A stretch of 54,276 nucleotides of DNA from a virus (taxonomy: Duplodnaviria > Caudoviricetes): positions 1 to 54,276 of the IMG/VR virus record IMGVR_UViG_3300048575_000513; one strand, given 5' to 3'. Made by a program: the position numbers and the translations under genes. The stretch's first letter is position 1. Each line of letters opens with the position of its first letter. The notes beneath the pieces are model-generated. The model was not told where the DNA came from. It made no database searches and saw nothing but the letters and a program-made list of their open reading frames with translations. Positions 1 to 54,276 of this stretch are shown piece after piece.

Positions 1-1263
1 TTATTTGTTAAATAGTTTCATTGCGTCAGCCTTCGCTTTATCAGCAATATCAATATATGGCTTCATTGCCTTATAATCACTATGCCCAGTCCATTTCATA
101 ACAACTTGCGGCGCTATGCCTAACATCAGTGCATTGCAAATAAAAGTTCTGCGGCCTGCGTGCGTGCCTAATAAAGTGTACTTAGGAACTACTTCATCAA
201 TCCTTTTATTTCCCTTATAATAGGTTACTCGAACAGGCTTTTCGATTTTACAAAGCTTGCCCAGATCTTTTATAGCTTGATTCATTTTTTGATTTGAAAT
301 AACCGGAAGAGCCCTGTTTCCCGGGAAGGTTTCGTCCTGGTACTTATTCAGGACAAACCTGGAGTAATTGTTCAAATCAACGTTGATGCTGTCGTTCGTT
401 TTTACGGTGGTGACCGAGATGTACGTTTTAAAAATGTCTGACCTTTTTAAATTAGCAACATCACTATATCGTAGCCCGGTAAAGCAGCAGAAGCAAAACA
501 CATCACGCACGCGGGAAAGTCCGGGCATATTATCCGGAATATCTTTATTCCAAAATATCATTAGCTCTTCCCAATCCAGGAATATCACCTTTTTTTCAGC
601 CGTTTTCAATTTTGGAGAGAAGCTTAAAAAAGCCTGTTCGCTATTGTACCCTTTTGCCGTTGCCCACCGGAGGAACCATTTTAAAAAACCGAGTTGCTTT
701 CCAATTGTGCTGTTGCGAAGGTTGCGGTTATCGCGAAGATGGGCAACAAACCTGCTTAACTCGTTCTCGTTAAAATTGTTGAATGAAATTTTTTCATTGA
801 ATGACGTAATATGGTTTTTTAAAGCATCAAATTTTTGATATGTGGCGTCCGCCCACGTGTTGGTAAAGCCGACCTCTTTTGTAAATTCCCGGTACACTTC
901 AAAAAAATTTTTGTCGTTGGCTACAGGTGATTTTGAAGCCTTTCCTATCCTGGTATTAAAGGCATGGCGAAACTCTTCTGCCGATGGCTTTTTGCCAGCA
1001 ATTTCAAAGATATTAAAAACCTCCTCTGCGATGTTTTCAAACCTGGTAATTTCCTTGTTTATAACATTGGCCGCAATCTTTTTGGGGCCGTGGGTTGTAT
1101 TGGTTTTGCAGCGCTGAGTATCTTTACTCCACTTATTTAAGTCCACGCGAAAGCCTACGCCAAAAGCAACAACACCTCCATCCCATTTTATGCGGTACCT
1201 GAGCTTACCATCCTCCCTATCAAGCTCTTTATCAATTAGAAATATGGCGTTATGTTTTATCAA
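1..1263 (-). CDS. int: Tyrosine recombinase/phage integrase
   Basis: TGLRYSD, HAGRRTF and GHSDYKAMKPY catalytic motifs; N-terminal arm-binding and SAM-like regions. Confidence 0.95.
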   Translation of the reverse strand: MIKHNAIFLIDKELDREDGKLRYRIKWDGGVVAFGVGFRVDLNKWSKDTQRCKTNTTHGPKKIAANVINKEITRFENIAEEVFNIFEIAGKKPSAEEFRHAFNTRIGKASKSPVANDKNFFEVYREFTKEVGFTNTWADATYQKFDALKNHITSFNEKISFNNFNENELSRFVAHLRDNRNLRNSTIGKQLGFLKWFLRWATAKGYNSEQAFLSFSPKLKTAEKKVIFLDWEELMIFWNKDIPDNMPGLSRVRDVFCFCCFTGLRYSDVANLKRSDIFKTYISVTTVKTNDSINVDLNNYSRFVLNKYQDETFPGNRALPVISNQKMNQAIKDLGKLCKIEKPVRVTYYKGNKRIDEVVPKYTLLGTHAGRRTFICNALMLGIAPQVVMKWTGHSDYKAMKPYIDIADKAKADAMKLFNK

Positions 1264-1556
1264 GCCCCTTTTTCATTTAATTTTTTTCTTCTCACGGTGA
1301 ACATTGGCCCCCGTCCGACCATCAGGTAATCGGAAGCAACGCCGTAGTCTTCGATTAAATAATAAAGCCAAATGACTTTAAGCAGCTCACGGCTCGGATC
1401 TTTTTTTTGCATGTATAAACTGGTGCGGCCGATCTTGTATTTATCAGCAAAAGTCTTCTCCCCTCTTATCTTCTTTTTTCTTTTTAGTTCACCCAGTACC
1501 TTGAAGAATCTTTCTACTATAGCAATGTGCTCTGCAGCGTTATCTGTCATATTCAT
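1260..1556 (-). CDS. HTH DNA-binding protein (repressor-like)
   Basis: HTH-like core ending DYLMVGRGPMF; stop overlaps the integrase start. Confidence 0.65.
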   Translation of the reverse strand: MNMTDNAAEHIAIVERFFKVLGELKRKKKIRGEKTFADKYKIGRTSLYMQKKDPSRELLKVIWLYYLIEDYGVASDYLMVGRGPMFTVRRKKLNEKGA

Positions 1557-1560
1557 TTTA

Positions 1561-1770
1561 TTAAAAACCTTTTGCTCCCTTTCCGGTGAGAAACCAACGG
1601 GCGTTTATTTCTGGAAATTTTTCTATTATCGCCACGACAGGGACGATGCCGAAACTGCCGCCCTTCAATAGCTTCGTTACGTATTGAGGATTCCAGCCCA
1701 TTAACTCCGCAAATTGAGCCTGGTTCCCCTTCGTAACGTATTTTATTATTTCTGCTAGGCGGGTGTGCAT
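1561..1770 (-). CDS. XRE-like HTH regulator
   Basis: NQAQFAELMGWNPQYVTKLL HTH and INARWFLTGKG motif. Confidence 0.75.
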   Translation of the reverse strand: MHTRLAEIIKYVTKGNQAQFAELMGWNPQYVTKLLKGGSFGIVPVVAIIEKFPEINARWFLTGKGAKGF

Positions 1771-1775
1771 AGGGG

Positions 1776-2345
1776 TTAATATTTTTTAAAGTCCATAACA
1801 TAATTAAAAGTGTATTCAATAGTTTTTCCATCAATCACAATCGGGATAAAAAAACGCATCTCTTTGCCTAAAAGAGTTTTTCTTTTCTTTTCTGAGGATG
1901 GTAAAACGGGCTTACCTCCCCAATCGTTATCAATCCATTTAGCGGCATCAACTGGCATTAAGGTTTCGCTTATCTTTGAATTTGGGAGCAGGTCGTTATC
2001 TTTTTGACTTAAGCTAATATCAATAATTCTTGTTTCCGCCGGGGCTACTTTGTGAGAGCCTCCGCTTATGTCAATCAGCACAAACTTGTCATAGTTTATT
2101 GTAATTTTTTTTTCGCTTTTATTTGTAATCCAAAATAAAACGGAACTTGATGAGGGCGTTATCCTTATCTCTGCGACGCTGTCGACGTATAGATTTTCAA
2201 AGTATTTCAACTCTCTATCTTTTACGCCGGTACTATCTTTTACGCCGTTAATATTGACGCTTTTTAACCGCATCATATAATTATAGCTTTGCGCAAATAC
2301 AAAAACAGGAAAGAAGGAAATCGTTAGTAATAATAATTTTCTCAT
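1776..2345 (-). CDS. Secreted hypothetical protein (lysogenic cargo)
   Basis: Sec-type signal peptide MRKLLLLTISFFPVFVFAQ. Confidence 0.7.
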   Translation of the reverse strand: MRKLLLLTISFFPVFVFAQSYNYMMRLKSVNINGVKDSTGVKDRELKYFENLYVDSVAEIRITPSSSSVLFWITNKSEKKITINYDKFVLIDISGGSHKVAPAETRIIDISLSQKDNDLLPNSKISETLMPVDAAKWIDNDWGGKPVLPSSEKKRKTLLGKEMRFFIPIVIDGKTIEYTFNYVMDFKKY

Positions 2346-2355
2346 GTGTTAGCTT

Positions 2356-2799
2356 TTATTTTTTATAATAACTAATATCGCCCGTATACTTATTTGCTAC
2401 AATTTTAAAAGAATTTGAAATTTGATTAAAGGTGTGTTTGTGAGCAGATTTTGCAGGGCCAACAAATTGAACAATATCTTCCTGCTCCTTTGACCAAACG
2501 CCAGATACATTAGTATCCATCCTTAATACACCTTGCACGGAAATACTATCACTCGAATATTGAATTTTAAGTCTACTCGAAAAGTCAAAATTTTTTACCC
2601 TTGCAAATTTTGTCCCAATTTGACCTACGCTCTCATTTATGTAGTCTATTTCATAGCCCATTCCAGCAAGCTCTTTAGTCAAATCATTAAATGTAATGTC
2701 GCTTTTTTTCAAAATAATAGTATTATCACCTTTTTTCTGCCCAAAGCAAAATACTGGCAGCAATAACGCGACGATTAGTAATTTTTTCATAATTGTCAT
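2356..2799 (-). CDS. Secreted hypothetical protein (lysogenic cargo)
   Basis: Signal peptide MKKLLIVALLLPVFCFGQ. Confidence 0.7.
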   Translation of the reverse strand: MTIMKKLLIVALLLPVFCFGQKKGDNTIILKKSDITFNDLTKELAGMGYEIDYINESVGQIGTKFARVKNFDFSSRLKIQYSSDSISVQGVLRMDTNVSGVWSKEQEDIVQFVGPAKSAHKHTFNQISNSFKIVANKYTGDISYYKK

Positions 2800-2902
2800 T
2801 TTGATTTTGATAATAATTCTTTCGCTTTAACCATATATTGAAAGTTTTAATCTTCTAAAATTTTTAATGCTATGAGCACATTGCAACCAACGAACGAATG
2901 CG

Positions 2903-3451
2903 CTAAATGTCCTTTTTTGAACCGGTGCCCTTTGGCTTCTTTGGACCCTCGCTTTCCTCAGAATAATCTTTATTGCCCTCGTGAACTACGTTGGCTTGAA
3001 AAGGATCCCCGACGAACGTTTCTTCTCCCGTCTTGGCTTTTTCGGATTGATCGTGTATGCTTGAACTAATTATTAACCATTGCTCTCTATTAGTTTGAGC
3101 GAGGATTTTGTTGCATTCTACCAGCTCGGTAATCGAGTTGATCAACGATCTTAATTCCGGGCTGGTTTCATCTTTCTTAGAAGGGCTTTGTAACACATCA
3201 CTACCGCCTACAAGCATTCTTCCATTGCCGTTGGCTAAATACGAGTACGATATAAAGGGAAATGTTTCAGTGAACTTTTTCAAGAAATTAGGAGTGAGAT
3301 ATTTCTCATTTCCATTTCGAGCTGACGAAACACTGCTTTTATGAACTATCATTTTGTTAGCGATGTCCAAATTAGTGCTGACCAAACGCTGTCCTATTAG
3401 GTATGCAATAGCCTCCTCTAACCTTTCCCGAGCTTCATTCAATACGAACAT
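2903..3451 (-). CDS. CI-like repressor (HTH plus coiled coil, no S24 peptidase seen)
   Basis: NLDIANKMIVHKSSVSSARNG HTH and SYLANGNGRML; divergent from the early operon. Confidence 0.65.
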   Translation of the reverse strand: MFVLNEARERLEEAIAYLIGQRLVSTNLDIANKMIVHKSSVSSARNGNEKYLTPNFLKKFTETFPFISYSYLANGNGRMLVGGSDVLQSPSKKDETSPELRSLINSITELVECNKILAQTNREQWLIISSSIHDQSEKAKTGEETFVGDPFQANVVHEGNKDYSEESEGPKKPKGTGSKKDI

Positions 3452-3623
3452 TATTTGTATTTTTGTTTAAAATTGTTTTATGACCATCGCTATCATTGCT
3501 CTTGTTGCTTCTGCTTCTTCTGCAATGTTTTGCATTTTGATAATTCGCGGCAATAGGCGTTTAAAGAGATTATCGCAGCAGATTGAAGCCACCATCTTAC
3601 GGCAGCGGCATGACCGAAACAAA

Positions 3624-4040
3624 TCAACAACTCCTAATCAGAGCTATGGCGGCGACAACAAAGCTTAAAGCCGCAATTCCAAAACTCCCAATAGAATAAA
3701 GCGTATTTCGATCAATCTCTTTTTGCTGCGCTTTAATTAATTTTAAATTCTCTCTTTTTATCTCATTTTGCAAATCAACGTGTTCCTGAAATCTACTATA
3801 GCCGCCTGATGCTACAAACTCAATTCCACGCTGTGTTATTTTTGCCCTCCATCTTATTTCTGCGTCTTTCTGCCAGTTTACGGATATATACCCATCATTC
3901 TCCATCCTGTTTGCCGAAATATAATCTATATCAAAGCCTTCTGTTTTTTTCGTTCCCGTAAACCTGGCATCATTGTACATCTGCCACAATAGCATATCGC
4001 AGTGTTCGTTTAAACTTTTATCATCTACAATATCATTCAT
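3624..4040 (-). CDS. Hypothetical protein with C-terminal transmembrane helix
   Basis: 138-aa ORF with hydrophobic C-terminus. Confidence 0.6.
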   Translation of the reverse strand: MNDIVDDKSLNEHCDMLLWQMYNDARFTGTKKTEGFDIDYISANRMENDGYISVNWQKDAEIRWRAKITQRGIEFVASGGYSRFQEHVDLQNEIKRENLKLIKAQQKEIDRNTLYSIGSFGIAALSFVVAAIALIRSC

Positions 4041-4106
4041 AATTCATACTATATCAACCACTTACCAAAAAACGCAACAATATTTAAAAAATAAATACAA
4101 CTTTTA

Positions 4107-4148
4107 TACAATTATTGATTGTATTTACAATTATTGATTGTATATTCG
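4107..4148 (+). promoter_or_regulatory. Two tandem palindromic operators overlapping the early rightward promoter
   Basis: TACAATTATTGATTGTAT at 4107-4124 and 4126-4143 (TACAAT-N5-ATTGTA); TATATTCG -7-like box at 4141-4148. Confidence 0.7.
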
Positions 4149-4221
4149 CACAGCGTCTTTACTCAAAGTAACGATTAAAAGAGTAGCAAAAGTAACTTAA
4201 TAATAATAAACTGAATAGATT

Positions 4222-4440
4222 ATGAGCGAAAATTCGATAAAGACCCCTTTTAGACAGATGAAGGAGGCTAAAGAGCTGGCGATATATAACGAAAGAAAAG
4301 AGCTACTGAGCCAGCCAGGGGCTATGGCGACCGCGGTAGATGCCATCCTGAAGGCTAAGTATAATATTCATTCTGCCTCAACCATTTGGTTTGTGTGCAA
4401 GCGCGTTGAGAAGCGCCTTGCTGAAGCTGGATTAAAATAA
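4222..4440 (+). CDS. Cro-like early DNA-binding protein
   Basis: First gene of the rightward operon; small, basic and helical. Confidence 0.55.
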   Translation: MSENSIKTPFRQMKEAKELAIYNERKELLSQPGAMATAVDAILKAKYNIHSASTIWFVCKRVEKRLAEAGLK

Positions 4441-4494
4441 TGCAAATCATGAACGAGTGATATTCTTTATTCCTAAAATTTCAACCAAATAAAT

Positions 4495-4770
4495 ATGTAC
4501 ACCCTTGAAACCCCTATATGGCAGCTCACTGTTGGCGAGTTTGTCGACCTGCATAAAAAGATAGTTGCAGATACGGTACATCCTCCTGCAAAGGATTACA
4601 CAGAAAAAAAATATGTGTACGGTTTATCAGGTCTGGCGGCATTGCTGAATTGTTCCAGGACGACAGCTCACGCTATAAAATCATCCGGAAAAATAGATGC
4701 TGCGGTAATGCAGGAAGGCCGCAAAATAATTATTGATTCTGAAAAGGCTTTACAACTATTAAAAAAATAA
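4495..4770 (+). CDS. DUF3853-family excisionase-like HTH protein
   Basis: YVYGLSGLAALLNCSRTTAHAIKSSGKIDAAVMQEGRKIIID signature. Confidence 0.8.
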   Translation: MYTLETPIWQLTVGEFVDLHKKIVADTVHPPAKDYTEKKYVYGLSGLAALLNCSRTTAHAIKSSGKIDAAVMQEGRKIIIDSEKALQLLKK

Positions 4771-4820
4771 CTGGCGCGTGAACGCCAGCTACTAACATTT
4801 AAAAATCAAAATATTGATTT

Positions 4821-6845
4821 ATGAAACAAATATCGTTAAAAAAACTGAAGCTGACAAGATTCAAAGGAGCGCACGACGTCGTGATTGAATTTGATCCAAA
4901 CGAGACGAATATCTTCGGTGCCAACGGTACCGGCAAGACAACTATTTTCGACGGCTTCCTGTGGCCCCTATTCGATCGCGACAGCTCCGGCCAATCTGAC
5001 TTTAATATTAAAACATTAACCGAAGACGGCAAGCCTGTGGGCCGCGTGGGTCATGAGGTTGAACTTACGATCGATGTAGATGGCGCAGAAATCGAAATTA
5101 AGCGCGTCTACGCCGAAAAATGGGTAAAGGCAAAGGGTTTTGAAGAAGCGACCTTTCAGGGCCACGAAAACACGTTCTTTTGGAACGGCGTACCCATGAA
5201 ACAAGTTGATTTTAAAAAGTCCGTGGCGTCCGAGATCTGCGACGAATATATTTTTAAACTCATTACCTCTCCCCTGGCGTTCAACGCGCTTCCCTGGAAG
5301 GAGCGCCGGGAGCTGCTGACCCGGATAGCCGGCAACGTATCCGATACCGACATTGCCGGTGACAACAAAGAATACAGGGACCTGGTTCTGAAGCTGGCCA
5401 AATACAAATCCGAAGAAGATTACCGGTCCATGCTCCGCGCCTCGGTTGAGAAGTCGAAGAAAGAGATTAAGCTGATACCGGCCCGGATTGATGAGGTGAA
5501 GAGGTCCCGGCCTGAGACGCTCGCGTTCGACAGGATCCGGGAATTGATTGCTGAAAAGCAAAAAGAAGTTGCGCGCATTGATGAGCAGATAGAGGATTCA
5601 ACCAAGGCGTATCAGGCCGAACTGGATAAGATCAATGAGCATAACCGGAAGATTGCTGCAGTAAAATCTGAGATAGAAATCATTGAAATCGAGGCCGTCA
5701 GAGCGGCGAAAAAAGCCTGTGAGCAGGACCGCACGGCGTTGAACGCAGCCGTATCTAAACTGGATGCATGCAATCGTGAAATATCATCACTGGGCAGCTC
5801 TTTATGGGTTACAGAATCTGAAATAAGCACCATTGAGGCGAAGACTGCTTCGGTAGATAAAGACATTGTTAATCTTCGTGAAAAATGGACAACCGTTAAC
5901 GCGGAAGAGTGCCACGATTCAACCAATTGCCCAACGTGTAAACAGGCGCTACCAGACGATCAAATAGAAGCCATATTTGACCGGTTCAAGGCCAATAAGG
6001 CCGAGAGGTTAGAATCGATCAATAGCCTCGGCAAAAGGCTTGCTGTCCAGAAAACCGATTTGACAAATCAACTGGTTGGTCTTAACGAACGCGCTGCTGA
6101 TCTCGAAGAGAAGTTAAAGGAAAAGGATGCCGAGTATAAAACTCTTGAATCCAGTGTTGTAAAGGAAAAGCAAGCCTTATCCGATCAGGACGGGCAGCAG
6201 TGGCAGGATGTTTACAATGAAAAGCTGCAATCTGATCTTGAATATATCGCTAATCAACAGATATTATCTGAGCTGCAAGCCTCCGCGCCGGAACGGCCAG
6301 TTGTTGACAACGGTTTGTTGAAGGAAAAGAAGATCTCTATTGCTGCGGAAATCGACAGCCTCAAATCCGACCTACAGGTTGAAAATTTAATTAAACAAAC
6401 GGATGCGCGTATTGCAGAACTGGAAGCCCAGGAAAAGGTATTGGCCAAAGAGATTGCCGACGTAGATAAGCAGATCTTCACCCTTGAAGAGTTTACAAAA
6501 CTAAAAGTTGATGAGATTGAACGCAGGGTGCGCGATCAATTCGACGGCGTTTCATTCCGCATGTTCCGCGAGCAGGTTAACGGGGGGTTAGAGCCGTGCT
6601 GCGACACACTTGTAAATGGTGTTCCGTTCGCTGATGTGAACACAGCGGGAAAGATTAATGCAGGGTTGTCGATCATAAACACTCTGTCGAAACATTTTGG
6701 AGTATCGGCGCCTGTGTTTTTGGATAACAGGGAATCTGTATCGGATGTGATTGAAACGGATGCGCAGCTAATCAACCTTATTTTTTCCCCGGCGCATAAA
6801 GAGTTAACGGTTGAGGTTGCTGAAAAAGAATTGGTAAACGCTTAA
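4821..6845 (+). CDS. SbcC/Rad50-like coiled-coil ATPase
   Basis: Walker A GANGTGKTT, long coiled coil, CPTC zinc hook, Walker B VFLDNRES. Confidence 0.85.
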   Translation: MKQISLKKLKLTRFKGAHDVVIEFDPNETNIFGANGTGKTTIFDGFLWPLFDRDSSGQSDFNIKTLTEDGKPVGRVGHEVELTIDVDGAEIEIKRVYAEKWVKAKGFEEATFQGHENTFFWNGVPMKQVDFKKSVASEICDEYIFKLITSPLAFNALPWKERRELLTRIAGNVSDTDIAGDNKEYRDLVLKLAKYKSEEDYRSMLRASVEKSKKEIKLIPARIDEVKRSRPETLAFDRIRELIAEKQKEVARIDEQIEDSTKAYQAELDKINEHNRKIAAVKSEIEIIEIEAVRAAKKACEQDRTALNAAVSKLDACNREISSLGSSLWVTESEISTIEAKTASVDKDIVNLREKWTTVNAEECHDSTNCPTCKQALPDDQIEAIFDRFKANKAERLESINSLGKRLAVQKTDLTNQLVGLNERAADLEEKLKEKDAEYKTLESSVVKEKQALSDQDGQQWQDVYNEKLQSDLEYIANQQILSELQASAPERPVVDNGLLKEKKISIAAEIDSLKSDLQVENLIKQTDARIAELEAQEKVLAKEIADVDKQIFTLEEFTKLKVDEIERRVRDQFDGVSFRMFREQVNGGLEPCCDTLVNGVPFADVNTAGKINAGLSIINTLSKHFGVSAPVFLDNRESVSDVIETDAQLINLIFSPAHKELTVEVAEKELVNA

Positions 6846-6854
6846 AAAATAATA

Positions 6855-7268
6855 ATGAATAACCCAAAATTTAAAAAAGGAGACTGGTGTTTTTGTGAGT
6901 TTGAATTAAAACAAGTCATAGAAACGTCAGACAACCGAATTACAGAGGTTTCTTCTGGTTACAGCAGGCTTAGTAGTAGAGACCTTTCTGATAGATGCTT
7001 CCCGCTAACACTTAGAATAAAAGTTATAAGCGATTCGGTTAATTACTGGTCGAGGAAATTTCACGAAACAAATTGCAACAACCTTAATCATCCTGACTTA
7101 AACAGAGAGCTTATTAAAAGATGGGTAAGTATTTGTGAAACCTCTGACGATGATGATTTGACAAACAAAAAGATAAAAAGTCTTGAAGAGTTTGGTAAGT
7201 CTGTAATTAATAAGGTTGATAATCTCAGATGCGAACAGGTTGAAGGCGTTAGGATTTTCGGAAGATAA
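6855..7268 (+). CDS. Hypothetical protein
   Basis: 137-aa AT-rich ORF within the operon. Confidence 0.6.
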   Translation: MNNPKFKKGDWCFCEFELKQVIETSDNRITEVSSGYSRLSSRDLSDRCFPLTLRIKVISDSVNYWSRKFHETNCNNLNHPDLNRELIKRWVSICETSDDDDLTNKKIKSLEEFGKSVINKVDNLRCEQVEGVRIFGR

Positions 7269-7299
7269 AATTCACTAAACATTTAAAATCAAATATAAA

Positions 7300-8073
7300 A
7301 TGAGTACAGAAAACAAACAAGTGGCAGCAGCCCTGCCGGCAACCAGGCCCAAAGGCGAGGTAACGTACCAGGTCGCAGGCCAGGACGTAAGACTTAACTA
7401 TCAGATCGTAAGAGATTTCCTTACTAAAGGCAACGGGCAGGTTTCCGACCAGGACCTAACCCAGTTCATATCCATATGTAAGTACAATCAGCTTAACCCG
7501 TTCCTTAACGAAGCATATTTGGTTAAGTTCGGTCAACAGCCTGCTTCAATGATTGTATCGAAGGAAGCATTTTTTAAACGCGCAGATGCAAACGAAGATT
7601 ACGAAGGTATCAGGGCGGGCATTATTATACAAAGGGGTAAAGATGTGATTGAAGTTGAGGGTTCGTTTAAAACCAAAGACGATATACTGTTAGGCGGCTG
7701 GGCAGAGGTTCACCGTAAGGGCAGAAAGTTCCCATTCATTTCAAAAGTTGCGCTTAACGAGTACGATAAACAGCAATCGCTATGGAAAGAAAAGCCGTCC
7801 ACAATGATTTCAAAAATTGCTAAGGTGCAGGCCTTGCGTGAAGCATTTCCGGCTCAATTAGGCGCAATGTACACACAGGAAGAAGCTGATAGAACCGAAG
7901 ATGTTGCAGCAGAAGTTGTTTCTTCTGAAATCAAAGCATATGCCAATAAAAAAGTGTTTGACTTTGAAGAGTCTGAGCAGGTTAAGGAAGAACCGAAAGC
8001 ACAACCTAAGCAACCTGAACCGGTTGAGGCTAACGCAAACGGCGAATTGTTTAACGAAGGTCCAGGGTTTTAA
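7300..8073 (+). CDS. recT: RecT/Bet single-strand annealing protein
   Basis: LNPFLNEAYLVKF and WKEKPSTMISKIAKVQALREAFP motifs. Confidence 0.9.
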   Translation: MSTENKQVAAALPATRPKGEVTYQVAGQDVRLNYQIVRDFLTKGNGQVSDQDLTQFISICKYNQLNPFLNEAYLVKFGQQPASMIVSKEAFFKRADANEDYEGIRAGIIIQRGKDVIEVEGSFKTKDDILLGGWAEVHRKGRKFPFISKVALNEYDKQQSLWKEKPSTMISKIAKVQALREAFPAQLGAMYTQEEADRTEDVAAEVVSSEIKAYANKKVFDFEESEQVKEEPKAQPKQPEPVEANANGELFNEGPGF

Positions 8074-8075
8074 AA

Positions 8076-8723
8076 TTGATAGTTATGCGAGTATTGGTTA
8101 ACACAGGTGATGTCTTCGGAAACTTCACGGTATTAAAAGAACTCGAACAGAAGGGAAACCTCAGAATGTTCTTGTTTAGGTGTGTGTGTGGTAAAGAGGT
8201 TGTTCGTCCTCTTGGTCAAGTAAAAGGTTTGTTTTTAAAAAGTTGCGGATGTCTTAGGCCGGTACCGATACACTCTTTAACACACGGTATGACCGGTACA
8301 AGGATATATAGAATTTGGCAAGGCATTAAAAACAGGTGTTATAATAAAAATAGGAAAGCTTATAAGAACTACGGTGGCAGAGGCATATCGGTTTGTAATG
8401 AATGGATGCATTTTGAGCCATTTATGAAATGGTCTTTATTGTCTGGATACACCGATGATTTATCTATAGAAAGAATAGACTTTAATGGAAATTATGAACC
8501 CGACAATTGTAAGTGGATAACATTTTCACAACAAGCATCCAACAAAAGGAATGTAAATATTATTGAAATAGGGGGTATAAGAAAATGTATGGCAGAATGG
8601 TGTCGAATTTATAATGTTCCCATTAGTAGAGTTATAGCCAGAAAAAAATATGGATGGGATTTAGTAAAAGCATTAACTGTTCCTGCTAACCCAAGAAAAA
8701 GAAAACAAAATTATGAAGCTTAA
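8076..8723 (+). CDS. Free-standing HNH-type homing endonuclease
   Basis: RIWQGIKNRCYN...YGGRGISVCNEW...SIERIDFNGNYEPDNCKW; AT-rich relative to flanks. Confidence 0.85.
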   Translation: MIVMRVLVNTGDVFGNFTVLKELEQKGNLRMFLFRCVCGKEVVRPLGQVKGLFLKSCGCLRPVPIHSLTHGMTGTRIYRIWQGIKNRCYNKNRKAYKNYGGRGISVCNEWMHFEPFMKWSLLSGYTDDLSIERIDFNGNYEPDNCKWITFSQQASNKRNVNIIEIGGIRKCMAEWCRIYNVPISRVIARKKYGWDLVKALTVPANPRKRKQNYEA

Positions 8724-9448
8724 GGTTATTGGTTCTGGTAGTTCGGGAAACGGGTATATACTTAAAGATAGTACAGAGCATAGCCTTGTTATTGAAGCTG
8801 GTATGCCGTTTATTGAGTATAAAAAGTTTGTTGACTTTAAAATAAATAATATATGGGCGTGTGTTATATCGCACGCCCATCGAACGAGACCACTCAAAGT
8901 CAACATTAGATTTTTTAAATAACGGGATAAAGGTGTATGCTTTAAAAGAAACGCACGAAGCTATCGGTACAGACAATCACCACAACGCAAGATTTATAGA
9001 GCTTTTTAAGAAATTCAAAACAGGTTCGTTTGAAATAGTTCCATTTGACGTTCAACATGATGTTCCTACAGTTGGATTTTTAATAAAGCACGAAGAAACG
9101 GGGCTTATATGTTTTGCCACCGACACGTATTACATTTCTTATACGTTTCCTAAGTTGAATAATATTATGATTGAAGCCAACTACGCAAAGGATATTATCG
9201 ATCAACGACTTTCAGAACAGATGTTTCTCCGTGACCGTGTTTTGCAATCGCACTTTTCCTTAGATAACTGTAAGGACTTTTTGAAAGCAAACGATTTGAG
9301 CGCAGTTAATCAAATATTGATATTACATCTTAGCGACCGCAACAGCGACGAAAAACGATTTAAAAAAGAAGTCGAGGAACTAACCGGCAAAACGGTACAC
9401 GTTGCCGTAAAAGGTCTGGAAATCGAATTCAATAAAACCCCATTTTGA
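8713..9448 (+). CDS. MBL-fold (YycJ-like) metallo-nuclease split across two frames at 8881-8887 (recoded gene or pseudogene)
   Basis: Frame 1 has GSGSSGNGY...ISHAHR; frame 2 has RDHSKS...HDVP...TDT...IEANY...HLS; removing 4 nt restores HAHRDH and gives about 243 aa. Confidence 0.85.
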
Positions 9449-9449
9449 A

Positions 9450-9530
9450 ATGACCCTCCTAACAACATTATTAACCCTCGCTCTCATGTCAGCCTTCGTT
9501 CAGTGGGCAGACTGGAAGCGGAAAAATTAA
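9450..9530 (+). CDS. Small membrane peptide (26 aa)
   Basis: MTLLTTLLTLALMSAFVQWADWKRKN fills the operon gap; read manually. Confidence 0.45.
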   Translation: MTLLTTLLTLALMSAFVQWADWKRKN

Positions 9531-9542
9531 AATACAATAATT

Positions 9543-9956
9543 ATGAAACAATTCCTCCCAGACGCTACAGCGTACGAAAGAAAAGTTGCGTTACAAGAAA
9601 ACGCCGCCAAAGTTGAGCAAACAACTTATCAAAGACCATTGTCAGAAGACGAGCTGATTTCAAGACGCGAAAAGCTGGCTGACAACTGCATTAAGGTCAA
9701 CGTGCTTGAAGATGATCTAAAGTTGATTAAGGATGACTTTAAATTAAAGATGGATCCTTTAAAAGCGGATAACAAACAACTGCTTTCCGAAATCAAAACC
9801 AAACAGGAAACAGTTGAGGGAACCATTTATGAGATGGCCAATTTCGATGAAGGAATGATGGAAAGTTATGACGGAGAAGGTTATATGATCTCATCCCGCC
9901 GCCTTCGCCCGGACGAAAGACAGGGTAATGTTTTCCAATTATCAAAAGCTCAGTAA
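9543..9956 (+). CDS. Hypothetical coiled-coil phage protein
   Basis: 137-aa ORF with AT-rich leader. Confidence 0.7.
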   Translation: MKQFLPDATAYERKVALQENAAKVEQTTYQRPLSEDELISRREKLADNCIKVNVLEDDLKLIKDDFKLKMDPLKADNKQLLSEIKTKQETVEGTIYEMANFDEGMMESYDGEGYMISSRRLRPDERQGNVFQLSKAQ

Positions 9957-10013
9957 AAAACCACACATTTTTTCAAAAAAAATATTCACAAAAAATCTTA
10001 AAAAATATTCATC

Positions 10014-10772
10014 ATGTCAGAAAAAACAGAACAATCAGTAATTAACGAAGCCATTACCGGCGAATTAAAAACCATCGATACGCCAGGTGGCAAGGTGTTA
10101 ACCTTCTTAACGGGTCCAGCACCAGCAGAGATCCTTCCCGAAAAAATCTCTTTATCCGGAGATATTAAAACAGTTGGCAACTTTTTAAAAGTTCGTAACC
10201 AAGTGGCGATAGGTAATCAAATCGTAGAAGCTGGCAAAGCCGTTGTTATCGTGGACAAAGAAAAGCTTACCATCGATCTGTTACTAAATCCTGAAAGCTT
10301 TTACGGAACAAAAGTAAAAGGAACGTTGGAGTTAGCTCCGGAACTGGAACAGTTTTGCATCAATAAAAACAAGATGTTCAACAAAGACGAATTTGTCAAG
10401 CTGTTAAAGTTTAATAAACTGTTCTTCCCCGATGTTGCCAAGCACGCGCAAATGGTTAAGGAGTTTATGAAAGTAACTTCTTCGGTAAGTATCAAATCCA
10501 GCGATTCAAGTGATGAGCGCGGCAATAAAATGCGAGAGTTTGTCAAAGAAGTAGAAACCAATGCGCCTACGGATTTTGCGCTCGATATTCCAATCTTTAA
10601 AGGGTTTCCCAACGAAAAATTTAAAGTAAATATTTGTGTCGATGCGCCGGAGGGATCGTTGCGTTTTTGGCTTGAATCCGTGGAGTTGCACGAGTTAATG
10701 CAGGTGCGTGTCGACCAGATTTTCGAGGACGAATTAAAAGCTGCGGACGGATTCGTGATCGTAAACAAATAA
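10014..10772 (+). CDS. Hypothetical phage protein (possibly DUF2303-like)
   Basis: 252-aa ORF with FALDIPIFKG motif. Confidence 0.6.
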   Translation: MSEKTEQSVINEAITGELKTIDTPGGKVLTFLTGPAPAEILPEKISLSGDIKTVGNFLKVRNQVAIGNQIVEAGKAVVIVDKEKLTIDLLLNPESFYGTKVKGTLELAPELEQFCINKNKMFNKDEFVKLLKFNKLFFPDVAKHAQMVKEFMKVTSSVSIKSSDSSDERGNKMREFVKEVETNAPTDFALDIPIFKGFPNEKFKVNICVDAPEGSLRFWLESVELHELMQVRVDQIFEDELKAADGFVIVNK

Positions 10773-10795
10773 CTCATTTACATTGAGGCAAGCCA

Positions 10796-11137
10796 GTGGT
10801 GGAAGAACATTTTAAAATAAAGGGAATCACACCGCAGGATGATGAAGTCGATTATCTTTTAAGCTACGCCCCATACGTTGTTAGGGATGTTTTAAAGAAC
10901 AGTACATACAAATACCTCAACGCCAAAGCCAACGAGTTTGCAGCAGCAAAATGCAATGAAATGTTCGTTGAGCAGGAACTTGACCTAAAAGAGCGCAGGA
11001 TGTTCACAGAAGAGCAGGTAAGGGAGGCTATTAGCAAAGCTTTTGATGCGGGTGACTCGCATGCAGAAACTGGCGGTAGGTCGGCGGACTTAAAAGAGAC
11101 TACAGACTTTATTATCAACCAAATAAAACAGAAGTAA
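10796..11137 (+). CDS. Hypothetical protein
   Basis: 113-aa ORF within the operon. Confidence 0.5.
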   Translation: MVEEHFKIKGITPQDDEVDYLLSYAPYVVRDVLKNSTYKYLNAKANEFAAAKCNEMFVEQELDLKERRMFTEEQVREAISKAFDAGDSHAETGGRSADLKETTDFIINQIKQK

Positions 11138-11171
11138 CATATTGTTATAAAAACATTAAATCAATCGTAAA

Positions 11172-11207
11172 AATGTTCATATAATAATCATTTTATCTTT
11201 ATCTTTG
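11172..11207 (+). promoter_or_regulatory. Palindromic operator and -7 promoter box of the replication operon
   Basis: AATGTTCA-TATAA-TAATCATT at 11172-11192; TATCTTTG at 11200-11207. Confidence 0.6.
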
Positions 11208-11416
11208 GGTTCACCAATAAAAATGAATATGATTATTAAAATTAAAACACACAGATCCGATGTTGTCAAAAATATTATCCCCTTCGTATGAGTTGACGGA
11301 ATATCCTCCCAGGATTAGCGAAAGCACGTCTGGCGTTCATTTCTGTGTGTTTATACTTTTCATGTCGCTGGTGGCTCTAAGCGATGGGGGTTTTATATAA
11401 AAAAAGGAGGTTATTT

Positions 11417-11827
11417 ATGAGTGTGTATTCCGATAAACTCAGAAATCCAAAATGGCAGAGAAAACGATTAGAGGTTATGCAAAGGGATAATTTCACTTGT
11501 TGCCTTTGTGGAGATTCCGAAACAGAATTACAAGTACATCATAAGTCGTATGAATACGGGAAAGAACCTCACGATTATCCATTAGACAATTTTCAAACAC
11601 TATGTAAGTATTGCCATGATACTGTAGAGTGTTTCAAAAAAACAGGATGGCGTGTTTTGTCTGTAAAAAAGGTATCGGAAACAGGGTTGGTTGTATTAGT
11701 CGAGAAAGATGGAGAGCGTTTAGTTTCTTTTTTAGGAATGGATTTAAACACAGGTAAGTCTTTTTGCACAGATGTTTCAATATCAGAGCGAGTGTCAAAA
11801 ATTATTGTAGAACTTTTTAATTATTGA
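11417..11827 (+). CDS. HNH endonuclease
   Basis: RDNFTCCLCG...LQVHH...TLCKYCH; start moved to ATG 11417. Confidence 0.8.
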   Translation: MSVYSDKLRNPKWQRKRLEVMQRDNFTCCLCGDSETELQVHHKSYEYGKEPHDYPLDNFQTLCKYCHDTVECFKKTGWRVLSVKKVSETGLVVLVEKDGERLVSFLGMDLNTGKSFCTDVSISERVSKIIVELFNY

Positions 11828-12654
11828 TTTTGGCTAAGGATCCTGCGATATTATGGTACTGGGATAATTGGTTTACCGGCACTATGCTTATGACTAAGCA
11901 TCAAAAGGGGTGTTATATGGATTTATTAGGCGCTCAATTCAACAACGGACACTTATCATTGGAGGAAATAAAAACTATTCTTGGAGCGGACTTTGGCCCT
12001 CATTGGCCTACCCTTCAAAAAAAGTTTAAGGCCGACGAATCGGGATTGTTCTACAATGAAAGAATGGACGTAGAAGTGAATAAAAGAGCTATTTATAAAC
12101 CCAAAAAAATAGCGGCGGCAACATTGGCCGGTCTTTTGTCATCAACCAAAAATTTAACCAAAGAACAAAAGTCGTTGATTAAATCTAAATTCAAAATCGA
12201 TGATTTTCTGGAAGATCCTAACCAAAATGTAACCAAATGGTTCAACCAAATGGTTAACGATTTGGATAACTATTTAGGAAATGGAAATATAAATAGAAAT
12301 ATAGAAGATAATAAGAGTTTAGATTCTAAAAAATCTGAAGAGGAAATTCCAAAACCAGATCCTTTAGGTTCGGAGATTGTTCAGAAGGCCGCAAAGGTAG
12401 CATTCGATAATACGATTTGGGTTGAAAATACTTGTATGGCTAATAGCCTTAACAAAGATGATTTAAAAAGATGGATGGCTAAATACAACGCAAGCCTTTG
12501 TAACGACACGATTGCGGGATTTGATGATTCTGTTTACCGAAAAATGTTTGGCGGCTGGTTAAGCTCCCAGTTCGCTAAAGGCTACAAACTACCTCCCAAG
12601 GAGCAATCAAATTCATTCACCGAGCGAACTAAAACCTACGAGGTAAGGAGATGA
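11824..12654 (+). CDS. Replication initiator (YdaU/DUF1376-like N-terminus)
   Basis: DPAILWYWDNWFTGT...KGCYMDLL...FYNERM; lies directly before DnaB. Confidence 0.7.
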   Translation: MILAKDPAILWYWDNWFTGTMLMTKHQKGCYMDLLGAQFNNGHLSLEEIKTILGADFGPHWPTLQKKFKADESGLFYNERMDVEVNKRAIYKPKKIAAATLAGLLSSTKNLTKEQKSLIKSKFKIDDFLEDPNQNVTKWFNQMVNDLDNYLGNGNINRNIEDNKSLDSKKSEEEIPKPDPLGSEIVQKAAKVAFDNTIWVENTCMANSLNKDDLKRWMAKYNASLCNDTIAGFDDSVYRKMFGGWLSSQFAKGYKLPPKEQSNSFTERTKTYEVRR

Positions 12655-14081
12655 AATTTACAAAGCACATACACTACGATTACGAACTCGAAAAGGCTGT
12701 TATTGGTCAGATTGTGCTTGAAAGGCATGCTATCGGAAGGGTTATTGGATCTCTAAAAGCGGAACATTTCTACTCGGAGGCTCATAAGGATGTTTATGCC
12801 GCATTAGAGGAAATGTTCAAGGAGACCGTACCGATTGATAGCTTAACACTCTGTAATTACCTGGTGAACAAAAAGAAGATCCACGATTTCAATGGCGAAA
12901 ACGTTCACATGTTTGTTCTCCGGTTAACAAATTCCGTATGCTCATCGGCTCATTTAGAATTTCACGCCCATATACTTACCGAACAATGGCAGCGTAGGCG
13001 CATTTTGGAGCTTAAATACGCCGCTTTGGAGGATGATGGAGTAAATCCCTTATCTGATATAAAAAACCTCCAGAATCAGCTTCAGGACATCTTAGGGGGC
13101 GAAGTAAAGAAAGAGTGGGTGAGTATGGATGAGTTGATTGTCGATTTATTCAATCATCAAATTAAGATGGCTAACGGTGATTTTAAGTACATCACAACGA
13201 CTTTTAATCGAATTGATCGGGACAACGGAGGGTTTACCCCAGGGGATTTAATCATCATTGGCGCCAGACCGCGTGTAGGTAAGTCTTCACTACTCGGTAA
13301 GTTGGCTATTGGCCAAGCTCGCAAAGGTTTTAAAGTGGGTATTCTATCTCTGGAAATGGCAAACATCGCTATTACCGCACGGATGGCGGCTTTGGAAACA
13401 GGAATCCCATACATGAAGATTTACAGAGACATAGCCAAGGACGAAGCCGAGCATAGGCGGTTTTACGACATCGTTTCACGGAACACAGTCAATCTGCCGA
13501 TTTACGTTTCAGACAAAACAAAGGTTTCTATTCCTGAAATAAGAGCAAAAGCGATAAAATTAAAGCGCGAACACGGGTTAGATGTTCTGTACATCGATTA
13601 CCTGCAGCTCATTGACGGATCGACCGGAAACAAAAACTACAACAGGGAGCAAGAAGTTGGGCAGCTTTCCAGAGGGCTTAAAACGCTTGCCAGGGAGCTG
13701 GAAATTCCGGTGGTTGCCCTTGCTCAGCTTAACCGAGATATTGAGAAACGAACTGGAGAGCACCGATATCCTAAACTTTCAGACCTCCGAGAATCAGGCT
13801 CATTAGAGCAGGATGCGGACGTTGTTATGTTCCTGCACCGGGATTGGGCATCTGGCTTTGAAACACACAGCGACACAGGAGAATCCACCGAAAATGAAGG
13901 TGATTTGATTATAGGTAAATGGCGAAATGGTGTCGAATTTAGGTTGCCAATCGGCTTCGATGGGCCGAAAATGAAATTCTACGAGCTAGATGAATCACAC
14001 GGGGTTGCACTACCATCAGAAGGTAACTGGAAGCCGTTAAACGAACAAGAGGTTGATTACCAAGGAGATAACCCGTTCTAA
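12651..14081 (+). CDS. dnaB: Replicative DNA helicase
   Basis: GARPRVGKS, SLEM, IDYLQL and DLRESGSLEQDAD motifs. Confidence 0.95.
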   Translation: MKFTKHIHYDYELEKAVIGQIVLERHAIGRVIGSLKAEHFYSEAHKDVYAALEEMFKETVPIDSLTLCNYLVNKKKIHDFNGENVHMFVLRLTNSVCSSAHLEFHAHILTEQWQRRRILELKYAALEDDGVNPLSDIKNLQNQLQDILGGEVKKEWVSMDELIVDLFNHQIKMANGDFKYITTTFNRIDRDNGGFTPGDLIIIGARPRVGKSSLLGKLAIGQARKGFKVGILSLEMANIAITARMAALETGIPYMKIYRDIAKDEAEHRRFYDIVSRNTVNLPIYVSDKTKVSIPEIRAKAIKLKREHGLDVLYIDYLQLIDGSTGNKNYNREQEVGQLSRGLKTLARELEIPVVALAQLNRDIEKRTGEHRYPKLSDLRESGSLEQDADVVMFLHRDWASGFETHSDTGESTENEGDLIIGKWRNGVEFRLPIGFDGPKMKFYELDESHGVALPSEGNWKPLNEQEVDYQGDNPF

Positions 14082-14131
14082 ACGAACGCAAAAGGACCGA
14101 ACAATTATTATAAAATATAAATCAATTAGTT

Positions 14132-14293
14132 ATGAATAAAGAATATTTATTAAATCAGCTGCACGAGAAGACAGCGAAGATGCGCCAGCATCAGAAACAG
14201 TTTTTTAAGCAGAAGGACAAATGGAACCTGGAACAGTCGAAGAAGTTTGAAAAGGAGGTGGATCAGATACTCGGCATGTTGGCTGCGCTTTAA
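14132..14293 (+). CDS. Small hypothetical phage protein (53 aa)
   Basis: MNKEYLL...MRQHQKQFFKQKDKWNLEQSKKFEKEVD; read manually, AT-rich leader. Confidence 0.55.
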   Translation: MNKEYLLNQLHEKTAKMRQHQKQFFKQKDKWNLEQSKKFEKEVDQILGMLAAL

Positions 14294-14343
14294 AGCAGCT
14301 GTAATATTCGCGATCGGGAGCCCAAGCATTAAAACATAATACC

Positions 14344-14574
14344 ATGGCTGAAAAGAGAAAACCATCGTCTACAATGTTGCTCAAAAATATGAGCAAAGGT
14401 GGTTCAGGTAAGACGCAGAAAATAGAGTTCTTCCCTATACACCTATTCCGTCCTGATGATAAATCAAATATGTTCCGCATCCGGGTTAATGGTCGATGGT
14501 GGCCAAAGGGGGAAATGAAATTTTTTTGGAAAACAGATCTTATTCGGTTTATATCAAACTCAATCAACCTATGA
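14344..14574 (+). CDS. Hypothetical protein
   Basis: 76-aa ORF with ATGA overlap into the next gene. Confidence 0.55.
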   Translation: MAEKRKPSSTMLLKNMSKGGSGKTQKIEFFPIHLFRPDDKSNMFRIRVNGRWWPKGEMKFFWKTDLIRFISNSINL

Positions 14575-15176
14575 ACAAACCCTGGTCCATATCCGACTAT
14601 CGCCGCTATCTGAAAGAAAAAGGGAAATTACCCGCTAAAAATCCGATTATTCCGGCGAGTGGTTCCAGAAAAGCGGGAAATTACCCTCAGAATTCCGAAA
14701 ATTCCGACAAGATTCCGGAAGTGCTGATCATCGGCATTGACCCGGACGTTGATAAATCCGGCGTGTGTGAATGGAACAGGGGCAAAAAGGAGCTAAAACT
14801 ACAGACCCTTACATTCTTTCAGCTTTTTGAATACCTGTCCGCAAATCGCCTTAAAATCGGTTTGGTGAAGATTGAAGCCGGTTGGAAAAATGCTAATCAA
14901 AAGTTTAGGCCAGCCAAGAATATCGCCACCGCAGGCAGAATGGGCGCCAATGTCGGCGCTAACCTGGAAACCGGTAAAAAAATAGTTGAGATGTGTAAGC
15001 ACCTCGGTATTCCATACCGGGAAGTAAAGCCGTTTAAAAAGATTTGGAAAGGAACAGACGGTAAGATAACCAATGATGAACTTCAACAGCAATTGCGCTT
15101 CCGTGGCCTTCCCGAAATCACTGGCCGCACCAACCAGGAGCAACGCGATAGCGCTCTTATCTGCCTAAATGGTTAA
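14571..15176 (+). CDS. RuvC-like Holliday junction resolvase
   Basis: IIGIDPD...VKIEAGW...EQRDSALI RNase H-fold acidic motifs; start moved to 14571. Confidence 0.7.
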   Translation: MNKPWSISDYRRYLKEKGKLPAKNPIIPASGSRKAGNYPQNSENSDKIPEVLIIGIDPDVDKSGVCEWNRGKKELKLQTLTFFQLFEYLSANRLKIGLVKIEAGWKNANQKFRPAKNIATAGRMGANVGANLETGKKIVEMCKHLGIPYREVKPFKKIWKGTDGKITNDELQQQLRFRGLPEITGRTNQEQRDSALICLNG

Positions 15177-15218
15177 TTTCATATATTTACGAATGAAAGT
15201 GATTACTATATAATCACT
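15174..15218 (+). promoter_or_regulatory. Putative late promoter/operator, repeated at 44006-44050
   Basis: TAATTTCATATATTTACGA followed by palindrome AGTGATTA-CTATA-TAATCACT. Confidence 0.65.
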
Positions 15219-15224
15219 AATTTT

Positions 15225-15848
15225 GTGAATATGGTTACTGAAATAGTTAATTTATCCCAAATCAAAATCAACGAGGCAAACCCTCGAATTATTACCGACG
15301 AAAAGTTTCGGCAACTGGTAAACTCCATCCTGGTTTTTCCAAAGATGTTAGAATTGCGGCCCATAGTCGTAGGCTCAATAATGGAAGCGATTGGCGGCAA
15401 CATGCGGTATCGTGCCCTGCAGGCGATTAAGATCATGTACCCTGATGAGATCACCGAGCGCCTTCACGAATCCCCAACATTCAACCGCAAGACCATAGCT
15501 GAGAAACAGAAGCTTGTCGATTACTGGCAAGTATGGCAGCAGAATCCAACGGCTCCTATTGTCCGGGCCGATAAGCTATCCGAAGATGAAAAGAGGGAGT
15601 TTATTGTCAAGGATAACACCGGGTTTGGAACATGGGACTATGAAGCCCTGGCGAATGAATGGGATTCGGAGTTGCTAACTGACTGGGGTATGGATGTGTG
15701 GGAATCCAAAATGGATATTGAGGAAGAAGATGAAGGCGATACAGAACCAAAAGACTTCAAACTAATTGTTGACTGCAAGTCCCAGGAGGATCAACTGCTA
15801 TTGATTAGCAAGCTAGATGATATGGGGTATAAATACAAAGTCAAATGA
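15225..15848 (+). CDS. ParB-like N-terminal domain protein
   Basis: NEANPRII...LRPIVV...GGNMRYRAL...EFIVKDNTGFGTWD. Confidence 0.8.
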   Translation: MNMVTEIVNLSQIKINEANPRIITDEKFRQLVNSILVFPKMLELRPIVVGSIMEAIGGNMRYRALQAIKIMYPDEITERLHESPTFNRKTIAEKQKLVDYWQVWQQNPTAPIVRADKLSEDEKREFIVKDNTGFGTWDYEALANEWDSELLTDWGMDVWESKMDIEEEDEGDTEPKDFKLIVDCKSQEDQLLLISKLDDMGYKYKVK

Positions 15849-16426
15849 GTAGCCCCCTGAATAAAAAAAGGCAAAAAATTGCCATGGCGCGAATGGAGAT
15901 TGTGGCGCAGCTCTACAAACGCGGGTATTCTTTTCGTAAGATTCAGGAGGAGGTTGTGGCCCGGCTAAACATGGAAACATATTCACTCAGCACGGTTAAA
16001 AAGGATGTCGATAAGTTGTTGGCTGAATGGCGTCAAAACCGGCTCGCTGACATGGATGATGCGGTACAGGTTCAGGTAGAGAAGATAAACGATCGTAACC
16101 GGGAACTATGGGATCAATGGGAGAAGTCAAAGCAAGACTACTCCCGAAAAACAGTAAAAAGAAAAGGCTCCCCCTTAAAAGGCGGTGAAGATAACGGAAG
16201 CGGAAAGATCAACACATATCACGTAGAGCAAGCCGAGACCGGATTTATAAGTTTAGGCGATGTCTCCTACCTGTCAGAAATCCGTGCCAATGAAGAGCAG
16301 CGCAATAAGTTGTTAGGATTGAACGCACCGGAGAAAAAAGACATAACCGGCGATATGTCATTCATGGGCTTCCTGATGGAAAGCGGCGCATTAAGCGACA
16401 CCGAACCAGAAGATGCAAAAGATTAG
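15845..16426 (+). CDS. terS: Probable terminase small subunit
   Basis: N-terminal HTH and KLLGLNAPEK; overlaps the TerL start. Confidence 0.65.
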   Translation: MSSPLNKKRQKIAMARMEIVAQLYKRGYSFRKIQEEVVARLNMETYSLSTVKKDVDKLLAEWRQNRLADMDDAVQVQVEKINDRNRELWDQWEKSKQDYSRKTVKRKGSPLKGGEDNGSGKINTYHVEQAETGFISLGDVSYLSEIRANEEQRNKLLGLNAPEKKDITGDMSFMGFLMESGALSDTEPEDAKD

Positions 16427-17996
16427 CGCACCATACAGAGAACGAGCCATTAAACTAATGGATAGCTGGCGGGACGACTGGAATCGTTTCGCCCGTGATG
16501 TTTTAGGCTCTAAACTCGATAAGCAGATGCAGGAGGTCTTATATTCCTGCCAATATAATCCGCGTACGTCCGTAGCGTCGGGAACAGCAAGGGGTAAGGA
16601 TTTTTTAGCTGCAAACGCCGCAGTTTGTTTTATGTACCTAACGCCAAAGTGGAACGTTAAAAAAGAGCTGATTGCTAATACAAAGGTGGCACTTACGGCC
16701 CCCACGGACAGGCAGGTAAAAAACATTATGATGCCGGAAATTTCCCGGCTTTACAATCGATCAAAGCGGCGAGGCATACAACTACCGGGTAGATTGAACG
16801 CATACGATATTCGCACACCTTTTGAAGAATGGTTTCTCACCGGATTCAAAGCCGATGAACATAATCACGAGGCGTGGTCGGGCTTCCACGCTGTAAACAC
16901 CATGTTCGTCGTTACAGAAGCCTCCGGGGTTGTAGACGACACGTTTAATGCGATCGAAGGTAACCTGCAAGGAAATAGCCGCATACTGCTTGTATTCAAT
17001 CCGAATAACACCGTTGGTTATGCTGCAAAAAGTCAAAAGAATGAACGGTGGCACCGGTTCCGGTTGAATAGCCTTGATGCACCCAACGTACTTGAAAAGA
17101 AAAACATCATCCCTGGGCAGGTAGATTACGAATGGGTGATTGATAAAATTAACAACTGGTGCACGCCCATAGCTAAGGAGGATATCATTGAAGAGATGGA
17201 TGATTTTGAATTTGAAGGCAAGTGGTATCGGCCTGAAGATTTATTCCGCGTTAAAGTTCTGGGTAAGTTTCCGAAAGTCGGCGAAGATGTCCTTATTCCG
17301 CAACAATGGATTGAGATCGCGCAAGAGCGCTGGGCAGCTAATAATGGTCGTGCATCGGGCGATAGGATACTCGGTGTTGACGTTGCCGGCATGGGTCGCG
17401 ACTGCACTGTGTTTTGTTACCGCGAAGGCGATTATGTTCACTATTTCAGAAAGCACAACTCCGGAGGCACCGCCGATCATATGCGGGTGGCTGGCGATGT
17501 ATTCAATTACCTGCGCGGTTTCCCGGATGCGGTATCGATCATTGATACCATTGGAGAAGGTGCCGGCGTTTATTCCCGTCTGAAAGAAAAGGCCATGCAA
17601 ACGCACGGCGACACCATTAAAGATGAGCAGGTTATTTCCTGTAAGTACAGCTCAGCAGCAGTTACAGGTAAACGGGATCTAACCGACGTTACAGGGGAGT
17701 ACAAGTTCGCCAACATGCGAGCTTACCTGTTCTGGGCGGTTCGCGACTGGCTTAATCCAAAGAATAACACCGGGGCGATGTTACCGCCCGGTGATTCATT
17801 CATCGAAGAGGCTACGGAAATACGCTGGTTCTTTCAGTCGAACGGAAAAATCATCATCGAGCCGAAGGAAGACATCGCTAAACGCTTGGGCCGGTCGACG
17901 GACGAGTTTGACGCCCTGGCGAACACTTTTTATCCTAACCGTAGCCGAATAATGGGCGGCAATCAAATAAATCAATTATCAGACTTTTTATACTAA
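16413..17996 (+). CDS. terL: Terminase large subunit
   Basis: SGTARGKD Walker A-like motif, VVTEASG, nuclease motifs LGVDVA and RSTDEFDALA. Confidence 0.92.
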   Translation: MQKISAPYRERAIKLMDSWRDDWNRFARDVLGSKLDKQMQEVLYSCQYNPRTSVASGTARGKDFLAANAAVCFMYLTPKWNVKKELIANTKVALTAPTDRQVKNIMMPEISRLYNRSKRRGIQLPGRLNAYDIRTPFEEWFLTGFKADEHNHEAWSGFHAVNTMFVVTEASGVVDDTFNAIEGNLQGNSRILLVFNPNNTVGYAAKSQKNERWHRFRLNSLDAPNVLEKKNIIPGQVDYEWVIDKINNWCTPIAKEDIIEEMDDFEFEGKWYRPEDLFRVKVLGKFPKVGEDVLIPQQWIEIAQERWAANNGRASGDRILGVDVAGMGRDCTVFCYREGDYVHYFRKHNSGGTADHMRVAGDVFNYLRGFPDAVSIIDTIGEGAGVYSRLKEKAMQTHGDTIKDEQVISCKYSSAAVTGKRDLTDVTGEYKFANMRAYLFWAVRDWLNPKNNTGAMLPPGDSFIEEATEIRWFFQSNGKIIIEPKEDIAKRLGRSTDEFDALANTFYPNRSRIMGGNQINQLSDFLY

Positions 17997-18000
17997 GAAT

Positions 18001-19395
18001 ATGGCAAAGGAAACTGTTTCAACCGCAAGCACTGATATCGATAAAATAATTTCTGAATTAAAACAGAAAGAGATTGACCTGCCCGATTGGGAGACAAAAT
18101 TAAAGCATGAGTATTTTCCGTCGCTCCACCCGGTAATGACGGATCCGACATATAGGGATAAGCCTAGTAAAAATGGGCTAATTAAAGTAACACGCGCCAC
18201 CCGTGGACTACAGCGCCGTGCCGTTAAGATCATGACGGGTATGATGTTCGGCATCCCGGTGAAACGAGTATATGAATTTGACGAAAAAAATGAGAGACTT
18301 AAAAAAGCGGCTGAAATCATGGAGGCGGTTTTTCAGGCCAACCGGATAGATGCTGTTAATGTGGATCGCGGTATAAAATATAATGCGGCGTGCGAGTTTG
18401 CGACACTGTGGTACGGGATCAAAGAGGATAACGAGCTGTATGGAGAGAAAAGCAAACTGAAAATTCGTTGTAAGAACTTCTCCCCTATGTCTTCCCGCCC
18501 GAATGATTCGGGCGAAAATATCTATCCAAGATTTGATGAATACGGAGATTTGATTGCAATATCCATAGAATACAGTCGTACTGAAGACGGAAAAACAGTT
18601 CAGTACTTCGACACTTATACCGCTACTGATCACACCAAATACCGGCGCGGCGATGATGGATGGGAGATTGTTGAGGAAGAAAAAATAGAATCGATTGATA
18701 AGATCCCTTTCGTTTGGAATTATCGCCCCTCGCCCATCTGGGAGGATTCAAACAACGTTAATGAAATTGAATGGGCAAACAGTCGGAATGGTAATTACTT
18801 GCGCCGAAACTCGGTGCCCGTGTTTGCGGTGCAGGATGATGTAAAAGTGACGTTCGGAAATGAAACATCCGACGAAGAACGTATCATTCTGCAGGGTAGC
18901 AGCACGGGGAGCATGGAGTATAAGACCTGGGACCAGGCGGTTGAGTCTCTTAAATATCACGTCGACGGCCTTGAAAAATCTTTCTTTTCAGATATACAGA
19001 TACCCAACTTTTCACGTGAAGAAATGAGCGGAACCGCAGAAAGCGGAGAAGCTAAGCGATACATGTTCGTTGAGACGCATATCAAGGTTTTGGAAGAGCA
19101 ATGCCCATGGCTGGAAACCTTCAGCCGGGAGGTGAATGTTATGAAAGCCTTCCTGAAGGCTGCCATCTCTGCTTACGCAAAAGAGTTTGATGCCTTGCGA
19201 GTAAAACACATCATAACACCTTTTGAAATTGCCAACGAATCGCAGACCATCACCAATATAAGCAATGCTGTTACCAGCGGGATAGCGTCTGTTGATACAG
19301 GAATGAGGCGGCTTAATTGGGTCAAAGATTTTGAAGAAGAGAAAAAGAGAATAGATGCTGATAAGATGACCGATTTTACACAACCAACTGAATAA
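18001..19395 (+). CDS. Portal protein (SPP1 gp6-like)
   Basis: Position after TerL, 464 aa, KIPFVWNY and SGEAKRY motifs. Confidence 0.85.
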   Translation: MAKETVSTASTDIDKIISELKQKEIDLPDWETKLKHEYFPSLHPVMTDPTYRDKPSKNGLIKVTRATRGLQRRAVKIMTGMMFGIPVKRVYEFDEKNERLKKAAEIMEAVFQANRIDAVNVDRGIKYNAACEFATLWYGIKEDNELYGEKSKLKIRCKNFSPMSSRPNDSGENIYPRFDEYGDLIAISIEYSRTEDGKTVQYFDTYTATDHTKYRRGDDGWEIVEEEKIESIDKIPFVWNYRPSPIWEDSNNVNEIEWANSRNGNYLRRNSVPVFAVQDDVKVTFGNETSDEERIILQGSSTGSMEYKTWDQAVESLKYHVDGLEKSFFSDIQIPNFSREEMSGTAESGEAKRYMFVETHIKVLEEQCPWLETFSREVNVMKAFLKAAISAYAKEFDALRVKHIITPFEIANESQTITNISNAVTSGIASVDTGMRRLNWVKDFEEEKKRIDADKMTDFTQPTE

Positions 19396-19397
19396 AA

Positions 19398-19607
19398 ATG
19401 AGGGTAATTAACGGACTGACAATAAAATACTGGATTGGTGATATAGTGTACTTAATCACAGACGTAGATCAGAAAGAGCGCATTGTAACGGGCGTTGACA
19501 TTAGACAGTCCGGCGTATCGTATAATTTAAGCTACGGGAGCGATGATAGCGACCATTACGATATTGAAATATCAAAAGAGAAGGATGTTTTAAAAACTCT
19601 CAAATAA
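19398..19607 (+). CDS. Small hypothetical protein
   Basis: 69 aa, translationally coupled to the MuF gene. Confidence 0.6.
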   Translation: MRVINGLTIKYWIGDIVYLITDVDQKERIVTGVDIRQSGVSYNLSYGSDDSDHYDIEISKEKDVLKTLK

Positions 19608-21289
19608 TGCCCAACTTCGATGACGAAATATTTGCGACCGAAGGAAAATATTCTCGGCAGATAACCAGGTTGTTCAACCAGCTGGCGTTAGAAGTTGCGG
19701 CTATTGGCTCCAAGGTGAACGCGATCCATCCGGATCGTGTTTTTTCGTTTGACGATTATCCGATTACAAAGAAGCTAGCCGATAAGCTGATGCAGAAAAT
19801 GCAGGCCGGCGTTGAGGTTATAATCGTTAATGGCGTCCGTTCAGCCTGGACACTGGCCAACAATAAAAATAACGAACTCTCCCGCCGGGTATTTGGAGAC
19901 AATGTCGGTAAGCTCACGCAAGCGCAATACAGGCGATATTTCAGCACCAATGAGCCAGCCAGGGAAGCGTTCCTAAAAAGAAAAACAGACGGACTGACAA
20001 TCTCTGATCGTGTCTGGCGGTATGCCCAGCAGTTTAAGACAGAGATCGAACTCGGCCTAGATATCGGTATCCGTAACGGTTTGTCCGCTCAGAATATGGC
20101 CCGGGACCTAAAAAAGTACTTGAAGGAGCCTGAAAAGTTGTTCCGTCGCGTCCGGGATCAGCACGGTAATTTGCAGCTATCCAAGAAAGCCGCCGCCTAT
20201 CATCCGGGGCAAGGTGCTTACCGGTCGTCGCATAAGAACGCTTTACGTCTGGCCGTTACCGAGACGAATATGGCCTACCGGGCTGCCGACGATATCCGAT
20301 GGGCTCAAATGGATTTCGTTGTTGGGTATGAGATCAGATTATCCAATAACCCAAATCACTGTCCGATGTGCGCGACCCTGGCTGGCAGGTACCCTAAATC
20401 ATTCCATTGGGCAGGGTGGCATCCATTCTGCAGGTGTCGCAAAATACCCATCCTTAAAACGCTGGAAGAGTTTCAGAAAGAAACCGAAGCGATACTGGCC
20501 GGTGAGCGTCCGGATAGTTATTCGGTTAATGCAGTGAATGGACTGCCTGTGAACTTTACGGATTGGCTGAATACCAACTCCGATCGCATTACCAGGGCTG
20601 CGTCTCAGCCTTACTGGCTGCGGGATAATGTTGGCCTGCTCGGCAGCAATAGCATTGACCAGGCTATAAAAGGAGCGGTTATAAAGGGCATCAAAAAGTT
20701 TGAAAAGACAGCGTTCGTAGCCTTTGAGCCTTTCTCGCCTGTTATCATTAATGAGGTGCGCAAAATCAAATACGAGAAAGATCAGCAGAAGTTATTCCAA
20801 GAGGTATTCAACGATCCCCGGTTTGTGGCCCTCACGGACCTGGGTGCGAAAGGATCGGGTCTTACAAAGGTTCACCCGCTGCACAAAAAAGGCACCAACT
20901 GGTTGCAAACGTCCGGGATGGCGAAAGACATCAATAACGCCGGGATTGACGTTGCTTTCCTTCCTGAGTACGATGCTGTTTCCAGCGCTGATGCCATCAC
21001 TAAGATTAAAGGCAAATGGATGGTGGTCGATTTCAAGTACCTGGTGTCGAACAATTACAACACCATCGGGGAGGAATTGACCAAAGGATTCATGCAGGGA
21101 GGTAACGTTGTCGTGAAGCTCGAAAATGCAGATCTGGGGGCTTTTAAAAAGGGGATAGATCAGGTTCGCCGGAACGGTGTTCGGTTGGGTAATGTGAAGC
21201 TGATAAATCGGCTGGGTAAAACGATTGATATAAGAAAAGAGCGGCTGAATAGCGGCCGGTATATCAATGATATTCGCGGCTTTTTATAA
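19607..21289 (+). CDS. MuF/SPP1 gp7-like minor head protein with C-terminal CdiA-like PD-(D/E)xK nuclease
   Basis: RLAVTETNMAY, CPMC and WHPFCRC MuF motifs; C-terminal SADA...VVDFK...ELTKGFMQGGNVVV. Confidence 0.8.
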   Translation: MPNFDDEIFATEGKYSRQITRLFNQLALEVAAIGSKVNAIHPDRVFSFDDYPITKKLADKLMQKMQAGVEVIIVNGVRSAWTLANNKNNELSRRVFGDNVGKLTQAQYRRYFSTNEPAREAFLKRKTDGLTISDRVWRYAQQFKTEIELGLDIGIRNGLSAQNMARDLKKYLKEPEKLFRRVRDQHGNLQLSKKAAAYHPGQGAYRSSHKNALRLAVTETNMAYRAADDIRWAQMDFVVGYEIRLSNNPNHCPMCATLAGRYPKSFHWAGWHPFCRCRKIPILKTLEEFQKETEAILAGERPDSYSVNAVNGLPVNFTDWLNTNSDRITRAASQPYWLRDNVGLLGSNSIDQAIKGAVIKGIKKFEKTAFVAFEPFSPVIINEVRKIKYEKDQQKLFQEVFNDPRFVALTDLGAKGSGLTKVHPLHKKGTNWLQTSGMAKDINNAGIDVAFLPEYDAVSSADAITKIKGKWMVVDFKYLVSNNYNTIGEELTKGFMQGGNVVVKLENADLGAFKKGIDQVRRNGVRLGNVKLINRLGKTIDIRKERLNSGRYINDIRGFL

Positions 21290-21317
21290 AAAAATAGCCA
21301 CATCAAAAATGTGGCTA
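21288..21317 (-). terminator. Intrinsic terminator (minus strand)
   Basis: TAGCCACAT-TTTTG-ATGTGGCTA followed by a T7 run on the minus strand. Confidence 0.75.
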
Positions 21318-21396
21318 CGTGAAAGCTCGGCTTAACATCCGGCTCATGCGTCCGGCTTTGCATTCCCGCCTTCGGTGGACTTGGCGAACCGCGTCC
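21288..21396 (-). ncRNA. Putative ~105-nt structured small RNA convergent on the MuF gene
   Basis: TACCTTTG -7 box at 21408-21401, GC-rich hairpins, then an intrinsic terminator. Confidence 0.5.
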
Positions 21397-21420
21397 GGTA
21401 CAAAGGTAAGAAAATTTTTA

Positions 21421-21672
21421 TTAAACCATCCTCGGCCATCTTCTTTTAAGACGATTTACAAACCGGTATAGCTTTACTATTCTCAAAACCACTTCTCTAG
21501 GCGTGAAGGAAGGGAAATAAGGCACAGGAACATATTCTCTTTTGTTTCTTGCCCTGAATTTTAGGTCATCGAAAGATGGCGGTAAATAAACGGTAGAGAT
21601 GCTGTTTATTGGAATCGCTTTCCATGCTTTGCCGTCTGCCGATATTTCTATTTTTGATATTCCTGGTATCAT
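21421..21672 (-). CDS. Hypothetical protein (inverted island)
   Basis: Part of an ATGA-coupled ORF chain. Confidence 0.55.
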   Translation of the reverse strand: MIPGISKIEISADGKAWKAIPINSISTVYLPPSFDDLKFRARNKREYVPVPYFPSFTPREVVLRIVKLYRFVNRLKRRWPRMV

Positions 21673-21869
21673 TTACAAGACAGATTTATGAATAATAGGC
21701 TTTCTGTGATACTGACCGCTTTCGCTATCGCTGATCTTATTAAATAAGCCTGATCCGCGTTTTTAAGATCCGAAATTAGTTCGTTAGGAATGTCATCGGT
21801 TATTCTGTTTGCGAATTTAATGCCTGGAAAATCTTCGTGTGTAACGATTATAGTTGTGTCGATTTTCAT
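21669..21869 (-). CDS. Hypothetical protein (inverted island)
   Basis: Part of an ATGA-coupled ORF chain. Confidence 0.55.
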   Translation of the reverse strand: MKIDTTIIVTHEDFPGIKFANRITDDIPNELISDLKNADQAYLIRSAIAKAVSITESLLFINLSCK

Positions 21870-21961
21870 TGCCTTGCTCTTTTAACAGCTCTCCTGTAAT
21901 CGTACCAGTTCTTAAGTAGATCGCAGTAACACCAGGTTAGGAAATTAAGGAATAGTTTCAT
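21866..21961 (-). CDS. Small hypothetical protein (31 aa)
   Basis: MKLFLNFLTWCYCDLLKNWYDYRRAVKRARQ; ATGA overlaps on both sides. Confidence 0.5.
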   Translation of the reverse strand: MKLFLNFLTWCYCDLLKNWYDYRRAVKRARQ

Positions 21962-22134
21962 GATTGCGATGTTTCATTTAATTTAACCGATTTATCAGTA
22001 AGGGTGTTTCCGTCTTTGTCAATTGTTCGATAGTTTTGGTTGTCGTCGCCCAGGCTCCACCATGCAAGTGTTTCATTGCGCCACACGCTCACGTTCAGCC
22101 ATTTCTCGCCATTAAAATACTGCAGAGTTATCAT
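21958..22134 (-). CDS. Small hypothetical protein (58 aa)
   Basis: MITLQYFNGEKWLNVSVW...; ATGA overlaps on both sides. Confidence 0.55.
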   Translation of the reverse strand: MITLQYFNGEKWLNVSVWRNETLAWWSLGDDNQNYRTIDKDGNTLTDKSVKLNETSQS

Positions 22135-22460
22135 ATGCCATGCACTTTTTTAATGAATGAATCGATGATCTCCTGACGTTCCGGTGTCATTTCCATATCA
22201 GGTATTTTATAGCCATCGAACTGCTTTTTAAACTCCCTTTCATAAACAGTTGCAGTCTTACCGTCATCGTAGGCTACAAAGTACGGATAGTTATGCGTAT
22301 TTCCCAGGAATCGACCGGATGGGTCAAATACTGGCTCCTTACACATTTCCTCATAAACGCTTTGGCTATATGGCGGCATGTCTTTCTCCCTTTTCATGTT
22401 ATAAACGATCTCATCGATCACGTTGGTTTTACACCAAAATATGGGTTGAGCTTGGCTCAT
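22131..22460 (-). CDS. Hypothetical protein (inverted island)
   Basis: Part of an ATGA-coupled ORF chain. Confidence 0.6.
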   Translation of the reverse strand: MSQAQPIFWCKTNVIDEIVYNMKREKDMPPYSQSVYEEMCKEPVFDPSGRFLGNTHNYPYFVAYDDGKTATVYEREFKKQFDGYKIPDMEMTPERQEIIDSFIKKVHGI

Positions 22461-22690
22461 GCTTTTACCTTTTGCTTTTTATTAATAACCGGCTCTTTGC
22501 TTATCCGGCATTTCTTGCCTTCATATGGAACCCCGGACGACACCTTTACATTCCACAAGTGCCCAACCCCGCATCCGATATCCTCAACCGAAAATACGGT
22601 ATAAATGGCAGCAAGAGAGCTAAAGTAATAGCTTTTCTTGCAATTAACCGCATTGGGGAAATAGACTTTATAGACGTGTTTTGGGGTCAT
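22457..22690 (-). CDS. Hypothetical protein (inverted island)
   Basis: YYFSSLAAIYTVFSVEDIG; ATGA-coupled. Confidence 0.6.
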   Translation of the reverse strand: MTPKHVYKVYFPNAVNCKKSYYFSSLAAIYTVFSVEDIGCGVGHLWNVKVSSGVPYEGKKCRISKEPVINKKQKVKA

Positions 22691-22947
22691 ACATTCGCCT
22701 CCCCGTTTTCGTTTAATGTAAATAACGATACCGGCGGCATGCCTTGCCCTAAAATGTTCAAGAACACAGGCCTACCTGCGTTCAGGGCCTCCAGGTACTC
22801 CTTAGATGGTTGCCACGCCGATAGTATCATCGGATAACCGTTCTGATCAATACCTCTGTAAACGCGCAGATCGCCACACTCATCATCTGACATGCTATCG
22901 GGTTTAACGAACGTGTGATTTACTCCTTCAAAGCTTACTGGTAACAT
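22687..22947 (-). CDS. Hypothetical phage protein
   Basis: MLPVSFEGVN...ECGDL...SAWQPS...GQGMPPVSL. Confidence 0.65.
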   Translation of the reverse strand: MLPVSFEGVNHTFVKPDSMSDDECGDLRVYRGIDQNGYPMILSAWQPSKEYLEALNAGRPVFLNILGQGMPPVSLFTLNENGEANV

Positions 22948-23013
22948 AATAATAATTTTTACTTTTAAAAATTCCCCAGCGTAGAAACGCCGGGGTCAAC
23001 CAAAACTGATTAC

Positions 23014-23370
23014 TTATGAGACTTTTCTTAATTTAGCATAATTTTCCGACCTCGAACACCATTCCAGGTTTTCTAATCTGTTATCTGTCTTAATGCCATT
23101 TTTATGATTAACCTGATTCTTATTCGGATCGTTATTTGATAAAAAATTATCAGCCATTATTCTATGAACTAATTCGTTTTTCTTCTCTCCATTTTTCCAA
23201 ATGCAAACGATCAAGTATCCTGAGTTAATTCTACACTGCTTCAATAATTTCATTGGATAAAACTGCCGCGTTCCTTTAATTAGCCTTACGGAGCCTAATG
23301 ACCTAACGTTTCCGAAGGTTGACACTTGGTAAATCCCTTCATAACCTTTTATATCTACCCACATTTCCAT
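23014..23370 (-). CDS. NUMOD4/HNH homing endonuclease
   Basis: WVDIKGYEGIYQVSTFGNVRS (NUMOD4) and VNHKNGIKTDNRLENLEW (HNH). Confidence 0.85.
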   Translation of the reverse strand: MEMWVDIKGYEGIYQVSTFGNVRSLGSVRLIKGTRQFYPMKLLKQCRINSGYLIVCIWKNGEKKNELVHRIMADNFLSNNDPNKNQVNHKNGIKTDNRLENLEWCSRSENYAKLRKVS

Positions 23371-23405
23371 ATTATAATATTTTTCAAGTCCTGCCTTCAC
23401 CGTAG

Positions 23406-23478
23406 TGGGAGCAGATGGGATCGAACCATCATCTAAGGATTTTCAGTCCTCCGCATAGACCAACTTTGCTATGCTCCC
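23406..23478 (-). tRNA. tRNA-Phe(GAA)
   Basis: GGGAGCA/TGCTCCC acceptor stem, GAGGA-CTGAAAA-TCCTT anticodon arm, GGTTCGATCCC T-arm; 73 nt. Confidence 0.9.
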
Positions 23479-23479
23479 T

Positions 23480-23800
23480 GGTACCGGTTTCTTTCCCACC
23501 GGCAAAGTCATGTCGTACTGTTGACTGCTTAGGCCCAGACAATTCACCCTACTATTACTCCGTGTCAACCTGAAGAGCATCCTTCGTTACATTGTAGCCA
23601 TCCCCTTATGTTTCAGTAACGGGGAGAATCAATTGAATGAATTTTAAAATGCCGGTTTGCTTTGAACTCCGGCAAAGTCAGGATTTCTCCGTTACTTAAA
23701 ATACGGAGGCGTCAGTAAGTGTTCGTTCTTGCTGTATCGGTAGAACACATAACATCCCGATACTGTTTACTCGCGACTGCAATAGCCTCCTTCGTTGCGT
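23480..23800 (-). ncRNA. Putative structured RNA(s) between the two tRNA elements
   Basis: No ORF of 60 aa or more; several long helices, a pseudoknot and a repeated 12-mer. Confidence 0.5.
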
Positions 23801-23802
23801 TG

Positions 23803-23934
23803 TGGCAGGGGCCGGAATCGAACCTGCAAATGAGTTTTGTTCGTGTTTCACGAATGGAGCGTTAAGGTTTGCACGAAGCCTATTTTCATTATTCGCTCCC
23901 CCTACCTTGCGTCTACCAGTTTCGCCACCCTGCC
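23803..23934 (-). ncRNA. tRNA-like RNA (Leu-type D-arm) with an expanded non-canonical anticodon/variable region
   Basis: GGCAGGG/CCCTGCC acceptor stem, TGGCGAAACTGGTAGACGC D-arm, GGTTCGATTCC T-loop; 132 nt in total. Confidence 0.7.
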
Positions 23935-24037
23935 ATTATTCAGGAGCCGCAATGGGTATCAGTTGAACTGTGTGCTTGTTCATGATGCCCACCCATTACA
24001 GTGCATCTTCTTTTACTCCTGATTTATTTTAAAGAAC

Positions 24038-24367
24038 TTATCTCGCTAAATGATTCCCCCACCCTTCCGATTCTCTGAATCTGAAAACCTTATTCTTCCT
24101 GTTGTAATGCTGCTGGATGATCGCTTCAAGATCTTTGGTTGCAATCTTCTCCCCTTTTCTGATGTTGAAATCCTTATTCTTAAAAACGTTTTGATAAATA
24201 TGACTGCCTTTGTTACGCGCTTTATTCAGACAGAAATAATCAGCGGCGTTAAAATCATTAACGATATACCTGTTGCCGTCTTTAAGTGTTACTATCAACC
24301 GCAGCTCTTCTTCAGCGTAATCATAAAAAGCAACTAACTGGCTGTAAGGGACAAATGTGCGTTGCAT
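24038..24367 (-). CDS. KTSC-domain protein
   Basis: YD...LIVTLKDGNRY...YFCLNKARNKGSHIYQNV resembles the KTSC consensus. Confidence 0.7.
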   Translation of the reverse strand: MQRTFVPYSQLVAFYDYAEEELRLIVTLKDGNRYIVNDFNAADYFCLNKARNKGSHIYQNVFKNKDFNIRKGEKIATKDLEAIIQQHYNRKNKVFRFRESEGWGNHLAR

Positions 24368-24651
24368 AGTGATTTGGTTAAGATTTTATAATGAGATTCA
24401 GAGATCCGCATGATGTATGCCGGTGATTCGGAATCACGATTCAATCTGCATGGGCGTACCCTTCCTGGAAACTGCAGAAGCGATTCAAACACCTGGGGGT
24501 TGCCAATCTCTTCCGCAATCGTGCTAAACGCCTCCGAACCCTCTTTGTTCTCCAAAATCTCAGACAACGAGGCGTTGATTATAACCGGAATAGCGCCTTC
24601 AAACCCAGCAATTGAGAAATAAATTTCAGGAATCATAAATTTTTTTTTCAC
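24334..24651 (-). CDS. Hypothetical protein
   Basis: First ORF of the inverted island. Confidence 0.55.
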   Translation of the reverse strand: MKKKFMIPEIYFSIAGFEGAIPVIINASLSEILENKEGSEAFSTIAEEIGNPQVFESLLQFPGRVRPCRLNRDSESPAYIMRISESHYKILTKSLCNAHLSLTAS

Positions 24652-24659
24652 TGAATAAA

Positions 24660-24691
24660 TGTGTTCATATAGTGATCACATTTCAAATGTA
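24660..24691 (-). promoter_or_regulatory. Promoter of the inverted island with operator
   Basis: TACATTTG on the minus strand at 24691-24684; TGTGTTCA-TATAG-TGATCACA at 24660-24680. Confidence 0.6.
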
Positions 24692-24842
24692 TGAAGTTCT
24701 GCTGAATAAAACTTAATAAAAATAATCAAAATAGTTTATCTTAACATTTATTTAACTAAATATATTATTTCACAACTATGATCTATAATGTGATTATATA
24801 ATGAACACTTTGTAATTTCACGTGAAATAATATAATTAGTTT

Positions 24843-25523
24843 ATGTATAAAAAGAAAATCTTGGACTTGCTAATAGCGGCTTACGCCGGGGTTAGCTCAA
24901 CCATTTTAAGCAGGATAGCCGAGAAATTGGCAAAAACTGTAAATAGTGATGAAGAAGCGCAAACAGCCGCAGAGGGGGTTTCATTTCAATCCATTATCGA
25001 TGCTGAAGCTGACCGCCGGGCAACCGATGCAAGCCAGACAGCGATTACCAACTATGAGAAAAAGCACTCCTTAAAAGAGGGCAAACCTGTTAATGAGGGC
25101 GCAGGTCAACAACAGAACTCACAGCAAGCGTCATCCGCCGGGGGTGATGGAAAAGAGGGCGCACAAGGGGGTAACGATCTCGCAGCAACAATAGCCGCAG
25201 CAATTAAATCTGCTGTTGAGCCATTGACTAACGAGATAGCCAACTTAAAAACCCAAAAGGCCGCAGAGGACTTCAACACGCAACTTAACACAGCTATTTC
25301 CGGGGCGTCGAACAAATTCAAAGAGCGCGTTCAACGCGATTCTAGGTTTTTAAAGTTCGATACACCAGAGGCGCAAGCAGAGTGGCTCGAAGCTATTAAA
25401 GCTGAAGCCGCAGAGGATGCCGCCGATAACGCTGCGCAAGGGGCTGTTTTTGGAAGACCGAAAACCGGAGGTTCTGCCAAAAAAGAAGAGGTAACACCTG
25501 TTCCTGAAGGGCAACCGTACTAA
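24843..25523 (+). CDS. Capsid scaffolding protein
   Basis: Acidic, alanine-rich coiled coil; EADRRATDA; lies before the capsid genes. Confidence 0.75.
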   Translation: MYKKKILDLLIAAYAGVSSTILSRIAEKLAKTVNSDEEAQTAAEGVSFQSIIDAEADRRATDASQTAITNYEKKHSLKEGKPVNEGAGQQQNSQQASSAGGDGKEGAQGGNDLAATIAAAIKSAVEPLTNEIANLKTQKAAEDFNTQLNTAISGASNKFKERVQRDSRFLKFDTPEAQAEWLEAIKAEAAEDAADNAAQGAVFGRPKTGGSAKKEEVTPVPEGQPY

Positions 25524-25553
25524 TCAATTTTTTTAATTCAAAAACTTTTAATA

Positions 25554-26126
25554 ATGGCAATGGCTATTAAGCGGAGCAAGGATACCTCCGTTAAAAAAGT
25601 AATCCAACACCGAATAGCCGATAAGCGAGGCGGTGTGGGCGTTAAAACTGCCGAATTGGGCGGTGATTACCTTTTTGAAGGCACGCCTGTTGGAGCCGTT
25701 GTTAATGGGCAGGTTAGCGTACTAAAATTCGCTAAGCTCGTAACAGCCGCAACAAATTCAACTACAGCGTATGAAGTTGAAAAAGGACATCACTTCAAAG
25801 TTGGTAATGTGGTACTAAATGCAGAAGGAGCAAAGGCGTATACTATCACCGCGATAGATAAGTCAAATGCCGATAAAGATGTAATAACACTAGGCACTAC
25901 GCTTGGTGTTGTTATTCCTGTTGGGGGCTTTTTGATTGAAGCTGCTGCTGAATCAGCAACCACAACATCTGCGGTAAAGTTTGCCCCTAAAGCAATCAAC
26001 GGTACTAATCAAAAAGTACTACCAAACGAGAACCTGTTTACCGACATCTGGGATCACGCTCAGTTATTACCCAACACGCTTCCCTCTGTCATCCTCGACA
26101 AGTTGAAGGGAATTACTGAACTCTAA
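25554..26126 (+). CDS. Head decoration/head fiber protein
   Basis: Lies between scaffold and major capsid genes; VEKGHHFKVG. Confidence 0.65.
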   Translation: MAMAIKRSKDTSVKKVIQHRIADKRGGVGVKTAELGGDYLFEGTPVGAVVNGQVSVLKFAKLVTAATNSTTAYEVEKGHHFKVGNVVLNAEGAKAYTITAIDKSNADKDVITLGTTLGVVIPVGGFLIEAAAESATTTSAVKFAPKAINGTNQKVLPNENLFTDIWDHAQLLPNTLPSVILDKLKGITEL

Positions 26127-26139
26127 ATTTTAATCAGAC

Positions 26140-27231
26140 ATGCAAACAGAAACTTTAATAACAGGGCTATCGGATGCGATGGTCCAAAGCCGGATTAACA
26201 AAATAGATGTTAAGCCGTTTTATTACAACACACTTTTTCCGGTGAGGAAGATTAATTTCTTTCAATGGAAAACTTTAACCAATCAGCTTGGCGCGAAAAA
26301 CGTAGCTGCCGACCTGGCTGCAGATAACGCAAGCGTTATCCGTAAAAGAAGGCCAATCTTTCAGGTAGCGAGCGGTGATATTCCTTTGTTCACAATCAGT
26401 CGCGACTTGAAGCGTTCTGAAATTAAAGAATATCAAATCGCTGCTGAACTTGCAAAAGGCACTCCTGAAGCCAAAGAGTTGGTTGACTATTGGGGAAACG
26501 ATGTAGACTTTTGTTTCAATGGTGTGCAATCCAAGTTGGAGTACGTTGCATTGGCATTAGCTTCTAATGCCGGCGTGATAGCGTTTACCAACACGAACAA
26601 CGCAGCCGTAGCGACTGAAAACAATTTAGACTACGATGTAGATCCTTTGCAAAAAGAAACTGTTTCCGTTTCTTTCGCCAATCCAGCTACAGCTGATTTC
26701 ATTGGTACAGTTGCTAAGGCTGTTAAGACAGGTAAGGATAAGTTTAACTCAAACATTAAGTACGCCTACATATCTCTTGAAGAATTTTACCGCATTGCGG
26801 TAATGGATCAGGTTATTAAAGGGTGCGCATCTTTCGCAAATCTTGCACTTGACAATATGGCTACGCCTGATTTAGCGACTATTAACTCAATGTTGGCGCG
26901 TACAGCATGGACCAATGGCGTAAAACTCATTGTCGTAGATCAGACTATTACGCACGAATTAGCGGACGGATCTCAGGTTAGTGGCAATCCTTTTATAGAT
27001 CATCGTATGGTGTTTAGCGAATCTCCAATTCTAGGATCCACCCAATACAGCACATTGTTAAACGACAATGATAAGGTTTCGCTTCGCGCCACTCGCGGTC
27101 ATACCACTGTTAAGAAATACGGGCAAACTGAACCTTACAGCGAGGTAACACTTGCGGAAGCTGATGCGTTGCCTGTATTTGACACAGCGTACAAAAACAT
27201 TTATGTAAAAACAGACGCTACAAGCTGGTAG
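26140..27231 (+). CDS. Major capsid protein (lambda gpE-like)
   Basis: 363 aa; NTLFP, GDIP and ADALPV motifs; synteny. Confidence 0.8.
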   Translation: MQTETLITGLSDAMVQSRINKIDVKPFYYNTLFPVRKINFFQWKTLTNQLGAKNVAADLAADNASVIRKRRPIFQVASGDIPLFTISRDLKRSEIKEYQIAAELAKGTPEAKELVDYWGNDVDFCFNGVQSKLEYVALALASNAGVIAFTNTNNAAVATENNLDYDVDPLQKETVSVSFANPATADFIGTVAKAVKTGKDKFNSNIKYAYISLEEFYRIAVMDQVIKGCASFANLALDNMATPDLATINSMLARTAWTNGVKLIVVDQTITHELADGSQVSGNPFIDHRMVFSESPILGSTQYSTLLNDNDKVSLRATRGHTTVKKYGQTEPYSEVTLAEADALPVFDTAYKNIYVKTDATSW

Positions 27232-27232
27232 A

Positions 27233-27556
27233 ATGACCATCCAACAATCTTTAAAAAGCATTAACGCCTACCCTATTCCGCAATACACCATACAGGATAT
27301 AGCGGATGCCAGGAGTTTGGAGTTAACCGGTGAGGCCACAGCCGATGAGCGGAAGAAGGACGCTTATCGGCTGGCTAAAGCCGATGTACTCAAATGGCTT
27401 TCACAGGCTCCTAACATCTCCCAGGCGGGAATATCTTATTCCCTTACAGATGAAGAACGCAGGGGCATGAGAAAGCAGGCTAATGCTATATACGAGGATT
27501 GCGGGGAGGTCGATAGTTCTTTCACAAATTTTGGATATAAAGGCGAACTCTTTTAA
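27233..27556 (+). CDS. Head-tail adaptor (DUF6706-like)
   Basis: APNISQAGISYS; follows the major capsid gene. Confidence 0.65.
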   Translation: MTIQQSLKSINAYPIPQYTIQDIADARSLELTGEATADERKKDAYRLAKADVLKWLSQAPNISQAGISYSLTDEERRGMRKQANAIYEDCGEVDSSFTNFGYKGELF

Positions 27557-27558
27557 CT

Positions 27559-27876
27559 GTGATCTTAGTAAACGGCTATATCAAACCAAAGATTAAGACC
27601 GGCGGCGGTTTTGATGGAGATGGTAATCCGATTCCTTCAGGCTCAACCTGGGGCGATCCGATACCGTGTAGGCACAAGACGAATCGCAATAGTTTCAAAG
27701 GCAAAAGCAATGGTAATACGTTCATTGTGGCTGCTTATGAAATCTATATCGAACCGCAGCCGTTTGCCACGGAGCAAATACAGTTGTTCAATGAAGACGA
27801 TACCAAGATCGGAGAGTATTCTATCATGTGGGTTGAGGACCTGGACGCCGTTGAAGCAATTAAAATTACAGTGTAA
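27559..27876 (+). CDS. Head closure protein
   Basis: GGGFDGDGNP...WGDPIPC; synteny. Confidence 0.6.
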   Translation: MILVNGYIKPKIKTGGGFDGDGNPIPSGSTWGDPIPCRHKTNRNSFKGKSNGNTFIVAAYEIYIEPQPFATEQIQLFNEDDTKIGEYSIMWVEDLDAVEAIKITV

Positions 27877-28322
27877 TGCCTATTCAACAAGTAACCCCGA
27901 TGCAAGCCGTTGCCTCTTTTCTTGAAAAAGAAATTGAGAAAAAGGAAAAGGCGTTAATAAACGCCTTGGCTTACGTAGGCGAAAGTTGTTTGGCAGAGAT
28001 GCGTAGTAATTATAATTACCAGGATCAGACCGGTAACCTGACCAGCTCAAAAGGCTATGTACTGGCTGTAGACGGTAAGGTTATTAAAGCATCTTCATTT
28101 GACACAGTAAAATCAGGTGCACAGGGCGCCGCAACGGGTGAGGCCTTTTTGCGGCGCATAGCTGGGCAATTTCCGAGAGGAATTGTCTTAGTCGTTGGTG
28201 CAGGTATGAAATACGCATTCGAGCTTTCAGCCAAGGGTTATAACGTTATAGACAGCGCCGAGACAATGGCCGCCCGTTTGGTTCCTGTAATTCTTAAACA
28301 ACTTGGATTTGTAAAACGATGA
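27876..28322 (+). CDS. Neck/tail component (HK97 gp10-like)
   Basis: YQDQTGNLTSS and AGMKYA motifs. Confidence 0.7.
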   Translation: MPIQQVTPMQAVASFLEKEIEKKEKALINALAYVGESCLAEMRSNYNYQDQTGNLTSSKGYVLAVDGKVIKASSFDTVKSGAQGAATGEAFLRRIAGQFPRGIVLVVGAGMKYAFELSAKGYNVIDSAETMAARLVPVILKQLGFVKR

Positions 28323-28735
28323 ATAAGACCGGTCAACAAATTGAAGATGACATTTTCGGAATGGTGAAAACCGGTCCGCTGGCATCTCTTGTTAACGGTG
28401 TTGTTTACAAGTTTGGCACCAGGCCCAGGGATTCACAAAAGGAGGATATCATCGTAAAGTTTGTTGAAGGTTTTGACGGACAGATACAGGACGGAACGGT
28501 AGTAGTTAACATCTACGTTCCGAATGTTGATTCCTTTCCTAACGGTGTTTTTGTTCGCAATATAACCCGGCTCAAAGCTATCGAAATAGCTGCTGACGCC
28601 TGGGTCAGAACCTTGACAACCGGTGTTTCTGATTACCGCTTTAGGCTCTCTCATACCATTCAGACAGTGGAAGACTTCGACATCAATCAACACTTTGTAA
28701 CAATCAGATTAAAATTTCAATTATCAACTTTTTAA
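28319..28735 (+). CDS. Tail terminator/completion protein
   Basis: Synteny; VVVNIYVP motif. Confidence 0.6.
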   Translation: MNKTGQQIEDDIFGMVKTGPLASLVNGVVYKFGTRPRDSQKEDIIVKFVEGFDGQIQDGTVVVNIYVPNVDSFPNGVFVRNITRLKAIEIAADAWVRTLTTGVSDYRFRLSHTIQTVEDFDINQHFVTIRLKFQLSTF

Positions 28736-28747
28736 ATACTTACAATC

Positions 28748-29440
28748 ATGGCAGTATTATCATGGGGTAAACCCTATTTAGAATTTGGTGTATCCGTGGG
28801 AGGTGCGCAGGCCGCTTCTTTTACCGCAATGCCGACACCTAAAGAGCAGTCAACGCAGCTCACAACCACTAAGGGCGACAAGGTAGAAGCCAAAGAAGAA
28901 GGCGGCGCGGTAGTGGATTCAAAAACAAAAGCAGGCACATCGTCCCTGGTGTTCGACCTCTTTGTGAAAAAAGGGTTTGTAAAGCCCATACAAGACATTG
29001 ACGGCGTTGTGGCTGGTGATTATTCCATCCGCTTAACACCGGAAGATCCGGAAACAGAGGGCTTTGTTATGGACAACTGTTCCGTTTCTGTAGAGGACTT
29101 ATGGAGCGCTGAAGACGGTGGTACCGTGAGGTATACGTTTGATGGCAAAAAACCTGCATCGGGGGCCATTCGCAAACCTTACATCGCCGGACCTCTTGTT
29201 GTTACTCCTACATCCCTGTCATTTACCAGCGCAGCAGACGCTACCGGTAAAACTATCACCGCAACAGCTACAGGCACCGTAACGGCTACATCTGATAGCG
29301 GTTGGGCTACCGTTACTGTTGTGGGCGCAGTAGCTACCGTTAAGGTTACTGAAAATACAGGCGCATCCAGGACGGCAAATATTACTATCAATGCTGATGG
29401 TAAGACGAAAATCGTTGCTTGCACTCAGGCTGCGGCGTAA
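28748..29440 (+). CDS. Major tail tube protein with C-terminal BACON/Ig-like domain
   Basis: LSWGKP N-terminus; VTPTSLSF...SDSGW...NTGASRTANITI...TQAAA. Confidence 0.8.
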   Translation: MAVLSWGKPYLEFGVSVGGAQAASFTAMPTPKEQSTQLTTTKGDKVEAKEEGGAVVDSKTKAGTSSLVFDLFVKKGFVKPIQDIDGVVAGDYSIRLTPEDPETEGFVMDNCSVSVEDLWSAEDGGTVRYTFDGKKPASGAIRKPYIAGPLVVTPTSLSFTSAADATGKTITATATGTVTATSDSGWATVTVVGAVATVKVTENTGASRTANITINADGKTKIVACTQAAA

Positions 29441-29462
29441 TAACAACAATTAATTACTTAAC

Positions 29463-29495
29463 AAAAGCGGAACGGGTTAACCGCTCCGCTTTTTT
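29463..29495 (+). terminator. Intrinsic terminator after the tail tube gene
   Basis: AAAAGCGGA-ACGGGTTAACCGC-TCCGCTTTTTT. Confidence 0.65.
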
Positions 29496-29507
29496 ACTTT
29501 AAAAAGA

Positions 29508-30053
29508 ATGACAATAGAGAGCATAATCGCTGAGGCGGTACTACAGGATAGCATTAAAGTGATTGTAGGTGGTATTGAACACACAGTAGCGCAGCCTACT
29601 ACAGCGACATTAATTGAGGCGTCAAAACGTATTGCGGCTATCCCCGAGATGAGGGCCGGAAGCATGGATGAGATCTTCACGACTGTTCTACAAAATGCCA
29701 AAGATTGCGAGTACCTGGGAGATATCGCAGCCATTCTTATCCTTGGCAAAAAAAATCTTATCCAGGAAACAACGGAAACGATAGTCGAGAAAAAATACTT
29801 CGGTCTCCTTACTAAAGAGAGGCAGGTTAAAAAGGTTGTTGATCGCAAAGCGGAGTTGTCTGAGTTTCTTTTAAACAATTACGATCCGGAGCATTTGAAT
29901 AATCTCATCGTGGAGATATTTAGGCAAATGAAGATGGATTTTTTTTTCTCCATTACCACTTTCCTAAGCGAAATAAATCTGCTGAAAAAGACGAAGAGCG
30001 AAACGATAGCATCTGGGCAACCATCGCCGGAGTTGTCAAAGAGTACGGAGTAA
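29508..30053 (+). CDS. Tail assembly chaperone (gpG-like)
   Basis: Lies between the tail tube and TMP genes. Confidence 0.75.
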   Translation: MTIESIIAEAVLQDSIKVIVGGIEHTVAQPTTATLIEASKRIAAIPEMRAGSMDEIFTTVLQNAKDCEYLGDIAAILILGKKNLIQETTETIVEKKYFGLLTKERQVKKVVDRKAELSEFLLNNYDPEHLNNLIVEIFRQMKMDFFFSITTFLSEINLLKKTKSETIASGQPSPELSKSTE

Positions 30054-30229
30054 CATTTGATTACGTGCTCCATGAAATGACATGGACGAATCTAATGATG
30101 TACAACTCTGTCAGGCCGTCCTATGATTTTGATAAAAAAGAAGACGGCAAAACTAAAAGTGAGGAAGTAATAAAAGCGGACGATCCGGCAAACCGGAATG
30201 CTGTACGTAAAATCTTATTTGACGAATAA
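30002..30229 (+). CDS. -1 frame extension of the tail chaperone (gpGT-like)
   Basis: Open -1 frame NDSIWATIAG...WTNLMMYNSVRPSY...KILFDE; its TAA overlaps the TMP ATG. Confidence 0.65.
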   Translation, partial: NDSIWATIAGVVKEYGVTFDYVLHEMTWTNLMMYNSVRPSYDFDKKEDGKTKSEEVIKADDPANRNAVRKILFDE

Positions 30230-33200
30230 TGAACAACGATAACGGAAGCATAAGTTATGTTATACGGCTCTTGAACGATCAGCTACGAAGAGATGCGGAT
30301 CAAAGCCTAAATACTATTCGCAATATCGGCAGGGGTGTTGAAAAAGAGGGTAACCGAATGGACGCCGTATTTAAAAAGCTCTCTGCGAGTATTGCCGTGT
30401 TCTTTACTGCACAACAGGCAACGCGGCTGATCAGCACTATAGCCCGTGTTCGGGGTGAGTTCCAGCAGTTAGATATCGCTCTTTCCACAATGCTGCAAAG
30501 CAGGGAGAAGGCAAATGTTTTAATGAATGAAATCGTTCAGCTTGCAGCGAAGACTCCTTTCTCTTTAAAAGATGCGGCCCAGGGAGCAAAGCAGTTACTT
30601 GCTTATGGATCTACCGCAGAGACCGTTATTTCTGAATTAAGAATGATCGGAGATGTCGCCTCCGGCGTTTCTGTGCCTTTGGGCGATCTTGTTTATCTGT
30701 ACGGAACATTGAGAACTCAGGGGCGGGCCTACGCTATGGACATACGCCAATTTGCCGGACGCGGTATTCCTATTTACACCGAGCTGGCAAAAGTAATGGG
30801 TGTGGCTAAAGATCAGGTAGCCGGACTTGTTGAGGCCGGTAAGGTCGGATTTCCTCAAGTTGAAAAGGCCTTCAAAAATATGACCTCCCAGGGCGGTATG
30901 TTCTTCAACCTTATGGAAAAACAGTCTGCTTCACTTACTGGTCAGATCGAAAGGCTGAGAGACAACATTGATATAATGTTCAATGAAATTGGACAGTCGA
31001 ATCAGGGAATATTTAATGGTGCTATTCAGAGCGCAGCCTACCTGGTTGAGCATTATAAAGAAATCGCGAAGATAACAGGCGTTCTTATAGCTACGTACGG
31101 TTCTTATAAAGTAGCAGTTGCGCTTGTTGCTGCAGGAGAAGCCGCAAGGGCTAAAACTTTAGGCGCTAACGCGGCGCTACTTGGGCAGAGTGTAAAGGAT
31201 GAGTTATTAGCGACTCAGCTTATAAGGGATAAGGCAATAGCGTTACAGCAGGAGGCTATTGCTGAAGCTAATACAACGAAAGCGAAATATCAAAGTCTGC
31301 AGGCTGAGGTGGCTCAGGCGAGTGCTCGCAGGGCAAATATGCTTCTTGTAAGAAGACAGGCTATTGATAACGCTCAATTAGCTGCAAGCAACCTTGCTAC
31401 GGCTCAATCAGAATTGGCAGCAATAACGACTACCGGTACTGCAAGGCAAATAGCAACGGCGCAAAGAAAGGTTGATATTGCTGTTAAAAAGCTGGATGCG
31501 GCGCAAAATCAAGTTAATGTGGCTAGCCAAAATGCTTTAGCGGCCTCACAGGATTTTAGCACAAAAAAAACACAGCTACAAACCACAGCGACAGCGGTTA
31601 ACACATCAATGAAGCGAGTGGCGGTAACCACTAATGCAGCAATGGCGGCCAGTGAAAATGCAGCGACAGCAGCGTCTGCCAGGTTAACATTGGCGCAGCA
31701 TGCACAGGCGTTATCTGCAAGAATATCGGCGGGCGCACAGGCGCTTTTAAATGCAACAATGTTGTCTAACCCGATAGTTGCCACTATAGCTATTGTAGGC
31801 GGTTTGGTTGCCGCTTATTTTGCGTTACGTGATACTACGACTGCTGCTGAAAGAGCGCAAGAGCGGTTGTCTAATTCGTTAAAAGATATTATAGATCGTG
31901 CGAATGAACTAAAGAACAAAACCAGCGAATTAACAAACATTATTAATGATAGTACACAGCCATACCAGGAGCAGATTTTAAGGTATAAGGAACTTCAGAA
32001 TCTTTACCCTGACCGCTTAAAAAACCTTTCGCTTGAAGAATTTAAGTTAAAGTCAGCCGCGCAGCAGCAGCGGGAGCTGAATGCTGCTGCAAGTGATTAT
32101 AAAGCCGCTGATATTAAAAAAGAGTACGAGGATGCCTTGCGCTCCATTAGCGCTCTTCAAAAAAAGCATGATGAAATTATTGTTTTAGAAGCATCTGACA
32201 TTGCCTTAAGAAGAGCTATTACAAAAGAAATTGAAACACAGCAGGAATTGGCTGGCAGACTCAGGATAGAGGTTGAAAAACAAGAAGAAGCGGCTAAGAT
32301 TGCTGCAATGACTGAGGTTCAGCGCCTGGAATATTATAAGCAACAAAGAGCGGAGCTGGAAAAACAGCTCAAATGGCATGAATCTCTTTACGGTCAATTA
32401 GTAAGAGCGGATAATGGCACAATCGAGATAAAAGATAACATTAACGCATGGAGTGCACTAACTTTAATTAATCAGCTAAATAGTGTAATTGGCCAGATAA
32501 ACACCATTAATGGGTTGCTTGGACCGGGCGGTAAACCTATACGTACCGTAAACACCATTGACGATGATATTAAAAAACTGAAAGACGAACGGGATCAAAA
32601 TTCAGCTACTGCAAAACAATACCGGGAATACACCGTAAAAATTAAAAAGCTTGAAGAAGAGCGCCGTGCCATCACCGGAGAGGTTGACAAAAAAGCTTTA
32701 GCGGCTGGGAAGAAAGCCGAATCAGAGCGTGAAAAGCTGGCTAAAAAACAAAAGGAGTTAATCGAAGATCTAACCGATGCTGAGCGCAAAGCCACCATTG
32801 ACCGGATGATCGAAGGCGAAAAGCAGGTAGCTGAAATAAAAGCCAGGTATGATAAAATGCGTGAAGCGCTAAGGGATGGCAAAATCACCGATCAAAAACA
32901 GTTCGCTCGTATTGATTCGCTGGAACAGGCCGATACTGATGATTACTGGTATAACCAGCAGACAGAGCACATTAAAGATCATCTTTCCGATCAGAAAAAG
33001 CTTTATGATAAGTTTGAGGATTATAAAGCAGAGTACGGCACCGAAGCAGCAAAGCGTGAGTTTGCTGCTAAAATAGATGTAGAAAAAGACTATTACCAAT
33101 ATGTACGGAAGCTGTATAATGATTTTGAGTTAACCCAAGATGGCAAAGAATCTACTGCTGCCACTATGGGGCGAAGATTGATGCTTCAGGGCGAAATAGC

Positions 33201-35322
33201 TACAGGTAAAGACGATTCACAACAAAGGATTGAACAAAAAATAGAAGCCGAAAGGCAGGCATATAAACAAATACTCGATGAGGCGGGAGGATATTATTAC
33301 AAGGCCCAGCAGCTCGGTAAAACTCATAATGCACAATTGCGTGCATTAGAGCGCGACCGTACTAATATCGGAGAAGAAGAATACCGGCGGAGGTTACAAC
33401 TGTTGCAAAAAACCTACAATACTGAACTTAAAAAGCTGCAAATTGACGAATCCCCCATCTTTAAAAAGTTAAGTAAGGATATTACCGAGCTAACGAAAGA
33501 GGATGTCGGAACGATGATTAATGAACTTACAGAAATCGTTCGTTCTGGCAAAATGAAAAATGGAGTGGGTGAATTGATTGACATACCCCCGGAAATTCTT
33601 GCGCGGTTAAACGATGCTAAAGGTCAGCTAAAAAGCTTACAGGATGCCATAATCCAGATAAAGATCGAATCATCCGACATGGGACGTGTCGCTAAGGTTG
33701 TGGGAGATGTTGGACAGGCTCTATCAGCATTGGGGCAAGGATTCAGTAATGGCGGCAATGATGAGGTCGGGCAAATTCTGAACAATATGGGGCAATTCCT
33801 GCAAAATGTTCAGCAGGCTTACATGCAAATTGCCAATGTGGTCGAGAAGGTTAAATCGGCAATGAAGGCCGCAGTTGACGGAAGTACCGCAATTTCAAAA
33901 GTTCTTGATTCAAAGGACTGGATAGGCCTCATTGTTTCTTTAATTAATGTTATTTCTCAATTTTTTGGGCAGGCAGCCAGATACCGTCAAGCACTCGAAA
34001 ATGCAACCCGTGAGCTTAACGACAGGAATGCAGAGGTTTATCTTGGAGAGTTCAAAATTACAGAAGAGTTAAGGGAACAAAACAGATTGCAGCTTGAAAA
34101 TATAGAGCTAACTAAAGAGCGGATAAAAGCCACCGAAGAATTAGCTAAGGCGCAGAAATCTGAAATACAGAAAGAAGCGGATAGGCTTTTAGAAGAGATT
34201 CAAGCGAAGGGAGAGTATGTAACCGGGAGCTACATTGATAATCCTAACGGCTGGCAAAAGTTTTGGGGAAAGAAACCCGTAACACACAAGGAGTACGGTA
34301 GTGTTCAATTTTATAATCAATCCGATATACTTAATGAACTTAAAAGCATAGGGTATGACCGCGATGGAATATTTAAGGACATATTTAAGAGATATGGATT
34401 AGGCGATAAGGTGTCGGCAGGAATGTTGCGCGATTTTCTTAGTGAAGGGCTTTTTGGAGACACTAAATCAAGTTCATATAAAGCAGTAGAGGGAATACTT
34501 AATAAGCTTGATGCTCAAGGAAAAAAAACTACGCTAACTTTTAAAGAGTTAAAGGACCTTGACGCATCTGGGCTTCTTGAAGGTGGAACAAAACAGATGT
34601 ACGATAGACTTGTAGAGTTAGAGAGGCAGGGGGCAGATATTGATAAGATTCTTAAAGAAAATGCAGAGGCGTGGAATGAAATATTAACAGGCACTACATC
34701 CTCATCCATAACCGACAGCATTGTCGAAGGTTTTAAGAACGGAAAACGCGCAGCCGCTGACTTTGCAGACGATTGGGAGGGCATGATGCGGGACGCGATG
34801 CTCAACTCGTTAAAGTACGACTACCTGGAAGCTCCTATTCAAGCATTCTATGAAGACTTTGCCGCCGCCGCAAGCGATGGGCTTTCGCAGGACGAAATCG
34901 CCGCCCTAAAGCAGAAGTACAACGACATTATTACCAACGCTGCCGCTACTGCAGAGAATATGGAAAAAATAACCGGGATAAGCTTGTCTGAAGGCAGTGA
35001 GGCCACCCGTGAAGCCTCTCAGAAAGGCTTTGCCTCCATGTCCCAGGACAGCGCTAACGAGCTAAATGGACGCTTCACTGTCATCCAGGGCCACACATAT
35101 CAAATGAACGAGTCTCTAAAACTCATGTCTCCATTAATTGAATACGCGGCCAGCATCAGTAGCAACATGGCTATACTAAAGGTTGATTCAGCCGCAGCGC
35201 TCAGGCATCTTTCCGGAATAGAAACCAATACAGCCAGGTTACAGGCAATTGAAAGCGACATGCGCGCGGTGAAGACCGGTATAGATGATATCAATTTAAA
35301 AGGCATTAAAATTAAAACGTAA
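30229..35322 (+). CDS. Tape measure protein
   Basis: 1697 aa, helical; AAKTPF...AKQLLAYG...RQFAGRGIPI tape-measure domain. Confidence 0.93.
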   Translation: MNNDNGSISYVIRLLNDQLRRDADQSLNTIRNIGRGVEKEGNRMDAVFKKLSASIAVFFTAQQATRLISTIARVRGEFQQLDIALSTMLQSREKANVLMNEIVQLAAKTPFSLKDAAQGAKQLLAYGSTAETVISELRMIGDVASGVSVPLGDLVYLYGTLRTQGRAYAMDIRQFAGRGIPIYTELAKVMGVAKDQVAGLVEAGKVGFPQVEKAFKNMTSQGGMFFNLMEKQSASLTGQIERLRDNIDIMFNEIGQSNQGIFNGAIQSAAYLVEHYKEIAKITGVLIATYGSYKVAVALVAAGEAARAKTLGANAALLGQSVKDELLATQLIRDKAIALQQEAIAEANTTKAKYQSLQAEVAQASARRANMLLVRRQAIDNAQLAASNLATAQSELAAITTTGTARQIATAQRKVDIAVKKLDAAQNQVNVASQNALAASQDFSTKKTQLQTTATAVNTSMKRVAVTTNAAMAASENAATAASARLTLAQHAQALSARISAGAQALLNATMLSNPIVATIAIVGGLVAAYFALRDTTTAAERAQERLSNSLKDIIDRANELKNKTSELTNIINDSTQPYQEQILRYKELQNLYPDRLKNLSLEEFKLKSAAQQQRELNAAASDYKAADIKKEYEDALRSISALQKKHDEIIVLEASDIALRRAITKEIETQQELAGRLRIEVEKQEEAAKIAAMTEVQRLEYYKQQRAELEKQLKWHESLYGQLVRADNGTIEIKDNINAWSALTLINQLNSVIGQINTINGLLGPGGKPIRTVNTIDDDIKKLKDERDQNSATAKQYREYTVKIKKLEEERRAITGEVDKKALAAGKKAESEREKLAKKQKELIEDLTDAERKATIDRMIEGEKQVAEIKARYDKMREALRDGKITDQKQFARIDSLEQADTDDYWYNQQTEHIKDHLSDQKKLYDKFEDYKAEYGTEAAKREFAAKIDVEKDYYQYVRKLYNDFELTQDGKESTAATMGRRLMLQGEIATGKDDSQQRIEQKIEAERQAYKQILDEAGGYYYKAQQLGKTHNAQLRALERDRTNIGEEEYRRRLQLLQKTYNTELKKLQIDESPIFKKLSKDITELTKEDVGTMINELTEIVRSGKMKNGVGELIDIPPEILARLNDAKGQLKSLQDAIIQIKIESSDMGRVAKVVGDVGQALSALGQGFSNGGNDEVGQILNNMGQFLQNVQQAYMQIANVVEKVKSAMKAAVDGSTAISKVLDSKDWIGLIVSLINVISQFFGQAARYRQALENATRELNDRNAEVYLGEFKITEELREQNRLQLENIELTKERIKATEELAKAQKSEIQKEADRLLEEIQAKGEYVTGSYIDNPNGWQKFWGKKPVTHKEYGSVQFYNQSDILNELKSIGYDRDGIFKDIFKRYGLGDKVSAGMLRDFLSEGLFGDTKSSSYKAVEGILNKLDAQGKKTTLTFKELKDLDASGLLEGGTKQMYDRLVELERQGADIDKILKENAEAWNEILTGTTSSSITDSIVEGFKNGKRAAADFADDWEGMMRDAMLNSLKYDYLEAPIQAFYEDFAAAASDGLSQDEIAALKQKYNDIITNAAATAENMEKITGISLSEGSEATREASQKGFASMSQDSANELNGRFTVIQGHTYQMNESLKLMSPLIEYAASISSNMAILKVDSAAALRHLSGIETNTARLQAIESDMRAVKTGIDDINLKGIKIKT

Positions 35323-36134
35323 TGACTGGAAGGTTAATAATCGATGGTCAGGACGCTTTTTCTACGTATGGAGCTTATGTAACCTTCGGGGGTTATAACG
35401 AACTCATCTCCTACCCCGCCTTAAAGGACGTGGATGCCAACGATTGGCCTGATCAGCACGGCCTTGATCCGGACCTGTCTAATCCTGTTCTGAATCTTAA
35501 AGAGTCCTCCATATCATTTGCCAACCGTGGCCCGGCATCCGGATTTCATGCGTTCTTGTCTGCTATTACCGATGAGGCGTATCATACGTTCAATCTCGCC
35601 TCCATACAACGGTCTTTTTCGTTGAGGTATGTAGGTTGTTCAAGCTACGACGTACACGACGGACTAGGCCTATTTGCGCTAAAAATGGCCGATGATTTTC
35701 CGCTCGATGGTTATACATATGCCGCACCATCCGACGGCATCGCCCACGCTTCAAATTTTTCCCTGGACGGAATACCTTTTGCAAATTACGGAATCACGCC
35801 GCTACAGGGCTGCATGTCAGAGGTACTAAAGGCACGGGACGCAAAAGAAAACCTCTTAATTAATCCCGGGACTGTTCCCGGCGTTATCTATGACGGCCAG
35901 GAGGTTTACTTCAAAAGCAAAGAGGTAAGGTTAAATCTTCTTATCCGGGCCAATACTTTAGCAAACCTGTGGCGGAACTATGACGCATTCCTGTATGATC
36001 TTATCAGGCCTAATAAGCGCACATTAACGGTTGATGGCTCTGATTATGATTGCTATTACAAAAACGCCAACGTTGATGTTTTCTTTCCGGCTCACAACTG
36101 GATAAAGTTTTCCATAACCCTTGAATTTATTTAA
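35322..36134 (+). CDS. Distal tail (Dit-like) protein
   Basis: Follows TMP; internally duplicated IDG...YG segments. Confidence 0.6.
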   Translation: MTGRLIIDGQDAFSTYGAYVTFGGYNELISYPALKDVDANDWPDQHGLDPDLSNPVLNLKESSISFANRGPASGFHAFLSAITDEAYHTFNLASIQRSFSLRYVGCSSYDVHDGLGLFALKMADDFPLDGYTYAAPSDGIAHASNFSLDGIPFANYGITPLQGCMSEVLKARDAKENLLINPGTVPGVIYDGQEVYFKSKEVRLNLLIRANTLANLWRNYDAFLYDLIRPNKRTLTVDGSDYDCYYKNANVDVFFPAHNWIKFSITLEFI

Positions 36135-36135
36135 G

Positions 36136-39100
36136 ATGAATATTTTATTTGAAGGCAATATATTACTTGAAGTGCACCCAACAGATGAAGCGTACCGCTA
36201 CCGTGCCATAAGGACGCTAACTACGCTCACTTTATACTTTTCCTTACCTGAACATGTAGAGGTGCCTGTTGGGGCTTACGTTGAGTATGAGGGGCAAACT
36301 TTCACACTGAACGATGAGGATAATTTCAAGAAGAACGGCACACGCAACTTTGAATATACTTTGATCCTGGACGCGCCGGATGCAAGCTTAAAAAAATACA
36401 AGGCAAAGGACCAGTCGGGACGGTTAAAGTTTTCGATGACAGCAAGGCCACATGAGCATTTGCAAATGGTCGTTGACAACCTGAACCAGCGTGAAAGTGG
36501 TTGGACGATTGGCCTTTACGTTGATGCTACCGAGAAGGTTATCGCTTATAATCATATGTACCTTATTGAGGCGCTGAACGCTATCGCTGATGAGTTTAAT
36601 ACTGAATGGGAGATCAACGGCAAGGAGATCAGCCTCCGCAGAGTTGAGTATAATAAAAGTGCACCGTTGGCTCTGTCTTATGGCAAGGGTAACGGTTTTA
36701 AGCCTGGTGTTGGCCGCACAACAGAAAAAAAAGGCGTAGAAGTCCTATATGTTCAGGGCGGCTCCCGGAACATTGATGCTTCAAAATATGGTAGCGCGGA
36801 TTTACTGCTTCCTAAATCACAGTCATATACTTACGAAGGGCGCGTTTATATAACTGACTCAGACGGTCTTTATATCAAGCGCGGCGACAAGGCTCTGACA
36901 CATGGAAATGAGGATAGCCTCGATTTGACAAACATCTACCCCTCCCGCGTAGGTGCCACATCGGGCGTCAACGTTGTTGATGCCTCAAAGAACTTTTATG
37001 ACATAATCGACAGCTCAATTCCCGGGGCACTTGACTATGAGGCCTGTTTGATCGATGGCGAAAAGATGACGATTATATTTCAAACCGGGATGCTGACAAG
37101 CAGAGAGTTTGAGGTTAAATACATACACGCAGACAGGCGCTTTGAGATCGTACCTGCCGAAATTGACGGGCAAACTATGCCCGGGGGCGTCTTTCTGCCG
37201 GCTATCGGAGATAAGTACGCTGTGTTCGGTATACAGTTACCCGCGGCATATATAAGCGATAATAGTACGCAGACCGGCTCGTCCTGGGATATGTTCAAAG
37301 AGGCGGTTAAATACCTGTATGAAAACGAAGAAACTAAATTCACCTTTACCGGCGAGCTTGACGGCATTTGGGCAAAGCAAAGCTGGCTCGCTATCGGTGC
37401 TAAAATAAAGCCTGGTGGTTATGTTGATTTTTCAGACCCTCAATTCGCACCTGATGGCGTTCTTATTCGCATAATGGGCGTTAAAGATTATATCAATCGC
37501 CCGCAAAGCCCGGTTCTGGAATTGTCTAATTCAACATCCGGCAGTACACTATCGAGTGAGTTAAAAAAGATTGGCAGCAATGAGGTTATAACCGGTGAGA
37601 TGTACCGCAGCGTGATGAATTACACAAAGCGCCGGTTCCGGGATTCAGAAGAAACGCTGAAGATGTTGGAGAATGCCATGTTGGAGGGTTATGGAGATTC
37701 TATCAGTCCGATTACTATTCGCACAATGGCGATGCTTGTTGGTGATGAATCATTGCAGTTTCGTTTTGTGGATAATATGGTTGTGCCCACCCAGATAGCA
37801 CACAATATATCATACAATAACACCACTAAAGTGCTGAGCTGCCCTGCCGGGATCATTCAGCACATGACCATGGGCATTACAACTATGAGCCCTACCCATA
37901 GTGTTAGCGATTATAAGTTCTGGTCATTGTCAGCGTACACCAGCCCCCCAATGACCGAAGAGAAAAAGAAATATTACCTGTATGCTAAAGTCTCTAAGGC
38001 AAACACCTCCGGAACGTTCGTTCTGAGTGAAACGGCGATTCCTATCGAATCAGTTACGGGGTATTATCACCTGCTTGTAGGCATTTTGAATAGTGAGTAT
38101 GAAGGGGAGAGGTCTTTCGTTACCTTGTATGGGTTTACCGAGATACTGCCGGGGAGGATAACCGTAGACGAGATAGCTTCGGCAAACAGGCAAACTGTCT
38201 TTGATTTGGCAAATGGAATCATAGAAGGGGTGATTCGATTCAGGTCTGGCAGTACCACAAAGGATGTTAAAACAGAGATCGAAAGCGCTCAATCTTCTGC
38301 TTCATCGGCAAACAGCAAGATTGACAATCTTAAGATTGCTAATGAAAACCTAATGAATGATAGTTCTTTCGAGCTGGAAAGAACTATATCCACTGCCAAC
38401 ACCACTGGGGGCGAACCTATTTACGCATGGGAAAGGTCTTCTGATTATGCCTTCGATGGAAATACATCCATTAAAGTGAGAGTTATAAGACTCTCACCTG
38501 CTGGTGCCACTCAGTTAAATCTTAATTACAGTTATAATGGTAGTACAGGAAAAAATTACTTAACTCCCCAAATAATATCAGCGATAAAAGGAAAGGCAGT
38601 TGTGTATTCTGTGAGAGTAAAGGGCGTTGGATCTTCTATCGGTAAACAAGTCTATATAAGAATAACGGAATCAACCGGAGTTAACTACGACAGCCAAATG
38701 CTAGCCTTAACTTCGGATTGGCAAGTATTGGGGATTTCTTTTACCGTAGGATCAACTATAACCAGCCTTAGTATTAATATGCGATCTGTTAATACTCTGG
38801 CCATTGGAGACGTTTTTTATTTAGACTGCGATTTTTTGGGGCTTGGAAATAAAGCCCCCGAAGGGTGGCTTCCATCTAATGCAGATGTTATCGCCAAAAC
38901 GGCTAAGTTAATTACCCTGTCCGGGACAACGCAAATTATTACAGTATCTAAAACAGGCGTCAATACACCCGCTTCGCCCTTCACTGTAACAGGGTCTGCG
39001 CAAAATACAACAATAACAATTTGGGAGTATAGTATTGACGGCGGTAGCTATTCCAGTACGTTGCCTACTGGCGTTGCCAGATCGGGTGATGTGGTAACGA

Positions 39101-42100
39101 TTGATCCGGCTACGGTGACTTTCAAGGGATTAAATATAAAGGCAAGTGACGGAACTTATAATGATACTTTTACTGTAGCAAGAGCTATAGATGGTAAAGA
39201 TGGTTCCGGATATAATTTAAAAGGTACTGTTGCTACGTATAGCGCTTTACCTGAATCTGGAGTATCAGAAAGCGATGGTTATATGACGGCAGACACCGGT
39301 AAATTGTACGTTTATCGTGGCGGAACATTCCCGCCCGAGGCGGAAGGTGTACTTATTAGGGGTGTTGCCGGTCAAGACGGTTACACAGTTATACTTGCTA
39401 ATGAAAACCACACCTTTCCTGGTAGCGAAACCGCAGCATTACCCGGCAGTGCAGTTTGTAACGTAATAGCTTATAAGGGCGCAACAGCCATAGCTGCTGT
39501 TGTGACTGTAGGTGCATTGCCAACCGGATTAACAGCTACTGTAAGCGGTACAGAAATAACATTCACTGCATCATCGGCACTCACAACCCCCGGGGGCATT
39601 GTTGATGTAACTATTGTAGCAGAGGGCAAAACCTTTGTGTTACCGTTCACTTATTCAATCAGCTTTAAAGGAGCTCCAGGTGCTGATGTTCCATATCTTG
39701 AAGTATGGGGATGGGGATACACAGCAACACCATTTAAGTTCGGCGTATGGGTTAATGAAACGAAGGTCGTAAGCAATACTGCTGTAGGCTTCGTTGTGGC
39801 TTCAATGAATAAAGATTTCACAGATGTATCCTCAGCTGTTTTTAGTACGTATGCTAACAACGCACTTACTACAGACATGATAGCACACATCGAGGGGCTT
39901 GTTGATAAGATTGTTTGTATCTACACCTTTGATGCCATTTTTGAAAATGCGGCATTGCGGCAAACATTTATAAACCTGGGGGGCTCGAAAAACAGGCCAG
40001 CGCTATCCGAAAGAACGCCATACGTTCTGATAGGTTTGTCAAAAGACGAGTCCGGTAACTGGCAAATGCAACCAGGGGAAGCAAGTGAGAATTGGGGCGC
40101 TAATCAAACAACAGTCGGAACAAAAGCCTATCAAGGTGGCAACGGGATCGTGAGTAACGGTGTAGATGGGGCCGCTGGAATATCAATAACCGGCGCTGAT
40201 GTTGAATTTGCTGTTAATACAAGCGCAACCGTTGCACCAACATCCGGATGGACAACCGTAGCGCCTACTTTAACCGCTGGACAACAGCTTTGGACGCGAA
40301 CCAAAACAACATATTCGTCCGGAAGTCCGACCTATTCGAGTCCGGCGAATATTACGCCAAAAGCCGGAGCAGATGGTGCAGCGGGAAGAAGTATAGTTTC
40401 TGTTGAAGAAGAGTATTATTTGTCTACTTCAAAAGTAACTCCCACCGGCGGATCGTGGTCAACCATGCAACCCACCTGGGAAAACGGCAAGTACCTGTGT
40501 ACCCGTGTTAAGATCACCTACAGTAATCCGACATCAATAGAATACACCACACCTGTTATTGATTCGTCCTGGGAGGCCGTGAATGATATCAAAACAAGCG
40601 GGGTAAACCTGATTGATGACAGCTCCTTCGAGAACGGTAGAGGACTGACACCTTACGGATCTTATTTTACAGCATCTATATCAACAGACTATGCCTTCAA
40701 AGGGAGTAAATCGGCAAAACTTACATTAGGCGCTACAGATGCAAGTGTTAGTTATGGAAGCTATCTGGTGTATAATCTTATTCCCGGAAATGACCTTAAA
40801 GGCAAGCAGGTTAATTATTCTATATGGATAAAGGCTACTGGTTCTGCTATTGGCCGTATTGCTCATTTAGAATTTTACTGCTATACAGAGGATTCCCCAG
40901 CAACCGGTATGGGAGGAGACACAACACTTACCGGGGAGTGGCAGCAATTAAATTATACATTTATTGTTCCGAGTGATGCCACTAACTTATTTACCTATAT
41001 ATTCGGAATCTTTCAATTGGGCGATGTAATATATCTGGACTGTGATTTTCTTGGACTTGGCAACAAACCGCCCGCTGATTGGTCGCCATCATTAAAAGAC
41101 GTGCAGGCAAGTATAGATGCTGCTGCTGCAACCGCCTCAAGTGCATTTGCTGCTGCCTCAACCGCGCAATCAACTGCTGACGGAAAGATTCAATCCTTTT
41201 ATCAAACTTCAGCACCGTCTTCCGCAAGCGAAGGTGATATCTGGTTTGATACAGACGATGGGAATAAAGTGTACACTTACAGGTCCGGCGTATGGGTAAA
41301 CACGCAGGATAGTCAAATTGCCGCTGCAATTAATTCCGCTCAAACGGCCCAGACTACAGCAGACGGAAAAGCGGATGTGTATTATCAGACCGCGGCGCCA
41401 ACTGGGTTAGCTACCAGTGATAAAGGAGATATATGGATTGACACGGACGATAACAATAAAATGTACGTGTGGAGTGGCACTGTCTGGCAGGTGGCCCAAG
41501 ACTACTATACCGCCTTATCAATCGCAAACAGTGCTCAATCAGCAGCTAATGCAGCCTCTGACGCTGTAGCAGACATGCTGAATGATAATATACTCGATCC
41601 CAAGGATAAGCAGTCTTTAAAAGAGAAGTATGATGCGATAAAAGACGAATATTTAGCTATGACATCTCAGGCAAATAGCCTGGGCGTTTCAACAACATCA
41701 TATCTATCCGCTTACAACACCTTAATAGGCTATATAGACAGTAATAACCTGTTAAGCAACCTGACAACAAACAGTCCGGTTGATGGCGCAACATTGAGAA
41801 GTTATATTAAGAATTATGCTTATCAGAGGGAGTGGTTAAGTAGCTCTATAACATCCGCACTTAGGACATCGGCCAATAACGCTAACAATACAGCAAACGA
41901 TGCGCTAAATCAGGTAAATGATCTGAAGCAAGGAACATCAAATATTCTTACCGGTAGCCGTGCAGAGAGATCCGTTTCAAATGCCAGCACAACAATTGAA
42001 AATTATATAGCCTGGCAACCGCCTGTTACTTTTCAGGCCTCAACCAGGTATGCGATAGGATTCTATTACAAAACCACCGACAACTGTAAAGGCGTTGATT

Positions 42101-43290
42101 GTTACTTTATAAATACGTCTGATGGATCAAGAAGCAGAGCGTTTGCGCTCAACCAGGCTAAAACATTCGGGGAATACAAATATTTTGAAGGTACAATTTT
42201 AACCAGCGCTGACGCCGGGCAGACCGGGTATATAAGGTTCACAAACAGAGGTTCCGAAGATGGATTGGCCGCTACTTTATACATTAAAGCTGTCATGCTT
42301 GTTAAAGGCAGCGCGCCCGGGGACTGGAAGCCGCACTCTACTGAGTCATTTAATACATATTCTGGCATTCCATCTAACTATGTGGCAGGCGATAAGTGGG
42401 TGCCTACTGATAACTATACTTTTAACGGTGTAGTTTTTCGAGCAGGCAAAGAGTATATAGCCAACCAAAGCAGTTCTACGATGAACGGTGCTCATTGGCA
42501 AGCCACTGGCCGGGATTCCGCTTACTTAACGGAAGTGTTTAAAGAAACAGTAGTGGTTGGCAAGGGTGTGCTTCTTGCTGGTGTTATTGGAGCTACGGAA
42601 AACGGTGTCGTAAAGTCTTATATAAACGGAATTACATCAAAAGAAATCGCGGCTGCATATGGTGTTACAGGTTTTGGTTTGCCAACCGAAACCCAAATGG
42701 GTATTGATAGATTTGATGGTAGCGGGTTCAGGGCTGGGGGCAATTTAGTGTGGGGTGCCGGTGGTAACGTATCGATAATTGGAACAATAACAGCAATATC
42801 CGGAACCTTTAATAATGTAAACATTGTTAGTGGTGTTATTGGAGGGTGGGATATTCAGAATGGGGGTCTTTCGAACCAAGGAACTAAGGTCTTGAATGAG
42901 ATTAGCAGCTACTCCAACATTAAATCTAATGGAGAATTTATGTTTAAAGCTTTTGATCAGCATCCTTCACTACCCAACCAACTGGGAGATAAAGGGGGTA
43001 TAGCTTTTGGCACTAATGCAGCAATATTTGGGCTTTGGTCCGGTTTAGGATTTACAATGAACAGGTACGGACGTGCTGGATTTGGAGGCGGAGCAGGCTA
43101 TACGCTAACGCTTGCACATCACACAATGCAAGCAGATGGATCAACTTCAATTTCAGGTAGTGGTGATTATGCGCTAAGGGTGATAGGCGGGATAAAATTG
43201 GATTACCTACCAAATACTACGTCAGGGTACGATGGAGGAATTGTTAAGATATACTCATCTGGGGGTGTTAGATATTTAGTTCTTGCTTAA
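36136..43290 (+). CDS. Tail tip/hub-central fiber with carbohydrate-binding-like modules
   Basis: About 2384 aa; N-terminal tail-hub-like region; repeated NL.xDSSFE...LGLGNK.P..W.PS modules. Confidence 0.8.
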   Translation: MNILFEGNILLEVHPTDEAYRYRAIRTLTTLTLYFSLPEHVEVPVGAYVEYEGQTFTLNDEDNFKKNGTRNFEYTLILDAPDASLKKYKAKDQSGRLKFSMTARPHEHLQMVVDNLNQRESGWTIGLYVDATEKVIAYNHMYLIEALNAIADEFNTEWEINGKEISLRRVEYNKSAPLALSYGKGNGFKPGVGRTTEKKGVEVLYVQGGSRNIDASKYGSADLLLPKSQSYTYEGRVYITDSDGLYIKRGDKALTHGNEDSLDLTNIYPSRVGATSGVNVVDASKNFYDIIDSSIPGALDYEACLIDGEKMTIIFQTGMLTSREFEVKYIHADRRFEIVPAEIDGQTMPGGVFLPAIGDKYAVFGIQLPAAYISDNSTQTGSSWDMFKEAVKYLYENEETKFTFTGELDGIWAKQSWLAIGAKIKPGGYVDFSDPQFAPDGVLIRIMGVKDYINRPQSPVLELSNSTSGSTLSSELKKIGSNEVITGEMYRSVMNYTKRRFRDSEETLKMLENAMLEGYGDSISPITIRTMAMLVGDESLQFRFVDNMVVPTQIAHNISYNNTTKVLSCPAGIIQHMTMGITTMSPTHSVSDYKFWSLSAYTSPPMTEEKKKYYLYAKVSKANTSGTFVLSETAIPIESVTGYYHLLVGILNSEYEGERSFVTLYGFTEILPGRITVDEIASANRQTVFDLANGIIEGVIRFRSGSTTKDVKTEIESAQSSASSANSKIDNLKIANENLMNDSSFELERTISTANTTGGEPIYAWERSSDYAFDGNTSIKVRVIRLSPAGATQLNLNYSYNGSTGKNYLTPQIISAIKGKAVVYSVRVKGVGSSIGKQVYIRITESTGVNYDSQMLALTSDWQVLGISFTVGSTITSLSINMRSVNTLAIGDVFYLDCDFLGLGNKAPEGWLPSNADVIAKTAKLITLSGTTQIITVSKTGVNTPASPFTVTGSAQNTTITIWEYSIDGGSYSSTLPTGVARSGDVVTIDPATVTFKGLNIKASDGTYNDTFTVARAIDGKDGSGYNLKGTVATYSALPESGVSESDGYMTADTGKLYVYRGGTFPPEAEGVLIRGVAGQDGYTVILANENHTFPGSETAALPGSAVCNVIAYKGATAIAAVVTVGALPTGLTATVSGTEITFTASSALTTPGGIVDVTIVAEGKTFVLPFTYSISFKGAPGADVPYLEVWGWGYTATPFKFGVWVNETKVVSNTAVGFVVASMNKDFTDVSSAVFSTYANNALTTDMIAHIEGLVDKIVCIYTFDAIFENAALRQTFINLGGSKNRPALSERTPYVLIGLSKDESGNWQMQPGEASENWGANQTTVGTKAYQGGNGIVSNGVDGAAGISITGADVEFAVNTSATVAPTSGWTTVAPTLTAGQQLWTRTKTTYSSGSPTYSSPANITPKAGADGAAGRSIVSVEEEYYLSTSKVTPTGGSWSTMQPTWENGKYLCTRVKITYSNPTSIEYTTPVIDSSWEAVNDIKTSGVNLIDDSSFENGRGLTPYGSYFTASISTDYAFKGSKSAKLTLGATDASVSYGSYLVYNLIPGNDLKGKQVNYSIWIKATGSAIGRIAHLEFYCYTEDSPATGMGGDTTLTGEWQQLNYTFIVPSDATNLFTYIFGIFQLGDVIYLDCDFLGLGNKPPADWSPSLKDVQASIDAAAATASSAFAAASTAQSTADGKIQSFYQTSAPSSASEGDIWFDTDDGNKVYTYRSGVWVNTQDSQIAAAINSAQTAQTTADGKADVYYQTAAPTGLATSDKGDIWIDTDDNNKMYVWSGTVWQVAQDYYTALSIANSAQSAANAASDAVADMLNDNILDPKDKQSLKEKYDAIKDEYLAMTSQANSLGVSTTSYLSAYNTLIGYIDSNNLLSNLTTNSPVDGATLRSYIKNYAYQREWLSSSITSALRTSANNANNTANDALNQVNDLKQGTSNILTGSRAERSVSNASTTIENYIAWQPPVTFQASTRYAIGFYYKTTDNCKGVDCYFINTSDGSRSRAFALNQAKTFGEYKYFEGTILTSADAGQTGYIRFTNRGSEDGLAATLYIKAVMLVKGSAPGDWKPHSTESFNTYSGIPSNYVAGDKWVPTDNYTFNGVVFRAGKEYIANQSSSTMNGAHWQATGRDSAYLTEVFKETVVVGKGVLLAGVIGATENGVVKSYINGITSKEIAAAYGVTGFGLPTETQMGIDRFDGSGFRAGGNLVWGAGGNVSIIGTITAISGTFNNVNIVSGVIGGWDIQNGGLSNQGTKVLNEISSYSNIKSNGEFMFKAFDQHPSLPNQLGDKGGIAFGTNAAIFGLWSGLGFTMNRYGRAGFGGGAGYTLTLAHHTMQADGSTSISGSGDYALRVIGGIKLDYLPNTTSGYDGGIVKIYSSGGVRYLVLA

Positions 43291-43629
43291 GAAGCAAATG
43301 CTATACTTTGTTCTATGAGGGTTTTGAGTTATTGGATCTTCCTCGCTGATGTCAATTATGGGTAAGGGTTCTGTTTTGGAGTCGGCGACAGGGAATGATT
43401 TTGTTTCTACCGAGGTGATTTCTTTTTTGTTATTAAGTATAAAAACAGAAGCGACGTAATTGCCATTTTGTACAATCATCTTCTCGGTATGATAGACGTA
43501 GTAAGTTGTATTATTATATGTGATGGTTTGGTCGGAGCATAAAAAAACATTTTCCTTGTTTTTGGAAACATCAGATCCCTTACTACAAGAAAACATAGAC
43601 AAAATGGCAATCAAATAAAATGTTCTCAT
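43276..43629 (-). CDS. Lipoprotein (superinfection-exclusion candidate)
   Basis: MRTFYLIAILSMFSC lipobox; TACTTTTG -7 box at 43641-43634. Confidence 0.65.
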   Translation of the reverse strand: MRTFYLIAILSMFSCSKGSDVSKNKENVFLCSDQTITYNNTTYYVYHTEKMIVQNGNYVASVFILNNKKEITSVETKSFPVADSKTEPLPIIDISEEDPITQNPHRTKYSICFLSKN

Positions 43630-43677
43630 ATAACAAAAGTACATAAAACAATAATTATAAATATTAAAAAAAAACCC

Positions 43678-44004
43678 ATGCAAAAGTTTGATTTAAAACA
43701 AGTTAAAATTGTGGACTCAATTGGAAAACCCTTAGAAATACCCGACCTGCACATGCAGATTGGAAATACCTTATACTATGTTTCTAAAAATCGTCTTCCC
43801 ATTTTTGTTTTAGGCAATAAGATTGCCTTAAATGAGCCTTTTGATATTTCTGAAAACGACATTAATGAGTTTATAGAATATGTTGAAGAATGGGAGCTAT
43901 CATTTCACGTAAAACTGCCTTTGTTAGAATACTTAAAGCAACTTAAAAGTAATGAAATAACTACCAAAACCAATAGTCCGCTGGCTGGAGGTATGGAGGG
44001 TTAG
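43678..44004 (+). CDS. Hypothetical protein (possible fiber chaperone)
   Basis: 108-aa ORF after the tail tip gene. Confidence 0.55.
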   Translation: MQKFDLKQVKIVDSIGKPLEIPDLHMQIGNTLYYVSKNRLPIFVLGNKIALNEPFDISENDINEFIEYVEEWELSFHVKLPLLEYLKQLKSNEITTKTNSPLAGGMEG

Positions 44005-44005
44005 C

Positions 44006-44065
44006 TAATTTCATATATTTACGATTAAAAGTGATTATATAGTAATCACTTTTGTCTTATCTTTG
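44006..44065 (+). promoter_or_regulatory. Putative late promoter/operator of the lysis region
   Basis: TAATTTCATATATTTACGA; AGTGATTA-TATAG-TAATCACT at 44030-44050; TATCTTTG at 44058-44065. Confidence 0.7.
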
Positions 44066-44096
44066 AAAAGCGATTTTTAACTTAAAAACAAAAATT

Positions 44097-44414
44097 ATGT
44101 CATTACTATTAGTATCGGACGTCAGGAAAAGAGCCTATAGAGAAAACAATGTCGAGGGGTTCGACCTTATGTATAATTTAGAATTCAAAGACGGCGTAGT
44201 TGACCAATTAAATTGCAATGGAAGCAAGCAAAACACAACTCCTGAAGGTCAACCCGTCATGCCCACGTCTGTAAACTTTAACTACATCGCCGGTAATCCT
44301 TCTATTTCTTCTAATGTTTTTAACGGCATTCTGACAGAAACATTACAGCAACATGTAGCGGACCGGTTCGATGAGATTATTACTGCAATAGCGGCAGAAA
44401 CTGCGGGAGAATAA
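44097..44414 (+). CDS. Hypothetical protein
   Basis: 105-aa ORF. Confidence 0.6.
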   Translation: MSLLLVSDVRKRAYRENNVEGFDLMYNLEFKDGVVDQLNCNGSKQNTTPEGQPVMPTSVNFNYIAGNPSISSNVFNGILTETLQQHVADRFDEIITAIAAETAGE

Positions 44415-44451
44415 CAAAAAGCAAAAGATTAAATTTTTTACACTTTGGTAA

Positions 44452-44760
44452 ATGGCAATAAAAGAAGTCGTTCAGGAAGGAAAGGAGGTGGCAAAAACAG
44501 CAGAGCGGTTTCCCTGGGGAACGACAATCGTAATTGCTATAATATCAAACGCTTTAACTTTTTTCATAAAGGACGGGGAGGTTAAGGACGCAAGAACCGA
44601 GCGTGATCTGTACAAGAATATCATCCTTCAAAAGCTTGAGCAAAAAGAAGAGAAGTTGATAAAAGTTGAGACGAAGGTTGATACGTTGGCGCCAAAAGTT
44701 GAAGCAGCTGTAAATACAATAGATACCATAATATTCAAAACTTATGAAGCAGTTAAGTAA
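44452..44760 (+). CDS. Single-TM coiled-coil protein (lysis-associated)
   Basis: TM segment WGTTIVIAIISNALTFFI. Confidence 0.55.
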   Translation: MAIKEVVQEGKEVAKTAERFPWGTTIVIAIISNALTFFIKDGEVKDARTERDLYKNIILQKLEQKEEKLIKVETKVDTLAPKVEAAVNTIDTIIFKTYEAVK

Positions 44761-45232
44761 AAACAAGCTGCTCATTGCAGCGGCTATCATTTGGACGTTC
44801 ATTCCGGTTCGGACAGGTAAATCCCAATCGCAGAAAGATAGTATCATTCAGCGGGTTAATTCATTTGGAGAGCGGGTAGAGGCTGTAAGCCAGAAAGCAG
44901 ACCTTATTGAAAGTAAATTACTATCCTATCCGGAAAAAGTTCAAACTTTTGATAGCCTTATTTCCCTGGTGCCTAAACAACAATCAGTAGTCAAGTCTCG
45001 GGCGAGAAAGCCAGTAAAAGATAAATCATCTGCGCCTGTATTGCCTAAAAGTATAGATGTTGATTTTCCTTTTACCGAGCCGCAATACTTTGAAAGACCT
45101 GTCATTATTTATCGAACCTGCGAGGTAACCTATGGCGGCGATACATTCCGCACCAACATGTGGAAGGCTCCCGGGGAAGATGGTTTATTAAAGGGTATAA
45201 AATTTTTTGACTGGCTAAAAAAAAAGAAATGA
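44744..45232 (+). CDS. Membrane-anchored or secreted hypothetical protein
   Basis: N-terminal hydrophobic stretch. Confidence 0.5.
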   Translation: MKQLSKNKLLIAAAIIWTFIPVRTGKSQSQKDSIIQRVNSFGERVEAVSQKADLIESKLLSYPEKVQTFDSLISLVPKQQSVVKSRARKPVKDKSSAPVLPKSIDVDFPFTEPQYFERPVIIYRTCEVTYGGDTFRTNMWKAPGEDGLLKGIKFFDWLKKKK

Positions 45233-45771
45233 ACAGAAGCGGATGTTTAATAATGTTCCTCTACTTTTTGTCTTTAACGATACTGTTGATCGGCTGCTTT
45301 TCATGCAACCCTGTAAAGCAGGCTACGAAGTATTATGTTAAGGCCAAAGAAAAGCACTTACCCACCGTTGCGCTACTTTCTCAAAAGGATTGGCCATGTG
45401 GCGAATCTAAGCGGGATACTGTTACTAAAATCTTACCTGGCAAAAAAGACACCGTTATAGTTCCGCAAGTGGTTATGGCCGATTGCCCTGACACGGCTAC
45501 TAATGCGGCTCCCGGGTCTATTATCAAGGTGCCCGTAAAAGTACCGTGCAACTGTCTTCAGTCTGATCCAGATACTGTTTATAGTGAAATCACCTCCGTA
45601 GTAAAAGATCCGCGCGATAGCATCTATTATACCTATCAGATTAGATCTGTCAATAAGGAACTTGCATCAACCACACAGGGCCGCAACACGTGGCGAACTA
45701 TGTCTCTTATACTCCTGGGCCTCGCAGCCCTTTCTATATTTCTATTCATTAAAAAAATCAAAATAGTTTAA
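45229..45771 (+). CDS. Putative unimolecular spanin
   Basis: N-terminal lipobox-like LLIGCFSC and C-terminal TM SLILLGLAALSIFLFIKK. Confidence 0.55.
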   Translation: MNRSGCLIMFLYFLSLTILLIGCFSCNPVKQATKYYVKAKEKHLPTVALLSQKDWPCGESKRDTVTKILPGKKDTVIVPQVVMADCPDTATNAAPGSIIKVPVKVPCNCLQSDPDTVYSEITSVVKDPRDSIYYTYQIRSVNKELASTTQGRNTWRTMSLILLGLAALSIFLFIKKIKIV

Positions 45772-45772
45772 C

Positions 45773-46042
45773 ATGGCAAACATTACAAAAAGAGAAGCAA
45801 TTAAAAGTATCGTACTGTCTTCTGTTACGGGCGTTGTAACGCTTATTATCACCAGCCTGTCGGCAGGAGCGTTTCCTACCTGGATAGAGCTAAAACCCGC
45901 ACTTATAGCCGCATTAGGCGCGTTGCTGGCGGCGTTATTCAAATACCTTACTACTGACACCGTAGAGAGTGCAAAAGAAGATATTAAATCTGCTATACAG
46001 CCAGGCTCTACCGTTACGGTTACAAAGCCCGACCAAATTTAA
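45773..46042 (+). CDS. Putative holin (two TM helices)
   Basis: Two hydrophobic helices and a charged C-terminus. Confidence 0.55.
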   Translation: MANITKREAIKSIVLSSVTGVVTLIITSLSAGAFPTWIELKPALIAALGALLAALFKYLTTDTVESAKEDIKSAIQPGSTVTVTKPDQI

Positions 46043-46065
46043 TTTAACCAGGACAAAAAAAAATC

Positions 46066-47388
46066 ATGGAAGAAATAAAATTAGACCCATCTGGCGGCGG
46101 CTTGATTACTCTTACGGGGCCAGGTGGTTCAAAAAAATACACAACGGTTAAAAATCGCGTAAAAGCGTTCACCAGCGGGATTGTTGGAGAAGTAATGTTC
46201 GCGGTCGACGGCATGCTAAGCGGCCGGTCTATACCATACACATCATTTCAGGATGCAAATGGCGATTCATTTGCGGGTGTAGATGCGGTATTAGTGTACG
46301 TTCAGGCAAATTTTAATATGGCCTCCGGCGGTGGTGCTACGCCTGGCGAGCTGGAGGCCGTACTAAACGAGGCGAATGATTATACAGATTTAAAAATTGC
46401 TGTTCCGGCTATGTTTTTAAGCGGAGATCAATTTGTGGTAACTAAATGGTACAAACCTGATGGGAAGACGGAAACAACCTATTCAGATCCGGAGGCCGTT
46501 CCTTTTGTTACGCTAAAATCGGGTACGCCGCCGGAAACTTTGCCGGCTCCTATTTTTGGGACTGTTTCTAAAACAGCCAGCTCTTTCAGCATCCCGGTTA
46601 CAAATCTACCTTCTGACGCTACTGTAGAGTGGACGTTTGATGGCGTGATAGATAATCTGCAAACCGGAACGCCATTTGTAAAATCGGGATTGACTGCTGA
46701 AACAGAATATAGTGTTTCTGCCAGGTTTTTAAAACCAGGGTTAACGGACGGGCCTTCCTCTGAAATATCTGTAACTACAAACGCAGAGGGAGGTAGCTAC
46801 GTTGTAGAGCGCCGTATTAAGATAAATCCAGAAGGTGAATATTCATCTCCTTCAGGCGTGTCGGGCTGGAATGATCTGCTTGTTTCTAATGCAGATATAG
46901 CAGAAGACGGAGGCTATGATTCCGGCTTTTTAAATACTGCCACCGGCGCAAACACAGCGATAAAAATAACTGCACCAAAATCCTGGTCCGGTACTAATGC
47001 ACAAGTATTAAGCCCGTGGCCTTCAGGTGCGCTACTTCCAGAGTTAATAGGGAATAACGGATTTAAATGGGATGCCTGGGATAGTACACCATCAATACAG
47101 ATAGCGGGTCTGGATCCTGTCAAATATTACCAGGTGTACGTTGCGGCGCTCTCGAACGAAGGCCCTACTGACGAAATGAATATCGCCATTGGAGCGGATG
47201 TTAAATCTAAAGTCACCTATAATAATTACGGGGTAAATGCCGATCCAGAGATGGAATCCCCGATGTGGGTAGTATTCAACAACAAACAAGGCAGTAGCAT
47301 TACTATAGATTTTTCAAAGAAAGCGGGAGGTGTATCGTTCAACGTTGTAGCTATTGTTATTGAGGAATCCTCTGTACCTAAACCATAA
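46066..47388 (+). CDS. FN3-containing protein (probable virion appendage)
   Basis: FVKSGLTAETEYSVSAR FN3 motif; IAGLDPVKYYQVYV. Confidence 0.6.
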   Translation: MEEIKLDPSGGGLITLTGPGGSKKYTTVKNRVKAFTSGIVGEVMFAVDGMLSGRSIPYTSFQDANGDSFAGVDAVLVYVQANFNMASGGGATPGELEAVLNEANDYTDLKIAVPAMFLSGDQFVVTKWYKPDGKTETTYSDPEAVPFVTLKSGTPPETLPAPIFGTVSKTASSFSIPVTNLPSDATVEWTFDGVIDNLQTGTPFVKSGLTAETEYSVSARFLKPGLTDGPSSEISVTTNAEGGSYVVERRIKINPEGEYSSPSGVSGWNDLLVSNADIAEDGGYDSGFLNTATGANTAIKITAPKSWSGTNAQVLSPWPSGALLPELIGNNGFKWDAWDSTPSIQIAGLDPVKYYQVYVAALSNEGPTDEMNIAIGADVKSKVTYNNYGVNADPEMESPMWVVFNNKQGSSITIDFSKKAGGVSFNVVAIVIEESSVPKP

Positions 47389-47390
47389 TA

Positions 47391-48482
47391 ATGATACCAT
47401 TACGAAGAGGCAAAGTTTTTTTATCTGCACCCGCGCCGGTGGATGGGTTGGTATTGGAGATACTTTTCAATGCCCCCGCTTCCGGCGCTACTGTTAGCAT
47501 TCCTGAGGTCAAGCATAATAAAAGCAAATGGGTGTGCTTTGAGATGGATGATGCTTCTAAGACGCTATACTCTGTTTGGAACAGTAAGCTAAAAAATACG
47601 TACTACACAGACGGTTGCGGCAATAATATACCCTTTGGATGTGGTGTGGCAGTCAACGGAAGAGACCAGGGAGATAACTCCGAAATAGGAACAAATTCTA
47701 ACGCTCTTACTTATGCTGAACGTTTGGAAATGCTTCCTTTCGGACTTGACGTAATGAATCATAGTTTCTATCATGACCCCTTCGGTAATTATAATAATGG
47801 TGATAATGCGGAGCTGAACACGTCCATGCTTGATGATATGATCTTTGAGAAGATGGGCTATAAGATGTCCTGCCTGGTAGTGCCGACAAATTACGATGGT
47901 TATATGACTGCAGCAGCTGCTTTAGGTTATATAGGTGGCAGCTCTACCGGCACGTTCGACTCGTTCCAGCCTTATCCCGAATGGACCACCCAGGGATATA
48001 TCAATGATATTGCATCAGCGGCATATTCGGCCATCCGGAGGGACTTTACCGACAATTGGACAAATGCCGGACCGCAATGGGCGCTTAACAATAAATTGTT
48101 TGATGATGGTTTTAGTTTTTACGCCATAGGCACGCACGGAGTTTATGCTGGTGCAGACGAAGCAAACTTTAATGCGTGGATAGATGACCTGGTGAGCCGG
48201 GGCGGCGATAACCTACTCTTTACTTCGTTACGCGAAATGCTCGAATATCGGTATTTGAGAGGTAAGATAGCATTATCTCCTTCTACAGATGGCAATAAAT
48301 TAAATGTTGCTATAGATAGTGCTGCTGTAGATAATAACCGGATCAGCTGGCAGGATCTCTCGTTCGTTGTTTCCGGCTCCCAAACCATTGTTTCTGCGAC
48401 TTGCACTGATCCGTCCTACTCTATTTCCTTTAACCCGATAACCCGATTAATCAATATTAAAAAAAGAAAATCAACATGGTAA
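47391..48482 (+). CDS. Polysaccharide deacetylase-like (CE4/NodB) protein
   Basis: FEMDDA, DVMNHSFYH, IGTHGV and FTSLREML motifs. Confidence 0.7.
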   Translation: MIPLRRGKVFLSAPAPVDGLVLEILFNAPASGATVSIPEVKHNKSKWVCFEMDDASKTLYSVWNSKLKNTYYTDGCGNNIPFGCGVAVNGRDQGDNSEIGTNSNALTYAERLEMLPFGLDVMNHSFYHDPFGNYNNGDNAELNTSMLDDMIFEKMGYKMSCLVVPTNYDGYMTAAAALGYIGGSSTGTFDSFQPYPEWTTQGYINDIASAAYSAIRRDFTDNWTNAGPQWALNNKLFDDGFSFYAIGTHGVYAGADEANFNAWIDDLVSRGGDNLLFTSLREMLEYRYLRGKIALSPSTDGNKLNVAIDSAAVDNNRISWQDLSFVVSGSQTIVSATCTDPSYSISFNPITRLINIKKRKSTW

Positions 48483-49600
48483 AAAAAATTATAGCGCTAC
48501 TGCTAATAGTAGCATGCTTAAATGTGCACGCACAAACGCCCAAAACGATTAAAGCTGCGTATGAGATTCAGCAGGCGGATAACAAAAAGACAAACGCGCG
48601 TATTGATAGTCTGATTCGGCTTTTCCCTACACAGCCCGAACCGGGTAATGTTGACACAGTGGTTTTAGAACCGGTTAAAAGTAATATAGAAAGCTATGTG
48701 AACGCTTATTATACATCCTCCAACACTGTTACTGATGTGTCCGGGGCGGTTACTGACCTGAAAGCTATAAAGGGCGTCAACCTACCTTATGTCGGCTTGC
48801 CCACTCCAACATTAGAAAGGCCATTTTTGGCAAACGGCGAACTTGTCTTCAGGAATCAGCCAGACGCTAATTTTAAGATCCAGGTTAGAGACAATAATAA
48901 GCCCTTCTCATTACCGGAAGAGGTAACGATTATCTTTAGAAAAATGCCGGGAACGAACTATGAGGCGCTATACAGCGGATGGGGTAATTATTACATTGGA
49001 TTCGCTGCAATTGACGATTTAAGGGCATTAAGGAGCGACACTTATTTTTCCAAAAAATCACCGCTCAAATACTTTGAGCTATCCTTTATTCATGTGCGGT
49101 ACGAAGACGCAGGAAACGGTAAAGGAAAAGCCAAGGCCTGGGTAAACGGTACCTACATGGGGGAAATAATCACCCCTGATGCAGACTGGCCGAGGCGGTT
49201 GGGCTATGGCGTAGGAATTGAAACCAACTCAACCGATTTTAACTGGCTTGCCTCAATGTTTATTGAGCGGGGAATGTCTGATCAGGAAAGGGAGGAATAC
49301 TTTAAAGAAATCTGGAATGCTTACAAAATCGGCTCTTTACCTTCCCTGCCGTATGCCAGCGACATCAAGGTGGTGGAGCAGTCGGGGAAGCTAACAGCAT
49401 CCTACAAGTATAACGGGGCTAACGCTGAAGATAAAAGCAAAGTGCAATACCAATGGTATAAGCTCAGTCCAAATTTGGGGAATCAAAAGCTAATCTCCAC
49501 CGATGCCAGTATTACTAAGCAGTCAGGTATAAAGGTTTGCGTAAAGGTGACTGATATCAAGGGTAATAATTGGATGTATGTGAGTGGAACTTATAACTAA
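48476..49600 (+). CDS. Signal-peptide protein with lectin-like (ConA/LamG-like) beta-sandwich
   Basis: MVKKIIALLLIVACLNVHAQ signal peptide; KAWVNG strand. Confidence 0.55.
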   Translation: MVKKIIALLLIVACLNVHAQTPKTIKAAYEIQQADNKKTNARIDSLIRLFPTQPEPGNVDTVVLEPVKSNIESYVNAYYTSSNTVTDVSGAVTDLKAIKGVNLPYVGLPTPTLERPFLANGELVFRNQPDANFKIQVRDNNKPFSLPEEVTIIFRKMPGTNYEALYSGWGNYYIGFAAIDDLRALRSDTYFSKKSPLKYFELSFIHVRYEDAGNGKGKAKAWVNGTYMGEIITPDADWPRRLGYGVGIETNSTDFNWLASMFIERGMSDQEREEYFKEIWNAYKIGSLPSLPYASDIKVVEQSGKLTASYKYNGANAEDKSKVQYQWYKLSPNLGNQKLISTDASITKQSGIKVCVKVTDIKGNNWMYVSGTYN

Positions 49601-49626
49601 ATTTTAAAACATAAAAATCTAAAATA

Positions 49627-49893
49627 ATGGCACTAATAAGACAGGTAAGATGTCATGAAAATAGTCGCATGTGGGCTTATGTGGAATGGTCGGATGAGAA
49701 TCCAAATCATTTTACGTTATTGGGAGGTAAAGAGTTTCCGACAAAAGAAGAAGCGGAAGATTTCTCTAAAGGGTTTGAACCATTTGGTTATGAATGGACA
49801 GAGCCAGCAGATTTAAAAACTAAACGCCTCACCGAAGAAAAAGAGCGCTTACAAATACGGCTATCCGAAATTGAAAAGGAGCTTAAATTATGA
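49627..49893 (+). CDS. Hypothetical protein
   Basis: 88 aa, coupled to the endolysin gene. Confidence 0.55.
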   Translation: MALIRQVRCHENSRMWAYVEWSDENPNHFTLLGGKEFPTKEEAEDFSKGFEPFGYEWTEPADLKTKRLTEEKERLQIRLSEIEKELKL

Positions 49894-50348
49894 AAATCAC
49901 AAAAACAGGTCAGAAGGGCATCGATCTTATAAAGTATTTTGAAAGCTTTGGTGCAAAGCCTTATTTATGCCCTGCAGGTGTGCCAACAATCGGTTACGGA
50001 ACAACACGATATCCTTCGGGCCAAAAAGTAACCCTGAAGGATAAGCCTATTACACAGGCCCAGGCAATGGATTACCTTAAATACGATCTAAAACGCTTTG
50101 AATTGGCTGTAGATGCGTTGATAAGAGATGATATTAGCCAGAACCAATTTGACGCCCTTGTGAGCTTCACCTATAACCTGGGTGAGGGTAATTTGAAAGC
50201 GTCCAGGCTGGCGAAAAAAGTAAATATCAATCCGAAAGACCCGGCCATCGCAAAAGAGTTCGCAAAGTGGGTTAACGCAGACGGGAAGAAACTGGACGGG
50301 TTGGTGAAGAGGCGAAAGGCAGAAGTGGATTTGTATTTTTTAAAATAG
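49890..50348 (+). CDS. Endolysin, GH24 lysozyme
   Basis: IKYFE...YLCPAGVPTIGYG...QNQFDALVSFTYNLG...GLVKRRKAE. Confidence 0.93.
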   Translation: MKITKTGQKGIDLIKYFESFGAKPYLCPAGVPTIGYGTTRYPSGQKVTLKDKPITQAQAMDYLKYDLKRFELAVDALIRDDISQNQFDALVSFTYNLGEGNLKASRLAKKVNINPKDPAIAKEFAKWVNADGKKLDGLVKRRKAEVDLYFLK

Positions 50349-50378
50349 TTTTTTAGCAAGTATTAATTATGAATCCGG

Positions 50379-50403
50379 CCCCTGTTTCTACAGGGGTTTT
50401 TTT
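50379..50403 (+). terminator. Intrinsic terminator after the endolysin gene
   Basis: CCCCTGT-TTCT-ACAGGGG followed by T7. Confidence 0.8.
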
Positions 50404-50586
50404 GTGCAAAAAATATTTAAAAAAAACTGTAAAATTATTTGATCAAATGTAGCAAATCAAAAATCTTTTGATGAACGTCTAAATGAATTTGTAGCGGGAG
50501 TTGGTTACCCATATACTAAGGAACAGGCTATCAACGTCTTTATTAATACAGCAGGGATCGATTTTGGAAACCCAACAGGGGCGGTA

Positions 50587-50856
50587 ATGGCGGCTATGCT
50601 AAATCGTAACAATACTATTCGCATCTACGCTTCAAAGAAATCTTCTGTAATGTGGTCTGCTGACAGCCTGCACGATTTTAAGGCACCTATAAGTATTTGG
50701 TGCGGAGAGTTGACAGAAGATGATATGAATAATTGTTACATACTAAATGAATTTTTTCCACGCAAAGAATTGACTTATCTAAGGGAAAAACCTTGCCTTT
50801 GGATAGATGATTTTCAATCTGTTGAGGAATATAAAGAATACTACAATGTGGCATAA
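50587..50856 (+). CDS. Hypothetical protein, probably 5'-truncated
   Basis: Frame is open from 50443 without ATG/GTG/TTG until 50587. Confidence 0.45.
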   Translation: MAAMLNRNNTIRIYASKKSSVMWSADSLHDFKAPISIWCGELTEDDMNNCYILNEFFPRKELTYLREKPCLWIDDFQSVEEYKEYYNVA

Positions 50857-51277
50857 AATATTCTTCAACGCACAATCAATACAGGGTGAGACCGGTAGCT
50901 CTGTATTGATAAAAATGCCTAATCGAAGTAAAAATTATAATGGGTGGTATTTTTGGCACCCGGCAAAACTGGTTCGTGAGCAAGGTGGAAAGGGTTATCA
51001 TATGACCTTTTCATTCAATGATGAATGGGTTTTTAAAGTAAAACTATACGGTCGTGGTAGATATAACTCTCGCGATGTAATTAGAGAGGCTGAACTCAAC
51101 GCATCTCAAATGATGTCCGAGTTTGGTGTTGTTGATGAAAATGTTAACGACAGCGTGGAAATGGAGACTATTAAAATCATCGAAAAAGAAACCGTCATTA
51201 CAGAGGTTCAGCACCATATACCGGAGCAAAAGCAACCTGTAGTAGACAATACTATTAATGGCTTAAAATGCAATTAA
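50846..51277 (+). CDS. Hypothetical phage protein
   Basis: SVLIKMPNRS...GWYFWHPAKLVR; start moved to 50846. Confidence 0.65.
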   Translation: MWHKIFFNAQSIQGETGSSVLIKMPNRSKNYNGWYFWHPAKLVREQGGKGYHMTFSFNDEWVFKVKLYGRGRYNSRDVIREAELNASQMMSEFGVVDENVNDSVEMETIKIIEKETVITEVQHHIPEQKQPVVDNTINGLKCN

Positions 51278-52491
51278 CCGCCTCCCAATCAGAAGCCCAC
51301 GCAAAAGCATCTGAATGGCTCTGCTTTGCCCTGTTCATGACTATGGGCACGGGTAAGACCCGGGTAGCTGTAGAGTTGGCTAATCAGAGGGATTGCGATC
51401 TATTGGTTTACATTGCGCCATTGCGGTTAATTGATCCCAAAGACCCGGAAATTAAATCTGTAAAGGAAGAAGTTGCTAAATGGGGAGGATTCAAAGCAAA
51501 GGAGGTGATTTATATAGGTGTGGAAACCATCGGGCAAAGCGACCGGCAATATTTGCAGGTGTATAATAAAATTCGTACCGCCTGGAATCCGATGATTATT
51601 GTTGATGAAAGCATCAAAGTCAAAAACCATGACGCCAAGCGCACAAAAAGGGTATTGGAATTGGGTAAGATGGCGGGTAATAAGTTAATCTTGAATGGAG
51701 AGCCGATAACCCGTGATCTGTTAGACATTTACCCGCAAATGCAATTCCTTGACCCACGCATACTGAATATGAGTTTGGCAGAGTTTAAGAACACGTTTTG
51801 CAAATACACAACCATCATTAAGTACAATGGCAGGCATCGGGAAATAGGCCGCAAAGAGTTTATTACCGGGTATGAAAATATTGATTATCTATATTCTCTG
51901 ATAGGTCAGTATGTGTACGAGTGTGATTTAGACCTGGGAGTAAAACAAATATTTGAAACCAAATATTACACCCTTGACGATGAGGCTCAAGAGCAATACA
52001 CTTATTTAAAGGAAAAGTATTTGGATGATGAAATGTTGCTCTTAAAGAACAATAACATATTCCTGGAACTCACAATGAAAATGCAACACCAGTACTGTAT
52101 AACGCCTGAAAAATTTGATTTAGTAGACGGTTGGATTAAAGATAAGGCAGAGGATAAGCTGATTATTTATTGTAAGTATATCGCCAGCCGGGAGACCTGT
52201 CAGAAACGTTATCCCAAATCCGTTGTACTTAATTACAAAAGCGGCTCACATGGCTATAATTTGCAGGATAGGCCGTATATGATATTCTTCGATGGAACCT
52301 TTGACTGGGGAGATGTAAGCCAGGGAATGAAGCGCAATTTTCGGTTAGGGCAGAAAATGGATTGTAGATACTTGACTTTGGAAGGGAATGTAAATCTTGA
52401 AACTCTCATCCGGAAAAACAACGATAAAAAAGCCCACATGGCTGAATATTTTAAAACGACAGGTAGAAACTATGGCGAAAAGGTATCTTGA
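51268..52491 (+). CDS. SNF2-like (superfamily 2) helicase
   Basis: MGTGKT, IIVDES, LNGEP and QGMKRNFRLGQ motifs. Confidence 0.85.
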   Translation: MQLTASQSEAHAKASEWLCFALFMTMGTGKTRVAVELANQRDCDLLVYIAPLRLIDPKDPEIKSVKEEVAKWGGFKAKEVIYIGVETIGQSDRQYLQVYNKIRTAWNPMIIVDESIKVKNHDAKRTKRVLELGKMAGNKLILNGEPITRDLLDIYPQMQFLDPRILNMSLAEFKNTFCKYTTIIKYNGRHREIGRKEFITGYENIDYLYSLIGQYVYECDLDLGVKQIFETKYYTLDDEAQEQYTYLKEKYLDDEMLLLKNNNIFLELTMKMQHQYCITPEKFDLVDGWIKDKAEDKLIIYCKYIASRETCQKRYPKSVVLNYKSGSHGYNLQDRPYMIFFDGTFDWGDVSQGMKRNFRLGQKMDCRYLTLEGNVNLETLIRKNNDKKAHMAEYFKTTGRNYGEKVS

Positions 52492-53668
52492 TATAAATGT
52501 TTACGAAGCAGCAAAGGATCGAATCCGAAAGGTTTATGAAGACTTTGAAAAGGTTTACGTTTCCTTCTCCGGCGGAAAGGATAGCGGCGTGATGCTTGAA
52601 TTAGCGATCGAAGTGGCCAGAGAAATGAACCGCTTGCCGGTGAACGCCTTATATATCGATCTGGAAGCTCAATACAGAAATACAATAGAATATGTTGAGC
52701 GAATGAATGCCCGGCCGGAAATTAAAATGGATTGGGTTTGTTTGCCTTTAAATCTTCGCAATGCAGTAAGTCAGTTACAAGTAAACTGGACGTGTTGGGA
52801 TGAGCAGGCAAAAGATATTTGGGTTCGAGATATGCCGGGATGCGCAATATCGGATGTAAATAAATGGGGGTGGTTTAAAAAAGGAATGGAGTTCGAGCGC
52901 TTCATTATTGATTATGCCTATGAGGTGGCCCAGGGAGAAAGATGCTGTACCCTGGTTGGTATAAGGGCTCAGGAAAGCCTTAACCGTTACCTGGCGGTAG
53001 CATCTCATACTGTTGAAGATAAGCCTAAATGGAAGGATTATAAATGGACCTCCCAGATCAGAAAGAACCTTTACAACGCTTATCCTCTTTACGATTGGCA
53101 GACGGAAGATATATGGATTGCTAACGGCAAATTCGGATGGGATTATAACCGGATATACGACCTTTTCAATATGGCCAATGTTCCGATGAAGGACATGCGT
53201 ATCTGTCAACCGTACGGAGATGATCAGAAAAAGGGATTATATCTGTTCAAGGTACTGGAGCATGATACCTGGACTAAAATATTAAACCGCGTAGCGGGTG
53301 TTAATTACGGTGAAAGGTACGTGCATGATATGGCTATGGCCGATCAAGGTAAAATATACCTGCCCCCGGGCCACACTTACAAAAGCTATGCTGAATTGTT
53401 GCTGGCTACTATGCCAGAAGAAGCAGCTGCTAATTACCGGGATAAAATAAATAAGTTCATCACCTGGTGGCAAAAAGAAGGATATGCCGAAATTCCTGAT
53501 TACGGAGATGTACGGCTGGAGAGCAAGAAGAAGTTTCCGTCATGGAGGCGCATTGTAAAGGTTTTGCTTAAAAACGACTATGCTTGTAAAGGGCTTTCCT
53601 TTGCATTAACCAAACAAGATAAAGAACGCCAGTACCAAATGATTATGAAATACAATGAATTATTATGA
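52472..53668 (+). CDS. ibrA: PAPS-reductase-like DUF3440 protein (IbrA/YbdN family)
   Basis: SFSGGKDS PP-loop, GIRAQESLNR, YPLYDW, MRICQPYGDDQ and PSWRRI motifs. Confidence 0.88.
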   Translation: MAKRYLDINVYEAAKDRIRKVYEDFEKVYVSFSGGKDSGVMLELAIEVAREMNRLPVNALYIDLEAQYRNTIEYVERMNARPEIKMDWVCLPLNLRNAVSQLQVNWTCWDEQAKDIWVRDMPGCAISDVNKWGWFKKGMEFERFIIDYAYEVAQGERCCTLVGIRAQESLNRYLAVASHTVEDKPKWKDYKWTSQIRKNLYNAYPLYDWQTEDIWIANGKFGWDYNRIYDLFNMANVPMKDMRICQPYGDDQKKGLYLFKVLEHDTWTKILNRVAGVNYGERYVHDMAMADQGKIYLPPGHTYKSYAELLLATMPEEAAANYRDKINKFITWWQKEGYAEIPDYGDVRLESKKKFPSWRRIVKVLLKNDYACKGLSFALTKQDKERQYQMIMKYNELL

Positions 53669-54276
53669 CAGAAATATTAGATAAGATAAAAGAGGCAAAA
53701 GATTTGCCGGTTGCCGAAAAAGTAGAGTTATATAATCAGGTAACCCTGGCCTTAAAAGATATGTTGGGGTGGGATCACCCGGTTTTAGCTGTTCAGCTTG
53801 TGCCGCTGGATAAGGTTGTAGCCAACGATTACAACCCCAATAAAGTCGCACCGCCGGAGATGAGGTTACTTAAGCTTTCAATAACAAAAGACGGGTTAAC
53901 TATGCCTTCTGTGGCAGCTCAGGGGGATGACGGCAATTATACAATTGTTGATGGATTTCACCGTACAACGACTGTTAAGGGCAGCAAATCAATATCAGAA
54001 AGTATGGGCGGATATATGCCAGTATCATTACTTAATAAAAACCTTGAAGACAGAATAACATCTACTGTAAGGCATAATATGGCTCGTGGGGCACACCAAA
54101 CAGAATTATCGAGTCGGTTAATAACCATGCTTAAAGATCATAACTGGAGTGATGCGCGCATAGGTAAAGAATTGGGTATGGAGGCGGATGAGCTATTAAG
54201 GCTCAAACAGGTATCTGGCTTAGCAGATCTATTTAAGGATAAAGAATTTTCAAAGTCATGGGAATCGGAAAATTAG
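53665..54276 (+). CDS. ibrB: ParB/Srx-like protein (IbrB/YbdM family)
   Basis: ANDYNPNKVAPPEM, VDGFHR, STVRHNMARG and ELLRLKQ...FSKSW motifs. Confidence 0.9.
   Translation: MTEILDKIKEAKDLPVAEKVELYNQVTLALKDMLGWDHPVLAVQLVPLDKVVANDYNPNKVAPPEMRLLKLSITKDGLTMPSVAAQGDDGNYTIVDGFHRTTTVKGSKSISESMGGYMPVSLLNKNLEDRITSTVRHNMARGAHQTELSSRLITMLKDHNWSDARIGKELGMEADELLRLKQVSGLADLFKDKEFSKSWESEN

What the first reader, a model, noticed from the sequence alone, without database searches (positions are those of the whole stretch)
8853..8893. Candidate programmed ribosomal hop (CGA-A-CGA) rebuilding the HxHxDH active site of the MBL nuclease
Seen: the gene breaks inside the metal-binding motif, reading CAC GCC CAT CGA a CGA GAC CAC. 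Identical Arg codons at 8881-8883 and 8885-8887 are separated by one nucleotide. Re-pairing of peptidyl-tRNA from the first to the second gives H-A-H-R-D-H exactly (about 243 aa), whereas a simple +1 shift would add an extra residue to the motif. Directly 5' of the take-off codon is an 11-bp GC-rich hairpin, ATGGGCGTGTG-TTATAT-CGCACGCCCAT (8853-8880), in otherwise AT-rich sequence. Both halves are otherwise intact, and a free-standing HNH endonuclease lies just upstream. Known: T4 gene 60 bypassing uses matched take-off and landing codons plus stem-loops, and the mobA homing endonuclease lies next to it. Inference: a minimal bypass element, possibly protecting the endonuclease target site or regulating the nuclease. 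Unlike T4 gene 60, no stop codon follows the take-off codon.
Basis: partly seen in the sequence, partly recalled or inferred. Interest (0 to 1): 0.88.

Follow-up and report, generated by a model that had tools for sequence, protein, structure and literature searches.

The report
Ribosome hop site in phage hydrolase
A phage hydrolase gene is broken by four extra bases inside its metal-binding motif, at the position where many related phage genes carry short inserts that ribosomes probably must skip, so it is likely a natural short ribosome hop and not a dead gene.

Summary
The MBL-fold hydrolase gene (8713-9448, +) reads CAC GCC CAT CGA A CGA GAC CAC. Intact relatives have one codon between HxH and DH, so four bases are extra. 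An 11-bp hairpin (8853-8880) abuts the first CGA. A contig from another data set covers 8821-8970 without a difference, so an assembly error is unlikely.

The main result is comparative. This codon position is a recoding hot spot in the family. Degenerate scans of viral contigs found at least 32 members with 1 extra base (CTT/TTT/GGG-T-GAC, which is NNN UGA C as in prfB), 49 with 6 extra bases (codon, stop, synonymous codon) and one more with 4 (GAT T GAC). No member had -1 or +3. The state changes at least 24 times on the tree. The part after the break is under purifying selection (dN/dS 0.07-0.25). Cultured Cellulophaga phages phi18:3 and phi46:3 carry CAA TGA CAG.

The window is the odd one: it alone among 84 recoded alleles has no stop after the take-off codon. 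CGA is its rarest sense codon, and its hairpin is the 5th strongest of 233.

Best reading: a +4 hop of peptidyl-tRNA(Arg), confidence 0.5. Main rival: a dead allele. Linkage to the HNH gene is not supported.

The parts
8713..8883 (+). First part of the MBL-fold hydrolase gene, from ATG through His-Ala-His and the take-off codon. Unshifted reading runs on to TAA 8920-8922 and gives 69 aa.
   Evidence: ORF list. phrog_392 metal-dependent hydrolase, E 2.9e-70, for the +1 read-through P0001. Alignment A1.
8853..8880 (+). 11-bp hairpin (8853-8863 / 8870-8880, loop 8864-8869). Its 3' arm is made of the Ser-His-Ala-His codons and ends exactly at the take-off codon.
   Evidence: (-19.7 kcal/mol). It is the 5th strongest of 233 family contexts. 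The nearest intact relative has -9.4.
8881..8883 (+). Proposed take-off codon CGA (Arg).
   Evidence: CGA is the rarest of the 61 sense codons in the window: 58 of 14521 codons. Arg is never found at this position in 199 intact relatives.
8884..8884 (+). Single unread base A between the two CGA codons. The shift is 4 nt in all.
8885..8887 (+). Proposed landing codon CGA, identical to the take-off codon.
8888..9448 (+). Second part of the gene, starting at the resume codon GAC (the Asp of DH) and running to the stop at 9446-9448. All invariant residues of the family are kept.
   Evidence: 45 invariant columns include the window's protein.
8820..8838 (+). 5' arm of an outer helix that encloses the hairpin and the hop site.
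   Evidence: (10 nt perfect, 8829-8838/8896-8905). It is not a family feature.
8896..8917 (+). 3' arm of the outer helix (3-nt bulge at 8906-8908). It starts 8 nt after the landing codon.
8076..8723 (+). Free-standing HNH endonuclease gene inserted between recT and the hydrolase gene. It overlaps the hydrolase start by 11 nt.
   Evidence: phrog_374, E 3.6e-61. The same arrangement occurs in 9 other family loci, 7 of them with an intact motif.
7300..8073 (+). RecT-family annealing protein gene (context: recombination module).
   Evidence: PF03837, E 2.7e-40.
4821..6845 (+). SbcC-like ATPase gene (context: recombination module).
   Evidence: phrog_77, E 2.3e-71. It is syntenic in nearly all family loci.

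Best explanation
The four extra bases are real. They sit at a position that this family of phage MBL-fold hydrolase genes uses again and again for translational recoding: the single codon 'x' between HxH and DH of the metal-binding motif. In relatives the ribosome meets a stop codon right after x. The only way to an intact HxHxDH is for the peptidyl-tRNA on x to let go and re-pair 1, 4 or 6 nt downstream. In the window I propose the same event without a stop. Peptidyl-tRNA(Arg) on CGA 8881-8883 un-pairs, the mRNA slides 4 nt, the tRNA re-pairs on CGA 8885-8887, and decoding resumes at GAC 8888. The product reads ...VISHAHRDHSK... and is about 243 aa. Three inferred features would promote the slide. 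(1) CGA is probably read through a weak I:A wobble, which in yeast distorts the A-site codon and stalls the ribosome, so it could replace the missing stop. (2) The 11-bp hairpin has its 3' arm still inside the ribosome at take-off, so its refolding as the mRNA exits would pull the mRNA forward. This is the 'driver' role proposed for the 5' stem-loop of T4 gene 60. (3) The landing codon matches perfectly. Ribosomes that do not hop make a 69-aa dead end. The likely purpose is low, fail-safe expression, because only the exact hop rebuilds the active site. Shown here: the sequence, the family pattern and selection on the recoded relatives. Inferred: everything about the window's own decoding and its purpose.
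For: The site is real. Scans of viral contigs used one degenerate pattern in which only the spacing between HxH and DH varied; hits were classed with an HMM of A1. Results by spacing:
- 4 nt: 41 hits, 32 family by HMM. Two more look like family by eye (L220 is cut by a contig end; L221 has a weak N part).
- 7 nt: 4 hits, 1 family (L097, GAT T GAC).
- 9 nt: 52 hits, 49 family.
- 2 nt: 0 of 6 family.
- 6 nt: 0 of 1 family.
The +1 class uses only CTT, TTT or GGG before T-GAY (32 of 32). Those codons make up 7 of 199 x codons in intact genes (Fisher p 9e-33). CTT TGA C is the prfB shift site. In the +6 class, 45 of the 47 alleles with a middle stop read codon-stop-synonymous codon. 83 of 84 recoded alleles have a zero-frame stop at the site. 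On a tree of 233 unique contexts there are at least 24 changes between intact and recoded. The part after the break is under purifying selection between alleles that share an insert: dN/dS 0.07-0.25 at dS 0.33-2.4 in 8 pairs. 5' hairpins are stronger in recoded alleles: median -8.7 against -5.5 kcal/mol, MWU p 0.003. 17 of 25 recoded clades beat their nearest intact tip, Wilcoxon p 0.013. The pair phi18:3 (CAA TGA CAG) and phi13:2 (intact) differs by a U.G to G-C double change and a mismatch repair in the hairpin. For the window itself: the two codons are identical, the hairpin ranks 5th of 233, CGA is the rarest sense codon, Arg is never seen at x in 199 intact genes, and no invariant residue is lost. 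Mechanistic background comes from passages read in 10.1101/2024.12.09.627546 and 10.1101/755652.
Against: The window is the only one of 84 recoded alleles without a stop after the take-off codon. The next codon, ACG, is not rare (10.4 per 1000). The nearest homologue is 61% identical and the nearest tree tips are all intact. I therefore cannot show conservation of, or selection on, this particular allele. It lies in a provirus, where a recent inactivating indel is ordinary. The hairpin link is not significant in the stricter independent-pairs test: 14 pairs, same direction in 4.4, opposite in 1.6, no difference in 8.0, median p 0.45. Several recoded lineages have no hairpin at all. In my sister test some intact tips were used more than once. 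The I:A stalling data are from yeast, and I did not determine which tRNA reads CGA in the host. In the +6 class the landing codon is often synonymous but not identical (GGT to GGA in 18 of 50), so re-pairing rules are looser than a strict match. Read-through that adds two residues cannot be excluded for that class by sequence alone. There is no RNA or protein evidence of any kind.
Confidence: 0.5

Rival explanations
1. The window's allele is dead. Either a random 4-nt insertion hit the gene, or a 2-nt deletion removed the stop from an older codon-stop-codon site (CGA TRA CGA would become CGA A CGA). Too few ribosomes hop for the gene to matter. The hairpin and matched codons are then relics or coincidence.
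For: It is the only one of 84 recoded alleles without a stop at the site. It lies in a provirus. No close relative shows that the allele persists. An intact downstream frame is also what a recent mutation would leave. The +4 class is rare: 1 of 4 scan hits plus the window.
Against: A random indel would have to fall on the one codon where the family recodes, create two identical in-frame codons, use the rarest codon of the phage at a position where Arg is never seen in 199 intact genes, and lie against a hairpin that ranks 5th of 233. Under the 'relic' version a hop would still give the right protein, because re-pairing does not depend on frame. The same allele is present unchanged in a separate wastewater data set.
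Confidence: 0.37
2. A plain +1 shift, or four-base decoding of CGAA, gives HAHRRDH. The enzyme would tolerate one extra residue in the motif.
For: The frame is restored. +1 shifting is what the largest frameshifting class of relatives does.
Against: Every one of 199 intact relatives, and the predicted products of the other recoded alleles, have exactly one residue between HxH and DH. No family member was found with 6 nt at the site (0 of 1). tRNA(Arg) cannot re-pair on GAA. No tRNA with an enlarged anticodon loop is encoded; the window holds only tRNA-Phe. Pfam no longer recognises P0001, although it recognises the homologues.
Confidence: 0.05
3. The insert is part of a homing cassette. It breaks the target of the neighbouring HNH endonuclease, as the T4 gene 60 insert does for MobA, and hopping merely repairs the damage.
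For: An HNH gene lies directly upstream. It is an insertion between recT and the hydrolase gene, because relatives have these two genes abutting. The gene 60 precedent comes from passages in 10.1101/2022.08.31.505936.
Against: Homologues of this HNH sit upstream of 7 of 176 intact alleles, 2 of 25 alleles with +1 nt and 0 of 41 alleles with +6 nt. Recoding and this HNH family are therefore not linked, and the HNH coexists with an uninterrupted motif. Other endonuclease families were not searched for.
Confidence: 0.08
4. The four bases are an assembly or sequencing artefact.
For: The window is a single metagenome-derived record.
Against: A contig from a different, later run covers 8821-8970 with no difference, and no indel was reported. 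The insert is not in a homopolymer.
Confidence: 0.02

Closest known systems
Translational bypassing in phage T4 gene 60
   Same: Peptidyl-tRNA leaves a take-off codon and re-pairs on an identical landing codon. [quoted passage not shown] An HNH homing endonuclease gene lies next to it. The bypass rebuilds one protein from two frames.
   Different: The slide is 4 nt here, not 50. There is no stop after the take-off codon, although relatives have one. There is no room for an A-site stem-loop in the gap. The hairpin abuts the take-off codon and is not 9 nt upstream. No nascent-peptide signal was identified. The HNH is not linked to the insert across the family.
Short-range tRNA hopping or 'stop hopping' in synthetic E. 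coli constructs (Weiss, Dunn, Atkins and Gesteland 1987; seen only as a citation)
   Same: A few bases are skipped between matched codons. The relatives that read codon-stop-synonymous codon are the case where 9 nt specify one amino acid.
   Different: Those were low-level events in artificial sequences. The 2016 review says that no natural in-frame stop hop was known (passage). Here the arrangement is conserved, recurrent and under selection in natural genes. The window's version has a sense codon in the A site.
Programmed +1 frameshift of prfB (release factor 2), CUU UGA C
   Same: 17 of the 32 relatives with +1 nt carry the same seven bases, CTT TGA C or CTT TGA T. The rest carry TTT TGA C or GGG TGA C. 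All allow +1 re-pairing with a UGA in the A site.
   Different: The window has neither a slippery codon nor a UGA, and it needs +4, not +1. I did not look for an upstream Shine-Dalgarno stimulator. The gene is a phage hydrolase, so there is no obvious autoregulatory logic through RF2.
Candidate short bypass after rare UUA in the terminase of Streptomyces phage phiHau3 (PMC10732093; passages)
   Same: It is a phage gene in which a rare codon is followed by a short unread stretch, with strong local RNA structure. Bypassing was confirmed there by mass spectrometry in E. coli.
   Different: The gene, host and codon differ. In phiHau3 the rare codon is in the A site as the hungry codon. In the window the rare codon is the take-off and landing codon itself.

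Membership tests
MBL-fold metal-dependent hydrolase of phages (PHROG 392) | Significant match over the full length of the profile | tested here: met
   E 2.9e-70 over residues 1-242 of the +1 read-through P0001. There are 1831 homologues at E up to 1e-3.
MBL-fold metal-dependent hydrolase of phages (PHROG 392) | HxHxDH with exactly one residue between HxH and DH, in one reading frame | tested here: not met
   The DNA has 7 nt where 3 are expected. The motif is restored only if 4 nt are skipped.
MBL-fold metal-dependent hydrolase of phages (PHROG 392) | The other invariant residues are kept | tested here: met
   45 invariant columns of A1 include the window's protein.
Anti-Pycsar nuclease Apyc1 | Match to PF23023 above its cut-off, or clear similarity to solved Apyc1 | tested here: not met
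   PF23023 gives E 0.096 and 12.6 bits against a cut-off of 50 for homologue P0003, and no hit for P0001. PDB Apyc1 7u2s gives E 1.6e-4 over residues 2-65 only.
Gene-60-type translational bypass | Matched take-off and landing codons | tested here: met
   CGA 8881-83 and CGA 8885-87.
Gene-60-type translational bypass | Stop codon directly 3' of the take-off codon | tested here: not met
   The next codon is ACG, and the first zero-frame stop is 13 codons on. The feature is met in 83 of 84 recoded alleles of the family; the window is the exception.
Gene-60-type translational bypass | [quoted passage not shown] | tested here: met
   An 11-bp hairpin ends at the base before the take-off codon. The spacing differs from gene 60, where it is 9 nt.
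Gene-60-type translational bypass | Stem-loop within the coding gap (A-site stem-loop) and a gap of about 50 nt | tested here: not met
   The gap is a single base.
Gene-60-type translational bypass | Nascent-peptide signal | not testable with these tools
   The upstream peptide is the family's ordinary conserved sequence. An effect on the ribosome needs experiment.
Gene-60-type translational bypass | Insert and homing endonuclease form one mobile cassette | tested here: not met
   HNH homologues lie upstream of 7 of 176 intact alleles, 2 of 25 with +1 nt and 0 of 41 with +6 nt.
Short-range tRNA hop (Weiss type) | A codon cognate to the P-site tRNA lies a few bases downstream | tested here: met
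   An identical codon starts 4 nt downstream.
Short-range tRNA hop (Weiss type) | Slow-to-decode A-site codon (stop or hungry codon) | tested here: inconclusive
   ACG is the least used Thr codon (16%) but is not rare overall, at 10.4 per 1000. A stall caused by P-site CGA is inferred from yeast data.
Short-range tRNA hop (Weiss type) | Protein product lacks the skipped bases | not testable with these tools
   This needs mass spectrometry or a reporter.
prfB-type +1 frameshift | Slippery codon that re-pairs at +1, followed by UGA | tested here: not met
   CGA cannot re-pair on GAA, and there is no UGA. The feature is met in 32 of 32 relatives with +1 nt.

The most novel reading that the evidence does not exclude
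The catalytic HxHxDH motif of a widespread phage MBL-fold hydrolase is a natural recoding hot spot that has been gained or lost at least 24 times. Ribosomes must move the peptidyl-tRNA +1, +4 or +6 nt to rebuild the active site. The +6 class would be the first natural 'stop hops' (9 nt for one amino acid). The window would show a further form: a stop-independent +4 hop driven by a weak I:A-paired CGA and by a hairpin that refolds behind the ribosome. The arrangement would act as a fail-safe throttle, because only the exact hop makes active enzyme. It can be tested in cultured Cellulophaga phages.
Probability: 0.45. Interest if true: 0.93.

Novelty: new variant of a known kind. Interest (0 to 1): 0.84.

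Why it matters
Programmed bypassing is known from very few natural cases: T4 gene 60 and its homologues, yeast mitochondrial 'byps' elements, and one Streptomyces phage terminase. Short hops over a stop were shown only in artificial constructs. A 2016 review states that no natural in-frame stop hop was known (passage).

This finding gives a gene family with dozens of independent natural sites of three kinds at one codon, so the rules can be read from natural variation. Those rules include which codons take off and land, whether a stop is needed, and what a 5' hairpin adds. The family includes cultured phages with a cultivable host, so the claim can be tested directly.

There are two practical consequences. 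These genes are now annotated as two fragments or as pseudogenes; phi18:3 gp020 and gp019 are an example. Gene callers and pseudogene filters will also miss them.

My six literature searches found no paper that links this family to recoding. Subscription journals and supplementary tables were not searchable. The GeneTack cluster tables of PMC3711429 could, for example, list it.

Tried and rejected
- **Close relatives of the window's allele.** Single-protein scans of viral contigs (2 loci, 51-55%), genome contigs (3 loci, at most 55%) and metagenome contigs (7 loci, at most 55%) found none. The best protein hit is 61% identical. The allele's own conservation and selection could therefore not be tested.
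- **Short N-terminal fragments.** The search had 3 candidates. It returned only the window's own ORF and P0123, which breaks after an intact HIHSDH.
- **blastn against cultured phages**. Nothing useful was found.
- **Expression.** No RNA holder was listed. The three runs laid are contigs of uncertain RNA or DNA nature, so nothing can be said about expression or RNA-level removal.
- **Suppressor or four-base-reading tRNA.** The window holds only tRNA-Phe.
- **Known RNA families.** There were 0 Rfam hits at E up to 1 in 8500-9200.
- **Outer helix as a family feature.** It is not enriched in recoded alleles (MWU p 0.95). It is therefore window-specific or incidental.
- **HNH linkage.** Rejected.
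- **Hairpin link by treekit independent_pairs.** Not significant.
- **Variable-gap pattern over 401 Bacteroidota genomes.** 9 hits, of which only 3 are family members, all intact. The yield was too low to repeat.
- **Origin of the 4 nt by template switching on the hairpin.** The flanks are not complementary (read by eye).
- **Origin of the 4 nt as a perfect tandem duplication.** TCGA|ACGA differs at one base.
- **Ancestral Asn codon with two separate 2-nt insertions.** This is possible on paper, since the closest homologues have HxHNDH, but it is less parsimonious and does not restore the frame.
Full report
**1. The observation**

The window is a 54,276-bp provirus record. The gene at 8713-9448 (+) belongs to PHROG 392, 'metal-dependent hydrolase' (E 2.9e-70). 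It sits in a recombination module: SbcC-like ATPase 4821-6845, RecT 7300-8073, HNH endonuclease 8076-8723, then the hydrolase.

The text reads CAC GCC CAT CGA A CGA GAC CAC at 8872-8893. The zero frame ends at TAA 8920-8922 after 69 aa. The remaining 187 residues lie in the +1 frame. In an alignment with the 19 best homologues (50-61% identity), every sequence has exactly one residue between the second His and DH. A plain +1 reading of the window gives one residue too many, HAHRRDH.

The hairpin is also as described: 8853-8863 pairs with 8870-8880, 11 bp, dG -19.7 kcal/mol. One pair is G.U, so the stem is perfect only as sense RNA. The 114-nt fold is -35.3 kcal/mol with z = -6.65 on the sense strand, against -31.0 and z = -5.18 on the antisense strand.

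**2. Is it an artefact?**

Three wastewater runs hold small parts of the region. A 151-nt contig of run X2 lies on 8821-8970 with no difference and no gap. Four other pieces of the region are also identical. These are contigs, not raw reads, at depth about 4. They come from a data set that holds only 7% of the sampled words, so it is not the source assembly. An assembly error is unlikely.

**3. No close relatives, so a different test**

Searches with the single protein found nothing closer than 61%.

I wrote one degenerate DNA pattern from A1: His-x-His, n bases, Asp-His, x, Lys, 8 codons, Gly, 3 codons, Tyr. I scanned viral contigs while varying only n. Hits were then classed with an HMM built from A1.

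| n (nt at the site) | Stretches found | Family members |
|---|---|---|
| 4 | 41 | 32 by HMM, plus L220 (cut by a contig end) and L221 by eye |
| 7 | 4 | 1 (L097) |
| 9 | 52 | 49 |
| 2 | 6 | 0 |
| 6 | 1 | 0 |

Non-family (chance) hits numbered 1 to 9 per scan. The class sizes are not unbiased frequencies. The pattern fixes three downstream residues, the n = 3 scan was cut off, and 80 further intact loci came from a similarity search.

**4. What the inserts look like**

*+1 class (32 alleles).* CTT T GAC 16, GGG T GAC 12, TTT T GAC 3, CTT T GAT 1. In every case the zero frame reads x then TGA, and a +1 move gives the canonical HxHxDH. CTT TGA C is the shift site of prfB. CTT, TTT and GGG can all re-pair at +1. 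These three codons make up 7 of 199 x codons in intact genes and 32 of 32 here (Fisher p 9e-33; 18 of 18 against 7 of 180 in unique contexts, p 3e-20).

*+6 class (50 alleles, counting the GenBank record of phi18:3).* 47 read codon-stop-codon, and in 45 of these the two codons are synonymous:
- Gly: GGT TAA GGA 18, GGA TAA GGA 5, GGT TGA GGC 4, GGT TAA GGC 3, GGT TAA GGT 1.
- Leu: CTC TGA CTG 5, CTC TAA CTT 1, CTT TAA CTT 1.
- Gln: CAG TGA CAA 4, CAA TGA CAG 3.

The exceptions are GGT TAA AGT and CAA TAG CTT. Three alleles have the stop directly after the second His: CAT TAG CAC GGA, CAT TGA GAC GGC and CAC TGA GAT GGT. All three stop codons occur, which argues against a reassigned code.

*+4 class.* L097 reads TTA GAT T GAC, that is Asp, then TGA, with GAC as a landing codon. 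The window is the other member.

In all, 83 of 84 recoded alleles have a zero-frame stop at the site. The window is the exception.

**5. Are the recoded genes alive?**

On a FastTree of the 233 unique sequence contexts, the fewest changes between intact and recoded is 24 (10 for +1, 14 for +6). The trait is scattered, not one clade.

Between alleles that share an insert, the part after the break evolves under purifying selection:

| Pair | dN/dS | dS |
|---|---|---|
| L268/L257 | 0.11 | 2.4 |
| L271/L294 | 0.14 | not recorded |
| L267/L288 | 0.17 | not recorded |
| L256/L276 | 0.11 | not recorded |
| L217/L230 | 0.10 | not recorded |
| L217/L237 | 0.25 | not recorded |
| L238/L241 | 0.07 | 0.86 |
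| L261/L295 | 0.07 | not recorded |

18 pairs were computed. Six were saturated in dS, one was identical downstream, and three compared a recoded with an intact allele (dN/dS 0.20-0.24). Pseudogenes would not behave so. Separate initiation of the second part is implausible, because it starts at Asp-His with no start codon.

Skipping by re-pairing of the P-site tRNA explains all three classes with one rule. Stop read-through cannot explain the +1 and +4 classes.

**6. Cultured examples**

A tblastn of a +1-class protein against 50,697 phage records gave 221 records. Cellulophaga phages phi18:3 and phi46:3 have the gene annotated as two CDS. phi18:3 reads ...ACA CAC GGC CAC CAA TGA CAG GAC CAT.... 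Its relative phi13:2 reads ...ACT CAC GGG CAC CAA GAT CAT... in one CDS.

The 12-bp stem that ends at the second His codon has one mismatch in phi18:3 and three imperfect positions in phi13:2. The differences are a U.G to G-C double change and a T-T to T-A repair. The dG values are -20.8 and -13.9.

**7. The hairpin across the family**

I took the MFE of the 40 nt ending at the second His codon.

| Class | Median dG (kcal/mol) | Share at -10 or stronger |
|---|---|---|
| Intact | -5.5 | 14% |
| +1 | -8.7 | 39% |
| +6 | -8.7 | 45% |

The MWU test of intact against recoded gives p 0.003. 15 of the 20 strongest hairpins are in recoded alleles, which make up 53 of 233 contexts. The window ranks 5th. 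Of 25 recoded-only clades, 17 have a stronger hairpin than their nearest intact tip (median difference -5.6 kcal/mol, one-sided Wilcoxon p 0.013, with some intact tips reused).

The stricter independent-pairs test on a -10 threshold is not significant (14 pairs, median p 0.45). Several recoded lineages have no hairpin (L256, L276, L300, L208, L218, L265, L268, L261). The hairpin is therefore a frequent companion, not a requirement. The outer helix is not a family feature (p 0.95; the window ranks 14th of 233).

**8. The HNH gene**

Homologues of the window's HNH lie directly upstream of the hydrolase gene in 7 of 176 intact alleles, 2 of 25 with +1 nt and 0 of 41 with +6 nt. None lies downstream. 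The HNH is a free-standing insertion between recT and the hydrolase gene. It is not tied to the inserts, and the T4 mobA analogy fails on this point. Other endonuclease families were not examined.

**9. The window's own allele**

It fits the family rule in three ways: place, matched codons and hairpin. It breaks the rule in one: there is no stop.

Two further facts bear on it. CGA is the rarest of the 61 sense codons in 42 ORFs of the window (58 of 14,521 codons). ACG, the next codon, is the least used Thr codon but not rare. Arg never occupies x in 199 intact relatives, where the counts are G 90, K 31, Q 26, M 13, L 13, N 12, A 6, S 5 and T, E, F one each. The two CGA codons are therefore not a leftover of an ancestral Arg that was duplicated by chance. 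Their choice looks connected with the recoding.

In yeast, a P-site CGA read by tRNA(ICG) through an I:A pair displaces the first A-site base and slows decoding of whatever codon follows (passages of 10.1101/755652). If the host reads CGA the same way, which I did not test, the take-off codon would supply the pause that a stop supplies elsewhere.

With CGA in the P site, the 11 bases of the hairpin's 3' arm occupy the E site and the exit channel. Zipping of the stem as they emerge would pull the mRNA forward. [quoted passage not shown]

A simple origin is a 2-nt deletion in an older CGA-stop-CGA site. Because landing is by pairing and not by frame, such a deletion would leave the product unchanged. 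This is inference.

**10. Verdict**

The family-level recoding hot spot is well supported by sequence evidence (my estimate is about 0.85). It appears to be undescribed in the literature I could search. Six searches found no paper linking this family to recoding. I read passages only of PMC5009743, PMC10885494, PMC3711429, PMC10732093, 10.1101/2022.08.31.505936 and PMC3682946. Supplements were closed and subscription journals are absent from the library.

For the window's allele, I put a functional +4 hop at about 0.5, a dead allele at about 0.37, and the rest on minor rivals.

The function of the hydrolase is unknown. 'Nuclease' and 'anti-Pycsar' are annotations, not results.

Noticed in passing
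L253 1636-1690 (Cellulophaga phage phi18:3, KC821620.1); also phi46:3 (KC821622.1; L255): Two cultured, fully sequenced phages carry an in-frame CAA TGA CAG in the HxHxDH motif. The gene is annotated as two CDS (gp020 and gp019). The sister phages phi13:2 and phi19:3 have one intact CDS.
   Followed up: yes
L206-L246 (viral contigs), for example L239 4317-4380: At least 32 family members need a +1 shift at CTT TGA C, TTT TGA C or GGG TGA C inside the active-site motif. The first of these is the prfB shift site in a phage gene.
   Followed up: yes
L268, L284, L256 and others (+6 class): The commonest +6 insert followed by Asp, GGT TAA GGA GAY, contains AAGGAG, a strong Shine-Dalgarno-like sequence that overlaps the stop and the landing codon. 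It might help landing through anti-SD pairing. I did not test this.
   Followed up: no
L302 191-215: CAT GAG CAT TAG CAC GGA GAT CAT can be read two ways: as His-stop-His before GDH, or as an intact H-x-H-G-D-H whose first x is TAG preceded by an extra His-Glu. A TAG-reassigned phage is an alternative for this one locus.
   Followed up: no
L275 and L278 (+6 class): The stop lies directly after the second His, and the next codon is Asp (GAC or GAT), not His. Landing would need tRNA(His) to pair with a GAY codon, matching two of three bases. Both loci have very long 5' hairpins (-17.5 and -26.5 kcal/mol).
   Followed up: partly
L272 and L262: Two +6 alleles break the synonymous-codon rule: CAA TAG CTT and GGT TAA AGT. 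They may be decaying alleles, or they may show how loose landing can be.
   Followed up: no
window 8076-8723; L008, L017, L044, L049, L065, L186, L201, L229, L231: A free-standing HNH gene (36-42% identical to the window's in the loci compared) recurs at the same spot, between the annealing-protein gene and the hydrolase gene, in 9 other distantly related phage contigs. This looks like a homing endonuclease with a conserved insertion site.
   Followed up: partly
window 23405-23478 (-): A tRNA-Phe (GAA) gene is the only tRNA in the provirus.
   Followed up: no
window 24754-24773 / 24822-24841: The longest inverted repeat of the window: 20 nt, 95% complementary, 48 nt apart, AT-rich. A palindrome at 24815-24828 lies beside it. 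It may be a regulatory or origin region.
   Followed up: no
P0123 (65 aa; Logan contig of 2794 bp): This is the closest N-terminal fragment to the window's (63% identity). It has an intact HIHSDH and then ends seven residues later. It is a break at another place or a contig end.
   Followed up: no
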